Notes under the pieces: model-generated
Database searches by the model: none
Seen by the model: the letters and a program-made list of their open reading frames with translations, nothing else
What the model was told of the DNA's origin: nothing
NCBI GenBank assembly: GCA_965262915.1
Contig: OZ253564.1
Coordinates: 4,320,001-4,384,000, forward strand
Source of the DNA: Candidatus Spongiisociaceae bacterium
GTDB taxonomy: Bacteria; Actinomycetota; Acidimicrobiia; Spongiisociales; Spongiisociaceae
Reading direction: 5' to 3'
Length of the DNA stretch: 64,000 nt
Translations under genes and position numbers: made by a program
In this document: positions 1 through 64,000 of the stretch, one piece after another
Position numbering within the stretch: the stretch's first letter is position 1
Layout of the letters: every line of letters begins with the position of its first letter

Positions 1-768
1 CACGGCGGTGGAACGGTCCTCCGGCACTTCCGAGAACGGATCGACCTCGGCGTGGGCGGCAAAGGTCTCGGCCTCCCGCACACGGGATGCGGCATCCGTT
101 CCGTCACAGGGACGCCGGCGGGGACCACCACGAGTCATACGTGGTATGTTAACAGGTCGTTGATATTGTTGACACTTGTCTAAAAGATTAAGCGTTACTC
201 TAGGTAACTCGGGGAAGTCGGGCGCTCGTTCCAGCCAGGGAGCGCATTGCTCCTCGAACTCGGTGTCGGTGAACACCATCGTGTTGCACGGGTTGCCGGT
301 GAACCGCATCAGGTCGTCGCTGATGTCCTCCTTGGCTTCCCACGGGTCCTTGTCGGTATCGTCAGGCCATACGAGGATGAGATCGATGTCGCTCTCCGCG
401 TCGGCCTGCCATCGGGCCAGCGATCCGAACAGCAGGGCCTTGGACGCATCCTCGAGATGCGGTCGTATCACCTCTGCGATCCGGGACGGCATCGTGTCGC
501 CCAGCTGCACCAGATCGACTACGAAGGGGGCGAGGGCGTGATCCCGGTTGAGCTGGTTGAGGATGGCGCGTCCGTTCGGTCGCTGTTTCACCAGACCCGC
601 GATGTAGAGCCTGTCGAGCGCCTTCTGCACGCCGGACTGGCTCGCTTCCCGTGACAGCCGCCTCCGCACGGCCCGGCCGCTCAGTGGCTCGGTCGCCCGT
701 GCCAGAACCTCGAGCACGGCTCCCTCGAGGCCGGGAGCCAGCGTGCTGAGAGGGTGGGACAGATCCAC
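1..768 (-). CDS. HTH + minimal nucleotidyltransferase (MNT) protein, open through the left edge and in frame with a probable downstream HEPN-like partner
   Basis: Hand translation from GTG 768: MDLSHPLSTLAPGLEGAVLEVLARATEPLSGRAV...LLFGSLARWQADAESDIDLILV (GS..R...SDIDL MNT motif). No stop before position 1, so it is absent from the ORF track. Confidence 0.75.
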   Translation of the reverse strand, partial: MDLSHPLSTLAPGLEGAVLEVLARATEPLSGRAVRRRLSREASQSGVQKALDRLYIAGLVKQRPNGRAILNQLNRDHALAPFVVDLVQLGDTMPSRIAEVIRPHLEDASKALLFGSLARWQADAESDIDLILVWPDDTDKDPWEAKEDISDDLMRFTGNPCNTMVFTDTEFEEQCAPWLERAPDFPELPRVTLNLLDKCQQYQRPVNIPRMTRGGPRRRPCDGTDAASRVREAETFAAHAEVDPFSEVPEDRSTAV

Positions 769-862
769 AATGCACACTGTACCATGCATAGCTGGTCCGA
801 TCCCTCGCCGACCATTCCGGCACGCGGGTGGCTGGGGACCGGATGGGCGGTTGATGTCCTGG

Positions 863-960
863 GAGAATGCTGAGAAACGGGTAATTGGTTGGCCCGTCGT
901 CTGCTGACGTGGCATTTTGTCATCGACCGTCGGGCCAACGGGGGGTTTCTCAGCACTCTC
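863..960. mobile_element. ~100-bp MITE (family B), IS5/IS1182-like ends
   Basis: Terminal IRs GAGAATGCTGAGAAAC / GTTTCTCAGCACTCTC; 4-bp flanking direct repeat CTGG (859-862, 961-964); interior similar to 19685-19780 and 55685-55787. Confidence 0.8.
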
Positions 961-1012
961 CTGGCGAGGCCCGTGACGCCGGGGCCGGCGCCGCCGTGCC
1001 AACCGGTACGAA

Positions 1013-1933
1013 TCAGGTGGTCGCCAGCTCGAGCAACAACTCTCTGGTAGCACCGGTTCCGGTCCCGGTATCGAAGGGAACCGCCCATACATCGGTGGCC
1101 CCGGCATCGAACATCGCCTGTATTCGAGCCCGTACCGTGTTCCCGTCCCCGGTGATCGCCAGCTCGACGGGACCATCGACTCCTTCCCGATCGAAGAGGC
1201 GCCGGTAGTTGACGAGCATTCCGTACCTACCGAAGATCCCGGCAGTGGCGTCCCGTGCCCGGTCCCGGTCGGAGTCGACCGCTACCGGAATTCCGGCCAG
1301 CACCCTCGGCGCCGGGCGCCCGGCCGCTTCGGCACCCTCGGTAACCGCAGGGACCACCACTTCTTCCAGGGACTTCGGGCCGGCCAGCCATGTGGTCACG
1401 CCGTCGGCCAGTTCCCCGCCCAACCGGCACATACGGGCTGCCAGAGCGCCCACTATCACCGGTACCGGCAAGGTCCCCGGAACCGTGAATTCGCCATGCA
1501 CCCGGTAGTGGTCCCCCTCGAAGCTGACGGAGCCATCGGCGAGGAGGGCGTTCAGCACCGTCAGGTACTCGCGCAGGTGACCTATCTGGCTTGAATAGTC
1601 GAGCCCGTGCATGCCCTCGATCACCGGACGATGGGAAACGCCTACCCCGAGCACGAACCGTCCCCCGGCCAGCGCCTGGACCGTGGCGGCCGACTGGGCC
1701 AGAGCCATCGGGTGACGAGGGTAGGTCGGCACCACACCGACTCCGAGCTCGATCCGCGATGTGGCCCGGGCCGCCACCGCCAGCGTGGTGAGAGAATCGA
1801 TCCCCCTGGTGATGTGGGTACACCAAGCCGAACTGAACCCAGCCGCTTCGGCGGCTACCGCGTCCGCCGCCACCGCGTCGGGAGGTCGCAGGATGCCCAA
1901 GGCGTCCGAACCGAACATGATCGTTATGCGCAT
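1013..1933 (-). CDS. LLM-class (probably F420-dependent) oxidoreductase
   Basis: AEAAGFSSAW, IELGVGVVPTYPRHP, GRFVLGVGVSH and GELADG motifs of luciferase-like monooxygenases. Confidence 0.9.
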   Translation of the reverse strand: MRITIMFGSDALGILRPPDAVAADAVAAEAAGFSSAWCTHITRGIDSLTTLAVAARATSRIELGVGVVPTYPRHPMALAQSAATVQALAGGRFVLGVGVSHRPVIEGMHGLDYSSQIGHLREYLTVLNALLADGSVSFEGDHYRVHGEFTVPGTLPVPVIVGALAARMCRLGGELADGVTTWLAGPKSLEEVVVPAVTEGAEAAGRPAPRVLAGIPVAVDSDRDRARDATAGIFGRYGMLVNYRRLFDREGVDGPVELAITGDGNTVRARIQAMFDAGATDVWAVPFDTGTGTGATRELLLELATT

Positions 1934-1945
1934 CAGAGAGGACTC

Positions 1946-2722
1946 CTATCCGAGAGTGGCCGCCAGGAGCGCCAGCAGCCGGGCGAGCGTATCGCCCGCT
2001 GCGCCGGAGTGATACGAGCCGGAGTCATCGTCGAGGAAGTCGTGGCCGATCCCCTCGTAGAGGATCCACTTGCCGTGCGGGTTACGCCGCTGGGCCTCGT
2101 CCACCCCCGAGGCCGGAACCAACTCGTCCTCCGCCCCGTACAGACCGAGCACCGCCATCGGCAGCATCTCGAGCGCGTCGGCGACCTGCAACTCCCGGTC
2201 CTCGTCCCCTGCCAGCGGGGCATACGCAACGCACAGGGCGCCCACCTGGCGCTGGCGGTACGCCGCGTAGGTGATCGCGAAGCGTCCGCCGACATCGATC
2301 CCGATGACGCCGATCTTCCCCTCCCGCGCCCATCCCGCCGAGTCGTTGAAGGCGAAGGCGATCGCGTCGTCGATGTCCACCAGGGTACGCCGCCCCCGCA
2401 CGCCGCGATAGGCGGCCACCAGATCCTCGAAGGGTGCGTCCGGTCCGGGATGGGCACCCCTGGTGAGGTCGGGTACCAGCACGGCGTAGCGATTACGAGC
2501 CAGCCGCCGGGCCAGATCCTTGATGAAAGGGGTGATACCGCGTAGCGGGGGTAGCAGCACCACCAGCGGATACGTCCCGATCCGGTCCGGCCGGGCCAAG
2601 TACCCGGTCGTGAACCGGGCTCCGGTGGGCATGGCGAACTCACGGTAGAGGATCTCGATCGTCCCCTCATGCTGGAGAACCGCCACACCACCTCCTGAAT
2701 CCGTGCAGTCGCCATCGCGCAT
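1946..2722 (-). CDS. Dienelactone hydrolase family protein with atypical nucleophile (start may be GTG near 2686)
   Basis: GYLARP, ARRLARNRYAVLVPDL, KIGVIGIDVGG, LGLYGAEDELV and YEGIGHDF follow the DLH alpha/beta-hydrolase pattern. Confidence 0.8.
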   Translation of the reverse strand: MRDGDCTDSGGGVAVLQHEGTIEILYREFAMPTGARFTTGYLARPDRIGTYPLVVLLPPLRGITPFIKDLARRLARNRYAVLVPDLTRGAHPGPDAPFEDLVAAYRGVRGRRTLVDIDDAIAFAFNDSAGWAREGKIGVIGIDVGGRFAITYAAYRQRQVGALCVAYAPLAGDEDRELQVADALEMLPMAVLGLYGAEDELVPASGVDEAQRRNPHGKWILYEGIGHDFLDDDSGSYHSGAAGDTLARLLALLAATLG

Positions 2723-2939
2723 CGACCGACGAATGCCGGACCGCCGCCATCCTAGCGATCAGGCATCACGACAGGACTGGCGCATCACGAGTGGCTGCGC
2801 GTCGAACGGGGTTACGACCATTACGCATCAGGTCATGACCGGGTCGACGTGAGCGAACTGTCGATCTGGCTCGCGAATGAGCATGTCGACTCCGTTTGAG
2901 TCATGTCTTCACGCAACGGGGTGAACCAGGGAATGGACA

Positions 2940-3626
2940 TCAGCGGTGGTGCCTGACTTCGGACACTGCACCGGACACCAGCGTGATGCGACCGCGCGAT
3001 GTGGCGACCACCAACCCTCCGTCCCGCGAGACATCCACCGCCCTCCCCCGCCCGGCCGGGACCCATGTGACTTCCTGGCCGACGGTCGAGCAGAGGCGGC
3101 GGTACTCGGCGTGCGGCCAGTCGTCCGGCTCGGTCGATACCAGGCCGAGAAACTCCTCGGCCCACCGGCTCGCTATTCCGGCAGCGGCTTCGGGACCGGG
3201 ATCGTTCGCGAGTATCGCCCCCCGGCCGGCCGGCGGGTCGGGCCAGTGGAGGTTGGCGCCCCACCCCACCACCACCAGACCACCGGATGCCTCGGTGAGG
3301 ATCCCGCCCAGCTTGGCGTCTCCTCTCATCAGGTCGTTGGGCCATTTGAGCGTCATGCCGGCCGCTCGCTCGCCCAGCGAGCGCAGGGCTGCTACACCGG
3401 AGACAAGGGTTGTGAGCGGCCATGAGGAGGACGGCCAGGATGGGCGGAACCCGAGCGACGCGGCCAGCGCCCGGGGCGCGGTGATCCAATCGGCTCCTGA
3501 TCGGCCCCTCCCTCTCGTCTGGTAGCCGGCGACCACCAGCAGGGGAAGGGCGCCGATACGCCTCCGTACCTCGTCCTGGGTGGAAGTGGTACGTTCGAGG
3601 ATCAGCGTCTCGTAGGGTCTGTCCAT
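2940..3626 (-). CDS. birA: Biotin--protein ligase (BirA-like, no HTH)
   Basis: TSTQD, QTRGRGRSG and LKWPNDL...KLGGILTE motifs; divergent from biotin-dependent carboxylase genes; start set at MDRPY. Confidence 0.85.
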   Translation of the reverse strand: MDRPYETLILERTTSTQDEVRRRIGALPLLVVAGYQTRGRGRSGADWITAPRALAASLGFRPSWPSSSWPLTTLVSGVAALRSLGERAAGMTLKWPNDLMRGDAKLGGILTEASGGLVVVGWGANLHWPDPPAGRGAILANDPGPEAAAGIASRWAEEFLGLVSTEPDDWPHAEYRRLCSTVGQEVTWVPAGRGRAVDVSRDGGLVVATSRGRITLVSGAVSEVRHHR

Positions 3627-3911
3627 TTGGTCGGTAGTCGGTAGATAGTAACGACGGCGCATCGCGAGTTTGCCGATGGAAGGCGGCCGTCGCAAGACGC
3701 CACGTGTGTATCGGAGGTTCGTAAGCTGTAGCCACAAGCCTGCCCCAGAGGTCTAAGAGGGGCGCTTGGAACAGGAATCACGTGCGCGACGAGATCATCC
3801 GCCTTGGAGGGAACTCGTTCATATCAGGTATAACGCCTATGGTGAACCCGCCGGCGTATCTCGGCACCTTCTTGACCGGCGCGGCAGGCGCATCAGCACA
3901 AGGGTGAGTCC

Positions 3912-5462
3912 GTGGGAACCGAACAACGGATCGAACAACTCAGGAGACTCCGCCGCCAAGCCGAAGCACCCGGTTCGCGGCGGGCTGTCGACCGGCAACA
4001 TGAGCGAGGCAAGCTCACCGCGCGCGAACGCATAGCCCTGTTGCTCGACAAGGACAGCTTCCAGGAGACCGACACGTTCGTGCGGCATCAGGCTCGCGGT
4101 TTCGGTATCGAAGACCGGCGCCCGCTCGGGGACGCGGTGGTCACCGGCTACGGAGCCATCAACGGCCGTACCGTGTTCGTGTTCGCGGAGGACTTCACGG
4201 TGTTCGGCGGAAGCCTCGGCAAGGCGGTCGCGGACAAGATCACCAAGGTCATGGATATGGCCATGAAGGTCGGCGCCCCTATAGTCGGTCTCAAGGATTC
4301 GGGTGGCGCCCGGATCCAGGAGGGGGTGCAGGCCCTCGACGGCTACGGACGGATCTTCTACCGGAACGTACGGGCCTCGGGGGTAATCCCCCAGATCTCG
4401 GTCATCATGGGGCCGTGCGCAGGCGGAGCGGTGTACTCCCCGGCAATCACCGACTTCGTCTACCAGGTGGACGGGACCAGCCACATGTTCATCACCGGCC
4501 CCGACGTGATCAAGGCGGTCACGGGCGAGGACGTGACCTTCGAGGAACTGGGAGGTGCGGCCACCCACGCTGCCACGTCGGGCGTCACCCACTTCGTATG
4601 CAGTTCCGGAGCGGCCGCTCTCGAGGAGGTACGCTACCTGCTCTCCTTCTTGCCCCAGAACAACATGGAGCCGACGCCGTACTTCTCGCCGGTCGACTCA
4701 GCGGACCGGGCGGACGATCGGCTCGATTCGATCATCCCCGACTCCCCCAACCAGCCCTATGACATCGTGGACATCATCGAGTCCGTGGTCGACGACGGGG
4801 ACTTCTACCAGGTGCACCAGCATTGGGCCACCAACATCGTGGTGGGCCTGGCCCGCCTCAACGGCTACTCCACCGGCATCGTGGCCAACCAACCCTCGCA
4901 TCTGGCCGGAACACTCGACATCAAGGCCTCCGAGAAGGGCGCCCGTTTCGTTCGCATGTGCGACGCCTTCAACATCCCGATCTGCACCTTCGTGGACGTC
5001 CCCGGCTTCCTGCCCGGAGTGCAGCAGGAGCACGGGGGCATCATCCGTCACGGCGCCAAACTCCTTTACGCCTACTGCGAGGCCTCCGTGCCGCGGGTAT
5101 CGGTCATCACCCGCAAGTCATACGGGGGCGCCTACCTGGTGATGAACGCGCGAGGCGTGGGCGCCGACCTGGTGTACGCGTGGCCCTCCGCCGAGATCGC
5201 GGTCATGGGCGCTCAGGGCGCGGTCAACGTCATCCACCGCAGGGAGATCGCCACCGCGACTGACCCCGACGAGCGGCGAGCCAAGCTGGTCGAGGAGTAC
5301 GAGAGCCGCTTTGCCAACCCCTACGTGGCCTCGGAACTGGGATTGGTGGACAACGTGATCGAACCTCGGGAGACCAGGTTACGCCTCATCAAGGCCTTCG
5401 AGATGCTGGCTAACAAGCGGGAGGCCCTACCGCCCAAGAAGCACGGGAACATCCCCCTCTGA
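3912..5462 (+). CDS. pccB: Acyl-(propionyl)-CoA carboxylase carboxyltransferase subunit
   Basis: GKLTARERI, DSGGARIQEG, GPCAGGAVYSPA, DVPGFLPG and C-terminal KKHGNIPL. Confidence 0.93.
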   Translation: MGTEQRIEQLRRLRRQAEAPGSRRAVDRQHERGKLTARERIALLLDKDSFQETDTFVRHQARGFGIEDRRPLGDAVVTGYGAINGRTVFVFAEDFTVFGGSLGKAVADKITKVMDMAMKVGAPIVGLKDSGGARIQEGVQALDGYGRIFYRNVRASGVIPQISVIMGPCAGGAVYSPAITDFVYQVDGTSHMFITGPDVIKAVTGEDVTFEELGGAATHAATSGVTHFVCSSGAAALEEVRYLLSFLPQNNMEPTPYFSPVDSADRADDRLDSIIPDSPNQPYDIVDIIESVVDDGDFYQVHQHWATNIVVGLARLNGYSTGIVANQPSHLAGTLDIKASEKGARFVRMCDAFNIPICTFVDVPGFLPGVQQEHGGIIRHGAKLLYAYCEASVPRVSVITRKSYGGAYLVMNARGVGADLVYAWPSAEIAVMGAQGAVNVIHRREIATATDPDERRAKLVEEYESRFANPYVASELGLVDNVIEPRETRLRLIKAFEMLANKREALPPKKHGNIPL

Positions 5463-5475
5463 ACGGGGCGCTGGC

Positions 5476-7218
5476 ATGAACTCCCTGCTGGTGGCGAACC
5501 GCGGCGAGATAGCGGTGCGGGTCATCCGAACCGCCCGCGAACTCGGTATGCGCACCATCGCCGTGTACTCGGAGCTGGACCGCGACGCGCTCCACACCCA
5601 CCTGGCGGACGAGGCCTGGAACATCGGCGGGGCGCCTGCCGCCGAGTCATACCTCAACGCCGATCGGATCCTCGCAGTCGCCCGGGAATCGGGAGCCCGA
5701 GCCATCCATCCCGGATACGGGTTCCTGGCCGAGAACGCCTCGTTCGCCCGCCGAGTGACGGAGTCAGGCATCACCTGGGTGGGACCCCCTGCCTCCGCCA
5801 TCGAGTTGATGGGCAACAAGATCCTATCTCGCCGGACCGCGGAGAGAGCCGGGGTGGCGCCGGTGCCCGGAACGACCGAGCCGGTCTCCGGCTTCGACGA
5901 AGCCGCCCCGATTGCCGACCGGATGGGTTATCCGGTGGCGGTGAAGGCGGCCCACGGGGGCGGCGGGAAGGGACTGCGGGTAGCCGTCGACCGCAGGCAA
6001 CTGGCGGACGCCATCGAAGGTGCCCGGCGGGAGGCGGATGCCTACTTCGGGAATCCCGTCGTCTACCTCGAATCCTATCTGGCCAGGCCACGCCACATCG
6101 AGGCCCAGATCATCGTGGATCACCACGGCAACGCACGGTTCCTGGGAGAGCGAGACTGCTCCGTGCAGCGGCGCCACCAGAAACTGATCGAAGAAGCTCC
6201 CTCGACCGTCCTCTCGCCCGAGGGGCGCCGTTCCCTGGGTGAGGCCGCGCTGACGATCGCCGAGGCGTGCGGATACCGAAACGCCGGCACTGTGGAGTTC
6301 CTGCTCAGTCCGGACGGAAGCTTCTACTTCCTCGAGATGAACACCCGGCTCCAAGTCGAGCACACGGTGACCGAGATGGTGACCGGGATCGACCTGGTGG
6401 CCGAACAGCTGGCGATCGCCGCCGGACAGCCGCTCTCCTTCGACCACCTTCCCATCCACGGGCACGCCATCGAGTTGCGGATCAACGCCGAGGACCCCGG
6501 AAACGGCTTCCGCCCCACACCGGGAACGGTCACCGAGTACCGGGAACCGGCCGGTCCCGGAGTGCGGGTGGACTCGTGGATCGTCCCGGGCACCACCGTC
6601 AGCCAGTATTACGACAACCTGATGGCCAAGCTGGTCGTGTGGGGCCGTACCCGGTCCGAGGCGGTCGCCCGGGCCAGACGAGCCCTCTACGAGTACCGGG
6701 TGGCCGGGGTTGCCACCACCATCCCGGCCCACCGGGCGGTGTTGTCCCACCCGACCTTCGTGGCCGGCGAGGCGCACACCCGGTTCGTGGAGGAGGAACT
6801 GAGCCTCGAGCCCGAGCCCTTCGACCGTGGCGACGCCCTTCCGAGCGAGCAGGCCCGGTCGAGGAGGGCCATGACCGTGGAGGTAGGGGGCCGGCGGTTC
6901 GACGTGACCTACTGGGCGCCGGAAGCCCCGGCCCGCGGGGGCGCCGACCGGCCGATGCGAAAACCTCCCTCCCGCCGGACCGGGGCCGCTCCCCTGTCAA
7001 CCGAGCCCGGGATCGTCGTTTCCCCCATGCAGGGAACGATCGTCAAGGTGTCGGCCAAGGGCGGTGACCGGGTGATGGCCAACCAGCAGATCTGCGTTCT
7101 GGAAGCGATGAAGATGGAGAACGAGATCACCAGCCCCATCGACGGTGAACTCGTCGAGATACGGGTTCAGCCGGGCGACACCGTACGACTCAACGAAGTG
7201 CTGGCCATCGTTCGATAG
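5476..7218 (+). CDS. Acetyl/propionyl-CoA carboxylase alpha subunit (biotin carboxylase + BCCP)
   Basis: ANRGEIAVR, HPGYGFLAEN, RDCSVQRRHQK, FLEMNTRLQVEH and biotinylation motif EAMKM. Confidence 0.95.
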   Translation: MNSLLVANRGEIAVRVIRTARELGMRTIAVYSELDRDALHTHLADEAWNIGGAPAAESYLNADRILAVARESGARAIHPGYGFLAENASFARRVTESGITWVGPPASAIELMGNKILSRRTAERAGVAPVPGTTEPVSGFDEAAPIADRMGYPVAVKAAHGGGGKGLRVAVDRRQLADAIEGARREADAYFGNPVVYLESYLARPRHIEAQIIVDHHGNARFLGERDCSVQRRHQKLIEEAPSTVLSPEGRRSLGEAALTIAEACGYRNAGTVEFLLSPDGSFYFLEMNTRLQVEHTVTEMVTGIDLVAEQLAIAAGQPLSFDHLPIHGHAIELRINAEDPGNGFRPTPGTVTEYREPAGPGVRVDSWIVPGTTVSQYYDNLMAKLVVWGRTRSEAVARARRALYEYRVAGVATTIPAHRAVLSHPTFVAGEAHTRFVEEELSLEPEPFDRGDALPSEQARSRRAMTVEVGGRRFDVTYWAPEAPARGGADRPMRKPPSRRTGAAPLSTEPGIVVSPMQGTIVKVSAKGGDRVMANQQICVLEAMKMENEITSPIDGELVEIRVQPGDTVRLNEVLAIVR

Positions 7219-7396
7219 TTGCCGGTTATCAGTTGCCAGTTGCCAGTTGCCAGTTCTCGGTTGTCAGTTCTCGGTTGTCAGTTCTCGGTTGTCAGTAGGG
7301 CCACTTGGCGGCGTTGCAGGCGCCGTGGGCCCGATACCAGGGGTCAGGTGGTCGGTGGTCAGCGGCCAGTGGTCACTTGTCGGTGGTGATTAGCCA
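7218..7396 (+). repeat. Two heptamer tandem arrays
   Basis: 11 units at 7218-7294 (GTTGCCG GTTATCA GTTGCCA x3, then GTTCTCG/GTTGTCA alternating) and 7 units at 7348-7396 (GTGGTCG GTGGTCA GCGGCCA...). Confidence 0.9.
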
Positions 7397-7430
7397 GCTT
7401 CTAACCAGTAATAAATTAGGCTTGTAGTTG

Positions 7431-7826
7431 TTAGTATTCTTAGTCGTTGGTTTGCTATGTTCAGGAACCGACGTCGTCCCATGATCGGCATGTCCACCCA
7501 CTCACAGCACCCCCGCAGGGACCGGCCGCGCCGCCACAAGGGGGTTGACGTGTCACAGTCCCGTTGCATAATGGTAAGTAGCCGTAAACACCGCCGGTCC
7601 GTTTTGCGGTACCGACCGGACCGGGGCAGGGATCATGTTGTCGGAGCCGACCCCTCGCAGGGGATGGCGGGACGCGTTCGGGAACCGAGGAGGTGGCGGT
7701 TGGGGGCGGGCCCGTCGGAGGGGTCCGATCGGGCGTTTTTCGCGTTCTCGGTCCCCCAAGGCCTGCCCGGTGCCATGGTCGGCACGTCCCGAGTATCTGT
7801 AACTAATCCGGGTATCAGGACACTAG
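7431..7826 (+). mobile_element. 396-bp non-autonomous element (family C), IS630-like ends, copy 1
   Basis: Same length as and highly similar to 55788-56183; right end TCAGGACACTAG; left end TTAGTATTCTTAGTC is a mutated CTAGTGTCCTGAGTC. Confidence 0.85.
7545..7740 (+). ncRNA. Candidate promoter-driven structured RNA (~160 nt) inside element C
   Basis: TTGACG-N16-CATAAT (7545-7572); hairpins CCGGTCCG/CGGACCGG and CCCCT-CGC-AGGGG; terminator-like GCCCGTCGGA/TCCGATCGGGC followed by GTTTTT. Confidence 0.5.
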
Positions 7827-7878
7827 GCATTATTAGAAGATATCCCGCAAAGACACGAACCAACGGACAACGGGCAAC

Positions 7879-9243
7879 CTAGTCGCCGGCGTCGGAGATG
7901 GACTCGGACAGGGTGGGATGCACCATCAGCGTCTCCATCAGGGTGTGGACCTTGATCTTCCCCCGGGTCGCCAGGGCCAGGATCCCGATCAGCTCCGACG
8001 CCCTGTGACCGACGACCGTGCCTCCCAGCACCACCCTGGTGGCCGGGTCGGAAACCACCTTGGCGAAGCCCCGGGTGCTTCCGTGGATAACGCTGCGAGG
8101 GTTGGCCGAAAAGGGTACCTTCGTGATCCGGACCTTTCGTCCTTCCGCCGCGGCGTCGGCCTCCTCCAGACCGACGGAGGCAATCTCGGGTTCGGTGAAT
8201 ACGGCCTGCGCGACCTTCGAGTAGTCGATGGCCTTACCCGGATGGCCGGTGGCATGTCGCGCCAGGTTGCGTCCCTGCTGGTTCGCCACCGAGGAGAGGA
8301 GCATCTGGCCGGTCACGTCGCCGGCCGCGTAGATGTGCGGAACAGAAGTACGCTGGTACTCGTCGACCACGATAAAGCCCCGGTCGGTCTTCACCCCTAC
8401 CTCCTCCAGGCCCAGGCCCTCGGTCAGCGGCACCGCGCCCACCGCTAGAAGCGCATGGCTTCCCCGAACCCGGCGGCCGTCCCCGACGTAGACGACCACG
8501 CCGTCCTCGGTAAGATCTATGTCCACCGCCCGGGCCCCCTTCAGGAGAGCGACACCGCGCTCCAGGAAGTCGATCTCCAGTGCCGCGGCCACCTCGGCGT
8601 CGCGGTGCGGGAGGACGTGGTGCCGGCTCACCAGCAGCGACACCTTCGATCCGAGGCTCTCGAAGATATGGACCATCTCCACCCCGGTCACACCCGACCC
8701 GATCACCACCACGTGTTCGGGCGGAGCAGGTAGATCGTAGACATGACGGGTCGTGAGTATCCGATCTCCGTCGACCTTCGCCCAGGCGGGTACGCGCGGT
8801 CGGGACCCGGTCGAGACGAGGGCTGCATCGAAGCGGATCGTCCGCTCCGTTCCGCCAGCCTCGGCGACGGCCAGGTTGGGACCCAGAAAGCGACCGCGAC
8901 CGTTCACGATGTCGATACCCTGGCTTGCCAGTAACTCGATGGAACGGCTTGAGATCATCGAGGTGATTTCGAGTATCCGGCCGGCCAGACGACCCAAGTC
9001 GACCCCCGCACCACGGTCGGCGATGCCCAGGTCTTCGGAATTGCGGATCGCCTGCATCCGGACGGACATCGCCGCCATCGTCTTCGACGGGATGCAGTCC
9101 CGGAGGTGAGCAGCGCCGCCGATCACCGAGTCCTCGACCAGGATCACGTCGGCGCCCAGGGCCGAGGCGGTGGTGGCCGCCGCTGTGCCGGCGGGGCCCC
9201 CGCCGATGATGAGGAACCGGAGAGGCGCATCCTCCCTGATCAT
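7879..9243 (-). CDS. lpdA: LpdA-like flavoprotein disulfide reductase / NAD(P)H-quinone reductase
   Basis: IIGGGPAG, single-Cys HLRDCIPSK, VIGSGVTGVE, IYAAGD; RBS-like GGAGGTAGGGAG before ATG 9243; near accA/birA as in other actinobacteria. Confidence 0.75.
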   Translation of the reverse strand: MIREDAPLRFLIIGGGPAGTAAATTASALGADVILVEDSVIGGAAHLRDCIPSKTMAAMSVRMQAIRNSEDLGIADRGAGVDLGRLAGRILEITSMISSRSIELLASQGIDIVNGRGRFLGPNLAVAEAGGTERTIRFDAALVSTGSRPRVPAWAKVDGDRILTTRHVYDLPAPPEHVVVIGSGVTGVEMVHIFESLGSKVSLLVSRHHVLPHRDAEVAAALEIDFLERGVALLKGARAVDIDLTEDGVVVYVGDGRRVRGSHALLAVGAVPLTEGLGLEEVGVKTDRGFIVVDEYQRTSVPHIYAAGDVTGQMLLSSVANQQGRNLARHATGHPGKAIDYSKVAQAVFTEPEIASVGLEEADAAAEGRKVRITKVPFSANPRSVIHGSTRGFAKVVSDPATRVVLGGTVVGHRASELIGILALATRGKIKVHTLMETLMVHPTLSESISDAGD

Positions 9244-9259
9244 CTCCCTACCTCCCGAG

Positions 9260-9358
9260 GAGGGTGATGTGAAACCCGTAGACGGCCCGTCGACCGATGA
9301 CACAATGCCTGTTCCGAGGAAGACGGGCCGTTGCTTCCCATCGTCTTACAGCACTCTC
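9260..9358 (+). mobile_element. ~100-bp MITE (family A), copy 1
   Basis: IR GAGGGTGATGTGAA / TTACAGCACTCTC; interior GTCGACCGATGACACAATGCCTGTTC...GAAGACGG shared with the copies at 14346, 43616 and 56188. Confidence 0.85.
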
Positions 9359-9383
9359 CTACACATGGCCAGGATTCGGGCGC

Positions 9384-10958
<1,575 letters not shown>

Positions 10959-11184
10959 GGGCGCGGGTATCCTGACTAGCCGATGACCCGGCATCGTAGT
11001 AGTGGTCTGTAGGTGGAATGGCGGTGCGGCATGCAAACAGGACCCAGCGAATCATTCCACGGACAGACGGCTTACTCCCGGACCGCGGTAGTCCTAGCGG
11101 TCGGTAGGGCCTTGCGGGATAGCGCCCGAAGGACCCGGCAGGCTCCCGAGAGGCTCCCGGCATCATCCACCTCCCGGTGAGCGC

Positions 11185-13671
11185 ATGAACGAACCGACCA
11201 TCCACGACATCGAGCGGAGCGAGATCACCCGTAGGTGGTCGTTGGCGCTCGTCCTGACCATCGCCGTCACCCTGGTCCTCGCCACATGGATCGGCCTGTT
11301 CGGGTTCCTCGGCGCCAACGCCTCCTACGCGATGTTCGACCGGTTCGTGGAGCGGTGGGTACCGGAGACCGCGACCGAGGCCACCTTGTTCAACCTGCCG
11401 GAACTCTCCCAGGTCTCCCAGGTCTCCCGGATCTACACCGAGAACGGAAGGCAGCTGGCCGAGTTGCACGCCGGACGGATCTCGGAGCCGGCTCGCCTCT
11501 GGGAGATACCTGACGCCCTCATCTACGCGGTGCTGGCAGCCGAGGACGGCGACTACTTCGAGCACGAGGGGATCGACTTCGCCGCCATCGTGAGCGCCAT
11601 GCGGGACTACGTGACCGGCGCGTCCCGCCGCGGCGGCTCGACGATCACCCAGCAGATCGTCAAGAAGAACATCGTGGGTGACGAGTTGACCATCCAGCGC
11701 AAGATCCTGGAAGCGCTCTACGCCATCGAATTGGAGCAGCGGTACTCCAAGCGGGAGATTCTCGAGTTCTACCTCAACTCGGTCTACTTCGGCTGGTCGG
11801 CCTACGGGGTCAAGGCTGCGGCGTTGGAGTACTTCAAAAAGGAGCTGGCCGACCTGACGATCGCCGAGGCCGCGACCCTCGCGGTCACGATCCGGAATCC
11901 TTCCCTCTACGACCCCAGGCGCCAGCAGGAGCGCGCCCATGACCGGCGCGACGACGTGATCGACGCGATGGCCACCTCCGGCTTCATCAGCTTCGACCAG
12001 GCGGCTGAGGCCAGGGACGAGCCCTTCGTGATCCAGCCGCCTTCCCAGTTCCAGAGCCCGGCGGAGCACGTGGTGGCCGAGGTACGCCGCCAGCTTCTCA
12101 ACGACAACGAGTTCGCTTCTTCCCTGGGCGCCACCAAAGAGGAACGGAGGCGGGCGATCTTCGGTTGCCCCGCCCACGAGGTGGACTGTGAAGGCGGCGG
12201 GGGTCTCGAGATCTACGTCACGGTCGACCTGGACATCCAGCAGGCGGCGAACCGGATTCTCCAGTCATGGCTACCGGTCCCCGGAAGCGACTTCACCGAC
12301 GCCAGAGGCGCCCCGACCGGCGCCATCGCCATGGTCGAGAACCACACGGGAGCGGTGCTGGCCATGTCTTCGGGCCTCCCCTTCGAGCAGGAGCAGTTCG
12401 ACCTCGCCATCCAGGGCAGGAGGAACCCGGGGTCGGCCTTCAAGCCGTTCGTGCTCGCCGCCTATCTCGAAGGCGGAGGGAGCCTCCAGTCCTACCGGGA
12501 TGCCCGCAGCCCGATCGAGATCGAGTGCGAGGACCCCTGCGGTCCCGACGGCGGCTACATCTGGACGGTGCGCAACGCCGGGCGGGTCGACGACCTGATC
12601 ACCATCGCCAAGGCCACCGAGTCCTCGGTGAACGTCGTATATGCGCAGCTGGCGGTGGAGGTCGGTCCGAAGGCCATCATCCGCACCGCCCACGACATGG
12701 GTATCACATCGGAACTGGAGGAGGTGTACTCCCTGGCTCTGGGGGCCGGGGTGGTGAGTCCGCTGGAGATGGCCGCCGCCTACAGCACGCTGGCCACCAA
12801 CGGTGTCCACGCCGAGCCCTACCTGATTTCCCGCATCACCACCGGCACGGGGGAGGTCATCTACGAGCGGGACGTGCGGACCTACCAGGCTATCGATCCG
12901 GTCCTGGCTGCCGCGGTCCGCAAGCCCATGGAAAGGGTGGTGTGTTGCGGCACGGCCAGCCGGGCCATCATCGAGGGCGTCCCCCAGGCAGGAAAGACCG
13001 GCACCCACCAGGCATACCGGGACGCCTGGTTCGTCGGTTACGTTCCCAACTTCACGACCGCCGTGTGGGTCGGTTTCCCGGACGAGCAGGTGGCCCTGCG
13101 CGACGTGGTGATCAACGGCGAGAAGTACACGAGGGTGTTCGGTGGCTTGGTTCCCGCCCCGATATGGAAGGAGTTCATGGAGGTGGTACTCGCCAAGTAC
13201 CCGACAGGTGAGTTCCCGAGCAGTCTGGGAACCCGTCTATACAACGAGGTCCCGTTCACCGAGGTCCCTGACGTGGTGGGCCTCCACTCGGAGGAAGCCC
13301 TCGATGCCGTGCTAGCCGCCCGGCTGCTGCCGGAGGTGGAGGAGGTCGCCTCGCCCGAGGCCCCCGACACCGTGTTGCGAACCGACCCGGAAGCAGGCGA
13401 GGAGGCCGACGAGGGCTCGGCCGTACTGGTGCAGGTGTCCACCGGTCTTCCCACGCTCGTCGTGCCCGATCTGGTGGGCCAAGAGCCCCGCACCGCGCTC
13501 GAGTCGCTCCGGACCGCGCAGGAACAGGCGTCCATCGACCTCTCGGTCGAGATGCTCTACGAACCGGTCAGCGATCTCGAACAGGTGGATCGGGTGGTCC
13601 GTACCGAACCGGCCGCCGGTGAGCCCATCGACTCCGATGGCACGCTCTTCCTGGTGATCGGGACCGAATAG
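11185..13671 (+). CDS. Class A penicillin-binding protein with C-terminal PASTA-like domains
   Basis: N-terminal TM; transglycosylase EDGDYFEHEG and GGSTITQQ; transpeptidase SAFK, SVN, KTGT; VPDVVG/VPDLVG PASTA starts. Confidence 0.93.
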   Translation: MNEPTIHDIERSEITRRWSLALVLTIAVTLVLATWIGLFGFLGANASYAMFDRFVERWVPETATEATLFNLPELSQVSQVSRIYTENGRQLAELHAGRISEPARLWEIPDALIYAVLAAEDGDYFEHEGIDFAAIVSAMRDYVTGASRRGGSTITQQIVKKNIVGDELTIQRKILEALYAIELEQRYSKREILEFYLNSVYFGWSAYGVKAAALEYFKKELADLTIAEAATLAVTIRNPSLYDPRRQQERAHDRRDDVIDAMATSGFISFDQAAEARDEPFVIQPPSQFQSPAEHVVAEVRRQLLNDNEFASSLGATKEERRRAIFGCPAHEVDCEGGGGLEIYVTVDLDIQQAANRILQSWLPVPGSDFTDARGAPTGAIAMVENHTGAVLAMSSGLPFEQEQFDLAIQGRRNPGSAFKPFVLAAYLEGGGSLQSYRDARSPIEIECEDPCGPDGGYIWTVRNAGRVDDLITIAKATESSVNVVYAQLAVEVGPKAIIRTAHDMGITSELEEVYSLALGAGVVSPLEMAAAYSTLATNGVHAEPYLISRITTGTGEVIYERDVRTYQAIDPVLAAAVRKPMERVVCCGTASRAIIEGVPQAGKTGTHQAYRDAWFVGYVPNFTTAVWVGFPDEQVALRDVVINGEKYTRVFGGLVPAPIWKEFMEVVLAKYPTGEFPSSLGTRLYNEVPFTEVPDVVGLHSEEALDAVLAARLLPEVEEVASPEAPDTVLRTDPEAGEEADEGSAVLVQVSTGLPTLVVPDLVGQEPRTALESLRTAQEQASIDLSVEMLYEPVSDLEQVDRVVRTEPAAGEPIDSDGTLFLVIGTE

Positions 13672-13768
13672 AGAAGCCTTGCAGGCTATGCGGAGTCCCG
13701 GCGAAGAGCGTTCTTCTGTAGGATGACAAAAATAGTCGCTAACTAACTATTGGAAACCAACGTTATCT

Positions 13769-14263
13769 ATGTATACTAGTGCCATGCGGTTCGCAGCGCC
13801 CGGAACTGTCCGTTTGGATGATAGTCCTCCCGTCGCCACGGACATCGCGCCGAAACCGGGCGCCGCGGTCCGCATCTCCAGCCAGCAGAGATACCACATC
13901 ACCCCCCGCCTGTGGCCGCAGAGGCTCAAAGGTGGTGTCGATCCGTCCCACGCCTACGTCCGCACCTACTGGACGGCGGTGCTGGGGGCCGGCGCGGTGG
14001 CGGAACTGCTCCGCGTGATCGCCGCGGCAAAGCATGAAGCGGCCATCCCGCATCCGGTCTTCCTTCCCGTACTGTGCCGCGAAGGGCTGGTCCACTACGC
14101 CAGGCGGGCGGTTTGGGTGCGGGATCTGGTTCCGCCCCTCGGTCGGCGCCACCTGGCGCGCCTCACGCCTGCCCTCCGGCAACGCCACGACCGCGACCTC
14201 GCCGCGGCCCGCCATGGATGGCCGGTGGCCGGCCGCGCGGCGCCGGTCGTCGGCGGGGGGTGA
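13769..14263 (+). CDS. Hypothetical protein
   Basis: Codon-plausible ORF co-oriented between the PBP and sirtuin genes; YVRTYWTAVLG segment; start may be ATG 13784. Confidence 0.55.
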   Translation: MYTSAMRFAAPGTVRLDDSPPVATDIAPKPGAAVRISSQQRYHITPRLWPQRLKGGVDPSHAYVRTYWTAVLGAGAVAELLRVIAAAKHEAAIPHPVFLPVLCREGLVHYARRAVWVRDLVPPLGRRHLARLTPALRQRHDRDLAAARHGWPVAGRAAPVVGGG

Positions 14264-14345
14264 TCAGCGACCGGCCGATCCTCCACTCGGCGTCGCTGTC
14301 CGCCCAGCCACCGAGTTCCCTGCCGATTGGGATCCGGCGGGGTCC

Positions 14346-14447
14346 GAGAGGATGGTGCAAACCCCTTCACGGCCCTGTCGACCGATGACACAATGCCTGT
14401 TCAGCAGAAGACGGCCCGTTGCTCCCCACCGTTTGCACCACCCTCCT
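14346..14447 (+). mobile_element. ~100-bp MITE (family A), copy 2
   Basis: IR GAGGATGGTGCAAA / TTTGCACCACCCTC; interior matches the other A copies. Confidence 0.85.
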
Positions 14448-14473
14448 CGGGAACGAACTGTCGACTGCCTACC

Positions 14474-15244
14474 ATGGGCACCACCATGCCGGACCCCATC
14501 GAAGCCGCCGCTGCCCTGCTGCACGGCTCGACCCGCATCCTGATCTTCACCGGGGCAGGGGTATCCACCGAGTCGGGAATACCCGACTTTCGCGGCCCCG
14601 ACGGCCTGTGGAAGAAGGTCGACCCCGACGACTTCACCATCGCCCGCTACCTGTCCTCGGCGGGTGCCCGGAAACGAAGCTGGATCAGGTGGTCGACCTC
14701 CCCCCTGCGGCATGCCCGACCCAACGCCGCCCACCGGGCGGTCACCGAGTTGGCCGGGATGGGGCGGCTGGAAGGGTGTGTCACCCAGAACATCGACGGC
14801 CTCCACCAGGCAGCCGGCCTACCCGACGAGTTGACGGTCGAGGTACACGGCAACGTGTGGTCGGTTCTCTGCCTCGTCTGCCCCGCGCGGTGGCCGACCG
14901 AGGAGGTGTTCGCCCGGGTGGAGAGCGGGGACGAGGATCCGCACTGCCCCCACTGCGGGGGCATCATCAAGCTGACGGTGATCTCCTTCGGCCAGGCCAT
15001 GCCGGCCGGCGAGATGAACCGCGCCTACGCCATGGCCCGCCACACCGATGGGGTGGTCGCCGTCGGTACCACCCTCTCGGTGTGGCCCGCGGCGGACATC
15101 CCCTTGGCGGCCGCCCGCAGGGGTGTCCCATTCGTGATCATCAACATGGGCCCCACCGATTTGGACAGCAGCGCCGACGTTGCCGTCGAGCAGCCCGCCG
15201 GAAAGGCCATGACCCGGCTGGTGGCGTTGCTCCGGGAGGGATGA
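14474..15244 (+). CDS. cobB: Sir2/CobB NAD-dependent protein deacylase
   Basis: FTGAGVSTESGIPDFRG, TQNIDGLHQAAG, catalytic HG and two CxxC zinc motifs. Confidence 0.9.
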   Translation: MGTTMPDPIEAAAALLHGSTRILIFTGAGVSTESGIPDFRGPDGLWKKVDPDDFTIARYLSSAGARKRSWIRWSTSPLRHARPNAAHRAVTELAGMGRLEGCVTQNIDGLHQAAGLPDELTVEVHGNVWSVLCLVCPARWPTEEVFARVESGDEDPHCPHCGGIIKLTVISFGQAMPAGEMNRAYAMARHTDGVVAVGTTLSVWPAADIPLAAARRGVPFVIINMGPTDLDSSADVAVEQPAGKAMTRLVALLREG

Positions 15245-15330
15245 CGGGCATTCGAGCCGCGCGGAGGCCTACCGGGGAGGGATCACGGTTGCCATCCTCA
15301 ATCGGCACCGGGGTCGGGTACCCTGCCTCT

Positions 15331-16497
15331 ATGACCGCCTCCTACATCGACATGGTCGTCGCAGCCCGCCGCCGCATCCGGGAGATGTCGGTGGACGAGT
15401 TGTGGGCCTCGCTCGACAGCGGACAGGTAATGCTGATCGACGTGCGGGAGGGAGTGGAATGGGAGCAGGGGAAGATCCCGGGCGCCTGCCACATTCCGCG
15501 CGGCGTCCTGGAAGGCAACATCCACCGGCTAGGCGGGCCGACCGACCGCACCATCGTGCTTTACTGCTCCGTGGGCGCCCGCTCCGCTCTGGCCGCCCAG
15601 ACCCTCGAGACGATGGGATACCCAGGCGCCTGCTCGCTGGCGGGCGGCTTCCAAGCCTGGAAGACCCGGGGGGGACCGTGGGACATGCCGACCGGTCTTT
15701 CCACCGCCCAGCAGGGCCGCTACGACCGTCACCTCCGGCTTCCGGGGGTGGGAGAGCCGGGCCAGCGCAGGCTACTCGGCGCCCGGGTGCTGATCCTGGG
15801 CGCGGGCGGCCTCGGGTCACCGGCCGCCCTCTACCTGGCAGCAGCGGGGGTCGGAACGATCGGTATCGTCGACCACGACCGGGTGGACATCACCAACCTC
15901 CAGCGCCAGATCCTCCACGACGTGCGGTCGGTAGGTCGCAACAAGACCGAGTCGGCTCGCCACACCCTCGAGGCGCTCAACCCCGACGTGTCGGTCCAGA
16001 CCCATCAGGTGCGGCTGGAGGCGGCGGGAGTCCTCCAACTCCTGGACGGCTACGACCTCGTGATCGACGGTAGCGACAACTTCCCCACCCGCTACCTGCT
16101 CAACGACGCCTCGATACGCCTCGGAATCCCGGTGGTACACGGCTCGGTGTTCCGCTTCGAGGGTCAGGTGAGCCTGTTCGATCCCGCCTCGGGACCCTGC
16201 TACCGGTGCCTCTTCCCCCAACCCCCGTCTCCCGATCTGGCCCCCAACTGCGACGAGGCAGGCGTGCTGGGCGTACTCCCCGGCGTGATAGGAACCCTGC
16301 AGGCGACCGAGGCGCTCAAGTGGCTGCTCGGCATAGGCGATCCCCTTGTGGGAAGGATCCTCCTCTACGACGCCCTCACGCAGCGGTTCCGTACCCTCAC
16401 CTTCTCCAAGTCCGCCGACTGCCCCGCCTGCGGCGACCCCGAACGTCCCCCGCCGCTGGTGGACTATGACGAGACCTGCGTAGCCGGTGGCCGGTAG
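15331..16497 (+). CDS. moeB: Rhodanese + ThiF/MoeB adenylyltransferase (MoeZ/MoeB-like)
   Basis: N-terminal rhodanese (IDVRE, YCSVGARS); RYDRHL, GAGGLGSP, NLQRQILH, DNFPTRY, CYRC and CPAC. Confidence 0.9.
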   Translation: MTASYIDMVVAARRRIREMSVDELWASLDSGQVMLIDVREGVEWEQGKIPGACHIPRGVLEGNIHRLGGPTDRTIVLYCSVGARSALAAQTLETMGYPGACSLAGGFQAWKTRGGPWDMPTGLSTAQQGRYDRHLRLPGVGEPGQRRLLGARVLILGAGGLGSPAALYLAAAGVGTIGIVDHDRVDITNLQRQILHDVRSVGRNKTESARHTLEALNPDVSVQTHQVRLEAAGVLQLLDGYDLVIDGSDNFPTRYLLNDASIRLGIPVVHGSVFRFEGQVSLFDPASGPCYRCLFPQPPSPDLAPNCDEAGVLGVLPGVIGTLQATEALKWLLGIGDPLVGRILLYDALTQRFRTLTFSKSADCPACGDPERPPPLVDYDETCVAGGR

Positions 16498-16521
16498 CCA
16501 CTAGCCGGCAACCGGTTGCCG
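16480..16521 (+). repeat. Heptamer tandem array overlapping the moeB stop
   Basis: GTAGCCG GTGGCCG GTAGCCA CTAGCCG GCAACCG GTTGCCG. Confidence 0.7.
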
Positions 16522-16564
16522 ATGGTCCGTGGCGGGAGGGCGGCGCGTTCAGCGAGCAGGACGA

Positions 16565-17230
16565 TCACATAAGCGCGACGCGATAGGACGCCAGGATCCC
16601 CTCGACGTAGAGCCGGCCAGCTCCGGCATCGAGGTTCTGGTCGCCCGGCGGAACCGGTAGGCCGTCGGTCACTTCCTCGAAGCAATCGTCCGGGCAGCGG
16701 TCCGCGTAGAAGACGTAGGCGAAGCTCTCGGGCTCCCGACGCGATGGCCATGTCAGACCACCGGCCCATGGCGCCCAGCCTCGTATCGCCGAGGACCACC
16801 GGCGCGTCATCGCGTAGTCGGCGGCCGGCGCGACCGTAAGCCAAGTGTCCTGTCCTACCGCGGCGAGATCCCTGCCCGAGCGGAGGCTCACGAGTTCCAT
16901 ATCGAGTGTGGTGGTCATCCAGCTGACCCGTAGGGTCGAGAGCCTGGCGCGCGGGAGCAGGCGGGCGCCGCGTTCGTCGATCGGGAGATCGCGGAGCAGC
17001 GTTTCGGAGACAACGGTTCCATCGTCCTCTGCAGCGTATAGGAACGGGTGAACATCATCGGGGGTGGCGTCGAAGCGGCCTCCCGACAGATCACTCCCGG
17101 CGAGCGTCGGGTTGAACATCGTCACGTGGAAGGCTGCGCTATGGATTCGCGTCAGCCTCGTTCCTGCCGGAAGCAGGAACCGGCGTGGCATGTCGTCGTA
17201 GCGAGGGGGAGGCGCCTGGTTCGGCGACAA
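16565..17230 (-). CDS. RES-domain toxin-like protein
   Basis: LTRIH...FNP...GGRFD...FLYAA...SETLLR...WPSR pattern of RES domains; 7 bp downstream of an antitoxin-like gene. Confidence 0.8.
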   Translation of the reverse strand: MSPNQAPPPRYDDMPRRFLLPAGTRLTRIHSAAFHVTMFNPTLAGSDLSGGRFDATPDDVHPFLYAAEDDGTVVSETLLRDLPIDERGARLLPRARLSTLRVSWMTTTLDMELVSLRSGRDLAAVGQDTWLTVAPAADYAMTRRWSSAIRGWAPWAGGLTWPSRREPESFAYVFYADRCPDDCFEEVTDGLPVPPGDQNLDAGAGRLYVEGILASYRVALM

Positions 17231-17237
17231 GGGCCGC

Positions 17238-17957
17238 CTACCCGACCGGCTCGACGACCGCCTCCGCCACGGCTATCAGTTCGTCGGCTCGGTCGGTCCC
17301 GACGAGATCGACAGGCCGGGCGCCGAGGCGCGCGTGGAGGGAGATCCACCAGGACGCAACACCCCACGGATCGCCGGCGGCCTCCAGCCGTTCGTTCACC
17401 GCCCGCACATCGGCGAATACATCACGTCGCCCCGAGTCGAACTGGAACGCCGGATAGAGATACCCGCGACCCGATGCCAGGCCCAGCAGCCACGAACGCA
17501 CGCGATACCTGCGGACCTTCTCACGGTTGGTCCCCTTCGCTCCGAGGGCGACGGCAGCATCTCTCGCCTCGAGCATGGGCTCACGCCAGATCGTCTGTAT
17601 CGCCTCCCCCTGGAGCCTGGCCTGAGCCATGACCGTCTGCTCGAACCGGTCCAGCACGCGGCGTGGTTCCCCTCCGAGCCTCCGAGCCAGGTCCTTGGCC
17701 TGCGCGAGCAGTGTCAACCAACTCCGTAGCCGGTACTCATCGCCCCGCAGCGCATGATGGCGTGCGGCGAGACACGCCGCCGCGTCGAGCAGATCCGCCT
17801 CCCCGAACGACGGCCCGGCTGCAGGGCGCACCGGAATCTCGCCGACGTCCGCACCCCGACGCAACACGAGCGTCATGAGCGCCTGTTCCAGATCCTCATC
17901 GCTGAGTTCCGGATCCAAGTCCCGGATTCGCCTGTCGAACTCCGTCCGGCTCGCCAA
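17238..17957 (-). CDS. Xre/MbcA/ParS-like antitoxin
   Basis: C-terminal YLYPAFQFD...DPWGVASWW...LGARPVDLV, typical of RES-associated antitoxins. Confidence 0.72.
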   Translation of the reverse strand: MASRTEFDRRIRDLDPELSDEDLEQALMTLVLRRGADVGEIPVRPAAGPSFGEADLLDAAACLAARHHALRGDEYRLRSWLTLLAQAKDLARRLGGEPRRVLDRFEQTVMAQARLQGEAIQTIWREPMLEARDAAVALGAKGTNREKVRRYRVRSWLLGLASGRGYLYPAFQFDSGRRDVFADVRAVNERLEAAGDPWGVASWWISLHARLGARPVDLVGTDRADELIAVAEAVVEPVG

Positions 17958-18110
17958 CGGGACCGCCTCCTCCCTCTTGCTGACGGTAGTACCATTATCC
18001 CATTGACGTCACGACCGTCAACCCGAAGCGCGCGGAGGCGGGGCGACACTACCGCTCGGTCGGTAGCCGGTAGCCGCTTACAGGTGGTCCGCAGCGGGAC
18101 GGCGCCGAGT

Positions 18111-19388
18111 TCAGCGGGCTCCGAAGCCGCTGAGGACGGTCCAGCAGGTGCGCCCGAGTATCTCCAAGTCGAGCCAGGGACTCATGTGCTTCAGGTAGAA
18201 GAGGTCGTAGGTGAGCTTGTCGATGGTGTCCGCATCGCTGTCGGCGTACCCGTAGTTCACCTGTGCCCAGCCGGTGAGTCCCGGACGGACCAAGTGGCGG
18301 TGCTCGTAGAAGGGTATGGTCCGGGAGAACCGCTCTACGAACTCCACCTGCTCGGGGCGGGGACCGACCAGGCTCAGATCTCCCTTGAGGACGTTCCAAA
18401 GCTGCGGTAGTTCGTCCAGCCGGAAGCGGCGCAGCCAGCGGCCCACGGGCACGACGCGGTCATCCCGCTCCCGGGTGAACGAAGGCCCGTGCAGCTCCGA
18501 GCCCTCCCACATCGACCGGAACTTGTACTGAGTGAACGGCACTCCGCCCCGGCCTACCCGCGTCTGGCGGAAGACTATCGATCCCGCCGAGCTGAGAAGG
18601 ATGGAAGCCGCTACCCACCCTGCTATCACCAACGTCAGCGGAGCAGTCACCAGGACAGCCAGCAGGTCGAACATCCGCTTGCCGGGTAGGTAGGGGGCCG
18701 TCCGTAGAACGGGTGCAGAGAGCTCCCAGCCTTCCACCAGGGCGACCACCGGCATTCGGCCGGTATGCATCTCGTAGATCTGGGTCAGGGGGCGCACGTC
18801 GAATCCGGCCAGCGTGCACGAAGAGACATATTGGGCCATGCGGTCCGACAGGACCGACTTGAGATCGATCCCCAGGACCACCCCGGGAGCGAGAGGCTCG
18901 ATCTGCCCGGTCGTCGACGGGTCGAGGAGCGAGACGACGTTTGCATGGGGCGCATTGCGCAGATCGTCGACCAACCCTTTCTCATCGGTCACCAGCACCA
19001 TCGACTCCGTCCACGGCCGGCGCCGGTGTAGTGCCCGATGCCCCACGGCCCCGAGCAGGAACAACGCCATCGACCATCCGATGAGCGACCTCGAGAAGTA
19101 GACCCTGGTGGCGACCAGCGACAGCGAGGTGGTACCCAGGACTATGAGCATCACCGCGAGCGCCCTGCCGTAGCTGGGACGCGGGGCGCTGCCCACCAGT
19201 AGCCTCGAAACGACCCACTCAGCCAGGGCGAGACCGCCAAACATGATCGCAAGCAGCGAGACCACCTGCGGTTCGAACCGCCACGGAAAGGGGGTACCGA
19301 AATTGACCAGCGATCCCACGGCGATCGATACCGCCAGGGTCGCCCCGTCGAGCAGGGCTTGGGTCCGCAAGATTCTGAGCCGCATCAT
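18111..19388 (-). CDS. Priming polyprenyl-phosphate sugar phosphotransferase (WcaJ/WbaP type)
   Basis: Four N-terminal TMs; KRMFDL, YKFRSM, RLDELPQLWNVLKGDLSLVGPRPE, PGLTGWAQV. Confidence 0.93.
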   Translation of the reverse strand: MMRLRILRTQALLDGATLAVSIAVGSLVNFGTPFPWRFEPQVVSLLAIMFGGLALAEWVVSRLLVGSAPRPSYGRALAVMLIVLGTTSLSLVATRVYFSRSLIGWSMALFLLGAVGHRALHRRRPWTESMVLVTDEKGLVDDLRNAPHANVVSLLDPSTTGQIEPLAPGVVLGIDLKSVLSDRMAQYVSSCTLAGFDVRPLTQIYEMHTGRMPVVALVEGWELSAPVLRTAPYLPGKRMFDLLAVLVTAPLTLVIAGWVAASILLSSAGSIVFRQTRVGRGGVPFTQYKFRSMWEGSELHGPSFTRERDDRVVPVGRWLRRFRLDELPQLWNVLKGDLSLVGPRPEQVEFVERFSRTIPFYEHRHLVRPGLTGWAQVNYGYADSDADTIDKLTYDLFYLKHMSPWLDLEILGRTCWTVLSGFGAR

Positions 19389-19684
19389 CAGCCTGTCGCG
19401 TGTGGCCGGGTAGGGAAGATCAGACTAGCCCAAGAACCGGCGTCCGGCCGCCCTCGAACATAGGGAACGGTCGAGATCCGTTCTCAGGAGCCCGTAGTTG
19501 CGTGTCATCGCCACGGTGAAGTGAGTACGTAACAGAGATACGGGCACCAGGACCCGGATCGACTGCTCGATCCACCCCACCAGCGGAACAGCCACAGCCA
19601 ACCAGATAGAAGGAGAAGACGCCGGCGCGATCGACGCAGGGAGGAGATGGCCAGGACCGTAGAACCCTGTCGACCGCGTGCCGG

Positions 19685-19780
19685 GAGGGTGCTGAGAAAC
19701 CCCCGACGGCCCGACGGTCAAGGACAGAATGCCACTTCAGCGGACGATGGGATAACCATTCGACCCGTCATTCAGCGCCC
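19685..19780. mobile_element. ~100-bp MITE (family B)
   Basis: Begins GAGGGTGCTGAGAAAC; aligns with the reverse complement of 863-960; abuts the pepA TAG stop. Confidence 0.75.
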
Positions 19781-21259
19781 CTAACCGGCCATCCTCTCCT
19801 CCGGGGACCCAACCCCAGCTTCGGCCAGGTCGGCCGCCAGGGCGACCAGCGTGCGAACCCCGAACCCCGAACCCCCCTTCACCTGATAATGCTCGTCCAT
19901 GGGCCAGCGGGCCGGCCCGGCAATGTCCAAGTGCACCCACGGTACCTCGCCCACGAACTCCTTCAGCAGCAGCGCCGCGGTCAGGGCGCCGCCCCATCTC
20001 CCACCGATGTTCTTCATGTCGGCCATAGGCGTGTCGATAAGGGAGCGGTAGTCGTCGGGCAGGGGCAGGTGCCACAGTCGCTCTCCCACCTCGCGCCCTA
20101 CCTTGGCTATCCGATTCACCAACTGGTCGTCGTTCCCCATCAGCCCGGCGATCTTCGCCCCCAGGGCCACTTTGCAGGCACCCGTCAGGGTTGCCAGATC
20201 CACCATCAGGTCGGGCTCGTACTCGACGCCCAAGGCCAGCGCATCGGCTAGTACCAGCCGGCCCTCGGCATCGGTGTTCAGCACCTCGATGGTCTTGCCG
20301 TTGCGGGTCGTGAGCACGTCTCCGGGTTTGGTCGCGAGCGGTCCCGGCATGTTGTCGGTCAGCGGGGTCAGGCCCAACACCTTCACCGGGAGCCCTAGGC
20401 GGGCGATCGCCTGGATGGCGGCCAGCACCGCCGCCGCCCCCGACATATCGGTCTTCATCGTCTCCATCGCAGTTGCGGGCTTGATACTCAACCCGCCGGA
20501 GTCGAAGGTGATCCCCTTGCCCACGAATGCCATGAAGGCCTCCGCCCCGTCCGGCTCGTACCAAACCTCGAGCAGCCGGGGTGGACGGTCGGATCCGGCC
20601 GCCACCCCCAGGATCCCACCGAAACCCCCCTCGGCCAGCGCGTCCCGGTCATGGACCACCACCCTGAGACCGAGAGTGTCGGCAAACTCCTCGACCTTGT
20701 CCTGGATCGCCACGGGCGCCTTGTCCCGAGCGGGCGTATTGACCAGATCCCGGGCCCAGCACACGGCATCCGCCACGATCTGTCCCGCCCGGGACTCCCC
20801 GGGATTCTCCTCTCCGACCACCAGCAGCGATTCCGTCAGGGCCGGATCGGGCTTGCTCAGGTAGCGGTCGTAGGAGTACTGGGACATGATGAACCCCTCG
20901 ACGACAGCCGCCACCGGACCCTCTCGAGCCAGCGTGGTGGCGACCGCCGGTTCCCGGGACGACTTGCGACCCAGGATCCCCGCCGCCCGGCGGACACCGT
21001 CGGCTCCCGGCTCGTCGCCCAGCCCGAGGGCTATCACGGTGTGGGGCCGAGCGGTCCCGGTCTGGTAGGTGACGGTCTGGCCGGACTTGCCCTCGAACCG
21101 GGCCCGTTCCAGGGCGCCGACGAAACCCGTCCCGAGCGACTCGACGTAGGCCTCCGCGTCCCCCGGCCATACCGGTCCGGGCCGGGCCGCCAGACCTATC
21201 ACTCCGGCGTCGGCCGCCGCGTCGGCCAGTGACGCCACGAACGCAACATCCACGCGCAT
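19781..21259 (-). CDS. pepA: Leucyl aminopeptidase (M17)
   Basis: VGKGITFDSGG, MKTDMSGAA, NTDAEGRL, ATLTGA, HLDIAG; RBS AAGGAGA before ATG 21259. Confidence 0.95.
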   Translation of the reverse strand: MRVDVAFVASLADAAADAGVIGLAARPGPVWPGDAEAYVESLGTGFVGALERARFEGKSGQTVTYQTGTARPHTVIALGLGDEPGADGVRRAAGILGRKSSREPAVATTLAREGPVAAVVEGFIMSQYSYDRYLSKPDPALTESLLVVGEENPGESRAGQIVADAVCWARDLVNTPARDKAPVAIQDKVEEFADTLGLRVVVHDRDALAEGGFGGILGVAAGSDRPPRLLEVWYEPDGAEAFMAFVGKGITFDSGGLSIKPATAMETMKTDMSGAAAVLAAIQAIARLGLPVKVLGLTPLTDNMPGPLATKPGDVLTTRNGKTIEVLNTDAEGRLVLADALALGVEYEPDLMVDLATLTGACKVALGAKIAGLMGNDDQLVNRIAKVGREVGERLWHLPLPDDYRSLIDTPMADMKNIGGRWGGALTAALLLKEFVGEVPWVHLDIAGPARWPMDEHYQVKGGSGFGVRTLVALAADLAEAGVGSPEERMAG

Positions 21260-21312
21260 TCTCCTTGTCCGCTGCTTCGGTGGTGCTGGATGGCAGACCA
21301 CCGGGGACGATC

Positions 21313-22014
21313 CTACCGGAGTGGCGCCACTCCCATGGCCACGGCCCGTGCGAGGGTCACCGACCCCAGGGAGGTCAGAACGGCCAGATAGCCGAGTCCG
21401 GTGGCCGCCATCACTCCGGGATACGACGGGTACCTGAGCGCGAACCAGACCGCCACCATCAGAAGGAAGCTGGTCCCCGCCAGACCCACCGAGACCACCA
21501 GGGCAGTCGCCGACCCTGCGTGGGGATAACCGAAGGAGAGCACCACCGCGGCGTCCAGAGCCACCCCCACCGCTCCTGCGGCGGCCAGGCGCTGCAGTGG
21601 CCCGCGAGGTATCCGGGGACTCACGAGATACCAGTGTCCGAGCAACAGCTCAGCGGTGATCCCGCCCAGCGCCAGGCTCCCCGTGACCGCAGGTACCAGC
21701 CGGTCGCCGACCGCGGCTCCTGCGAGGAACAACACCGCCGCCACCCCGAACATCACGGCGGCGATCCCGGATCTCCTGGCTACCGGTACAGCCCCGATCA
21801 CCACCAGGCAGGCTAAGGCCACGACCGGGCCGGGATCGAAGAACCAAGCCGTTCCACCGACCAGGCCGATCGTCCCCGCGGTCAACCAGAGGTAACCGGG
21901 CCCGACGATCCGCCAGTACGCCACCAGCGCTCCGGCGCCCGCGATCCCCGCCGACCACATCGCCAGCAACACCGCGGGATTGAATGCCGATTCCGACCCG
22001 AACATGGTCTCCAT
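21313..22014 (-). CDS. Hypothetical multi-pass membrane protein
   Basis: Hydrophobic throughout, LLGHWYLV motif; directly upstream of pepA. Confidence 0.7.
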   Translation of the reverse strand: METMFGSESAFNPAVLLAMWSAGIAGAGALVAYWRIVGPGYLWLTAGTIGLVGGTAWFFDPGPVVALACLVVIGAVPVARRSGIAAVMFGVAAVLFLAGAAVGDRLVPAVTGSLALGGITAELLLGHWYLVSPRIPRGPLQRLAAAGAVGVALDAAVVLSFGYPHAGSATALVVSVGLAGTSFLLMVAVWFALRYPSYPGVMAATGLGYLAVLTSLGSVTLARAVAMGVAPLR

Positions 22015-22269
22015 TCATGTCGAACCGCTCACCGCCCGGATACCCTCCTCGTAGGAAGCCGCTCGCGGCGGGCGGGCTGAGCAGTATATGACTGCGGTGG
22101 CCGGTGACCAGTGGGCGGCGGCAACTGTCCAGAGCGACAACCCGCAACTAGCAACTACTAACTGGCGGCTAGTAATATAAACCAGTGCCTACCGACCGGA
22201 TACGGGCTATATCGATGGGAGTCGGCATATCCTGGAAGAATCAGGCTCTCGATCCCGAAAGAGGCACCG

Positions 22270-23235
22270 TTGTCAGAACTCCCGTCCGTGTCGGTGGTCA
22301 TGGCGGTCCAGAACGAAGCCGGCCACCTCGAGAGAACGCTCGACGCCGTCCTCGGCCAGGACTACCCCGGACCGCTCGAGGTGGTGGTGGCCGACGGACG
22401 GAGTACCGACGAGACCCCGGCCATCCTGGAGCGGCGGGCGGCGCTCGAACCCCGGCTGCGGGTGGTGGACAATCCGGACCTGGAGGCGGCACCCGGCCTG
22501 AACCGGGCCATCGAGGCATCCGGGGGCGAGGTGGTGGTGCGTTGCGACGGACACGCCGAACCGGCCACCGACTACGTACGGATCGCGGTGGAACTCCTCG
22601 ATCAGACCGGCGCCGCCAACGTCGGATGCCGCCAGATGGCGCGCGGGACCACCCTGGTGCAGCGCGCCGTAGCTATCGCCATGACCTCGCCGTTCGGCAT
22701 CGGAAACGCCCGGTTTCGCTACTCGTCCACCGCGGGGCCGGTCGACACGGTATACCTCGGGGTGTTTCGCCGGACGGTGCTCGAGGAGGTGGGCGGGTTC
22801 GATCCCAGTCTGCGGCGCAACCAGGACTACGAACTCAACTACCGCCTGCGGCGCTCGGGCGAGATCGTGTGGTTCGACCCGCGCCTCGAGGTGACCTACC
22901 GGCCCCGGTCATCACTGCGAGCCCTCTGGCGGCAGTACCTCGACTACGGGAGATGGAAACGGGTCATGCTGATGCGAAACCCGGGATCGATGGCGGCGCG
23001 CCAGGCGGCTCCGCCACTGTTGGTGATCGGGCTCGTGGTATCGGCCGCGGCCGCCGCGACCGGCGTACCGTTCTGGTGGGTGGTGCCGCTCAGCTACGCC
23101 GCCTTCCTGGTGACGGGAACCATCACCGAGTCGATCCGGCGCCGCGATCGGGCCGCGGGGCTCCTCCCGGTCGTGATCGCGACCATGCATCTCGCCTGGG
23201 GTACGGGGTTCCTGCTAGTACGGACTCGGCGGTGA
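22270..23235 (+). CDS. GT2 glycosyltransferase (ExoA-like)
   Basis: VSVVMAVQNE, VADGRSTD, RCDGH, RNQDYELNYRL and C-terminal TMs. Confidence 0.9.
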   Translation: MSELPSVSVVMAVQNEAGHLERTLDAVLGQDYPGPLEVVVADGRSTDETPAILERRAALEPRLRVVDNPDLEAAPGLNRAIEASGGEVVVRCDGHAEPATDYVRIAVELLDQTGAANVGCRQMARGTTLVQRAVAIAMTSPFGIGNARFRYSSTAGPVDTVYLGVFRRTVLEEVGGFDPSLRRNQDYELNYRLRRSGEIVWFDPRLEVTYRPRSSLRALWRQYLDYGRWKRVMLMRNPGSMAARQAAPPLLVIGLVVSAAAAATGVPFWWVVPLSYAAFLVTGTITESIRRRDRAAGLLPVVIATMHLAWGTGFLLVRTRR

Positions 23236-25287
23236 AGGCCCTTTCCAGATAAAGGCGCGGGCGAGGAAGGTCGCCATCGATCCCCTGGTGACCGGATCGT
23301 CGGGACAGAAACGGGTCCCGTCCCCGCACCCCAACGTGATTCCCTCTTTGGCGATGGCATATATCTCGGCGCTGTGGGGATGGCCCCTCGGCACGTCCGT
23401 GAACCGGCCGTCCGGCACGCCTGGTGGCAGATCCCGGGCACGGGCCACGAACACGGCCATGACCTCCCGCGTCACCGGATCTTCGGGACAGAAACGGGTC
23501 CCGTCCCCGCACCCCGAGGTGATCCCCAACTCCGCGATCGCATAGATGGCGCCTCGATGGATATGGCCCGCCGAGACATCCGAGAATCTGGTTCCCTCGA
23601 TCCCGGGGAGTCTCATGGCGCGGCTCAGGAAGGTGGCCATCGCCCCCCTGCTCACCGGATCTTCGGGACAGAATAGGGTCCCGTCCCCGCACCCCCGGGT
23701 GAGCCTGTTGTCGAGCATGGCTTGGATACCGACAGAATGAGCAGAATCGATCGCGTCCGGGAAGAGCGGTAGGGGGTCGTGATCGGATGAGGCCCACACG
23801 GGGTCGTCGAGATCCCCGTCGTTGCGCACGGGCACCTCAGGCACGCCCGGGTCGGGCGGAGGCTCGGGATGTGCGGGAGTTTCGGATTGTTCGGGCCACT
23901 CCCCGTCGATGGACATGATGTTGGAGGACTTGAGCCCGAGATGAGTCCGTAGCCAGGAACCCGCGACGGTTACCGATCTCGATTCGCCTCCGTCCAGTCC
24001 CTCGAATCTCACATGCGCCGGAGAGGCAAGCGACTCCTCGACATCCAACGTTGCGTCGGTCACTTCCTCCCAGCGCAACAAACGGGCTATATCCGAAGCG
24101 CGGACACTGCGCTCCCAGGAAGCGTTCGGGTTGCCCAGGTCGGGGTCCACGTCCCAGTGATCTTCGACCGGCTCGAGGTAGGGCCACGATCGGACGCTCT
24201 TCTGTGGCACCTTGTTCCACTCCGTAAAGAACCCGTAGCGGTTGCTGAGGGAGAAGCCACCTGACGAGGCGGAGAAGAACGCCTGCACGATCCCCCCCTT
24301 GGTGTACCTCTCCGAATTCTCTCCGAAGTAGGTGAGGACCCGGTCCCGGGTCGCCTCCACACCCTCCAACCATGGCCCCCCGTCAGACCGCGACTCCTTG
24401 GCCCAACCTATGTAGTTCATGTCTCGGGTGTTGTCGTACAGATGGCACCAGCAGCGGTCCTTCCGCTCGGCGTCGATACCCGGGTCCGTGTCGGGATCGG
24501 CGGGTCGCGGCACGGTCTCCGACTGGAAGAACTTGAAGGCGGCATACGAGCGGGCCGCGACCGCCTGGGCTTCGTTGACCCCCGGTGCCTCCCAGTGGTC
24601 CAGAATCTCGGCAATGCCCCTCAGGTAGTCCTCGAGGCCCACCGCCAACACCACGTGGAACCCGATCTCCTCGGGGTCGTCCCGTATCTTCAGTTCCCCG
24701 TGCCGGTACTCGCACTCCTCGCCCCTGCGGGATGCGCACAGCTTGCTCCTCTCCTTCCCGTACCGGAGCCGGACTCCTGTCGCGTCCGGCCAGGCGATCG
24801 AAGCCCTGCAGCTACCGGCGGTGCCCTGGAGCTCCCCGCCCAGGAAGAACCCGCACTCGTTGCGTGCGATCCGCCGGAACTCCCATTTCTCCCCCTTCTG
24901 CGGTTGCTCGGGTTTGGGGCACGGACCTTCCCCGTCATCCGCCAGGCACAACTCGAGCGGACCTCCCACGGCGGTGAACTCAAGCAGGGTGATATGGGAG
25001 CCCAGGTTCACCCAGAGCGGGTGGTCGAGCGTGTAGAGCAGGTCGTTGCGGAGCGAGAGGTCGCTCAACGAACCCGGTTCCGAGCCCGGGTAGTAGTAGG
25101 CGGCGATCTCCTCGCCGGGCTTGTCCGGATGCTCCAATGCCTGGCCGTAGGCGCCCCATTGGCTCATACCCACACGGTGGCCCCACCCGGCGCCCTCGAA
25201 CACGAACACCCGACCGCTCTGGGCGGAAGCGGCCGCCGCCAGCGCCACCGCCCCCAAGGCCGCGAAGAAAAGTAACTTCCTGAGCAC
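23215..25287 (-). CDS. Secreted SpoIID/LytB-like lytic transglycosylase with three SLH domains
   Basis: Signal peptide; GAGWGHRVGMSQWGA, LEDYLRGIAE, AQAVAARSYA; three GCGDGTxFCPxDPVxRxxMAxF repeats, also visible as ~180-bp-spaced DNA repeats. Confidence 0.88.
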   Translation of the reverse strand: MLRKLLFFAALGAVALAAAASAQSGRVFVFEGAGWGHRVGMSQWGAYGQALEHPDKPGEEIAAYYYPGSEPGSLSDLSLRNDLLYTLDHPLWVNLGSHITLLEFTAVGGPLELCLADDGEGPCPKPEQPQKGEKWEFRRIARNECGFFLGGELQGTAGSCRASIAWPDATGVRLRYGKERSKLCASRRGEECEYRHGELKIRDDPEEIGFHVVLAVGLEDYLRGIAEILDHWEAPGVNEAQAVAARSYAAFKFFQSETVPRPADPDTDPGIDAERKDRCWCHLYDNTRDMNYIGWAKESRSDGGPWLEGVEATRDRVLTYFGENSERYTKGGIVQAFFSASSGGFSLSNRYGFFTEWNKVPQKSVRSWPYLEPVEDHWDVDPDLGNPNASWERSVRASDIARLLRWEEVTDATLDVEESLASPAHVRFEGLDGGESRSVTVAGSWLRTHLGLKSSNIMSIDGEWPEQSETPAHPEPPPDPGVPEVPVRNDGDLDDPVWASSDHDPLPLFPDAIDSAHSVGIQAMLDNRLTRGCGDGTLFCPEDPVSRGAMATFLSRAMRLPGIEGTRFSDVSAGHIHRGAIYAIAELGITSGCGDGTRFCPEDPVTREVMAVFVARARDLPPGVPDGRFTDVPRGHPHSAEIYAIAKEGITLGCGDGTRFCPDDPVTRGSMATFLARAFIWKGPSPPSPY

Positions 25288-25468
25288 CAGAGCAGTTTAG
25301 GACGTCCCCCCGCCCACCCTATGGATTGCCGGAATCCGGACCTATCCCGCCGTTCCGGAACCGGAACAGATCTCCGAGCGACCCGAGAGCATGCAACAGT
25401 ACGACCGGTCCGCGGCCGATGGAAGCCGTGTCGTGAGTGTTCGGCCTTCGGCCGGACACATGCGGAGG

Positions 25469-28400
25469 TCAGCCGGCCGAAGAACTCGTGGCCGGCCCGG
25501 GCAGGAGGACGCCGGGTGCTAGACCGGCGAATTCCGGCGTCCAACCGGCTCGGATTTGCTCGGCATGGCGAAGGAAGTAGGTGTCGTCGTTCTCCCATGT
25601 GTGGCCTGAGCCGTGCCGGACGAGAACGTAGCCAAATCCGTGAGTCCGGTATACCTTTCCCCCTACACGCCTCACGTCTTCGACAAGCGCTACGTCCACC
25701 CCCCTCGGTACCCTCCTCCACCCCCCGGCAGTCTCCAGATCGTAGCGTGAGATCAGCAGTGTCCCCCCAGCAATGGAAATCACTTTCGAAGCAGCCTCCC
25801 CCTTCCCGCAGAACCGGTGGATCGTCTTGTCCGACCGCGCCAGGTAGACGAACTCGGACCCTTTCGCCACCAGTTGCGCGCCGGAATACTCGTGGGCGAG
25901 CACCAGATCCCAGATGTGTTCGTCGGAGTAGACGTCGTCATCGTCCATCTTGGTGAGCAAAGTTCCCCCCGACGCGGACACCGCCCTGTTGAGCGCCGCG
26001 CCGAAGCGGTGACGTCCGTCTACGCGCAGAACCCGGGTGAGGATCGGCAGGTCCGCGGCGGCTGCCTCCACATCGTTACCGAACCCTTCCCCATGCAACA
26101 CGAGGATGAGCTCCAATCTCGGGTAGGTCTGGGACGCCACGGTGACAAGCAGGTCGGCAACCAGGTCGGGACGTTTAGTCACCGCCAACACGGATACGTC
26201 GGGGAGTACCGGCGGGTCCGGCAGCCCCGCTCCGATGACCTCGCGGGCCCTGGCTCGCAGGGTGTGATCCCGCAGGGCCGCCCGGCGCATCGACGTGCTG
26301 AGCAGCTCCCGGCCATGGAGGTCGGCTTCGAGTATGTCCGGGGCGGATATCAGCGCGTACAACTCGGCGCCGAGCCGGGACTCGAGAGCCGGATCGTCAT
26401 CTGCCAGATGCACCACCACCCCCATACCAGCCACAGCGGCCAGGGTGGCCGCACGGATGGTCATATCGGAGTGGAACGCCGCCACATCCTCCAGGTGATG
26501 GACGACCCGCAGCGCCTCCCGATCGTTGCACGCCACCGTGTGGTTCGCAGCGCTTCCGGAAGGAAGCAGGTCGAGCGGCCCCAGAGCTCCAACTCCCTTC
26601 TCCGGTTCCCTGTGCCATCCGATGGGGTTGATGGTCAGCGGGTCGAAAGCGGGAACGGAGAACCGGACCGGGAGTTCGGACAGTATCACCAACGGAACCT
26701 CGACTTCTCCCGCTGCATCCCGTGTATCGGCTACGACGAGGTCCACGTGCCTGCCATCGAGAGAGTGGCCCACCCTGATGGAGTTGCCGAAGACCGCCAC
26801 AGCCTGCGGACCCACCGTGACGATCTCGGCCCCCAACGGGTAGCCGGCGCCCACACCTCCGAAGGGTGCCATCTGCGCGGTCTCCAGCAAGCGATCCGCG
26901 CCCGCACCGATGCCCTTCGGCCGGGTACGGGACCGGCGGTAGCGGCGGCGAACTCCCCTCAACCGCCATCCCACCGCACCCGCCAGCCACTTCGCGAACA
27001 GCCAGGCCTGCCCAAAGCTGTCGATCCGCCGGAACTCCTCGAGGAGCCTGCCCGCCTTCGAACTCAGCCGCCGCACCCGCCGCGCAAAGGGACGCGAACG
27101 GAGCACCGTCGGGGCCCCGGGTGCGGTCCTTACGGCTTCCGCCGACACCGCGGCACCCAAGTCGGCGATGCTCTTCCCCGCCCGGTTGGCCCGGTGCAGA
27201 GCCCAGGTCCGGACGATCGACACCCGGGAGCCGTCGGACAGGGTCATGGTCGCGTGGACCGCCGAGCCCAGCTTGTTGCGGAGGGTGTGAATGATGTTCA
27301 CCCCAACATCGGCGCCCGGGGGAATCGTCACGTGGAAGGAGGAGATCGGGAACTCGTCCAAGACGGTATGGACCGGCCCGAAGCGGACCCGAGGATCGGG
27401 TCCGAGTTGGCGGCGGAACCACTCGAAGGCATCGTCCTCCGGCCGGTCTTCGATCATCACCACCAAGTCGTGGACCCGGTCTCCCAGGATCCGTTCGGCC
27501 ACGTGGAACAGCCTGTCCACGGGCGCGTACCCCGCCTCGACGGTCACCACGTATTGCGGAACCGTGAAGGTGCGGCCCGCCGGAGCGCCTCGGAACCCGT
27601 AGTGGGCAATCAGGTGGGCGATCTTAGCCCTCTGAAGTTGCAGACTGCGTCGCTCCGCCTCGCTGGGCGCCGCCCCCACCCCCTGGTGCCAGCAAAACCC
27701 CTCCCTCACCGGGACCAACAGGGCGCCATGGGTGTAGGCCCGGTAGCCGAACTCGGTATCCTCGGCCCCCCACTGGGTGAACGACTCGTCGAATCCCCCG
27801 ACAGTCTCGAAGAATTCCCTGGAAACCCCCAGGTTCCCCCCGGTGACCACCCTGAACAGGTCGTCCGCCGAGGAGGTCAGGTCGTCGGTCCGGTCCATGT
27901 GAAACTCGATCCACTCGGGCCGTGCCGAAGGCCGGTCGGAGAACATGTCCTCCAACGATCCCGTCAGGTTCCTCACCATGGCTATATCCACGCCGTCCAC
28001 TTCCACGTGAGCCCTGAAGCCGAGGGTCAGCGCGTCCGTAACAACGTGATGCCAGCGGGCATGAGCGGCCAGCCACCCGGCCTCGGGCATCATGTCACAA
28101 TCGAGAAAGATCAGGATCCCGTGGGAGGCGGCCCCGGCCCCGGTATTGCGGGCTCTCGCCAGACCGAAGCCCCGGTCCTCCTGGTGCACGACCTGCACGT
28201 TGAGGTCGGTATAGGTCGGCTGCTGAAGAGGGACCCTCGAACCATCGTCGACCACCACCACCTCGAACAGATCCCTCGGGTATCTTTGGCGCTCGAGGGC
28301 GGCCAACGTCAGCTCTAGAGCCTCGGGCGCCTCGTAGTAGGGAACCACAACGGTCACCGGAAGGGTGGGCACGAAATCCTCGAGCGACGGTACGTCCACC

Positions 28401-31400
28401 CTGTGCCAGTCATTGCCGCGGACCTTCGTGGGCTGAGGCCCGCGAACCGTTGCCGGCCGCGGGGAGGGAGTTCCGGCCCTGCCCGCTGATCGCCCGCCCG
28501 TGAACGGCGATACGGTGCCCGCCAAACCGGCTCGCTCTGGACGCCACCCGTCCCATACCTCCCCAGCCTGGTCGAGGATGTAGGCGTCCTCCTGCCTACG
28601 TTCCTCCGGCGAGCCGTCCACGACCTGCACGTATCCGCAACCGTGGGTCCGGTAGACTGAGCCCCCTATCGACGTGACGTCGTCGGCCAGGGCACTCCCC
28701 GCGTCCGTACGGAGCCTCCTCCACCCTCCGGCCGCGGCCAGATCGTGACGGGAGATGAGCATCGCCCCGTCTGCCAGGGCGTCCCTGGCGGCCGGGAACT
28801 CCTCGCCCCCGCCTACATGGAGGTGGACCATCCGATCGATGTGGGCCAGGTAGAGGAACTCGGCGCCCTTGGCCACCAACTCGGCCCCCGAGTACTCCCG
28901 GGCGAGAACCAGATCCCACACATGTTCGGATGCGTACAGGCTCCGGTCGTCCATCCTGGTGAGCAGAGCGCCTCCGGAGGCGACCACCCCACGGTTGAGA
29001 GCAGTTCCGAGGGTTTGCGAATCCTCCATCCTCAATACGCGTGTACGGCAGGGCGCCTCGGCTGCGGTCTCTTCGACCTCGTCTCCGAACACGCCGCCCT
29101 GCAGCAGGAGCACCATCTCCAACCGAGGATAGGTCTGCGAGCACACGGCCTCCAGCAGGCCGGGCAGTAGGTCGGGGTCGGTGGCGACGGCGAGCACGGA
29201 CACCTCAGGCAGCGTCGGCGCATTGAGCGCGGCGGCGGAGATGATCTCCCTGGCGCGGCTCGCCAGAGAATGGCTCCGGAGGGCTTCCCGGCGCGCCGCG
29301 ATGCTCATCAGCTCCCGTTCGCCCGGGTCGGCATGCAGGAGGCCGTCGCCGGACATCAGTCCGTACAGGTCATGGCCCAAGAGCCTCTCCAAGCCTGGAT
29401 CGGAATCGGCCAACCTCACTACCACGCCCTTGGCGGCCAGGGCCGCCAGCGTGCTGGCCCGGCTTACCGGATCGGGGTGGAAACCGGCCACATCCACGAC
29501 GTACCAGGTGCGGAGGAGTGGGTCGCGGTCATCGGCCGACAGGACGGCATCCGCCGTCACACCGGGAGGTAGCAACTCGAGGGCGCCGAGAACACCCACG
29601 GTCGGCTCAGCGTCTCGTATCCATCCGATCGGATTGGTGGACCGCGGATCGAGCGCCGGGACCGAAAGCCGCCTCGCCTGTTCGGTGAGAAACACCACCG
29701 GCACATCCGGATCGAGAGCCTGTTCGACCGCATCGGGATCATCGGCCAGGATCAGGTCAACGTGGTGCCCGTCAACAGTGCTAAAAACCCTTCGGGAGGC
29801 TCCCAGTACCGCACGGGCCCGCCGACCCGACGTGACGATCTCCGCCCCGAGCGGGTAGTCCGAGACTGGTAAGGCATCGGTCGATGGCCGGAACACGAAA
29901 GGCAACCACACCTGTAGGCGGCTGTGGACGGCTCCCGCCAGCCACTTGAGGAACTGCCAAGCCTGGCGGGGGTTGCGGATACGTAGGATGGCCCTGACCA
30001 GGCCGACCACCCTCGCCCGTATCCGCCGGACGGTCCAGTACATCCGCCTGACCAGGCCGACCACCCTCGCCCGTATCCGCCGGACGGTCCAGTACATCCG
30101 CCGTAGCTGCGAGCGGACCCGCCGGACCAGGGCCTTCAGGCCGGCCCACCCCTGCGGCCGGGCGCTGACGAGTACCATGCGGCGTACCTTCACCGACACC
30201 CTGGCGCCCAACTCGCCGATGCTTCTCCCGTTGCGGCGCATTCGGTGCAGCGCCCACGTCCGGACGATCGACACCTGCGCGTCGTCACCCAATATCAAGG
30301 TCGCCTCCACCGCTCCGCCTAGTTCGGTCCGCATCGTGTAGACGAAGTTCTCCGCAGGCTCCGCCCCGGCGGGTACCGTGATGTGGAAGGCGGCATTGGG
30401 GAAGCTGTCCAAGGCTGTGTCGGGCGACCCGAAGCGGACACGTGGATCGGGACCGAAATGGCGGCGGATCAACCCGAAGCCCTCGTCGCCGGGTCGGTCC
30501 TCGATCCTGACCACCAGATCGTGGATACGGTCCCCGAGGATCCGCTCGACGACCGAGAAAACCTGTTCAACCGGGGCATCCCTGGTCTCGACAGACACCA
30601 CGAACTGGGGAACCGTGAAGGAACGGCCGGGGGAGGCCCGGCGAAACCGGTACTGCGCGATCAAATGGGCGATCTTGGCCTGCTGGAGATCGAGACTCAG
30701 GATCTCCTCGTCGCTGGGGGTGGCCCCGGCGCCCTGATGCCAGCAGAACGCCTCCCGTTCGGGTACCAGCAGGGCACCCCTCGTGTACGCCCGGTAGCCG
30801 AACTCGGTGTCCTCCGCGCCCCACTGGGTGAACGACTCGTCGAACCCCCCCACGCTCTCGAGGAACGCCTTGCCGACACCGAGGTTCCCGGACGTGACCA
30901 CCCTGAATATGTCGTCCGCGGTGGACGTGAGTTCGTTGGTCCTGGCCATGTGGAACTCGATCCACTCGGGGCGTTCCGCCGGGCGATTCGAGAAGAGGTC
31001 CCCCAACGAACCGGGCCGCTCCCTGATACTGGACGGATCGATGTCGCCCGTCCGCACGTGCGCCCGGAACCCGAGAGTGAGGGCATCGGACAGCACGTGG
31101 TGCCAACGGGCATGGGCTGCCAACCACCCGGCCTCGGGCATCATGTCGCAATCGAGAAACACCACGATGTCGTGGGCCGCGGCCCTCGCGCCCCTGTTGC
31201 GAGCCCTCGGCGCCCCGAAACCGCGCCTTTCCTGGTGGATGACCTTCACATCGAGGGGAGTTCCTACGGGTTGGCTGAGCGGGACCCCGGAACCGTCGTC
31301 CACGACGATCACCTCGAACAGGTCTCGGGGATAGCTCTGCCTCTCGAGGGCGGCCAACGTCAGCGCCAGCGCCCCGGGAGCTTCATAGTGGGGAATCACC

Positions 31401-31498
31401 ACCGTTACCGGAAGGATGGGTACGAACTCTTCGAGACGAGGGACGTCGACCTTACGCCAGTCGTTGCCTCGTACCGTCGTCGGCCCGCGGGTGCTCAC
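25469..31498 (-). CDS. 2009-aa internally duplicated multi-domain GT2 glycosyltransferase
   Basis: Two ~1000-aa halves, each starting VRGNDW...VVDDGS...FLDCDMMP...GGFDESFTQWGAEDTEFGYR and ending in a second GT-A-like domain (QTYPRLE...MDD). Confidence 0.9.
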   Translation of the reverse strand: MSTRGPTTVRGNDWRKVDVPRLEEFVPILPVTVVIPHYEAPGALALTLAALERQSYPRDLFEVIVVDDGSGVPLSQPVGTPLDVKVIHQERRGFGAPRARNRGARAAAHDIVVFLDCDMMPEAGWLAAHARWHHVLSDALTLGFRAHVRTGDIDPSSIRERPGSLGDLFSNRPAERPEWIEFHMARTNELTSTADDIFRVVTSGNLGVGKAFLESVGGFDESFTQWGAEDTEFGYRAYTRGALLVPEREAFCWHQGAGATPSDEEILSLDLQQAKIAHLIAQYRFRRASPGRSFTVPQFVVSVETRDAPVEQVFSVVERILGDRIHDLVVRIEDRPGDEGFGLIRRHFGPDPRVRFGSPDTALDSFPNAAFHITVPAGAEPAENFVYTMRTELGGAVEATLILGDDAQVSIVRTWALHRMRRNGRSIGELGARVSVKVRRMVLVSARPQGWAGLKALVRRVRSQLRRMYWTVRRIRARVVGLVRRMYWTVRRIRARVVGLVRAILRIRNPRQAWQFLKWLAGAVHSRLQVWLPFVFRPSTDALPVSDYPLGAEIVTSGRRARAVLGASRRVFSTVDGHHVDLILADDPDAVEQALDPDVPVVFLTEQARRLSVPALDPRSTNPIGWIRDAEPTVGVLGALELLPPGVTADAVLSADDRDPLLRTWYVVDVAGFHPDPVSRASTLAALAAKGVVVRLADSDPGLERLLGHDLYGLMSGDGLLHADPGERELMSIAARREALRSHSLASRAREIISAAALNAPTLPEVSVLAVATDPDLLPGLLEAVCSQTYPRLEMVLLLQGGVFGDEVEETAAEAPCRTRVLRMEDSQTLGTALNRGVVASGGALLTRMDDRSLYASEHVWDLVLAREYSGAELVAKGAEFLYLAHIDRMVHLHVGGGEEFPAARDALADGAMLISRHDLAAAGGWRRLRTDAGSALADDVTSIGGSVYRTHGCGYVQVVDGSPEERRQEDAYILDQAGEVWDGWRPERAGLAGTVSPFTGGRSAGRAGTPSPRPATVRGPQPTKVRGNDWHRVDVPSLEDFVPTLPVTVVVPYYEAPEALELTLAALERQRYPRDLFEVVVVDDGSRVPLQQPTYTDLNVQVVHQEDRGFGLARARNTGAGAASHGILIFLDCDMMPEAGWLAAHARWHHVVTDALTLGFRAHVEVDGVDIAMVRNLTGSLEDMFSDRPSARPEWIEFHMDRTDDLTSSADDLFRVVTGGNLGVSREFFETVGGFDESFTQWGAEDTEFGYRAYTHGALLVPVREGFCWHQGVGAAPSEAERRSLQLQRAKIAHLIAHYGFRGAPAGRTFTVPQYVVTVEAGYAPVDRLFHVAERILGDRVHDLVVMIEDRPEDDAFEWFRRQLGPDPRVRFGPVHTVLDEFPISSFHVTIPPGADVGVNIIHTLRNKLGSAVHATMTLSDGSRVSIVRTWALHRANRAGKSIADLGAAVSAEAVRTAPGAPTVLRSRPFARRVRRLSSKAGRLLEEFRRIDSFGQAWLFAKWLAGAVGWRLRGVRRRYRRSRTRPKGIGAGADRLLETAQMAPFGGVGAGYPLGAEIVTVGPQAVAVFGNSIRVGHSLDGRHVDLVVADTRDAAGEVEVPLVILSELPVRFSVPAFDPLTINPIGWHREPEKGVGALGPLDLLPSGSAANHTVACNDREALRVVHHLEDVAAFHSDMTIRAATLAAVAGMGVVVHLADDDPALESRLGAELYALISAPDILEADLHGRELLSTSMRRAALRDHTLRARAREVIGAGLPDPPVLPDVSVLAVTKRPDLVADLLVTVASQTYPRLELILVLHGEGFGNDVEAAAADLPILTRVLRVDGRHRFGAALNRAVSASGGTLLTKMDDDDVYSDEHIWDLVLAHEYSGAQLVAKGSEFVYLARSDKTIHRFCGKGEAASKVISIAGGTLLISRYDLETAGGWRRVPRGVDVALVEDVRRVGGKVYRTHGFGYVLVRHGSGHTWENDDTYFLRHAEQIRAGWTPEFAGLAPGVLLPGPATSSSAG
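29993..30102. repeat. Perfect in-frame 54-bp tandem duplication inside the giant GT
   Basis: CCTGACCAGGCCGACCACCCTCGCCCGTATCCGCCGGACGGTCCAGTACATCCG twice; encodes RRMYWTVRRIRARVVGLV x2. Confidence 0.95.
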
Positions 31499-33003
31499 CG
31501 GCTCCGGCTTCCCTGCGCCGGCCCTATCCTTCGTCCGACCAGGATCTCTCCCCGAATCAGCCGGTAGCGACCCTCGGCCAGAACCGGGTCGTCCAGAGCG
31601 CCGTCGGGAAAGTCGTCGGGAACCCGGTCCGTCCGGACCATTACCAGATCCTCCGGCTCAAGATCGTCCTTTGTCTCGGGTCGCAGGGTCCATACCGGCG
31701 CGTCCAGATAATAGGAGACCCAGCGGGGGGTACCGATTCCGGGCGTCACCCAGACGTTCCCAGACGATGGGGCGGCCGACAACTGCTCCACGAGCCTCCC
31801 CGCGTCGCCGGGCGCGGTGAGGTAGTCGTGGCGCGTCGGACCGGTGGCGACTCCGTAGAGCGTGGCAGCGAGCACAACCATACCGAAGGCTCCGAGCAAC
31901 CGGGACGCCCGGTCGACCAGTAACCGGCGGCCGGCGTCGATCAGCGCCGCCAAACCGATGGTCACCGGCGCCACCCAAGGGAAGTTCCAAAGGAGATGTA
32001 TCCAGGCACCCTGCTGGAGGCCGAAAGTCCAAGCGGCCGCAACACCCAGGGTGACACCGACAGGAACCCGCGTACGTCGATCCACCAGCCCGGCCACCAG
32101 TGCGAACGGCGCCAGGGCCCGGAACCACACGGGGGTGAAACGTCCGGCAAATCGCCACTGCCTGGCCAGGAACTCCCCGAACGCGCCCCGCGTCGTATCG
32201 ACTCTGAAGGCCACCCGGTTGCCCAGCTCGCTCGGATCGGTGGCGTTGAGAAGCCATGCGGCGGTGATCAGCACCCCGGCAACGGCCCCCAGCGCCACCC
32301 AGCGGGTCACCGACACCGGGCCCTTCGCAGCGAAGAGCCAGAGGACGAGCAAAGCGATGGCCGCCATCGCGATCCAAGACTGCATGGCGGTCAGGCCGGC
32401 CAGTACAGCTGCGCCCGCAAGGACCGGACCGGGCGGATGGTCCGCCTCGCGTAGGTAAGCGATGGCCGCTGCCGAGGCAACAATCAGGGAGAACCCCACG
32501 CCGATCCGCCCGTACACGAAGTAGAACCCGGTCACGGTCATGGCTCCCACCGCCAGCAGGGTCGGGCCCCAATGGAGCCCCCTGACCCGGAGTAGTGCGG
32601 TCATGAACAGCACCGTTGCCGACCCCATCAGGAACCCGACCGACCGCAGCCCGGCGGGTGTGTCACCGAGCAGACCGACGGACAGGATCGAGACAAACGT
32701 CTGGAGCGGCGGATGGTGGGCGTAGGTCACCGCGGCCCGAGGCGGCGTCTCCCCTGGTGCAACGCCGTACTCGGCCCTTATGTACGGCTCGATCAGTGCG
32801 CCGTAACCCGACTCCACCGCTCCCCGGTTCCAGAAATTGCGGGCCTGCAGACCCGACCGCGCCAGGATGCGTCCGTCGTCGCTGTCGCCCAACGGAAGAT
32901 GGAGGTCCGGCAGCCAGACCGCCAGTACTACAAGAGCGATCAGCCCGGCGACGGTCCATCCCGACCAGAGGCGCGCCGCTATCCCGGTGCCTGATGGCCT
33001 CAT
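31495..33003 (-). CDS. GT-C-like (ArnT/PMT-type) membrane glycosyltransferase
   Basis: Many TMs; DSDDG in the first loop, YAHHPPL motif; 4-bp overlap with the giant GT. Confidence 0.7.
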   Translation of the reverse strand: MRPSGTGIAARLWSGWTVAGLIALVVLAVWLPDLHLPLGDSDDGRILARSGLQARNFWNRGAVESGYGALIEPYIRAEYGVAPGETPPRAAVTYAHHPPLQTFVSILSVGLLGDTPAGLRSVGFLMGSATVLFMTALLRVRGLHWGPTLLAVGAMTVTGFYFVYGRIGVGFSLIVASAAAIAYLREADHPPGPVLAGAAVLAGLTAMQSWIAMAAIALLVLWLFAAKGPVSVTRWVALGAVAGVLITAAWLLNATDPSELGNRVAFRVDTTRGAFGEFLARQWRFAGRFTPVWFRALAPFALVAGLVDRRTRVPVGVTLGVAAAWTFGLQQGAWIHLLWNFPWVAPVTIGLAALIDAGRRLLVDRASRLLGAFGMVVLAATLYGVATGPTRHDYLTAPGDAGRLVEQLSAAPSSGNVWVTPGIGTPRWVSYYLDAPVWTLRPETKDDLEPEDLVMVRTDRVPDDFPDGALDDPVLAEGRYRLIRGEILVGRRIGPAQGSRSR

Positions 33004-33199
33004 GTGCCTTCCATTATATGTCTGGGATGGCGTGCAGTTCGGATCCATCGGAGCAAGACCGGAGTTGTCGTTCCCCTACGGGTGACGACCGACGCAGCCG
33101 GAACAGCACGCCGAGCTTGTCCGGACTGCGGCTTTTCGGATCCAGCCCCTCGGGCCTCTCGGCCTGCTACCGCGGTGCCGATGGCTAGGATCCTCGCTT

Positions 33200-33309
33200 C
33201 GGCTGCTGAAGAACGCCGAGCAATCCACCCTCAGCCCACAGGCCGAGCACCAGCTCTGAGGTCAACGGTTGACAGGGCACAGTAATCGTCATCGTTGTTC
33301 AGCATTCTC
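33200..33309. mobile_element. ~110-bp MITE with IS5/IS1182-like ends
   Basis: GGCTGCTGAAGAAC ... GTTGTTCAGCATTCTC followed by CTAG. Confidence 0.6.
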
Positions 33310-33438
33310 CTAGTATCCTGATGCGGGGATTCATTGGAGATAGTTGGTGAGGTTGTTGAAGATTTGGTGGGCGGTCTTGTGCCAGATGAACGTTTTTTTG
33401 GGTCTTGGTTCCAGTGGGTGACCCATCCAGGACACTAG
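33310..33438 (-). mobile_element. Internally deleted IS630-family element
   Basis: Ends CTAGTATCCTGA / CCAGGACACTAG; the minus strand encodes PKKTFIWHKTAHQIFNNLTNYLQ*, resembling the IS630 transposase C-terminus (PFxWTKTADxIL). Confidence 0.75.
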
Positions 33439-34733
33439 AGTCCAAGTCGGGTCAGAAACCGGTCCGTGGCGAGTTGTAAACCCCGTACCGGACCGTCGAG
33501 CCTTCCAGGCGGTCGGACCAGATCCCATCCTTCCATCTCCTTGACATGCTTCCGCTCCATTGGCTCCAGATATGCCAGGACACGTTCGCGGATCATCATT
33601 CGCCATTCTGGGTCACAAAATTCGAATGTGCCCGTATGAACCCGCATCGGCCACTCGGACCTGATCGCGGGTAGAGGGGCCAATCTATCTACGACAAACA
33701 TCGGCAAGTTCTCAACCCTGTCCCGTGCGTAACAAAAGGTATGGCCATAATACAGCGGCTTCCGTTCGAGAAACTCGTGGATGTATTCACGATCGTACGG
33801 CTCCCAATCAGGAAGATAATCGGAATCAAGCACCGCGCGGATCACATCTCTACGAAAACACTTTGTACATCGAAGACATGCCTTACCGTCGTGTTCCATA
33901 CAATAGACCACATCTCCCGAGTGAACGAGGTCGAGTGAGAGTTGCATCGTCACGTACTCGCTCACTCCACAGACAGGTGAGAACACCGGTATTCCTACTT
34001 CATTGAAAGCAGTCTGCCAGAAGTTACCTGTGACTCCATGCCGCTTTCGTGCCCTGAAACGATTCCAGTATCTCGTCCCGTTATACAGGAGCGTATTGGC
34101 GAGCGTAGATCCCATTAGAATGATCCCGAAATCGTAGTCGGTAGCCAGCAGAAGCGACGTGGCAAACGCGCATGTCCATCCATGCCAGCCTCCCGGGTAG
34201 GAAACGTATCTCTGGTTGGTTGTTACAATCTTTCCCATGTCAGGACCCAAGCTACGCACGATCTCGTGGGTATGAGAGGGTACTAGCCTTCCTTGCCTGA
34301 GGTGTGCCTCATGGACGACATATGCGTCAGGAAACATCACGCGAATGGCACTGGAGTCGATTCCTCCACCAAAGGAAAGTGCCATCTTCGAACCCGAGTA
34401 CTTGTCGAGCTTGGGATCAACGTTGGCGAACCTGAACACACGGCCAAAATTCGGTCTTTTGAACGCTGCTTCGAGTCGGGGAGAAACAGGCACAGGGAAT
34501 ACAACCCGGTGACCGATGAAGGGATAGAAGATGATCAGGCAAAGGAGTCCGAGTAGATCGGGGTGAATCGATTGTACGGCACAGTCGAATGTGATTTCCT
34601 CACCGGAGTAGGTGATCTCTTGGCCATGGCCTTCCTGCCTCTCCCCCGTCTGCTTATCTCCGAGCTCGAAAATGGCGCGCAGGGTTGATGTTTGTCCCTG
34701 GGACTCGAACTCGAAAATCATCGTGGTCTCCAT
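33435..34733 (-). CDS. DUF6395-like protein (PP-loop-like motif), lower GC
   Basis: HPDLLGL...YPF, ALSFGGGIDSSA and CLRCTKCFR; visibly more AT-rich than neighbouring genes. Confidence 0.65.
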   Translation of the reverse strand: METTMIFEFESQGQTSTLRAIFELGDKQTGERQEGHGQEITYSGEEITFDCAVQSIHPDLLGLLCLIIFYPFIGHRVVFPVPVSPRLEAAFKRPNFGRVFRFANVDPKLDKYSGSKMALSFGGGIDSSAIRVMFPDAYVVHEAHLRQGRLVPSHTHEIVRSLGPDMGKIVTTNQRYVSYPGGWHGWTCAFATSLLLATDYDFGIILMGSTLANTLLYNGTRYWNRFRARKRHGVTGNFWQTAFNEVGIPVFSPVCGVSEYVTMQLSLDLVHSGDVVYCMEHDGKACLRCTKCFRRDVIRAVLDSDYLPDWEPYDREYIHEFLERKPLYYGHTFCYARDRVENLPMFVVDRLAPLPAIRSEWPMRVHTGTFEFCDPEWRMMIRERVLAYLEPMERKHVKEMEGWDLVRPPGRLDGPVRGLQLATDRFLTRLGL

Positions 34734-34791
34734 TGCAGTGAGCCGTTCGAAGCTCTGGTGAGAGTTGTAAAGTACTATAGACCTTGTACTC

Positions 34792-36228
34792 TTACTTACT
34801 GCGTCGTAGAGCGGCGCCCGTAACGAGGCCATAACGGCCCCTGTGGGCCATCGTATCCGGATTCGTCGCCATCCACGACGGCAATCGGTCAAGGCGAACC
34901 AGAGCGAGTTCCGTGTCGCCTACGCCGTCTGCAGTACCGGCGGTCAATTCGGTCACTGGCAGGTCCCAGTAATAGCTTACCCAGCGCGGCACCGGATCCA
35001 CGCCCCCAACCACCCAAGCCATCGTCTGTCCAGACGCCGGGCCGGTTTCCCGTAGCAGCACGCCGGCGTCGGAAGGGCTCCGGAAGTAGGCATCGCGGTA
35101 CGGCGCCAGGCGGGCGAATCCGGCCACCGCGAGGAGCACCAACGCGAGCGCTGCCCCGATCAACACCGGCTTGCCGTCGAACCGACCTGCTGCCCGATCC
35201 AGAATCACGGCCAGACCCAAGAACACCGGAACCAGCAGCGGATAGGTCCAGTAATCGTGGACGTACGCTGCGGCGGGGGCCGCCAGCGTCCACATTCCGA
35301 GAGCGACCAGGATCGCGCCGGACGCCCCTCTGGTCCGCCGGTCCACCAGGGCCACGACCAGCGCCGGGACGATCATCCACCGGAACCACCATGGAAACAG
35401 GGTCCCGTAGAACCACTCGTAGTTATCGACGAGTCCGGCCCATCCCGACCACCGGAGCCGGGATCGGGTATGGCCGGCCAACTCGCCCGCGTCACCCACG
35501 GCCAGCGCCCAGAACAAGGCCAGGGCCACCATCGCGAGACCGACGGCCCCCACCGCCATGGCCCTCCTTCGGTTCGGGCCCTCGCGCATCCCCGACCCGG
35601 AAGCCAGAACGATCAGCGCGGCGCCCATCCACGACGACAGGGCCGTCAACCCTGCGGCGATCAACAGCACGCCGTGGCTCCCTCCCATCCTCCGGTGCCG
35701 GTACCAGAGGGCCAGGAACACCACCATGATCGACACGCCGAGCCCCAGACGGGCGTAGATCCAGAACATGGGAGTGGCCGCCACCAAGGCCATCACCACC
35801 ACGGAGACGCCCGCCCCCAAATCCAGTTCCCCAGCCAGCCAGAGCAGCCCGGCCACCGTTCCCAGCCCGGCGGCGTACCCGATCGCGTGCAACTGCCATT
35901 CGCCCTGCCCGAGCACCGAACCGACCGCGGCGTGCAGGATGTTCATCAGCGGGGGGTGATGGACGTAGGGGTCGGACGAGAAGGGCGCCATCGACGCCAG
36001 GTAATCCGACCCCGGCAGGCCGCCTTCGACGAAGTTGCGAACCACGAGACCGAACCGTCCGTTGATGCGTCCGTTATGGCTGGCGCCGAGCGGGAGGAAC
36101 AACAGCTCCCACCAACCGGCCCCCAGCACGGCGGCGATCACCGTCCCACCGGCCACCCTGACCGGAGTGTCCCGACGGAGCAGGTCGAGGACGGGGCCGC
36201 CATTCATCCGCCGGAGCCTATCCGTCAC
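34792..36228 (-). CDS. GT-C-like membrane glycosyltransferase, paralogue of 31495-33003
   Basis: LPLGASHNG, YVHHPPL, IYARLG and PRWVSYY, matching the corresponding segments of the paralogue. Confidence 0.7.
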   Translation of the reverse strand: MTDRLRRMNGGPVLDLLRRDTPVRVAGGTVIAAVLGAGWWELLFLPLGASHNGRINGRFGLVVRNFVEGGLPGSDYLASMAPFSSDPYVHHPPLMNILHAAVGSVLGQGEWQLHAIGYAAGLGTVAGLLWLAGELDLGAGVSVVVMALVAATPMFWIYARLGLGVSIMVVFLALWYRHRRMGGSHGVLLIAAGLTALSSWMGAALIVLASGSGMREGPNRRRAMAVGAVGLAMVALALFWALAVGDAGELAGHTRSRLRWSGWAGLVDNYEWFYGTLFPWWFRWMIVPALVVALVDRRTRGASGAILVALGMWTLAAPAAAYVHDYWTYPLLVPVFLGLAVILDRAAGRFDGKPVLIGAALALVLLAVAGFARLAPYRDAYFRSPSDAGVLLRETGPASGQTMAWVVGGVDPVPRWVSYYWDLPVTELTAGTADGVGDTELALVRLDRLPSWMATNPDTMAHRGRYGLVTGAALRRSK

Positions 36229-36252
36229 CCCGCCACTGAGCGGTAGATCGGA

Positions 36253-36969
36253 TCAAGCCGGCTTCCGAGCGGCGGCGATGACTCCTCTCAACTGGTCGAT
36301 AGTCGGCCGGCCGGCAAGACCTTCCGGGGTTCGATATACGCGGCACGCCAACCCGACTCGGGCGGAGGGATCGAAGAACGGGTCGACTCCGTCGACCAGG
36401 ACCGTGGGCGAACCCCGGAACCCGTGTTCCAGCGCTGCTTCCGGGGTCTCGATCCGCTGGTACCGGACCCTGACGCCGAGCTGGTCGAGGTGACGCCCGG
36501 TGGTCTCCCAGTTGGGACAACCATCGAAGTACTGGAGGGTGACGTCGACGGCCGATTCCCTCGGCAGGCCCGGGCTGGGGGGGTCGACCAGATGGCAGAT
36601 GCAGTGGAGGGGCCAGTCGTCCTCCACCCCTTCGGCTTCGGTCCGGAGAACGACCAGATTCTCCCGCGCCCGGCGAAGCTCCTCGATCCGGCGGTCCATG
36701 GCGGATATCTCCCGGACGATGGCTTGCCTCAGTAGGTCACACGGCGCAACCCCGCTGCTACACATGGACACGATTTCGCGAATGTCCCCGAGCGAGAGCT
36801 CGAGAGAACGCAACTGCCGGACGAACCTCAGCAGGTCCACGTCTTCCTCTGTGTAATCCCGGTACCCCTCCGGGGTCCGGGTGGGACGGGGAACTATCCC
36901 CTGCGCCTCGTAGTAGCGGATCGCAGATGCTCTCAACCCCGCCGAACGGGCCGCCTCGCCGATCAACAC
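36253..36969 (-). CDS. MerR-family metal-responsive regulator fused to a thioredoxin-fold domain
   Basis: IGEAAR...IRYYE...GYRDY HTH; PC and CICH cysteines; C-terminal YFDGCPNW...FRGSPT...ACRVY. Confidence 0.85.
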   Translation of the reverse strand: MLIGEAARSAGLRASAIRYYEAQGIVPRPTRTPEGYRDYTEEDVDLLRFVRQLRSLELSLGDIREIVSMCSSGVAPCDLLRQAIVREISAMDRRIEELRRARENLVVLRTEAEGVEDDWPLHCICHLVDPPSPGLPRESAVDVTLQYFDGCPNWETTGRHLDQLGVRVRYQRIETPEAALEHGFRGSPTVLVDGVDPFFDPSARVGLACRVYRTPEGLAGRPTIDQLRGVIAAARKPA

Positions 36970-37295
36970 CTATCGTCCCCCGCAGTCACAACAGCGTGAT
37001 CGGGTAGGCGTGCCTGCCTGCCCACCCCCGGGAGTTCGACCCCCGTGAGATCGCGAAAAACGCCGCCCGCGGACCGTTGCTCCGGGCCCTCCCCCACCAC
37101 CACCCTGCCAGGGTTCCGAGCGCGTTCCTCCCGCCCCCGGCGGGCCATCCGGCTCCGAGACTCAATGATCCCTCGGGCGGTCGAACGACGTCCGGTTCGA
37201 CACCGCCCCGGTGTTTGGTACCACCCATAGTGCAACACGACTGTGACAGGGTCAACCCCCTCGCACAGGAAACTATTCGCGATTCGGTCCACCTA
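36970..37295 (-). mobile_element. Diverged third member of element family C
   Basis: Minus strand shares GGGGGTTGAC..TGTCACAGTC..GTTGCA, AAACACC, AGGGATCAT, TCGGAGCCG, GGGCCCG and GGCGTTTTTCGCG in the same order as 7431-7826; degenerate ends TAGGTGGACCGAATC / GGGGACGATAG. Confidence 0.7.
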
Positions 37296-37304
37296 ACCCG
37301 AACG

Positions 37305-37335
37305 AATCTACACCTTCATCCCGGTCGAAGGTCAA
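37305..37335 (-). promoter_or_regulatory. MerR/CueR-type promoter-operator
   Basis: Minus strand TTGACC-19 bp-TAGATT with dyad ACCTTC-N9-GAAGGT, pointing at the MerR gene. Confidence 0.8.
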
Positions 37336-37387
37336 GTCCGGGCGGCCGGGCTTGCTGCGCGGCGCTCGGGCGGTCAAACTCGCAGGC

Positions 37388-38317
37388 GTGACATCAGACG
37401 CAGCGGTAGACGTGAGCATCGTGCTGCCGGTCTTCAACGAGGCCGGACACCTCGGGAGAGAGGTCGAGCGGATCAGGGAAGCGATGGACGCGTCGCCTTA
37501 CGAGTACGAGATCCTGGTGGTCGACGACGGTTCGACCGACGGCGGCGTGGCCGAGTTGGAGGATATGGACGACATCCGCCTGGTCGCGTTCGAGCAGAAC
37601 CGCGGCTCCGGGGCTGCTCGCAGGGCCGGAACCTCGCTGGCCAGGGGCGATGTGGTGGTCTGGACGGACGCCGACATGACCTACCCGAACGACCTGATCC
37701 CGGCGTTGGTGGGTCTCCTGCCCGGATGGGACATGGTGGTGGGGGCCCGGAAGTCCGAAGGCGGCTCCCACAAGCTGTTCCGGGTTCCCATCAAGTGGGC
37801 GATCCGCATGCTGGCGTCGTTCCTGACGATGACCAGGATTCCTGACCTCAACTCGGGCTTTCGCGCCTTCCGCCGGGTGGTGGCCGGCCAGTACCTCCAC
37901 CTGCTGCCCTCCGGCTTCAGTTGCGTCACCACCCTGACGATGAGCTTTCTCTCCAACGGGTACTCGGTTCGCTACACACCGATCGAGTACGCGGCCCGGG
38001 CAGGCAGGTCCAAGTTCCACTGGTGGAAGGACACCGCCCTCTACATCAGGCAGGTGCTCCGCATGGTCCTGCTGTGGAACCCCTTGCGCTTCTTCGCGCC
38101 GGTCGGCGTGACCCTGGGCGTCTCCGGGTTGGGGAAGCTGCTCTACGACCTGGTCACCAAGGATCTGCGGGTGGCGACCAATACGGTGACGTTGCTCCTG
38201 TCCGCCGTAGCCGTCCTCCTCCTGGCCTTGGGGGCCGACCTCCTGGTCCTGCTCAACCGGCCTCGGGACATGGTGCTGCCCGCCACATCGGATCCCGAAG
38301 ACCGCCCGGGCCGCTGA
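37388..38317 (+). CDS. GT2 polyprenol-phosphate glycosyltransferase (DPM1-like)
   Basis: VSIVLPVFNE, VDDGSTD, NRGSGAA, TDADMTY, DLNSGFR and two C-terminal TMs. Confidence 0.9.
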   Translation: MTSDAAVDVSIVLPVFNEAGHLGREVERIREAMDASPYEYEILVVDDGSTDGGVAELEDMDDIRLVAFEQNRGSGAARRAGTSLARGDVVVWTDADMTYPNDLIPALVGLLPGWDMVVGARKSEGGSHKLFRVPIKWAIRMLASFLTMTRIPDLNSGFRAFRRVVAGQYLHLLPSGFSCVTTLTMSFLSNGYSVRYTPIEYAARAGRSKFHWWKDTALYIRQVLRMVLLWNPLRFFAPVGVTLGVSGLGKLLYDLVTKDLRVATNTVTLLLSAVAVLLLALGADLLVLLNRPRDMVLPATSDPEDRPGR

Positions 38318-38434
38318 GCAGACCGTAGGGAGGCGCTGGAGGGTGAGGTTCGTACTGCGGTCAGGGGGGCGCCCGCCCGGAGCAGCCGGCCGCACATGTG
38401 GCTGCCGGGGCCACCGGGAAGGCTCGGGCTCCCA

Positions 38435-39508
38435 ATGACCCGCCGCATCGCCGTCGCCGGTTGGATCGGTTCGGACAATCTCGGCGACGAGCTCATCCTG
38501 AGGGCATTGGCCGGATCGCTGCGCGCCCGGGGGGCGGAGCCGGTTGCCATCACGATCGACCCGCACCGGACCACCCGCACCCACGGAATCGATGCCCTCG
38601 TCCACCGATCCCCCCTCGACACGCTGCGCTTGGCCCGGTCGCTGCGGGACATGCACGGGCTGGTGGTCACAGGTGGGTTGATACAGACCGAGACATCGGT
38701 GTGGAACGTACCGTTCCACGCCTTGAGGATGCGGGCCGGCGCCCGGTTGCCCGGTTGTGCAGTCGGTCTCGGGGTGGGGAGGGTGAGCGGGCCTGTCCCG
38801 GTCGCGGTGGCCCGTCGCGCCCTTCGGCGGTTGGAGATGGTCGTGGTACGTGACCACGACTCCGCCGATCGGCTGCTCGGCTGGGGACTTCGCAACGTCC
38901 GGGTGGGGAGCGATCCCGTCATCGGTGAACCCGTCGGACCCGTCGTTGCCGAGGACACGATGTGCGTGATCCTGCGACCCCCCAACCGCCGGGGAGTCGG
39001 TACGGCCGCCACCAAGGCCGGTCCTCCCTCCCCCGCCCGGTCCGTTGCCATCGCCGCCGCTCTCGACGCCGTGGCGCGAGCTACCGGATTGTCAACCCGC
39101 ATGGTGGCTTTCCAGGAGAGCCGGGACATGGCGATTCACCGATCGGTCGCGGAGCACCTGGGCTCGGAGGCCGAGTTGGCGGCGCCCGGGCTCGACGACG
39201 TGCTCGACGAAGTGGGCAAGAGCCGCCTGGTGATCACGATGCGCTACCACGGAGCCATCGCCGCCCTTCTCCACGGAAGGCCGGCGGTCCTGCTCGACTA
39301 CTCACCCAAGATGTCGTCCCTGGCTGCGGAAGGGGGACGGTGGGCCCCGCTGGTCACATCTCTCCAGCCCGAGCCCGACCGCCTGGTGCGAGCCGCCGAA
39401 GCCGCCATCGGGGTCGCCGCCCGGGCGAGCGAAGTGCGGGAGCTCCTCAGGGAGCGCCTGTCCGAGAACGACCGGGCACTGGACATCGTTATCGGCCGCG
39501 GTCCATGA
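38435..39508 (+). CDS. Polysaccharide pyruvyl transferase (CsaB-like)
   Basis: GWIGSDNLGDELIL, VTGGLIQ, GLGVG, VRDHDS, MRYHG and YSPK motifs. Confidence 0.85.
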   Translation: MTRRIAVAGWIGSDNLGDELILRALAGSLRARGAEPVAITIDPHRTTRTHGIDALVHRSPLDTLRLARSLRDMHGLVVTGGLIQTETSVWNVPFHALRMRAGARLPGCAVGLGVGRVSGPVPVAVARRALRRLEMVVVRDHDSADRLLGWGLRNVRVGSDPVIGEPVGPVVAEDTMCVILRPPNRRGVGTAATKAGPPSPARSVAIAAALDAVARATGLSTRMVAFQESRDMAIHRSVAEHLGSEAELAAPGLDDVLDEVGKSRLVITMRYHGAIAALLHGRPAVLLDYSPKMSSLAAEGGRWAPLVTSLQPEPDRLVRAAEAAIGVAARASEVRELLRERLSENDRALDIVIGRGP

Positions 39509-40482
39509 AGAGACTGAAACCCCTGCTAAGGGCGCTGCGGATCGCCTACTTGATAGGACTGGCAGTCCTGATCGCATGGGTGGTGCGCTCCGAGTGGTCG
39601 GAAGTGATGGGATTGGTGGAAGGCGCCCGGCCGGCGCCCATCGCCGTTTCGCTGCTGGCGAGCTTCGGCCTGATCTGGATAGGCGCCTGGTTCTGGGTGG
39701 TGAGCCTTCGGACCCAGGGTTACCGTGCATCTCCTCTCGGGGTGCTCAACGAAGCGGTCCTGGCCACCTCCCGATCCCTGCCGGCCCGCTACGTGCCGGG
39801 CTCGGTGTGGTTCGCGGTGGGGAGGGTAGGGCTGCTGCGTAACGCCGGGATACCTCTCGGGCCGCTCAGCGCCACCGCGATACTCGAGATGGCCACCAGC
39901 CTGACCGTGGTGCTCATTTGCGGCCTGGCGGTGCTCGGCCTCTCCGGAGGCATTCCCGTGAGTGCAACCTGGATGATCGCCCTGGCCCTGGCCCTGATCG
40001 CCGCCACCTCCCCTGCCGTGGGCGGGAGAGTGGTGGCCTGGCTGGCGGCGCGCCGGGGCATCGGGTTCTCCCTCAGCTGGCGCGGGTACCTGCAGTTGAT
40101 AGGCATCAACCTGGTTTTCTGGGGATGGTCGGCCTTCACATTCCTCCTGTACCTGCGCTCGTTCCCCGCCACCGACGGCTACAGCACGATCCTGGTGGTA
40201 GGAGGGTTCCTCTTGACCTGGGGTATCGGGTTCCTGGCGCCCTTCGCCCCCCAAGGAATCGGAGTGTTCGAGGTAACGATGGCCACCGTGCTGCAGGCGG
40301 AGGGGGTGGCCGGGACCGCGGTGGTACTGGGCGGCTACCGGCTCGTGCTAGTGGCCAGGGACCTCGTAGCGACCTCCGCGGCCGAGTTCATAGCCACTCG
40401 GAGAGCACTTCGAGGACCAGGACCGAAGGATCGACCTCGGGAACCCGGTACGGACGACGGAACCGATCCGGGTCCTCGATGA
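39505..40482 (+). CDS. LPG-synthase-TM-domain / flippase-like membrane protein
   Basis: Multi-TM; RYVPGSVW and APQGIGVFE motifs; ATGA overlap with the upstream gene. Confidence 0.75.
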   Translation: MKRLKPLLRALRIAYLIGLAVLIAWVVRSEWSEVMGLVEGARPAPIAVSLLASFGLIWIGAWFWVVSLRTQGYRASPLGVLNEAVLATSRSLPARYVPGSVWFAVGRVGLLRNAGIPLGPLSATAILEMATSLTVVLICGLAVLGLSGGIPVSATWMIALALALIAATSPAVGGRVVAWLAARRGIGFSLSWRGYLQLIGINLVFWGWSAFTFLLYLRSFPATDGYSTILVVGGFLLTWGIGFLAPFAPQGIGVFEVTMATVLQAEGVAGTAVVLGGYRLVLVARDLVATSAAEFIATRRALRGPGPKDRPREPGTDDGTDPGPR

Positions 40483-41452
40483 ATCCTTGGACGACCGACG
40501 GGTCGTAGCGGCTCAACACCACGTTGGCGCCCACCCCGTCGGAGCGATCCGTGCGCTTGCGCCACAGCAGGGTGGGAACGCCCAGCATGGCGCACTCCTC
40601 CTGGATCGATCCGCCGTCGGTGACCACGAAGGGGGCAGCGGCCACCATGTTCAAGAACTCGGCATGGCCCACCAGATCCATCAACTCCACACCGGAGCGC
40701 TCCAGCCGCTGCATAGCCCGGTCACCGAGCGCTCCGATGGTCGGCTGGTGGAGGAGCCAACGTACCGGGCGGTCGGCGGCCAGCTGCTCCGCGAGGGCCG
40801 CCAGCCCTTCCCGCCTGGTCCGGCGGTGGAGGTTCTCCACCCGGTGCATGGTAATGATCACCGGTCCCGTACCCCCGCCAACCGGATCCGCCCTCCGCAA
40901 CGACTCGAGCACCGTGTTGCCGGGTAGCGGCACGATCCGGCCCGTGACGCGCATGGCCTCGAGGTTGCGCACTGCCTCGTCGTCAGGAGCGAACAGCAGA
41001 TCGGCCCGCCGCGCCACCAGATGGCGGATCAGTTCCTCGGGGAACGGGTGCAGCCAGCGGCCCGACCGCAGGCCCGCTTCGAGATGGGCCACAGCCAAGC
41101 CCGCCCGGCGAGCCATGATCGTGCTGAGCAGGGTCGAGGGCGTGTCCCCGTGGACGACGCACACTCCTCCCAGGCCGCCGAACACCCCCTCGCGGAGGCG
41201 GCGTTTCGACAGGAGACGGCCCGCCAGCCGGAATGTCCAACCGATGGCCTGGGGGATCGAGGTGACGTCGACCCCGTCGCCGAGTCGCACGTCGGGAGGC
41301 CGGATTCCCATCTCCTCCTGGAACGAAGCGGCGAGCACCGCGTGCTGGCCGGAGTCGATGAGCCGGTAGTCGACGCCGCGCGCGTCCATGAGCCGGAGCA
41401 GCGGCGCGGTCTTGATGTATTGCGCCTTGGTGCCGATGAACACCTGGATCAT
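40388..41452 (-). CDS. Non-hydrolysing UDP-GlcNAc 2-epimerase (WecB/MnaA-like)
   Basis: GTKAQYIK, SGQH, HGDT, HLEAGLRS, FPEE, TMHRVEN and TDGGSIQEE. Confidence 0.88.
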   Translation of the reverse strand: MIQVFIGTKAQYIKTAPLLRLMDARGVDYRLIDSGQHAVLAASFQEEMGIRPPDVRLGDGVDVTSIPQAIGWTFRLAGRLLSKRRLREGVFGGLGGVCVVHGDTPSTLLSTIMARRAGLAVAHLEAGLRSGRWLHPFPEELIRHLVARRADLLFAPDDEAVRNLEAMRVTGRIVPLPGNTVLESLRRADPVGGGTGPVIITMHRVENLHRRTRREGLAALAEQLAADRPVRWLLHQPTIGALGDRAMQRLERSGVELMDLVGHAEFLNMVAAAPFVVTDGGSIQEECAMLGVPTLLWRKRTDRSDGVGANVVLSRYDPSVVQGFIEDPDRFRRPYRVPEVDPSVLVLEVLSEWL

Positions 41453-41485
41453 GCCCGGCTGCACGGCTTCTCGTTACGGCAACCC

Positions 41486-42229
41486 TCAGCCAGCCGTGGT
41501 AGGCAGGGCTAGTTTGTACGCCTCAACCACCGGACCAGCCGGACCCAAGCCCTGCACCTTGCCCCGATCGAGCCACAGCACCCGATCGCACATCTCGACT
41601 ACCATGGTGAGCGAGTGGCTGGCCACGATCACCGTCCCGCCCCTTGCCAGTAGATCCCGCATCGCCCCCAGGCTCTTCTCCCTGAAGCCGGCATCGCCCA
41701 CAGCCAAGACCTCATCGAGGAGGAGGATGTCTGGCAGCAGGTGCATCGAGATCGAGAAGGCCAGCCGGGAGACCATTCCGGACGAGAAGGACTTGAGGGG
41801 GCGGTCGATCGCCTCCCCGAGGCCCGCATAACCGACGATATCGTCGAACAGGCGGCCGATCTCCGCCCTTCTCAAGCCGTGCGCAAGGCCGCTCAGATAG
41901 ACATTGCGCCGCCCCGACAACTCGGTGTTGAAACCGGCACCCAGCTGCAGCAGGGTGGATGTCTCGCCGCGTATCTCCACGGTGCCCGAATCGGGCCGCA
42001 TGGTGCGGGCGATCACCCGTAGCAGGGTACTCTTGCCGGCCCCGTTGTCGCCCACCAGGCCCAGGGTCTCGCCTCGCTGAACCTCGAAGGAGACATCGTC
42101 GAGCGCCACCACGGTGGTGGCCTGTCGCAGCCTCCTCCCCGCGACGACCCTGCGCAGGGTCGGCGTCCGCTCAACGTAGGCCCGGTACCGGACCCCGACT
42201 CCATTCACCGAAACCGCCGCGGAACTCAC
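41486..42229 (-). CDS. Polysaccharide ABC exporter ATPase (Wzt/TagH-like)
   Basis: GDNGAGKS, FSSGMVSRLAF, LLLDEVLAVGDAGF; GTG overlaps the permease stop. Confidence 0.92.
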   Translation of the reverse strand: MSSAAVSVNGVGVRYRAYVERTPTLRRVVAGRRLRQATTVVALDDVSFEVQRGETLGLVGDNGAGKSTLLRVIARTMRPDSGTVEIRGETSTLLQLGAGFNTELSGRRNVYLSGLAHGLRRAEIGRLFDDIVGYAGLGEAIDRPLKSFSSGMVSRLAFSISMHLLPDILLLDEVLAVGDAGFREKSLGAMRDLLARGGTVIVASHSLTMVVEMCDRVLWLDRGKVQGLGPAGPVVEAYKLALPTTAG

Positions 42230-43083
42230 AGGTGCCTGACCATGTTGCCCTCTTGGCGCACGAAGCTGACGACCCCGCCCAGCCCGATCACCATCGTCCA
42301 GACCAGGGCCGGGATGAACGCCGCGACATCGAGTTCCCGACCCATCAACGCCATGCGGTAGAACGACAGGATCCCGAACATGGGGTTGAGAGGGGCGATC
42401 TGCTCGATCCATTGCCCCTGACCCTCGACGAAGCTAAGAGGCCAGATGATCGGGGAGAGGTAGAGCCACAGCCTGTTCAGGTGCGGGATAAGGTTGTTGA
42501 TGTCCCTGAACGGGATGGCCAGCCGGGCGATCCACCCCGCCAGACCGAGGTTGAACAGGGTATGGAGGCCGATGGCAACCGGTAACCACACGATGCTGGC
42601 TCCGGGTCGGACCCCGTTGGCCGGCCAGACGATGACGTAATAGACGGGGATCGACAGAGCGAACCCGATACCGGTTTCGATGATCGCCGACATCGGCAGC
42701 ACCAATCGGGGAAAGCGGATGTTCACGAGGAGTCTCCGGTTGGCCAGGATGCTGTTGGCGCCCGATGTCATGGCGGTCGCCGTGTAGTTGAACACGAACA
42801 CCCCGGAGAGGAGCCAGGCTATGAAGTCGGCGTCGCCCCTTCGCCCTTCGAAGATGACCCCGAAAACCAGGAAGTAGACCGCCGCCATGATCAAAGGGTT
42901 CAACACCCACCAGAAGAACCCCAGCGAGGTGGACGCGTTACGGGCCTTCAGATTCCCCATCGCCAGGAACCAGCCGAACTCGCGCCACTGCCACAGATTG
43001 CGCAAGTAGGTACGCCATCCGGACAGGCTCGGGGCTTCGCTGGCGGTAATAGTGGGCACGACAGCCGATTCTACGGCCACCAT
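42226..43083 (-). CDS. Polysaccharide ABC exporter permease (Wzm/TagG-like)
   Basis: LGFFWWVLNPL, FPRLVLP, FRDI, YLSPIIW and LNPM; RBS AGGAGGA. Confidence 0.92.
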   Translation of the reverse strand: MVAVESAVVPTITASEAPSLSGWRTYLRNLWQWREFGWFLAMGNLKARNASTSLGFFWWVLNPLIMAAVYFLVFGVIFEGRRGDADFIAWLLSGVFVFNYTATAMTSGANSILANRRLLVNIRFPRLVLPMSAIIETGIGFALSIPVYYVIVWPANGVRPGASIVWLPVAIGLHTLFNLGLAGWIARLAIPFRDINNLIPHLNRLWLYLSPIIWPLSFVEGQGQWIEQIAPLNPMFGILSFYRMALMGRELDVAAFIPALVWTMVIGLGGVVSFVRQEGNMVRHL

Positions 43084-43181
43084 TCCTCCTTGGCGGCATT
43101 CAGCCGATCCGGTCACACCGGTGACTGTCCTGCGTACACCACCCACGTTCGGTTGTTCCCTCCGTGGTGTGCTGGCATACC

Positions 43182-43615
43182 ATGCGCCGTACCACCGTCA
43201 AACTCCCCGACCGCGTCGATGCCGTACTGAGGCACGAGGCGCACCGTCGCGGGATCACCATCTCGGAACTCACCCGCGAGGCCATCGAAGCCCACTTGGG
43301 GCTGCCCGACCGGCGACTCGGGGCAGCCAGCGCCGGCCGTAGCGGGAGGAGCGACATCTCGATGCGGAAGCAGAGGTCCGATTCCTCGGAGATCTGGCGA
43401 CGGGCGAACTCACGGTCGAACCCGTCGGAGCGAGTGACTGGCTCCGTATTGCCGAACTCGTGTACCGGTACCGGGACCTATCGCTCGGAACGGTGGATGC
43501 GTCTGTCGTCGCGACCGCCGAGCGTCTGGATGTGACCACGATCATGACGCTTGACCGGCGGCACTTCTCGATCGTCCGGCCCTCTCATACACCGAGGTTC
43601 GAGATCCTTCCGTAG
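43182..43615 (+). pseudogene. vapBC operon with an internal deletion (RHH antitoxin 5' part joined to PIN toxin 3' part)
   Basis: MRRTTVKLPDRVDAVLRHEAHRRGITISELTREAIE (RHH) switches at about 43360 to another frame reading ...RYRDLSLGTVDASVVATAERLDVTTIMTLDRRHFSIVRP...* (PIN C-terminus); the PIN N-terminus is missing. Confidence 0.8.
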
Positions 43616-43714
43616 GAAGGTGCTGCAAAACGGTGCTGAGCAACGGCCCGTCTTCCTCTGAACAGGCATTGTGTCATCGGTCGACGGGCCGTGAAGGGGT
43701 TTTGCACCACCCAC
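43616..43714 (-). mobile_element. ~100-bp MITE (family A), copy 3, inverted
   Basis: GAAGGTGCTGCAAAA ... TTTTGCACCACCCAC, flanked by GTAG/CTAG; interior is the reverse complement of the other A copies. Confidence 0.85.
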
Positions 43715-43735
43715 CTAGCGAGGCTGAGTGGCCTG

Positions 43736-45709
43736 TCAGGCGCCCTCGAGCCAGGTGGCCAAGCGCTCGGCCACCGCCGGGCCCGTGAGGCCCAGTTCCT
43801 CGGCGATCCGCCCCGCGGGTGCGGACGCCCCGAAGCGGTCGATGCCGATCGTGAGGCCGCCGGATCCGGCGAACCTCGACCAGCCGTAGGTCGAGGCAGC
43901 CTCCAAGGTGGCGACCGCCATGCCCTCGCCCAGCACCTCCCGGCGGTATCCGTCCGGTTGCTCCAGGAACAACTCCACGCACGGCATGCTCACAACCCGG
44001 ATGGAGTGGGAATCCGCGAGGATTCCGGCCGCCTCCAAGGCAACCGAGACCTCCGAACCGGTGGCGACCACCACGGCATCGGTCCCATCCGCCAGTACGT
44101 ACCCGCCGCGGGCCACGCCGCCCTCCCGGCCGGACCGGTCCAGGACCGGCACGCTCTGGCGGGTCCCCAGGATGATCGCCGGGTGGCGCTGGTTGAGCAC
44201 CGTCTCCCACGTCTCGACCATCTCGCCCGCGTCGGCCGGGCGGAACACCGCCATGTTGGGCATGGCCCGCATCGAGGCCAGGTGCTCGATGGGCTGGTGA
44301 GTGGGACCGTCCTCTCCGAGAAACACCGACTCGTGGGTGAAGACCCAGATCGCGGGGATGTCCATGAGGGCCGAAAGCCGTATCGCCGGACGCATGTAGT
44401 CGCTGAACACGAAGAAGGTGGCGCCGTACGGCCGCAGACCACCGTGGAGAGCCATACCGTTGACCACCGTGCCCATCGCATGTTCCCGAACCCCGAAGTG
44501 CATGTTGCGGCCGCAACGATTGTCACGGGAGAAGCTCCCGCCCGCCGACAGGATGGTCTTGGTCGACTCGACCAGGTCGGCGGAGCCGCCGATCAACCCG
44601 GGAACCTTCTCGCCTATCTCGTCGAAGATCGCCCCCATGGCCCGCCGGGTGGCCAACCCGGCGCCCACCTCGAAACCCGGGCCTTCCAACTCGACCGGCG
44701 CCGGATCGAAGTAGGCAGACCAGCGGGCGGCCAGGTCGGGGCTCGCCCCGGTCGCGGCGTCGAGTCTCCGCTCCCAGGACGAACGGGCTTCGCGACCCCG
44801 ATCCATCCCGGAGGCGAAGAACTCCCGCACCCCGTCGGGGACATGGAAGTCCTGATCCGGCCATCCGACCCCCCTACGCCACCCGGCGATCTCGCTCGCC
44901 CCGAGGGGCGCTCCGTGGGCAGCGGAGGTGTCCTGCTTGCTGGGGGCGCCCTTACCGATGTGGGTACGAGCGATGATGAGCGATGGTCGCCCGGTCTCAC
45001 GGCAGGCGGCGCCGAGAGCAGTATCGATCGCCTCGGGATCGTGCCCGTCGACTTCCAGGGTGTGCCATCCCACTGCCCGGAAGCGAGCGGCCACTCCCTC
45101 GCTGAAGGTCAGGTCGGTGGGACCGTCGATGGAGATACGGTTGTCGTCGTAGACGTAGTTGAGCTTGCCGAGACCCAGATGGCCGGCCACCGAAGCGGTC
45201 TCGGCCGAGATTCCCTCCATCAGGTCGCCGTCGGAGACGAAGGCCCACGTGCGATGGTTCACCAAGTCGTCGCCGAACACCGAGTTGAGGTGGGCTTCGG
45301 CGATCGCCATTCCCACGGCGGCGCCGAATCCCTGCCCGAGGGGTCCGGTGGTCATCTCTATCCCCAGATGAGGCTCGTACTCGGGGTGCCCGGCCGTCGG
45401 CGACCCCCACTGGCGGAAGTTGACCAGGTCCTCCATCGAGACCGGGAACCCACACAGATGCAGGACCGAATAGAGCAGCATCGAACCGTGCCCGTTCGAC
45501 AGCACGAAGCGGTCCCGGTCCGGCCACCGTGGATGGTCGGGATCCACTACCAGGTGACGGGTCCACAGAACCGTGGCCAGGTCGGCCATGCCCATCGGCA
45601 TTCCCGGATGGCCCGAATTGGCCCGCTGGACTGCGTCCATCGCCAGAGCGCGGATCGTATGCGCAGCTGCCTGATGCCCCTCTCGGTTGATCGGCGTTGG
45701 GTTGGACAC
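43736..45709 (-). CDS. tkt: Transketolase
   Basis: [36 protein letters not shown] and [10 protein letters not shown]. Confidence 0.96.
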
Positions 45710-45712
45710 CGT

Positions 45713-46435
45713 CTACGCGCCCGCGGCCAGGGCCTGGAGCATGGAACCCATGACTTCAGGGGCTATGCCCCCACTGATCCGCCGCACGACCCTACCGGAC
45801 CCGTCCAAGAGGACGTAATAGGGGTACGCGTTCAGACCGAAGGCGTTGGAGATGCTGTCGGCGGCACTGTCCACCACCACCCGCGGGGTCCATCCCTCGC
45901 GTTCCAGCCAGACGTCGGGCGGGTAGTTGGGCCGGATCTCGTTGATCGCGGTCGCGACCGACACGAAATCCACCCCGGGAGGGATGCCGTTCTCGTTGAT
46001 CCATGCCTGCACCGCCGGCACCTCACTCTGGCAGTGCTGGCACCAGTGGGCCAGGAACACGATGATCTTGGGGATGCCGTCGTGCTGTATGGAAGCCGGC
46101 TGCCCCGAGAAGTCGAAGGACGACACCTCGGGCGCCGGCAGACCGGCTGCGGAGTCGCTGACCGTATTGTCGTAGCGAGGCAGGATGGGTCCGGTAACCG
46201 TCACGTCGGGGAGCAGCAGAGCCTCTCGTTCCGGTTCACGCTCCTCCTCGCCGGCCAGCGTGATCCCGAGTACCACCACCGCCACCAGCGCCACCAGACC
46301 TGCACCCGCCAGGAGGATCTTCTTGCCGAGCCCCGAAGGTCGGTCCTCGGATGTGGGAAGGGTGGGTCTGACGGGTGCAGGCTTGGCCGATGGCCGCACC
46401 TTGGGGTCCCCGCGCTTACCCTCGGTCCTTGCCAT
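45713..46435 (-). CDS. Membrane-anchored TlpA-like thioredoxin
   Basis: TM anchor, AHWCQHC active site, AYP cis-Pro loop. Confidence 0.85.
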   Translation of the reverse strand: MARTEGKRGDPKVRPSAKPAPVRPTLPTSEDRPSGLGKKILLAGAGLVALVAVVVLGITLAGEEEREPEREALLLPDVTVTGPILPRYDNTVSDSAAGLPAPEVSSFDFSGQPASIQHDGIPKIIVFLAHWCQHCQSEVPAVQAWINENGIPPGVDFVSVATAINEIRPNYPPDVWLEREGWTPRVVVDSAADSISNAFGLNAYPYYVLLDGSGRVVRRISGGIAPEVMGSMLQALAAGA

Positions 46436-46444
46436 GGGCTACTC

Positions 46445-46987
46445 CTATGTTCGACCTGTGTACGACGGTTCCCCGAGCATCCGCAGACCCGCCAGCAGGG
46501 CGATCATCAGGAACCCGGTGAACGCCATGAAGGGTATCGACATGAAACCGAATTGCTCAACCCAGACGTAGGTGCAGGGCGCGGCCGCGTCGCAGAACTG
46601 CTCGGATCCGCCCACCCAACCCCGCTGCTCCGCGTAGTGGTAGGCGGCGACCAAGCCGCCCACCGACGAGAGCGCCAGAGCGATCTGCGCCACCCCGCGA
46701 AACGGCTTCCACGCAGCCACGATCAGCAGGACGGCGAGTGGATACATCAAGCCCCTCTGAACCCAGCACAGAAGGCACGGGACGAAACCCTCCACCTCGG
46801 ACAGGTAGAGCGACCCGAAGGTCGCGACCGCGGCAACCGTTGCTGCCACCGGCAAGGCATACGGACCCAGTTCCAGAGAGGCGGCAGCCCGGTAGCGGGA
46901 GCTGACGAGCGTGATCGCCAAGCCCACGGATGCCGCTAGAGCCAGCAGGCTCAGCAGTGAGAAGAGCAGGACCATGAGAGCGACCAC
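46445..46987 (-). CDS. DsbB/BdbC-family disulfide bond formation protein
   Basis: GSLYLSE, PCLLCWVQR and a second Cys pair FCDAAAPC. Confidence 0.88.
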   Translation of the reverse strand: MVALMVLLFSLLSLLALAASVGLAITLVSSRYRAAASLELGPYALPVAATVAAVATFGSLYLSEVEGFVPCLLCWVQRGLMYPLAVLLIVAAWKPFRGVAQIALALSSVGGLVAAYHYAEQRGWVGGSEQFCDAAAPCTYVWVEQFGFMSIPFMAFTGFLMIALLAGLRMLGEPSYTGRT

Positions 46988-47279
46988 CGATTGAGACGAT
47001 TCTGGACAGCGATCTTAGACCGCCGGCAGGAGAATCTCCGACCGCAGAGGGAGGACCGCTCCATTGCTTGTCGAGCCGCTCAGGCTCCGGGTGAATCTGG
47101 TAGCCGGTATTTGCGGGCCGCATTGCCGTTCGCGTGGGTAGTCAGAACTCCGGATACAGATCCTCGTGCGAGGTGTCGGCTGCCGTGTAGTCGGGTCCGT
47201 AGTTCCGAAAGTACGGAAGAGTTCTGGACTATATAACTGTTTGAAAAGGTTTCTGCTGGTTTATATCACACACCCGCAG

Positions 47280-47301
47280 TACAATACGAACATATGTACG
47301 A
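47280..47301 (+). promoter_or_regulatory. -10 element followed by an SOS-box-like site
   Basis: TACAAT (47280-47285) then ACGAACATATGTACGA, two mismatches from the actinobacterial LexA box TCGAAC-N4-GTTCGA. Confidence 0.6.
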
Positions 47302-48655
47302 ATACCTACTCGACTACCCGGACCACGACACGGTCCAGCCCAGCTTCCTGAACGGCATGGAAACCAACCGGTCACACGACATGTTCATGAGCGGCTACCA
47401 GAAGCAGCGACAACGGGTGTACGACCGGGCCCATCACATGGTGGGGAGCGGGGGCTATTTGCATGCGGATGTGGAGGACGCCAAAGCAGAAGCCGGCCTC
47501 GTCCGAGCCGAGGCCCAGGTCAGCAGGGCCAGAGGCGACCAGCTCGGTTGGGTCAAGCACATGCTGCGGCGCGGGAGTACAGCAAGGTTGGGGTATCGCA
47601 ATCCGGTGGAACTGGTCGCTTCCCGTCTCGATATGGAGCGTTCCACGGCTCGTGCTCTGGTGTATCTGGCCGAACGGTTGGGAGACGACCAGATCGAGGG
47701 GATCCGAAACGGCGCTGTTGCCTACGTGCGGGCGCTGGAGGAGACCCGCCTGGCCGAAGCGGGCGCCTCGGCTGAAGTGATCGCCCGTAGCCGGGATATG
47801 GATCTCGAGTCGGTGAAACGGATCCTCCAAGCCCACCGCAAGATGAGCCGGGCCGACGAGCGACGGGTGTTCGAGGGCCAGTATGTGGCGTTCCAGCCTT
47901 CCCTGGACGGCAGCCACGTGCGGCTGAACGGACAACTCGGCGCTCTGGAGGCGGAGATATGCCGCCAGGGTCTCGACCGCAGAGGTGAGAAGCTGATACC
48001 GGCGGGTGAGGCCCGTCCCGATGCTGGACTGCGCAGGGCGTTGGCGCTCACCACCCTGTGCCAGGACGAACTCGACCGCAATCCCAAACCCGCTAACACA
48101 ACCGCGGAACGGATACGGTCGGCCCGCAACCGGCGCGAACCCCTCCTCATGGTCGTCGCCCACCAGCCCCTCGCCGAAGCATCGGGCTTCGAACAGGGCA
48201 CCGCCGTGCTCGCCGGAGCAAGGGTAGGACCCGATGTCGTGGACCTCATCGGATGCGTGGGCCGCACCGAGGCCATCACCGCACAAGGACCCGACATCGT
48301 CCACCACGGCGCCGCCACCGGCATCCGGCCGGCGCTGCGGCGGGCCGTGCTCGCCCGAGACGACGGTTGCACCATCGACGGATGCACCTCCACGTACCGT
48401 CTCGAGGTGCACCACATCGTGCCGAGATCCCAAGGCGGCGACCACTCACCTGAGAATCTCACCGCCCTGTGCTGGTGGCACCACCACGTCGCCGTACACC
48501 GCCGAGGCATGCGTATCGATCCCCAATCACCACCCCGGCGACGACGCCTGTTGCCACAGAGGCGCTCCTGCGGTTACCGGCCACCCGACCCAGACCCCCA
48601 CACCCTCGCCATATTCCGAGCCCTGCACGCACCCACCAACCGCGCTCCGCCCTGA
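47294..48655 (+). CDS. DUF222-like / HNH endonuclease (13E12-type)
   Basis: LRRAVLARDDGCTIDGC...EVHHIV...GG...NLTALCWWHHHVAVH HNH motif. Confidence 0.85.
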   Translation: MYEYLLDYPDHDTVQPSFLNGMETNRSHDMFMSGYQKQRQRVYDRAHHMVGSGGYLHADVEDAKAEAGLVRAEAQVSRARGDQLGWVKHMLRRGSTARLGYRNPVELVASRLDMERSTARALVYLAERLGDDQIEGIRNGAVAYVRALEETRLAEAGASAEVIARSRDMDLESVKRILQAHRKMSRADERRVFEGQYVAFQPSLDGSHVRLNGQLGALEAEICRQGLDRRGEKLIPAGEARPDAGLRRALALTTLCQDELDRNPKPANTTAERIRSARNRREPLLMVVAHQPLAEASGFEQGTAVLAGARVGPDVVDLIGCVGRTEAITAQGPDIVHHGAATGIRPALRRAVLARDDGCTIDGCTSTYRLEVHHIVPRSQGGDHSPENLTALCWWHHHVAVHRRGMRIDPQSPPRRRRLLPQRRSCGYRPPDPDPHTLAIFRALHAPTNRAPP

Positions 48656-49029
48656 TCCGGCACGCCACCGGCTGCCCTGCCCACATCAGTTGACCGACCG
48701 CGTACAACACCCGAACAGATCCCAGAGCAGGACCAACCACCGGGGCCATCCCCGGTGAGTGTCGAGAGCCGGGCCGATCCCTATGCCCCGTCTGGGAGGG
48801 GTGCGATCATCTGGCGGTCGACGATCTGACCTGCGGCCATGTGGATCCTTTCATCCCCTCCCCCGAATCATGTCCGGGTCGGTGGGTGATCCCTTTCGAT
48901 AGACCTCAGCAGTTGGGGTGGGTGTTGGGATGTCCGTCGAGGATGCTGTCGTTCTTGTTACCTCGGACGCGGCTACGGGTGGGCCGGTGGAGGAATACCG
49001 TATCTGGTTGGTTGACCGGGCTACCCCGT

Positions 49030-49175
49030 AGGAGCCAGTACCTGCCCATCCGCTACACCAACCGCATCACCCAGCCCGGTATCCGACCCTCGGTCGGATC
49101 CGTAGGCAATTCATATGCCAACGCGCCCGCCGAGTCGGTCATCGGCCTGCACAAGACTGAACTCATCCACCGAGA
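49030..49175 (+). pseudogene. IS3-family transposase fragment
   Basis: SQYLPIRYTNRITQPGIRPSVGSVGNSYANAPAESVIGLHKTELI is a decayed IS3 integrase core (GSQY...SVGSVGDSYDNALAE). Confidence 0.85.
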
Positions 49176-49301
49176 ACGTCTGCCGACCGAGCACCGTCCT
49201 GGGAGGCTGGTGCTTAATGGGGTTTCTTTGCGATGCAAATACCTCTGACCAGGGGGTGTGCCATCTCGAAATCGGAGATTGAGGCCTTTTCGACCAGTCT
49301 C

Positions 49302-49670
49302 CTAGGACGTTTGCGGTGCCTGGTGGGCTTGGAGTTCGGCCAGGCTCGCCCATTCGAGAGTGCGGGCATGGGTAGCCTCCAGCACCACGTCCGGAGCCAT
49401 GCCCGCTTCCTTCGCCTCGACCCAGCGGGCCGCGCACAGGCACCAGCGGTCGCCAGCTTTGAGACCCGGAAAGCGGAAGGCCGGCACCGGGGTGGAAAGA
49501 TCGTTGCCCACCGACCGGGAGAACTCGAGAAACTCGTCGGTGACCACCACGCATACGGTGTGCACACCGTAGTCGCGAGCGTCCGTGTTGCAGCACCCGT
49601 CCCGTGACCAGCCGGTCAGCGGATCCAGCGAACACGCCTTCAGTTCACTACCCAAAACGTTATGCGCCAT
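49302..49670 (-). CDS. DUF2237 family protein
   Basis: NVLG...CS.DPLTG..RDGCC, HTVC, GNDLSTP.P...FPGLK.GDRWCLCAARW. Confidence 0.88.
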   Translation of the reverse strand: MAHNVLGSELKACSLDPLTGWSRDGCCNTDARDYGVHTVCVVVTDEFLEFSRSVGNDLSTPVPAFRFPGLKAGDRWCLCAARWVEAKEAGMAPDVVLEATHARTLEWASLAELQAHQAPQTS

Positions 49671-49845
49671 GGCTGCATTGAACCACATCCGGAGCAGTCT
49701 GTGGTCGTGAGCCGTGTCCAGTGGTTCGAGGGCCCGTAACCCGCGAGCCGTGAGCCACGCCCAGCATCGTGCTTATGCCAAGCTTCTATTACTGGATATA
49801 CCAATAACTATTGACCATCGGCTACTGGACACCAGCCACCGACGC

Positions 49846-50220
49846 TCAGAAGCTCTGGCCGAAGCTCGATATGCCGCGCAGACCGAGACCCATCATGAAC
49901 AGGAGAGCCAAGCCCCAGTAGAGGGCCGGGCGGCGCTGGAACTGCGCCCTGTATATGTAGATGAAGGTCAGGGTCAGCAGGATCACGATGCCGTAGAACA
50001 TGTGGATGCTGCCCGGCTCCAGATCCCGGGCGAAGAGCAGCAGGCCCAGTCCTACCTGAACCATCATCGAGAGGACCGACAGGGTCACCAGGGCCTTGAA
50101 CACCCGGTCGGGCCGGCGGCGGAAGAAGTGATACAGAAGCGCCGCCGCCCCCGAGGCACCACAAACGCCGATGGCCGTCCATCCCAGCCACATGTGGAGA
50201 GGCACCGCCAGATCAGTCAC
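49846..50220 (-). CDS. Small hypothetical membrane protein
   Basis: Four hydrophobic segments, HMFYG motif; co-oriented with its neighbours. Confidence 0.7.
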   Translation of the reverse strand: MTDLAVPLHMWLGWTAIGVCGASGAAALLYHFFRRRPDRVFKALVTLSVLSMMVQVGLGLLLFARDLEPGSIHMFYGIVILLTLTFIYIYRAQFQRRPALYWGLALLFMMGLGLRGISSFGQSF

Positions 50221-50243
50221 ACGGGCGTCCCACTAACCGACCG

Positions 50244-50828
50244 TCATCGACGGGACCCGCGGCCCGCCATCTCCGATCGAGCCACCTCCGTCAGCACGTC
50301 GGTGAGACCGGCCACCGCGGACGGGTCCAGCCGCAGGTTGCGGCCGATCTCGATCTGCACGCCCCCTTCGGACGGGAGGTTGACGGGATTGAGAGGATGC
50401 TCGCCTCTGAGATGTCGCGGGATACGCTCCATGTCATCGATCACCCGGAAACCGGCGCTCCGCAACTTCCAGCCTACCCGCCCGGCCAAGGACCGGTTAC
50501 CTCCGCCCAACGCCACCTTGTCGTTGAGGCGCGCCAGGTTCATCCCGTGCAGCGAGAGCACCATGGTGGAGCGAGACAGGAAGGCGTCGAGGAGCCTCGA
50601 CTCGGTCCGGTCGTACCTGACCGATGTCAGGTGACCATCCGGTTCCCTCCACTCCGGTTGCACCACCGCGTACAGGCTGGCCCCGCTGGCGAGAGCGGCC
50701 GCCTCGCCGATCTCATAGGTGGACGGCTCTATGCCGCCGTGCAGGGCCATGAAACCGAAGGCGGCTTCGATGCCGGCCACTTCCCGGACAGCCGGGTGTC
50801 GGAGCAGTTCACGCAACGACCGGGGCAT
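50244..50828 (-). CDS. Poly-gamma-glutamate hydrolase-like (PghP/DUF867) protein
   Basis: ALHGGIEPST, HLTSVRYD, LSLHG, NPVN and GGVQIEI motifs. Confidence 0.75.
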   Translation of the reverse strand: MPRSLRELLRHPAVREVAGIEAAFGFMALHGGIEPSTYEIGEAAALASGASLYAVVQPEWREPDGHLTSVRYDRTESRLLDAFLSRSTMVLSLHGMNLARLNDKVALGGGNRSLAGRVGWKLRSAGFRVIDDMERIPRHLRGEHPLNPVNLPSEGGVQIEIGRNLRLDPSAVAGLTDVLTEVARSEMAGRGSRR

Positions 50829-50832
50829 CCGC

Positions 50833-52446
50833 TCAACCCGGGAGCCTGTCCGAGTACCGGTCCCGCATGACCTTCTTGTCGAACTTCCCGGTGCTGGTCT
50901 TGGGAACCTCGTCCACGAACAGGTAGTCATCCGGCAGCCACCAACCGGGGACCTTACCGGACAGATGGTCCGACAACTCCTCCGCCGTAACCTGCTGACC
51001 CGGATGCGGCACCACCACCGCCAGGGGCCTCTCCTGCCACTTGGGGTGGGTCACACCCACGACTGCCGCCTCGGCCACCGCGGGATGTCCCATGATGATG
51101 TTCTCGATGTCGATCGAGGAGATCCACTCCCCGCCCGACTTGATCACGTCCTTGGATCGGTCGGTTATGCGGATGTAACCCTCCGGGGTGATCTTGCAGA
51201 CGTCCCCGGTTCGCAACCAGCCGTCCACCATCGTGTCGCTGCTTCGAGCATCCCGGATGTATTCGGCGGCGACCCATGGTCCCTGGATGAGCAACTCCCC
51301 GAATGCCTCGCCGTCCTGGGGTAGCTCGTTTCCGTCGTCGTCCACGATCCTGACCCGCAGACCGGGGATCGGCAACCCGGCTGTCTCGAGGAAGTCGAGC
51401 CGGCGTTCCCAGTTCCATGACTCCATATCGGGTCGGAGGTCGGCGATCGCCGCTACCGGGTTGGTCTCGGTCATACCCCAGCCCTGGACCAGGTTGATAC
51501 GCCTGTGCCGCCAGAACCAGTCGATCAACCCTCGCGGCACCGCCGAGCCGCCACACAGGAGTGACCGGATCGACGAGGTGTCACGGTCCGGGTTTGCCTC
51601 CAGGTAGTGCTGGACCCCGAGCCATACGGTCGGGACCCCGGCCGAGAAGGTAACCCGTTCACCCTCGATGAGGCCGACCAGCGCCGCCGGGGACAGGTCG
51701 TGGCCGGGATAGGTGATTCCTGCGCCTGCGGCGGTGGCCATGAACGGATAACCCCAGGCGGCTGCATGGAACATCGGCACCACCGGCATGAAGTTATCCG
51801 ACGCGGCCAGAGGCTTGAAAGCCATGACGGAGATCGTGTGCATGTAGGTCGAGCGCTGCGTATAGGCGACACCCTTGGGATTTCCGGTGGTACCGGAGGT
51901 GTAGCAGTACATGTGGGGCGACCGCTCGTCCAAATCGAGCCACCGGTCCGCGGGCTCGGCATCAGCGATCAGGTCCTCGTAACCGATGGCGCCGGGCAGG
52001 GTTGTGGATGAGGGATCGCCGTCCAACAGGATCCAGTTGGTCACCTTGGGAAGATGAGCGGCTAGCGGCTCGACCATCTCGACCAGGCTTTCCTCCACGA
52101 AGACCGCCCGATCCCCCGCGTGGTCGACTATGTAGCGGATCTGCTCGGGGAACAGCCGAACGTTGACGGTGTGGCAGATCCGTCCGCTGTTCGCGGTGGC
52201 CCAGTAGATCTCGTGGTGACGATGGCTGTTCCAGGCCAGTGTCCCTACCGGCTCCCCGGCCTCGATTCCCAGCCGTTCCAAGGACGTGACCAGCTTCCGT
52301 ACCCGTAGGTCGGTCTGGCCGTAGGTGGTTCGGTGGAGTGACCCGTCGGGGGTGGCCGACACTATCTCGCGGTGAGGGTAGATCCGGACCGCCCGCTCGT
52401 AGAGCGTCGACAACAGCAGCGGGTAATCCTGCATGTGCGGCGGCAT
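50833..52446 (-). CDS. Medium/long-chain fatty acid--CoA ligase (AlkK-like)
   Basis: CYTSGTTGNPKG, QGWGMTE, LRTGD, DVIKSGGEWISS and PKTSTGK. Confidence 0.93.
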   Translation of the reverse strand: MPPHMQDYPLLLSTLYERAVRIYPHREIVSATPDGSLHRTTYGQTDLRVRKLVTSLERLGIEAGEPVGTLAWNSHRHHEIYWATANSGRICHTVNVRLFPEQIRYIVDHAGDRAVFVEESLVEMVEPLAAHLPKVTNWILLDGDPSSTTLPGAIGYEDLIADAEPADRWLDLDERSPHMYCYTSGTTGNPKGVAYTQRSTYMHTISVMAFKPLAASDNFMPVVPMFHAAAWGYPFMATAAGAGITYPGHDLSPAALVGLIEGERVTFSAGVPTVWLGVQHYLEANPDRDTSSIRSLLCGGSAVPRGLIDWFWRHRRINLVQGWGMTETNPVAAIADLRPDMESWNWERRLDFLETAGLPIPGLRVRIVDDDGNELPQDGEAFGELLIQGPWVAAEYIRDARSSDTMVDGWLRTGDVCKITPEGYIRITDRSKDVIKSGGEWISSIDIENIIMGHPAVAEAAVVGVTHPKWQERPLAVVVPHPGQQVTAEELSDHLSGKVPGWWLPDDYLFVDEVPKTSTGKFDKKVMRDRYSDRLPG

Positions 52447-52548
52447 GAGCTTCTCCCAAGATCTATCGGGCAGGCTAGCGAGCCACTCCCGCGAACTCGC
52501 GGAGAGCGCCGGCTGTGCCCGGCCGGATGGGCGGGTTAGTCTTGGACG

Positions 52549-54147
52549 ATGCCCGCCGTATATCGGACCGAGTTAACGCCCCTTTCCTTCCTCGAACGCT
52601 CCTCGCTCGTCTACGCCGACAAGACGGCCATCGTGGACGGTGACCGCCGGATCACCTACCGGGAGATGGCCCTGGAGACCACCCGTATGGCCAACTCCCT
52701 GGCCGATTCGGGCATCGGACCGGGTGACCGGGTGGCCTTCCTGTGCTCCAACATCCCCGAGATGCTGCTGGCCCACTTCGGGGTGCCGCTCATCGGGGCG
52801 GTTCTGGTGGCGGTCAACACACGCCTCTCCCCCCACGAGATTCGCTACATCCTCGATCACTCCGGAGCGAAGATGCTGTTCGGGGAGACGGAGTTGCTCG
52901 CACCCCTCGCCGGGGTGATGGGGGATCTCCCCAACGTCGCCGAAGTGGTTTCGATCGAACGCTCCGGCACCCAGGCCGGATACCGGACCACCCCGTACCA
53001 CCGGTTCCTCACCAGGGGATCGGATCAGCCGCTCCCGTGGACCGTGGACGACGAGGAACGCACCATCTCGATCAACTACACGTCCGGCACCACCGGCCGT
53101 CCGAAGGGCGTCATGTACACGCATCGCGGTGCTTACCTCAACGCTTTGGGGGAGATCATCCACTCGCGCCACTCCCCTCGTTCCGTATACCTATGGACCC
53201 TTCCAATGTTCCACTGCAACGGTTGGTGTACGACGTGGGGCGTCACCGGAATCGGTGGGACCCACATATGCCTTCCGCGCTTGGATCCGGCCGAGATCTG
53301 GTCGCTGATCGACTCTCAGGGCGTCACGCACTTCAACGCGGCGCCCACCATCCTGATCGGTCTGGTCAACGCGCCCCAGGCTCACCCCTTCCCGCGGCCG
53401 GTGACCATCACCACCGGCGGGGCGCCGCCCAGCCCCACCCTCGTCGAGGCAATGGAGGGACTGGGGGCGGAGATCGTCCACTTGTACGGCCTGACGGAGA
53501 CCTACGGGCCCCACACCGTCTGCGAACTCCAGGCGGGTGTCGAGTCGATGCCCGTGGCAGAACGAGCCGGGTTTCTGGCCCGCCAGGGCGTGTCGTACCT
53601 CATTGCCGACCCCGTGCGGGTGGTCGACAACCAGATGCGGGATGTCCCGCGAGACGCCACCGCCATGGGGGAAGTGGTGATGAGGGGCAACAACGTGATG
53701 AAGGGGTACTTCGATAGCCCGGAGGCCACGGCCGAGGCCTTCCGAGGTGGCTTCTTCCACTCCGGAGATATCGCGGTTTGGCATCCCGACCAGTACATAG
53801 ACCTGCGGGATCGCTCGAAGGACATCATCATCTCCGGAGGCGAGAACATCTCGACCATCGAGGTCGAGAAGGTCATCTCCAACCACCCGGCGGTGTTGGA
53901 GTGCGCCGTGGTGGGCGTGCCCCACGAACGATGGGGAGAACGCCCGAAGGCTTTCGTGGTACTCAAGTCCGGCCACACCGCCCGGCCCCGGGAGATCATC
54001 GACCACGTAAGGGACCGCCTGGCCCACTTCAAAGCGCCCGATACGGTGGCGTTGGTCGATACCCTGCCGAAGACCTCCACCGGAAAGATCCAGAAGTTCG
54101 TTCTCCGGAACTCGGAGTGGGAAAGCAGCGCACGCCGGATCAACTAG
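52549..54147 (+). CDS. Acyl-CoA synthetase (AMP-forming)
   Basis: LTPLSFLER, NYTSGTTGRPKG, PMFHCNGW, YGLTETYGP and DIIISGGENIS. Confidence 0.93.
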   Translation: MPAVYRTELTPLSFLERSSLVYADKTAIVDGDRRITYREMALETTRMANSLADSGIGPGDRVAFLCSNIPEMLLAHFGVPLIGAVLVAVNTRLSPHEIRYILDHSGAKMLFGETELLAPLAGVMGDLPNVAEVVSIERSGTQAGYRTTPYHRFLTRGSDQPLPWTVDDEERTISINYTSGTTGRPKGVMYTHRGAYLNALGEIIHSRHSPRSVYLWTLPMFHCNGWCTTWGVTGIGGTHICLPRLDPAEIWSLIDSQGVTHFNAAPTILIGLVNAPQAHPFPRPVTITTGGAPPSPTLVEAMEGLGAEIVHLYGLTETYGPHTVCELQAGVESMPVAERAGFLARQGVSYLIADPVRVVDNQMRDVPRDATAMGEVVMRGNNVMKGYFDSPEATAEAFRGGFFHSGDIAVWHPDQYIDLRDRSKDIIISGGENISTIEVEKVISNHPAVLECAVVGVPHERWGERPKAFVVLKSGHTARPREIIDHVRDRLAHFKAPDTVALVDTLPKTSTGKIQKFVLRNSEWESSARRIN

Positions 54148-54239
54148 AAGGGTGCTGAGAGACCCGGAGACAGACCGTGCTCCGCGGCCATCGGGATATG
54201 GGCGGCGAACACTCCGGGGAGTGCACCAGCAGGGCCGGA

Positions 54240-54571
54240 ACGACAAACCCCGAGTGAGCCTGACGGCCCTCTCGGGGTTGCCGTTGCTCTCCCTTGCCTT
54301 CGCCCGAAGGCGGCGGTTCGTTCGAGCCGTTTCGGAAGCCGGCCCGAAGGTCGCCTTCCCCACTACCCTTCCACGGCCGCATCGCTGCCACCGCTTCCGG
54401 GTCGCGGTCCCGGCTCGGACCGAGGTCCTGACCGGTGTTGCGTTTCCCCTATGGTCGCATCGCTGCTCCCGTCGGAGTCCCGCCCACCTTCCCTTCTGCA
54501 TCGGCGCCGGTACCGAGGTACCACCACCGGCTGCTCCAGTCCGGTCTCTGCCCGGGTTGCCCCGTTCAGCA
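54240..54571 (-). ncRNA. Candidate ~330-nt highly structured non-coding RNA
   Basis: Upstream TTGCCT-N17-TAGCTT (54606-54578); many tetraloop hairpins (GCAA, UUCG x2, CUCG x2, GCGA x2); ends in the AACCCCGAG/CTCGGGGTT stem; no credible ORF. Confidence 0.55.
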
Positions 54572-54758
54572 CTTACAAAGCTAAGTTGTCCGCAGAGGGA
54601 AGGCAAGGCAGAGAGATCGGAATCTTTCGCGCCTCAAGCATTCTTTTCGCGGCCGTCCCGGCAACGACTCCCGGCCTTCAGGACAAGACCCGGCATTGGT
54701 CGGCCACCCGGAGCACCTCATGTCACTTTCCGGCCGCCGGTCCCGTATAGTTACGTGC

Positions 54759-55673
54759 ATGTCATTAGTGATCACGCGTGAACGGCCCCCCCAGCCGACC
54801 GGACCGGAGGAGGTGGCGGGTCGATCCCCCGACGCCGTCGCTCCGGCTTCCGTCCAACCGAGCACGGCGACCCTCTCCCCCAGCCGGGCGTCCAACTTCA
54901 AACAATGTCCCCTGCTCTTCCGGTACCGGTCGATCGATCGTCTCCCCGAACCGCCCTCCGTGTACCAGGCCCGGGGCACCACCGCCCACCTGGCCCTCGA
55001 GTGCCTCTTCGATCTTCCCGCCGAACAAAGGACCGCCCAACGCCTCTTCGATCTGTTCCGCGAGGCGTGGACCGGTTTGCGCGCCGATCCCGAATACTCG
55101 GGACTGTTCGAGACCCTCGACGATGAGCGAGCCTGGGGGATCGAGAGCCTGGGAGTTCTGGCCAACTACCTGACCCTCGAGAACCCGGTAGCGGTCACTC
55201 CCCTCGGCAAAGAACTCGACATGACGGAGAAGGTGGGAGAGATCGTCATAAGGGGCATCCTGGACCGTCTCGACGAGCGCCCCGACGGTCAGCTGATGAT
55301 CGTCGACTACAAGACGGGACGCGCCCCGCCGGAGCGTTACGCCCTCCCGGCCTTCTTCGCCCTCAAGATCTACGCATTGCTGGTGCGCCGCAGGTTCGGG
55401 CGCACGCCTGCCGAACTGCGACTCATGTACCTGGGCAACTCCACCGTCTACTCGATCGGCGTGGACGACCGGGTTCTGGACGGGATGGAGCGCCAACTGG
55501 CCGCCTTGGCCGAGGCGATCGAACGAGCCATAGAGCGCGATCACTTCCCGCCCAGGCCCTCAGTGCTGTGCAAGTGGTGCTCGTTCCAGCAGATCTGCCC
55601 CGCTTTCAGCGATATGCGGGACGATGAGCCTTCCCGCCGCCCACCTCCCGTACCTGTGGCTCTGGCTGGCTGA
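54759..55673 (+). CDS. RecB-family PD-(D/E)XK exonuclease with Fe-S cysteines
   Basis: LSPSRASNFKQCP, RGILDRLD, IVDYKTG and C-terminal LCKWCSFQQICP; TATAGT just upstream suggests a leaderless start. Confidence 0.88.
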   Translation: MSLVITRERPPQPTGPEEVAGRSPDAVAPASVQPSTATLSPSRASNFKQCPLLFRYRSIDRLPEPPSVYQARGTTAHLALECLFDLPAEQRTAQRLFDLFREAWTGLRADPEYSGLFETLDDERAWGIESLGVLANYLTLENPVAVTPLGKELDMTEKVGEIVIRGILDRLDERPDGQLMIVDYKTGRAPPERYALPAFFALKIYALLVRRRFGRTPAELRLMYLGNSTVYSIGVDDRVLDGMERQLAALAEAIERAIERDHFPPRPSVLCKWCSFQQICPAFSDMRDDEPSRRPPPVPVALAG

Positions 55674-55684
55674 ACCCCGCCTAG

Positions 55685-55787
55685 CGGGGTACTGAGAAAT
55701 CCCTCCCCCCGTTGGCCCGACGGTCATGACGGACTGCCATGCCGGCGGACGATGGGCCGGCCAGCCGCCAGTTTTCTCGGCACCTTC
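55685..55787. mobile_element. ~100-bp MITE (family B) with a perfect CTAG duplication
   Basis: CTAG(55681)-CGGGGTACTGAGAAA ... TTTCTCGGCACCTTC-CTAG(55788). Confidence 0.8.
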
Positions 55788-56183
55788 CTAGTGTCCTGAG
55801 TCTTTGGTTCGCGGTGTTCAGGAACCGGCGTCGTCCCACGATCGGCATGCCCACCGATTTACAGCACCCCCGCAGGGACCGGCCGCGCCGCCACAAGGGG
55901 ATTGACATGTCACAGTCCCGTTGTATAATGGTAAATAGCCGTAAACACCACCGGTCCGTTTTGCGGTACCGACCGGACCGGGGCAGGGATCATGTTGTCG
56001 GAGCCGACCCCTCGCAGGGGATGGCGGGACGCGTTCGGGAACCGAGGAGGTGGCGGTTGGGGGTGGGCCCGTCGGAGGGATCCGGTCCGGCGTTTTTCGC
56101 GTTCTCGGTCCCCCAAGGCCTGCCGGGTGCCATCGCCGGCACGTCCCGAGTATCCATAACTGATCCCGGAATCAGGACATTAT
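55788..56183 (+). mobile_element. 396-bp element family C, copy 2
   Basis: CTAGTGTCCTGAGTC ... AATCAGGACATTAT; contains the consensus promoter TTGACA(55902)-N16-TATAAT(55924). Confidence 0.88.
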
Positions 56184-56187
56184 GACC

Positions 56188-56281
56188 GTGGTCAAAACCC
56201 CTTCACGGCACGTCGACCGATGACATGATGCCTGTTCAGAGGAAGACGGGCCGTTGCCCCCCACCATCTTGCAGCACCCTC
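56188..56281 (+). mobile_element. ~100-bp MITE (family A), copy 4, left end damaged
   Basis: Interior matches the A copies; right end TTGCAGCACCCTC abuts the gdh TAG. Confidence 0.8.
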
Positions 56282-57550
56282 CTACGGGTACACCCCCCGC
56301 ACGAGTTTGGCAGCCGCAACCCGCTCAATGCCCTTCATGAGCGCCGCGGTCCGCATGTCCACCTTCTTCCTGATGCTCACGACGAGCACGTCCTCGAAGG
56401 CCCGGATCATGATCTCCCTCAGCCGGCTGACGATCTCGTTCTCCGACCAGAAGTAGTTCTGGAGGTCCTGTACCCACTCGAAATAGGAGACGGTCACCCC
56501 ACCGGCGTTGCAGAGGATGTCCGGAACGATGAGCACCCCCTTGTCCCGCAGCACCCGGTCCGCCTCCAGCGTGGTCGGGTTGTTGGCGCCTTCCAGGATC
56601 AGCTTGGTATCGACCTCCTCGACGTTGCGGGCCGTGATCACACTCCCGACCGCCGCCGGTATCAGCACCTCGCATTCCAGGGCGAACAACTCGTCCGGCC
56701 GGATGGGATCGGCCCCGGGAAAGCCTTGCACGCCGCCTGTCCTGTCGACGTGGCGGGTCAGCCTGCCCACTTCGAGCCCGTTACCGTTGTGGATCGCACC
56801 GCTGAGGTCAGCCACCCCGGTCACCCGGCAACCGAGTTCGGCCGCGGCGATCGCCGCGTAGCGGCCCACGTTGCCGAAACCCTGGATGACCACCCGGGCA
56901 CCATCGACCCGGACCCCGCACCGGGCGGCTGCGGAGGGCAGGAGGCTGATGACCCCGCGCCCGGTCGCTTCCCGGCGGGCTACCGAGCCACCCAGCTCGG
57001 GCGGCTTTCCGGTGACCACCGCCGGGACCGCGTAACCCTGGTTCTGGCTGTAGGTGTCCATGATCCAGGCCATGACCTGCTCATCGGTCCCCAGGTCGGG
57101 CGCCGGGATGTCTTTCTGGGGACCGATCATGTTTATCACCTCGGCGGTGTAACGCCGCGTGACCCTTTGGAGCTCCGCCCTCGAGAGGGCACGGGGGTTT
57201 ATCCGCACGCCCCCCTTGGCGCCTCCGAAGGGAAGCCCCACAAGAGCGCACTTCCAGGTCATGAGCATGGCCAGGGCCGCGACCTCACCCAGGTTGACAT
57301 CTTCCGCGTACCTGATCCCGCCCTTGGTCGGCCCCATGGTGAGCACGTGCTGCACGCGGTATCCGAAGGCGGTACGAACCTTCGAGTACTCGTCGGTGCG
57401 GTAGGGGAACGTGACCACCAGAGCACGCTGCGGCTTGGTGAGCCTCTCGCGCACGTTGTCGTCGAGGTTGATCATCTCGGCCACGTTCTCGAACTGGGCC
57501 ACCGCCTCCCGGTACATGGGCGAGTCCCACTCCATCTCGTTAGTTACCAT
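56282..57550 (-). CDS. gdhA: Glu/Leu/Phe/Val dehydrogenase (glutamate dehydrogenase)
   Basis: GPTKGGIRY, GGAKGG, DIPAPD, QGFGNVG, EGANNP and NAGGVTVSYFEW. Confidence 0.93.
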   Translation of the reverse strand: MVTNEMEWDSPMYREAVAQFENVAEMINLDDNVRERLTKPQRALVVTFPYRTDEYSKVRTAFGYRVQHVLTMGPTKGGIRYAEDVNLGEVAALAMLMTWKCALVGLPFGGAKGGVRINPRALSRAELQRVTRRYTAEVINMIGPQKDIPAPDLGTDEQVMAWIMDTYSQNQGYAVPAVVTGKPPELGGSVARREATGRGVISLLPSAAARCGVRVDGARVVIQGFGNVGRYAAIAAAELGCRVTGVADLSGAIHNGNGLEVGRLTRHVDRTGGVQGFPGADPIRPDELFALECEVLIPAAVGSVITARNVEEVDTKLILEGANNPTTLEADRVLRDKGVLIVPDILCNAGGVTVSYFEWVQDLQNYFWSENEIVSRLREIMIRAFEDVLVVSIRKKVDMRTAALMKGIERVAAAKLVRGVYP

Positions 57551-57605
57551 TGTTTCCCCAGGTCAGAGGCTGTTTGACTTTTTTTGGTTACTACTTCTGT
57601 AACCG

Positions 57606-57983
57606 CTAGATGTCCGAGACGTTCTGGAACGGTACGACCAATCCCGAGACGGCAACCGCTCCGGACACGTCCATACCGCCGGCCACAATTTTCTGGAAGG
57701 ACGTGACCCGGCCCTGTAAGTCATGAGCGTACAACCCATCGAACAGAAACGATATCTCGGTGTCTAGCTTGGTCGATAGTTCCTCGACCACGAGATCGGC
57801 CACAGGTTGGACGGCGGTTGTGAGGAACCGCCGAAACGCGCCCCGCTGGCCAACTCCGTCCGCGTCCGTAACCAACGACACGCGAACGCCGCAAGCGGAT
57901 AGAACAGCCTCGAACACGTCCGACCGCAACGTCGGCACCACGGCGGGAGGGTTCACGCGGGTACCCAATCGCGAACCGACCAC
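57606..57983 (-). pseudogene. Phage portal protein C-terminal remnant
   Basis: VLSACGV..SL...RRFLTTAVQPVADLVVEELSTKL...DLQGR resembles portal C-termini; no N-terminal part is present. Confidence 0.5.
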
Positions 57984-58288
57984 CCTTCACACCATCACAG
58001 CCGCCTAGACACCGGGCAGAGCAAAAGAACACCTGCTACCGACACATCGCACCATATCCCTCACAGCGGTCGGCGGGTCAACGGGTCCCCGTCGGATCAC
58101 GGCACCCACACCGGGCCAGCTGCTCCAAGCGTGGGACCTGAGACACGTAAACTCGGCCAGGATCGGGGAAGGCGAGCTCACAGCGGCGGGTCTGAGGCGT
58201 CAGTGCCTGATGGAAGGCGTCGGACGTGGGGAACAGCGACAGGTTGACCTACGAGCAGCGGGCAGCCGCCATGTCGGTCCTCGACCTC

Positions 58289-58414
58289 GCAATACCGCAC
58301 AACAGTGGGATCGGAGCAGCCACGGCAAGAGCACCGACGTACTCAGGGGTCCGCCGCCGAAGTAGAGATATTGGCGGAGTATCTCTGGCAACTCGAAGGT
58401 GACACCCCGGATAC
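58289..58414 (+). repeat. Putative recombination site R1 with flanks
   Basis: Palindrome AGAGATA-TTGGCGGAG-TATCTCT (58364-58386); left flank shared with 59547-59632, right flank with 63577-63628. Confidence 0.8.
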
Positions 58415-58815
58415 GAACTGCGGGTTTCAGCGCTGCCTATTACTGTCGGGGGTCCGGTGGTGGTTGCTCTGTTGAGTAGAAGCGGATCGTCATCCTGAGC
58501 GGTCTCTGCGATGGCGAGCCGTTCGATCACCGGTAGGCGACGAAGGCAGGCCGGAGCCATTGGGGGTTGATCATCGGGTTGACCAATTTGGACCTTTCCC
58601 TTGCGCGTCGAGCGAGGCCCCGTCTACTACGGGATCTCGGCTGACACCCTGCTCAGAGGATCACGGGGTCTACGCCACAGCGGATGCCTCACAGTGCAAC
58701 GGCAGCGGATCATCGCGCCGCTTGAACGCGAGGGTATTTCCTTGGAGAACTGTTGCACCCTCAACCCGCCGTTCGGTCCCCGGGGACGGGTCAGTACCGC
58801 CGCCAGTGTGTCCCG

Positions 58816-59352
58816 ATGACCGTCCATGCCTTTATCGACGAATCGCGACGAGGCCGCTTCTATCTGGTTTGTGTGGTTTTGGTCGACCCCGGTGACCTGC
58901 CCGCTGTCCGGGTGGGACTGCGTGCCATGCTGATGCCAGGCCAACGGCGTCTGCACTTCGTCAACGAGAGCGCCCGCCGCCGTCGGGGGCTGCTCGCGGC
59001 GATGTCCAAACTTCCCGTCCGCGCCCGGGTGTACACCTCAACCAAAAAAGAGCCCCTCGCTCGCCGGCAGGCTCTGGCGGCGATACTGAGCGACTCGGGG
59101 AACGTCGACATAACCCGGATCGTCATCGAACGGCGAGAAGCCGGCCAAGACACCCAAGAGCGCCGCCAGATCGCGGCGGCCATCCGCGCCGGTAACGCAC
59201 CAGCCGCTCTGTCCTACCAACACCTATCAGGCTTCGAGGAGCCCCTGCTATGGGTAGCTGACGCCGTAGCATGGTCATGCGGAGCCCAGGGCAGGTGGCG
59301 GTCCCGAGTCAGCGACATCCTCGACTACGTCCGCGACGTTGACCAGCGCTGA
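58816..59352 (+). CDS. DUF3800-like (RNase H-fold) protein
   Basis: MTVHAFIDES, RLHF and EPLLWVADAVAW motifs. Confidence 0.75.
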   Translation: MTVHAFIDESRRGRFYLVCVVLVDPGDLPAVRVGLRAMLMPGQRRLHFVNESARRRRGLLAAMSKLPVRARVYTSTKKEPLARRQALAAILSDSGNVDITRIVIERREAGQDTQERRQIAAAIRAGNAPAALSYQHLSGFEEPLLWVADAVAWSCGAQGRWRSRVSDILDYVRDVDQR

Positions 59353-59357
59353 CCCCC

Positions 59358-59445
59358 AGACGCGCGAAAGTTCGGTCACTCACCGTCCGGGGAGGTACCG
59401 AACTCCGCTTCCGCAGGCTACCGCCCACAGCCCCACCAGTATACC
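59358..59445 (+). ncRNA. DUF3800-associated structured RNA motif (candidate)
   Basis: Directly after the stop: GCGCGAA, stem AGTTCGGT/ACCGAACT enclosing CACCGTCCGG, then CTTCC...GGCTAC; position matches the DUF3800 RNA motif families. Confidence 0.6.
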
Positions 59446-59546
59446 ATTGACGCGCCTTCCCCACCCTTTAGGGGGAACACCCGGCCCACAAACCGGCTTC
59501 TAGCCATTTGGCTTATGTTGGTTAACGATCCGAAGGCTGGGTTCGG

Positions 59547-59644
59547 GCAATACCGCACAACAGTGGGATCGGACCAGTCACGGCAAGAGCACCGACGGAC
59601 TCAGGGGCCCGCCACCTAAGTAGAGATATTGGACCGGTATTTTG
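59547..59644 (+). repeat. Putative hybrid recombination site R2
   Basis: ~85 bp near-identical to the R1 left flank through TAGAGATATTGG, then ACCGG-TATTTTG (degenerate right arm). Confidence 0.8.
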
Positions 59645-59692
59645 AGACAATCGGCCGCTGGCTACGATGTGTCCGGATCAAAGGGGGCAGAT

Positions 59693-61684
59693 GTGCGGAT
59701 CTCGGCCATTCTCAATCACATCGAGTACGGGCAGTTGGCTTTGCCGGAGTTCCAGCGCGGCTATGTATGGGGACGTGAGAACGTTCGTAGGTTCTTCGAT
59801 TCGCTCTATCGCCGCTATCCGGTTGGCGGTTTTTTGGTATGGGCGACTCAGCCCGACCCGCAGACGGTACGCGGCGATTCAGCTAAGTCGGGTGTTCCGG
59901 TCACGTTGCTGTTGGATGGCCAGCAGCGGGCTACGTCCCTGTATGGGGTGATGAGGGGCAAACCGCCGGAGTTCTTCCAGGGCAACGCGAAGGCGTTCAC
60001 CGGCTTGTACTTTGATGTTCGTAGCGAGACCTTTGAGTTCTATGGTCCTGTAAAGATGCGCGACGACCCGCTCTGGGTTTCCGTCACCGAGCTCTTCCAG
60101 TCGGATCTGTCGGCTGTCGCTAAGCGTATGAGGGGCTACGTAGAGGATTCCGATGTCATGTTCGAGTACCAGGATCGCCTTATGAGGCTTAGTGGCATCG
60201 GCAAGAAGGATCTGCAATTTGAGGAGATCACCGGCGAGGGTCGGACCGTCGACGAGGTGGTGGAGATCTTCAACAGGGTCAACTCCGCTGGGACCAAGCT
60301 TTCAACCGCGGACCTCGCCCTTGCTCGCTTGTGCGCCGACTCGCCCCAGGCGCGCAACGAGTTGCGTCGTCTGGTGGGTATCTGGGGGCAGGCAGGGTTC
60401 GCTCTAAGGCAGGAGTTGCTGCTGCGGTGCGCTACCACGGTAGCGACCAATCAGGCTTCGTTCAGCGCACTTCGCGGTGTGTCGGTCTCGGAGTTCGCGG
60501 TGGCGCTCAAGAAAACGGAGCAAAGCATCGATTTTCTTCTGACTCTGCTCGGTGGCCACCTCGGCATTGATCACACACGTGTCCTAGCGGGCCCCTATGC
60601 CTTCGCCACGTTGGCTCGGCTCGTTTCTGACAGAGGCGGCTCCATCAGAGATGTCCATACCCAGCAACTCATCCTTTTCTGGTATTTACACAGTTTCATG
60701 TGGGGCCGCTATAGCGGCTCGACCGAGACACGTATCCAACGAGACCTCGAAGCGTTGGAGAGAAATGGGATAGAAGGCCTGATTGCTGAGATGACTCAGT
60801 GGCGCGGCAGTCTGGAGGTTCGGCCCGACGATTTTGCGAGTTCCACTATCGGTGCCCGCTTCTACCCTCTGCTCTACATCTTGACCAGGGTCAACGGAGG
60901 CCGAGATCTCCTCAACGGTATACGTCTATCACATGCCATGTTAGGAAACCAAAGCAAACTCCAAAAACACCATATCTTCCCCAAAGCTCGGCTCTACGCT
61001 GCTGACTACGGCGTCTCACAGGTCAACGCCCTGGCCAACTTCTGTTTCCTGACAGCGCAGTCGAACCAGTCGATAGGCGCTGCCGACCCGGCCGTGTACC
61101 TCGCGGACGCCGAGGCGCGCAACCCGGGAGTTCTCAAGTCCCAGTGGATACCCGACGACGAGACGCTGTGGACGGTCGACCGCTACCCGGAGTTCCTCGC
61201 CGAACGCCGCTCCCTGCTGGCAGCGGCAGCTAACGAACTGCTCGACGCACTACGAACCGGTCGCCAAGGCCAACCCCCCAACATCGCTACGTCCGCTGAG
61301 AGTCCCCGGCCGGGGCCTGCTCCCGACCAGACGCAGACCCTCGACGAAGACGACCAAGACATCGTCGCTGTTCTCTCACTAGCGGACGAACTCGGCATCG
61401 CAGCACCGGAACCGCACTGTGAGATCTGCAACGACGAAACCGGCGAAGTGATCACCGTCGCAGATATAGCCTGGCCACAAGGCATCCAGCCAGGCCGCGC
61501 CGCACAACCTGTGGCGTTGCTGCTCGGAGCGGACCCCGGAACCAAGGCCTCCCTAGGCGAACTGGGCTACCGCTTCTTCACGTCCAGACAGAAGCTCGTC
61601 TGGCACCTCGAAGAACTACTCGGTGTTGACATAGACGGCGACGAAGCCATCGGGGAAGTAGAGACAGAGACGAACAACGCCTGA
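59693..61684 (+). CDS. GmrSD-like type IV restriction protein (DUF262 + DUF1524/HNH)
   Basis: LPEFQRGYVW, LLDGQQR, FNRVNS; C-terminal HHIFP...ANFCFLT...N. Confidence 0.85.
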   Translation: MRISAILNHIEYGQLALPEFQRGYVWGRENVRRFFDSLYRRYPVGGFLVWATQPDPQTVRGDSAKSGVPVTLLLDGQQRATSLYGVMRGKPPEFFQGNAKAFTGLYFDVRSETFEFYGPVKMRDDPLWVSVTELFQSDLSAVAKRMRGYVEDSDVMFEYQDRLMRLSGIGKKDLQFEEITGEGRTVDEVVEIFNRVNSAGTKLSTADLALARLCADSPQARNELRRLVGIWGQAGFALRQELLLRCATTVATNQASFSALRGVSVSEFAVALKKTEQSIDFLLTLLGGHLGIDHTRVLAGPYAFATLARLVSDRGGSIRDVHTQQLILFWYLHSFMWGRYSGSTETRIQRDLEALERNGIEGLIAEMTQWRGSLEVRPDDFASSTIGARFYPLLYILTRVNGGRDLLNGIRLSHAMLGNQSKLQKHHIFPKARLYAADYGVSQVNALANFCFLTAQSNQSIGAADPAVYLADAEARNPGVLKSQWIPDDETLWTVDRYPEFLAERRSLLAAAANELLDALRTGRQGQPPNIATSAESPRPGPAPDQTQTLDEDDQDIVAVLSLADELGIAAPEPHCEICNDETGEVITVADIAWPQGIQPGRAAQPVALLLGADPGTKASLGELGYRFFTSRQKLVWHLEELLGVDIDGDEAIGEVETETNNA

Positions 61685-61833
61685 CTACGTTGCCGTACCC
61701 CCGGATGGCTATCAGCCTCCCACCAATACATAAATCTTGGGCTGCGTTTGGCCTGGTGGGGTGACCGTAGCAAATGGACGTTGTTGACACTTGGTTTGAG
61801 GGCCCACTTGGGCCGCCGTGCCGATACGAACGG

Positions 61834-61910
61834 CCGCCGTTCGGTCCCCGGGGACGGATCAGTACAGCCACCAGTACGTCGTAATGACCGTCCACGCCTT
61901 CGTCGACGAA
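61834..61910 (+). pseudogene. Truncated second copy of the DUF3800 5' region
   Basis: Matches 58766-58842 (50 bp of leader plus MTVHAFVDE), then diverges. Confidence 0.8.
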
Positions 61911-62023
61911 CCGCAGCAGCTCCGGGGCACGTGGCACGGGTGGCTGCTAGGCCGAGTTCGATGATGGGGGAGCTCGGTGGGTAATGGTGTGGCTGGGGTG
62001 GTTGGTGTCGCGCTGTTGGTTGG

Positions 62024-62575
62024 TCACCCGGTCTGGCGGCGGGCCTGGTCAGTGAACGAAGCCACCCCCGCCCTGCCGAGGGCTTCGAGCAGACCGTTCA
62101 GCGTTTTGGGAGCTTGCCGGTTGGCGGTTGCTTGGCTGTTGAGTTCGGTGATCACGATGGAGGGAGCCAGATCGAGTAGGTCTAGGAGGAAGTCAGCTGG
62201 GTGGATAACGTCGATGTTGTAGGGGTTGACGCTGGGGGCAGGGAAATCCGCCACGTTGAAGGTTACGATGGCGGCGGCGTCGGAACGGACCGCCGCGGCG
62301 AGGACGTGGCGGTCTTTGGGGTCGCAGGTCATCGAGTGCATGGCAGTGTGGTAGCCGGTGACCTCAGCTTGGGGGAAGGCGCCTTGCATCTCGGCGTGGA
62401 GATAGTCGACGGTGTCGCTGCGGATCCCTACCTCCACGAGGTTCCGGTGGAGTTCGGTGAGGATGTCAGCGGACCACAACGCCTGGTATAGACCGCGTTC
62501 GGCGAGTCGCAGAAGCGTGTCGCGTAGGTGGGCCGGGTACAGCACGCACGTGTCGAGGACGACCGCGCACGGCAC
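62024..62575 (-). CDS. PIN-domain toxin
   Basis: VVLDTCVL, WSADILTE, DPKDRHVLAAA and IVTFNVADF. Confidence 0.88.
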   Translation of the reverse strand: MPCAVVLDTCVLYPAHLRDTLLRLAERGLYQALWSADILTELHRNLVEVGIRSDTVDYLHAEMQGAFPQAEVTGYHTAMHSMTCDPKDRHVLAAAVRSDAAAIVTFNVADFPAPSVNPYNIDVIHPADFLLDLLDLAPSIVITELNSQATANRQAPKTLNGLLEALGRAGVASFTDQARRQTG

Positions 62576-62584
62576 CGGCGTTGC

Positions 62585-63049
62585 TCAGCGAGTTCGTTTG
62601 GGTGTTGCGGTCCGTTCGTACATTCCGCCTTCGTCGGCGATCTCGACCATCCGATCGAGGGAGTCCCGACGCTGGGTTGAGCGGTGCTGGCGGTAGGCGA
62701 GCACATCGGCGAGGCGAACACGACGGTGATGGCCCGGCCGCTCAAACGCTATCTCGCCTGACTCGAGAAGCTTCACGACCGTCGGTCGGCTGATACCCAA
62801 CAGGTCGGCTGCTTCCTGGGTTGTGAGACGCTGATGCACGGGAACAATCGTGACCGCCTGGCCGTGGGCCATTGCTTCGACAACATCGCGTAGCACAGCG
62901 AAGACCTCAGGGGGCAACACCATGTGCTCGCCGTTGGAGCCCGACACCGTCGCTGTCGGCTCAGCGCCTATCGGACCGAGCAGAGCGACCAGCTTGTCGA
63001 GCGACTCCTCGGGGGGCAGAACGGTACGTTCAAGCGTCAACGCAGCCAT
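62585..63049 (-). CDS. Excisionase-like HTH antitoxin partner of the PIN protein
   Basis: LTTQEAADLLGISRPTVVKLLESGEI...HRRV; RBS GAGGAGG. Confidence 0.88.
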   Translation of the reverse strand: MAALTLERTVLPPEESLDKLVALLGPIGAEPTATVSGSNGEHMVLPPEVFAVLRDVVEAMAHGQAVTIVPVHQRLTTQEAADLLGISRPTVVKLLESGEIAFERPGHHRRVRLADVLAYRQHRSTQRRDSLDRMVEIADEGGMYERTATPKRTR

Positions 63050-63284
63050 GGTGTGCTCCTCCTCAAACACTCACGATACCCCAAATCGAAAACATCGCAA
63101 GGGTCTCGACACTTGGGTATGTGTCCTGGCGTCGCTTCGGGAACAGCCACCTACACAGCTTGCCGCCTAGGGCTGAGGCCCTGTTCAGTAGTTGCACGGC
63201 GACGCTTGTGTTGTGACATCCGACCGTCAACAATCCGAATGCCCGTTCTGTCCGCTTCGCATTCCGTATTTCAACATACAGCCG

Positions 63285-63535
63285 GTCCGCCGGCGTTAGG
63301 GACGACCTCGACCCGGAGCAGCCCCTCGAGGAACTCGGTATGACCGATACCACCTCGGCGGGCTTGGCCAAGGAGGGCGGGCAGCGCTTCGGCTGCTGCT
63401 ACCAGATTGAGGTAGACGAGATGCCCCTCAGCTGTTGGTAGACAAAGGCTCTACTCATCGACCCTCACGACGGTCCGCAACCAACTCACTCGGAATCTCC
63501 ACATCGGCAATCCACGCAGCCGACAGGCTAACCAC
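63285..63535 (-). pseudogene. IS21-family istA 3' / istB 5' remnant
   Basis: ...EGR* overlapping ATG (63458) MSRAFVYQQLRG/[frameshift]HLVYLNLVAAAEALPALLGQA...HTEFLEGLLRVEV, like actinobacterial IstB N-termini. Confidence 0.7.
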
Positions 63536-63576
63536 GGTCGGCCTCGTCGGACTGCCGCTCGCACCTTGGGGCGTAC

Positions 63577-63684
63577 TAGAGATATTGGCGGAGTATCTCT
63601 GGTAACTCGAAGGTGAAACCCCCGATACCCAGGCGGTTCGGGTAGCCGCGAACCCTGTGAACCCTGTCGGATATCTCTGGTAAC
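63577..63684 (+). repeat. Putative recombination site R3 plus accessory direct repeat
   Basis: TAGAGATATTGGCGGAGTATCTCTGG identical to the R1 core; TATCTCTGGTAAC repeated at 63594 and 63672. Confidence 0.8.
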
Positions 63685-63694
63685 GGCCGATACG

Positions 63695-64000
63695 GTGCCC
63701 AACGTCCTGGCCCTCCCACACCGTGTCCCCACCCTCGGCCGAGCCGTCGAGCAGTTCCTAGCCGCCAAACCGCTGTCGGCCAACGGGCGACGCAGCTATG
63801 CCCACACCCTCGGGGGACGGTGGTCGGGAACCTCGGCGCCGAACGCTGTATGGGAGTCCCACCAGGCGACCTCCGCACAGGCAGCCAGCTCGCCAGACGG
63901 GCGGAACCGTCACAGGACCGCACTAGACTCAACAGAAATGTCATTCCTCACCGACAATCGAGTTGGCACTTGCCATCGACCGGGACGCCAGCATCGCAGA
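63695..64000 (+). pseudogene. Tyrosine recombinase N-terminal region, frameshifted
   Basis: MPNVLALPHRVPTLGRAVEQFLAAKPLSANGRRSYAHTLG resembles the integrase core-binding helices; similarity continues only after a shift in a G5 run (TVVGNLGAER). No catalytic domain visible in the window. Confidence 0.5.

What the first reader, a model, noticed from the sequence alone, without database searches (positions are those of the whole stretch)
54240..54606. Stand-alone ~330-nt tetraloop-rich candidate ncRNA divergent from a RecB-like nuclease gene
Seen on the minus strand: promoter TTGCCT-N17-TAGCTT, then CGGG-GCAA-CCCG, GGTAC-CTCG-GTACC, CTCC-GACG-GGAG, GCA-GCGA-TGC (twice), GGAC-CTCG-GTCC, CC-TTCG-GG inside GGAAG/CTTCC, GCC-TTCG-GGC, long-range pairs GACCGG/CCGGTC and CGAGCCG/CGGCTCG, and a final AACCCCGAG/CTCGGGGTT stem. 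I see no RNase P, tmRNA or SRP signature. Known: Ms1, the actinobacterial RNA-polymerase-binding RNA, is about 300 nt. Inference: an Ms1/6S analogue or a new large structured RNA.
Basis: partly seen in the sequence, partly recalled or inferred. Interest (0 to 1): 0.75.

Follow-up and report, generated by a model that had tools for sequence, protein, structure and literature searches.

The report
Abundant new structured RNA in Acidimicrobiia
The flagged stretch is a real, highly transcribed, tightly folded non-coding RNA gene of about 335 bases that belongs to a previously undescribed RNA family found throughout one uncultured order of Acidimicrobiia; its job is unknown, but its promoter carries the same upstream signal as the replication genes dnaA and nrdJ.

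Summary
On the minus strand, 54572->54238, lies a stand-alone ~335-nt RNA gene. It has two phased CGCGAAAR boxes, a -35 TTGCCT and a -10 TAGCTT 17 nt apart, a 5' stem-loop, GNRA/UUCG-capped hairpins and an extended 3' stem-loop. It folds better than shuffles (z -4.9). Contigs from four sponge metatranscriptome runs (three studies) cover just 54260-54562, at k-mer depth 290-802 in three of them (4.7 in the fourth), and not the flanks. No Rfam family matches.

The RNA is a long, derived member of a new family. A covariance model of the ~155-nt short form hits the window at E 2e-9. It hits 43 of 44 other sampled genomes of the same order, 4 of 106 elsewhere in the class, and only one weak partial match elsewhere in the phylum. 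On 145 distinct sequences, 35 of 39 pairs show compensatory changes.

There are 1-4 genes per genome, usually in tandem. 75 of 85 lie within 3 kb of a single-copy PD-(D/E)XK nuclease gene. The same double box precedes dnaA and nrdJ.

The Ms1/6S reading is not supported: synteny differs, there is no rod-and-bubble fold, and lengths range from ~100 to 500 nt. It is not excluded, since no 6S was found in 151 genomes of the class. Most likely it is a stable, trans-acting, protein-binding regulatory RNA with an unknown partner.

The parts
54644..54651 (-). Upstream box 1, CGCGAAAA
   Evidence: The double-box pattern CGCGAAAR-N11-15-CGCGAAAR occurs once in the 5.06-Mb genome, with 0 control matches. 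It precedes 129 of 134 family 3' hairpins in the fetched loci, allowing one mismatch per box.
54624..54631 (-). Upstream box 2, CGCGAAAG. It ends 17 nt before the -35 hexamer.
   Evidence: The same 17-nt distance holds in 61 of the 66 family promoters that passed a strict score, out of 112 examined.
54601..54606 (-). -35 hexamer TTGCCT (family consensus TTGACG)
54578..54583 (-). -10 hexamer TAGCTT (TAnnnT type; family consensus TAnnTT), 17-nt spacer
   Evidence: A -10 sits at the same distance (14-15 nt) from the 5' hairpin in relatives. The simple sigma-70 scan did not flag it.
54238..54572 (-). The RNA, about 335 nt (A68 C95 G135 U37). Both ends are inferred, +/- a few nt.
   Evidence: The 5' end is placed by the promoter geometry and the 3' end by the end of the extended 3' stem. 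Metatranscriptome contigs cover 54260/54269/54289 to 54510/54560-54562. Model R1 matches 54238-54368(-) at 40.5 bits, E 2e-9.
54548..54569 (-). P1, the 5' stem-loop: CUG / AA.GG internal loop / CGGG-GCAA-CCCG / CAG
   Evidence: A two-tier 5' hairpin with a differing lower stem is predicted at the same place in 85 distinct family sequences. The P1 upper stem has compensatory changes in 5 of 5 pairs (helix 1).
54498..54534 (-). Hairpin GCA/CGGUG/UGGUAC-CUCG-GUACCG/CGCCG/UGC
   Evidence: MFE and centroid. A GGUAC...GUAYC hairpin is also present in relatives.
54440..54483 (-). Tiered hairpin GCG/CUCC/GG/GCA-GCGA-UGC/CC/GGGG/CGC, with a GNRA loop
   Evidence: MFE and centroid. The GYA-GNRA-URC tip recurs in homologues, with C-G changing to U-A.
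54410..54435 (-). Hairpin CCGGU/GGAC-CUCG-GUCC/GCCGG
   Evidence: MFE and centroid.
54360..54407 (-). Long hairpin CCGC/ACCC/(GGAA)/GCGGU/GCA-GCGA-UGC/GCCGU/(GGAA)/GGGU/GUGG, with symmetric purine loops
   Evidence: The inner part is predicted on the 12-sequence family-f1 alignment (columns 17-34).
54334..54359 (-). Hairpin A: GGAAGGCGACC-UUCG-GGCCGGCUUCC
   Evidence: Supported on alignment A5 (columns 52-77). Aligned by R1 to the model's first helix. An alternative local fold appears.
54286..54327 (-). Hairpin B: GCUC ... GCCUUC-GGGC-GAAGGC ... GAGC
   Evidence: columns 84-120, with compensatory changes (for example 85/119 UA:5 CG:5). Inner stem.
54239..54285 (-). Extended 3' stem-loop: AACGGCAA/CCCCGAG/A/GGGCC-GUCA-GGCUC/A/CUCGGGG/UUGUCGUU. 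The core CCCCGAGAGGG...CUCNCUCGGGG is nearly invariant across the order.
   Evidence: Core pairs are CG:140 of 140 scored, while the extension covaries (for example AU:60 GC:57). G-U at pair 348/383 in 120 sequences fixes the strand.
54759..55673 (+). Divergent neighbour: PD-(D/E)XK (RecB/Cas4-like) nuclease, 304 aa. Probably leaderless (-10 TATAGT 54746-54751, ATG 54759).
   Evidence: Pfam PF12705, 126 bits. Source names are 'PD-(D/E)XK nuclease family protein' and 'putative RecB family exonuclease', and several relatives of exactly 304 aa cover 100% of the query. The -10/ATG motif is conserved in relatives.
52549..54147 (+). Convergent neighbour: AMP-binding acyl-CoA synthetase. Not part of the RNA unit.

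Best explanation
SHOWN. This is an independent gene for a stable, abundant, highly structured non-coding RNA on the minus strand, about 54572->54238.

It is transcribed from a sigmaA-type promoter (TTGCCT-17-TAGCTT). That promoter sits at a fixed 17 nt downstream of two CGCGAAAR boxes that are 20 nt apart, centred near -56 and -76. The RNA starts with a protective 5' stem-loop and ends in a long 3' stem-loop whose core sequence is nearly invariant.

It is a long, derived member of an undescribed RNA family restricted, in the genomes searched, to one order of Acidimicrobiia. Genomes carry 1-4 genes, mostly in tandem and divergent from a single-copy PD-(D/E)XK nuclease gene.

INFERRED. The RNA acts in trans through its folded shape, as a protein-binding (sequestering or scaffolding) regulatory RNA rather than by a short antisense seed. 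Its synthesis is controlled by an unknown factor that recognises the double box. The same double box sits upstream of dnaA and nrdJ, so its level would follow replication or growth state. The protein partner is unknown. RNA polymerase and the neighbouring nuclease are the two obvious candidates.

The confidence given (0.6) is for the whole statement. I hold the shown part at about 0.9 and the inferred mode of action at about 0.4.
For: Expression and boundaries. Contigs from four sponge metatranscriptome runs in three studies cover only 54260-54562. Their k-mer depths are 802, 692, 290 and 4.7. The same runs give nothing over 53905-54209 and 54576-55002, and only 2.8-3.6 over the nuclease gene in one run. 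Two of the contigs lie wholly inside the RNA with no loose ends.

Structure. z = -4.9. On the short-form alignment, 19 of 39 RNAalifold pairs have compensatory changes. On 145 distinct CM-aligned sequences:
- 94.3% of cells are paired, against 76.4% shuffled;
- 35 of 39 pairs have double changes;
- the covariation score is 0.371, against 0.151 for shuffles (0 of 500 reach it) and 0.053-0.072 when partners are slid.
On 12 family-f1 sequences including this one, 12 of 40 pairs are compensatory.

Strand. Conserved G-U pairs, the promoter, and the much lower reverse-strand model scores all point to the minus strand.

Gene unit. 129 of 134 3' hairpins have the double box within 620 nt upstream, and the box/-35/-10 spacing is rigid.

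Distribution. R1 hits 43 of 44 other genomes of the order, 4 of 106 in the rest of the class, and only one weak partial match elsewhere in the phylum sample.

Not coding. The alignment with the nearest homologues has several 1-nt indels.

Shape-based action is suggested by four features:
- many GNRA and UUCG loops and symmetric purine internal loops;
- an invariant GAGA-tipped hairpin in the short form;
- a 3' helix conserved in sequence, not only in pairing;
- a variable, modular body in several size classes.

Shared control. The double box is upstream of dnaA in 27 of 27 loci of family f16 and in 5 loci of the own order. It is upstream of nrdJ in 4 loci. A degenerate copy lies ~300 nt upstream of this genome's own dnaA.
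Against: - No partner protein is identified, and no binding was or could be tested here.
- The RNA evidence comes from assembled contigs, which give no strand, no true ends and no reliable level. The contigs are about 98% identical, so they come from a related strain.
- The pair counts were made on an alignment fitted to the model's structure.
- The gene is dispensable. The same intergenic region in five close relatives of the genus carries no recognisable copy.
- This member lacks the GAGA-tipped hairpin that is invariant in the short form, so the family's core may be only the promoter, the 5' hairpin and the 3' hairpin.
- The purine-rich single-stranded linkers could equally serve for base pairing.
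- The consensus promoter and terminator scans were silent.
Confidence: 0.6

Rival explanations
1. One reading: a functional analogue of 6S/Ms1 that binds RNA polymerase (holoenzyme or core) and buffers transcription capacity.
For: - High apparent abundance.
- About 335 nt, similar to the ~300-nt Ms1.
- Short hairpins at both ends, as described for Ms1 (passages of PMC4191392).
- No 6S RNA (RF00013) in this genome or in 0 of 151 Acidimicrobiia genomes, so the role is unfilled.
Against: - No long hairpin with a central bubble in the MFE, centroid or consensus folds.
- Family lengths of ~100-500 nt, with 1-4 tandem paralogues.
- The synteny is unlike that of Ms1.
- No Rfam match at E<=10.
- The 6S model also misses many control genomes (it rings in 4-5 of 14), so its silence is weak evidence of absence.
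Confidence: 0.12
2. A base-pairing riboregulator or RNA sponge. The purine-rich unpaired linkers (for example AGAAGGGAAGG, AUAGGGGAAA, AAGGGAGAGCAA) would pair with pyrimidine-rich mRNA leaders or with other small RNAs.
For: - The RNA is 61% purine and only 11% U, with SD-like unpaired stretches between hairpins.
- Tandem paralogues with a variable body are typical of sibling sRNAs (general knowledge, recalled).
Against: - The linkers are not conserved in sequence across the family. The conserved parts are helices and loops.
- No 6C RNA and no CsrA in the genome to be sponged.
- The size and degree of structure are unusual for seed-type sRNAs.
Confidence: 0.15
3. A functional partner or regulator of the adjacent PD-(D/E)XK nuclease. 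It would be either an RNA cofactor or inhibitor of the enzyme, or a divergent sRNA/target pair sharing one control region.
For: - 75 of 85 family hits (E<=1.2e-6) in 43 genomes of 8 families lie within 3 kb of the single-copy nuclease gene, and 71 of those are divergent.
- In complete genomes, every true 3' hairpin lies beside the nuclease gene.
- Adjacency survives rearrangement. In L063, L070, L078 and L100 the RNA genes lie downstream of the nuclease gene on the same strand.
Against: - Additional copies in family f4 lie elsewhere, next to luciferase-like/TetR or EamA genes.
- The nuclease persists, at 68-75% identity, in relatives that have lost the RNA.
- The whole block of glutamate dehydrogenase, nuclease and RNAs is syntenic, so adjacency may be inherited rather than selected.
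Confidence: 0.12
4. Not a functional RNA of its own: either a cis-acting leader or attenuator of a downstream gene, or a by-product of a strong promoter and terminator.
For: In other families the last RNA of the tandem is followed, 100-150 nt later, by a co-oriented bPH_2 membrane-protein gene.
Against: - In this genome the next gene is convergent.
- Each tandem unit has its own promoter and 3' hairpin.
- Covariation is strong across the body.
- The transcript is discrete in the assemblies.
Confidence: 0.05

Closest known systems
Ms1 RNA of Actinomycetia (MTS2823 in M. tuberculosis)
   Same: - An actinobacterial, abundant, ~300-nt structured RNA with its own sigmaA-like promoter and short hairpins near both ends.
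- It occurs in a lineage where 6S RNA cannot be found.
   Different: - Ms1 is a long hairpin with a conserved central bubble, flanked by HAD-IB hydrolase and oxidoreductase genes (passages of PMC4191392 and PMC9130861).
- Here the fold is multi-hairpin, and the flanks are a nuclease and an acyl-CoA synthetase.
- Lengths vary about five-fold and genes are tandemly multiplied.
- Sequence relatedness was not tested, because no Ms1 sequence was at hand. I did not check whether Rfam 15 holds an Ms1 model.
6S RNA (Rfam RF00013)
   Same: An abundant, structured, stand-alone bacterial RNA that acts by shape.
   Different: - No model match.
- No closing stem plus central bubble.
- Roughly twice the length.
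CsrB/RsmX-Y-Z protein-sponge RNAs with the GacA upstream activating sequence (recalled from general knowledge)
   Same: - Multiple paralogous, hairpin-rich RNAs of variable length.
- Each has its own promoter, preceded at about -60 to -80 by a conserved upstream element.
   Different: - No CsrA gene in the genome.
- The loops are GNRA/UUCG, not GGA.
- The upstream element is two direct CGCGAAAA boxes, not a palindrome.
Large structured bacterial ncRNAs of unknown function (raiA, OLE, ROOL, GOLLD). raiA was seen only as the search listing and abstract of PMC10861870; the others are recalled.
   Same: Lineage-restricted, strongly covarying, rich in GNRA loops and conserved helices, with no known function.
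   Different: No match to any of their Rfam models, either here or in 8 other family loci.

Membership tests
6S RNA (RF00013) | Match to the Rfam covariance model | tested here: not met
   No hit at E<=10 in 53900-55000, none in the genome at E<=0.001, and 0 of 151 genomes of the class.
6S RNA (RF00013) | Rod-like fold: a closing stem, a large central bubble and a terminal stem | tested here: not met
   The MFE, centroid and consensus folds are chains of hairpins and multibranch domains.
6S RNA (RF00013) | Binds the sigma70/sigmaA holoenzyme and templates pRNA | not testable with these tools
   Needs biochemistry.
Ms1 RNA | [quoted passage not shown] | tested here: not met
   End hairpins are present, but no long bubble-bearing hairpin is.
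Ms1 RNA | Conserved synteny with HAD-IB hydrolase and oxidoreductase genes (PMC9130861, passages; supplementary figures not seen) | tested here: not met
   The flanks are an AMP-binding acyl-CoA synthetase and a PD-(D/E)XK nuclease.
Ms1 RNA | Sequence homology to known Ms1 RNAs | not tested
The Rfam-wide scan gave nothing on this strand.
Ms1 RNA | Binds the RNA polymerase core | not testable with these tools
   Needs pull-down or RIP.
CsrB/Rsm-type sponge | A CsrA/RsmA partner encoded in the genome | tested here: not met
   PF02599 has no match in G000.
CsrB/Rsm-type sponge | Repeated GGA motifs in hairpin loops | tested here: not met
   The loops are GCAA, CUCG, GCGA, UUCG and GUCA.
Any Rfam 15 family | A covariance-model match | tested here: not met
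   0 gathering hits in the 64-kb window. Only two plus-strand chance hits at E 1.4. 0 hits at E<=1 in 8 other loci holding family members.
New family defined here (model R1) | Double CGCGAAAR box, then 17 nt, then -35/-10 | tested here: met
New family defined here (model R1) | 3' stem-loop with the core CCCCGAGRGGG...CUYNCUCGGGG and a covarying extension | tested here: met
New family defined here (model R1) | Two-tier 5' stem-loop within ~5-8 nt of the start | tested here: met
New family defined here (model R1) | GAGA-tipped second hairpin and a GAGAC...GGAGU-flanked third hairpin, as in the short form | tested here: not met
   Absent from this member. R1 aligns only its 3' 130 nt. This member is a long, derived form.
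Cis-regulatory leader or riboswitch | Lies upstream of a co-oriented gene that it controls | tested here: not met
   The next gene is convergent.

The most novel reading that the evidence does not exclude
The RNA family and the phased CGCG-A4 double box together mark an undescribed replication-linked regulatory module in Acidimicrobiia. One unknown DNA-binding factor would co-control dnaA, the class II ribonucleotide reductase gene and these RNAs. The RNAs would in turn act on DNA- or transcription-handling machinery. Either they serve as the class's missing 6S/Ms1-type RNA polymerase regulator with a new architecture, or they are an RNA cofactor or inhibitor of the Cas4-like Fe-S nuclease beside which they have stayed across at least eight families.
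Probability: 0.15. Interest if true: 0.85.

Novelty: new variant of a known kind. Interest (0 to 1): 0.66.

Why it matters
- It adds a well-supported, abundant structured RNA family to an uncultured actinobacterial order that includes sponge symbionts. No regulatory RNA is described for this order in the library searched (searches found nothing relevant), and 6S RNA is undetectable in it.
- The family comes with a clean, searchable gene model (boxes, promoter, 5' hairpin, invariant 3' hairpin). Annotation pipelines and metatranscriptome studies can therefore recognise what is probably one of the most abundant non-rRNA transcripts of these organisms.
- The shared upstream element links it to dnaA and nrdJ. 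That gives a concrete handle, DNA-affinity capture of the box-binding factor, on replication and growth control in a class with no genetic system.
- The near-universal linkage to one nuclease gene is a testable lead to function.

Tried and rejected
Known RNA identities rejected:
- RNase P, tmRNA, SRP, raiA and all other Rfam families: no hits.
- 6S.
- 6C as a sponge target.
- CsrA as a partner.

Other readings rejected:
- Protein coding. The 69-aa ORF 54363-54572(-) and the 471-aa ORF 53191-54606(-) have no Pfam hit (the 471-aa one was scanned). The frame is broken by 1-nt indels against the nearest homologues.
- Repeat or mobile element. The RNA and its double box are single-copy in the genome.
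- A bare bidirectional terminator. The 3' hairpin is tied to a promoter 100-500 nt upstream in 129 of 134 cases.

Dead ends and weak methods:
- My first motif regex for the 3' hairpin was too strict. It wrongly suggested the element was confined to one family. The wider pattern and the covariance model corrected this.
- A first version of the box/hairpin pairing script had a wrong complementarity check and found only 5 cases. It was fixed.
- MAFFT alignment of all family-f1 RNAs was too poor in the middle for RNAalifold, which recovered only the 3' stem. The three-way alignment A1 misaligns the 5' third, because this RNA is ~90 nt shorter than its nearest homologues (15 double changes and 22 broken or gapped among 106 pairs). 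I do not lean on it.
- The test 'a 5' hairpin of >=7 bp within 10 nt' does not discriminate in this GC-rich sequence: 108 of 112 observed against 1472 of 2240 mononucleotide shuffles. Only the mean energy differs, -17.7 against -11.9 kcal/mol.
- A full-length covariance model could not be built because of the tool's size limits. Only one model, R1 (158 positions), was made.
- The literature search for the box word was uninformative.
- Parts of the laid stretch without RNA-contig cover are not evidence of silence in themselves. I use them only as the within-run contrast to the covered 300 nt.
- Weak R1 matches elsewhere in the window (for example 15035-15197, E 0.012), and the short BLAST matches L021-L029, are taken as chance.

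Supplementary files of the Ms1 papers were not opened; their synteny figures might refine the Ms1 comparison.

Unpublished genomes: the tallies include G032, G043, G254, G295, G315 and G570. No individual claim rests on them, except that the single weak out-of-class R1 hit is in G570.
Full report
WHAT IS THERE

The true genes are these:
- an AMP-binding acyl-CoA synthetase, 52549-54147 (+);
- a PD-(D/E)XK nuclease, given by ORF calling as 54696-55673 (+).

They leave a gap of about 600 nt. The nuclease most likely starts at ATG 54759, in frame and 7 nt after a TATAGT at 54746-54751. This motif is conserved in relatives, and several homologues are exactly 304 aa long and cover 100% of the query. 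Sources call them 'PD-(D/E)XK nuclease family protein' or 'putative RecB family exonuclease'.

The minus strand of the gap folds to -177.9 kcal/mol, z = -4.91 against 100 dinucleotide shuffles. The plus strand gives z = -3.05.

No Rfam 15 family reaches gathering score anywhere in the window. A permissive scan of 53900-55000 gives only two plus-strand hits at E = 1.4. The simple sigma-70 and terminator scans are silent.

IS IT TRANSCRIBED?

The look-up of sequencing runs found six RNA libraries holding a small share of a 1.8-kb stretch around the locus. I laid four of them, from three studies, on 53600-55400.

In all four, one contig covers just the candidate: 54260-54560, 54269-54562, 54269-54510 and 54289-54561. 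The mean k-mer depths are 802, 692, 290 and 4.7.
- Nothing from these runs lies on 53905-54209 or 54576-55002.
- The nuclease gene is covered only in one run, at depth 2.8-3.6.
- Short pieces at 53804-53870 carry loose ends and are conserved bits of other organisms' synthetase genes.

The contigs differ from the window at 6-7 positions, so they come from a related strain. Two of them lie wholly inside the RNA. Two run on into unlike sequence beyond 54560/54562, which I take to be assembly chimeras.

Contigs cannot give strand, exact ends or level. What they do show is a discrete, separately assembled, deeply covered RNA species coinciding with the predicted gene. It falls 10-12 nt short of the predicted 5' end and 20-50 nt short of the 3' end, inside the two terminal hairpins.

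CONSERVATION AND GENE MODEL

BLAST of the region against 61 relatives matched 23 genomes at E<=0.01. The robust matches are L002-L020, from 19 genomes:
- Two same-genus genomes align over 246 nt at 72-74% identity.
- The others match only the 3' 30-85 nt at 77-100% identity.

The nuclease gene is adjacent in all of these loci. The synthetase gene is adjacent in only some.

Alignments show a common gene plan:
- two CGCGAAAA boxes;
- about 40-46 nt to a TAnnnT -10;
- 14-15 nt to a GGGG-loop-CCC 5' hairpin;
- a variable body;
- the 3' hairpin CCCCGAGAGGGC-loop-GCUCACUCGGGG.

The double-box pattern is unique in this 5.06-Mb genome.

Using a wider hairpin pattern on all loci fetched, 129 of 134 3' hairpins have a double box (<=1 mismatch per box) within 620 nt upstream. 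The distance from box to hairpin end clusters at about 205-216, 322-327, 418-420 and 470-480 nt. That corresponds to RNAs of roughly 155, 275, 370 and 425 nt, over a full range of ~100-500 nt.

Of 112 distinct units, 66 pass a strict promoter score. In those:
- the -35 (consensus TTGACG) begins 17 nt after box 2 in 61 of 66;
- the spacer is 17 nt (40 cases) or 18 nt (23 cases);
- the -10 is TAnnTT.

The window's promoter fits this exactly: box 2 ends at 54624, 17 nt follow, then TTGCCT, 17 nt and TAGCTT. The boxes therefore sit near -56 and -76.

STRUCTURE AND COVARIATION

The ~155-nt short form was aligned from 24 sequences. It folds into four elements:
- P1, the 5' hairpin;
- P2, with an invariant CC-GAGA-GG tip;
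- P3, flanked by conserved GAGAC and GGAGU;
- the extended 3' stem.

19 of 39 predicted pairs show compensatory changes. A covariance model, R1, was built from this alignment. It finds the window at 54238-54368(-) with 40.5 bits, E 2e-9, and the next best hit in 64 kb is 14.7 bits. In 100 fetched loci it gives 154 matches at E<=1e-4.

On the resulting alignment of 145 distinct sequences:
- 94.3% of cells form standard pairs, against 76.4% after shuffling;
- 35 of 39 pairs have double changes;
- 800 cells carry double changes, against 196 after shuffling;
- the covariation score is 0.371, against 0.151 shuffled (0 of 500 reach it) and 0.053-0.072 with partners slid by 1-3 columns.

The caveat is that this alignment is fitted to the model.

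The central seven pairs of the 3' stem hardly vary (for example CG in 140 of 140 scored sequences), whereas its outer extension and all other helices covary freely. So the 3' helix is conserved as sequence, not just as a helix. Conserved G-U pairs (for example 120 sequences at pair 348/383) would be C-A mismatches on the other strand, which fixes the RNA strand as the window's minus strand.

For the long form to which this RNA belongs, 12 family-f1 sequences give 40 predicted pairs, 12 of them compensatory. These cover the GCGA-tipped hairpin, hairpin A, hairpin B and the 3' stem.

A two-tier 5' hairpin with an ever-changing lower stem is predicted in 85 distinct sequences. Examples are CUG/CAG here, and GCCGG/CCGGC, GGUC/GACC and CCAG/CUGG in relatives.

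The RNA here is 335 nt, 40% G and 11% U. Its loops are GCAA, CUCG, GCGA (twice), UUCG and GUCA, and it has symmetric GGAA/GGAA and AA/GG internal loops. It lacks P2 and P3 of the short form. It is about 90 nt shorter at the 5' side than its nearest homologues.

DISTRIBUTION

In a sample of 151 Acidimicrobiia genomes at least 90% complete, R1 matches 48 at E<=0.001:
- G000 itself;
- 43 of 44 other genomes of the same (tool-defined) order, in 8 families, with 1-4 matches each, mostly in tandem;
- 4 of 106 genomes from other orders, three of them weak.

In a phylum-wide sample of 151, only G000, 4 of 4 own-order genomes and one weak partial hit match.

Record titles place the window's relatives in Candidatus Spongiisociaceae and 'Acidimicrobiia bacterium' MAGs from sponges, sediments and soils.

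Five close relatives of the same genus have the nuclease gene but no recognisable RNA gene upstream of it. In four of them the synthetase gene still lies on the other side, and in one of these only ~110 nt separate the two genes. So the RNA is dispensable.

LINKAGE

Each of the 43 genomes has one copy of the nuclease gene. Of 85 R1 hits at E<=1.2e-6 in those genomes, 75 lie within 3 kb of it (median 717 nt), and 71 are upstream and divergent. 41 of 43 genomes have at least one such hit.

The two exceptions are explained:
- One has two slightly weaker hits 421 and 922 nt from the gene.
- In the other, the nuclease gene lies 292 nt from a contig end.

The typical block is glutamate dehydrogenase, nuclease, divergent RNA genes, then often a bPH_2 membrane-protein gene or an AMP-binding gene. 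Extra single copies in family f4 lie elsewhere, beside luciferase-like, TetR/MMPL or EamA genes.

THE DOUBLE BOX ELSEWHERE

The exact pattern occurs in 156 of 401 Acidimicrobiia genomes, against about 13 control matches by my count of the table. The counts by family are f4 41 of 48, f2 22 of 25, f10 9 of 12, f7 5 of 5, f6 3 of 3, f1 4 of 5, and 52 of 65 in f16, a family of ~1-Mb genomes outside the order.

- In f16 the box occurs once per genome and lies upstream of dnaA in 27 of 27 fetched loci.
- In the own order it also precedes dnaA (5 loci), the class II ribonucleotide reductase gene (4 loci), a WhiB gene and an AlgH-like gene.
- In this genome a degenerate double box lies ~300 nt upstream of dnaA.

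The RNA genes therefore share an upstream promoter element with the replication initiator and dNTP-supply genes. The factor that reads it is unknown.

INTERPRETATION

Shown:
- a real, discrete, strongly represented transcript;
- a conserved gene model;
- strong structural covariation;
- an order-wide family absent from Rfam, and not found in the literature searches I ran.

Inferred: the mode of action. Several features point to an RNA that works through its fold and a bound partner, in the manner of 6S, Ms1 or CsrB-type RNAs, rather than through a short seed:
- a sequence-invariant helix;
- invariant or GNRA loops;
- symmetric purine loops;
- modular gain and loss of hairpins;
- a 5' protective hairpin;
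- high abundance.

I put about 0.4 on that mode in general.
None of the family-defining features of 6S or Ms1 that could be tested is met, although the niche is empty in this class.
- The neighbouring nuclease as partner or target gets about 0.12, on the strength of the unusually persistent linkage.
- Base pairing or sponging gets about 0.15.

That the locus is a genuine, new, structured ncRNA gene I hold at about 0.9.

LIMITS

- There are no raw stranded reads and no biochemistry.
- Only one covariance model was built, for the short form.
- The order and family labels are the tool's anonymous groups.
- Supplementary files of the papers were not read.

Noticed in passing
window 54624-54651; G000:C1:404481; loci L114-L140, L154, L157, L160, L163, L165, L189, L192, L194, L199: A phased pair of CGCGAAAA boxes, 20 nt start to start (TTCGCGAA is palindromic in the AT-rich family f16). 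It lies upstream of dnaA in 27 of 27 f16 loci and 5 own-order loci, and upstream of nrdJ in 4 loci. It also precedes a WhiB gene and an AlgH-like gene. A degenerate copy lies ~300 nt upstream of this genome's dnaA. It looks like the operator of an unknown replication- or growth-linked regulator.
   Followed up: partly
window 54746-54761: The nuclease gene appears to be leaderless. A TATAGT -10 is followed 7 nt later by an in-frame ATG (54759). The motif ATGACAT...GTAACTATA (minus-strand reading) is conserved in six relatives. The ORF start listed at 54696 is probably too far upstream.
   Followed up: partly
window 56225-57577 (+) and 56282-57550 (-): The 450-aa plus-strand ORF with no Pfam hit is the shadow of a glutamate dehydrogenase gene on the minus strand (ELFV_dehydrog, 240.7 bits). 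Glutamate dehydrogenase, nuclease and RNA genes form a block that is syntenic across families.
   Followed up: yes
loci L030, L031, L033, L034, L035: Five close relatives of the same genus keep the nuclease gene but have no recognisable RNA gene upstream of it. Four also keep the acyl-CoA synthetase gene on the other side; one of those retains a single box, and in another the gap is only ~110 nt. The listed genomes of this genus that gave no BLAST match are 2.8-4.9 Mb, against 5.06 Mb here.
   Followed up: partly
L006/L036 (G011); L076; L093: There is local amplification of RNA genes. One genome of the own family has a ~150-nt and a ~360-nt paralogue in tandem. L076 holds three copies with identical model scores, and L093 holds repeated pairs.
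   Followed up: no
short-form members, e.g. L063:3363-3516: The tip of hairpin P2 (CCGAGAGG) repeats the 5' arm of the invariant 3' stem (CCCCGAGAGGG). The same 7-8-nt word therefore appears once as a loop and once as a helix strand. That could mean a shared recognition site or an alternative pairing with the 3' arm.
   Followed up: no
L154, L157, L160 (upstream of nrdJ): Between the double box and nrdJ lie TGTGGAYA words and AT-rich palindromes. From memory these look like DnaA boxes and NrdR boxes.
   Followed up: no
window 55739-56185 (+): A 148-aa ORF between the nuclease and glutamate dehydrogenase genes has no Pfam or NCBIfam hit. It was not seen in the relatives compared by tblastn.
   Followed up: no
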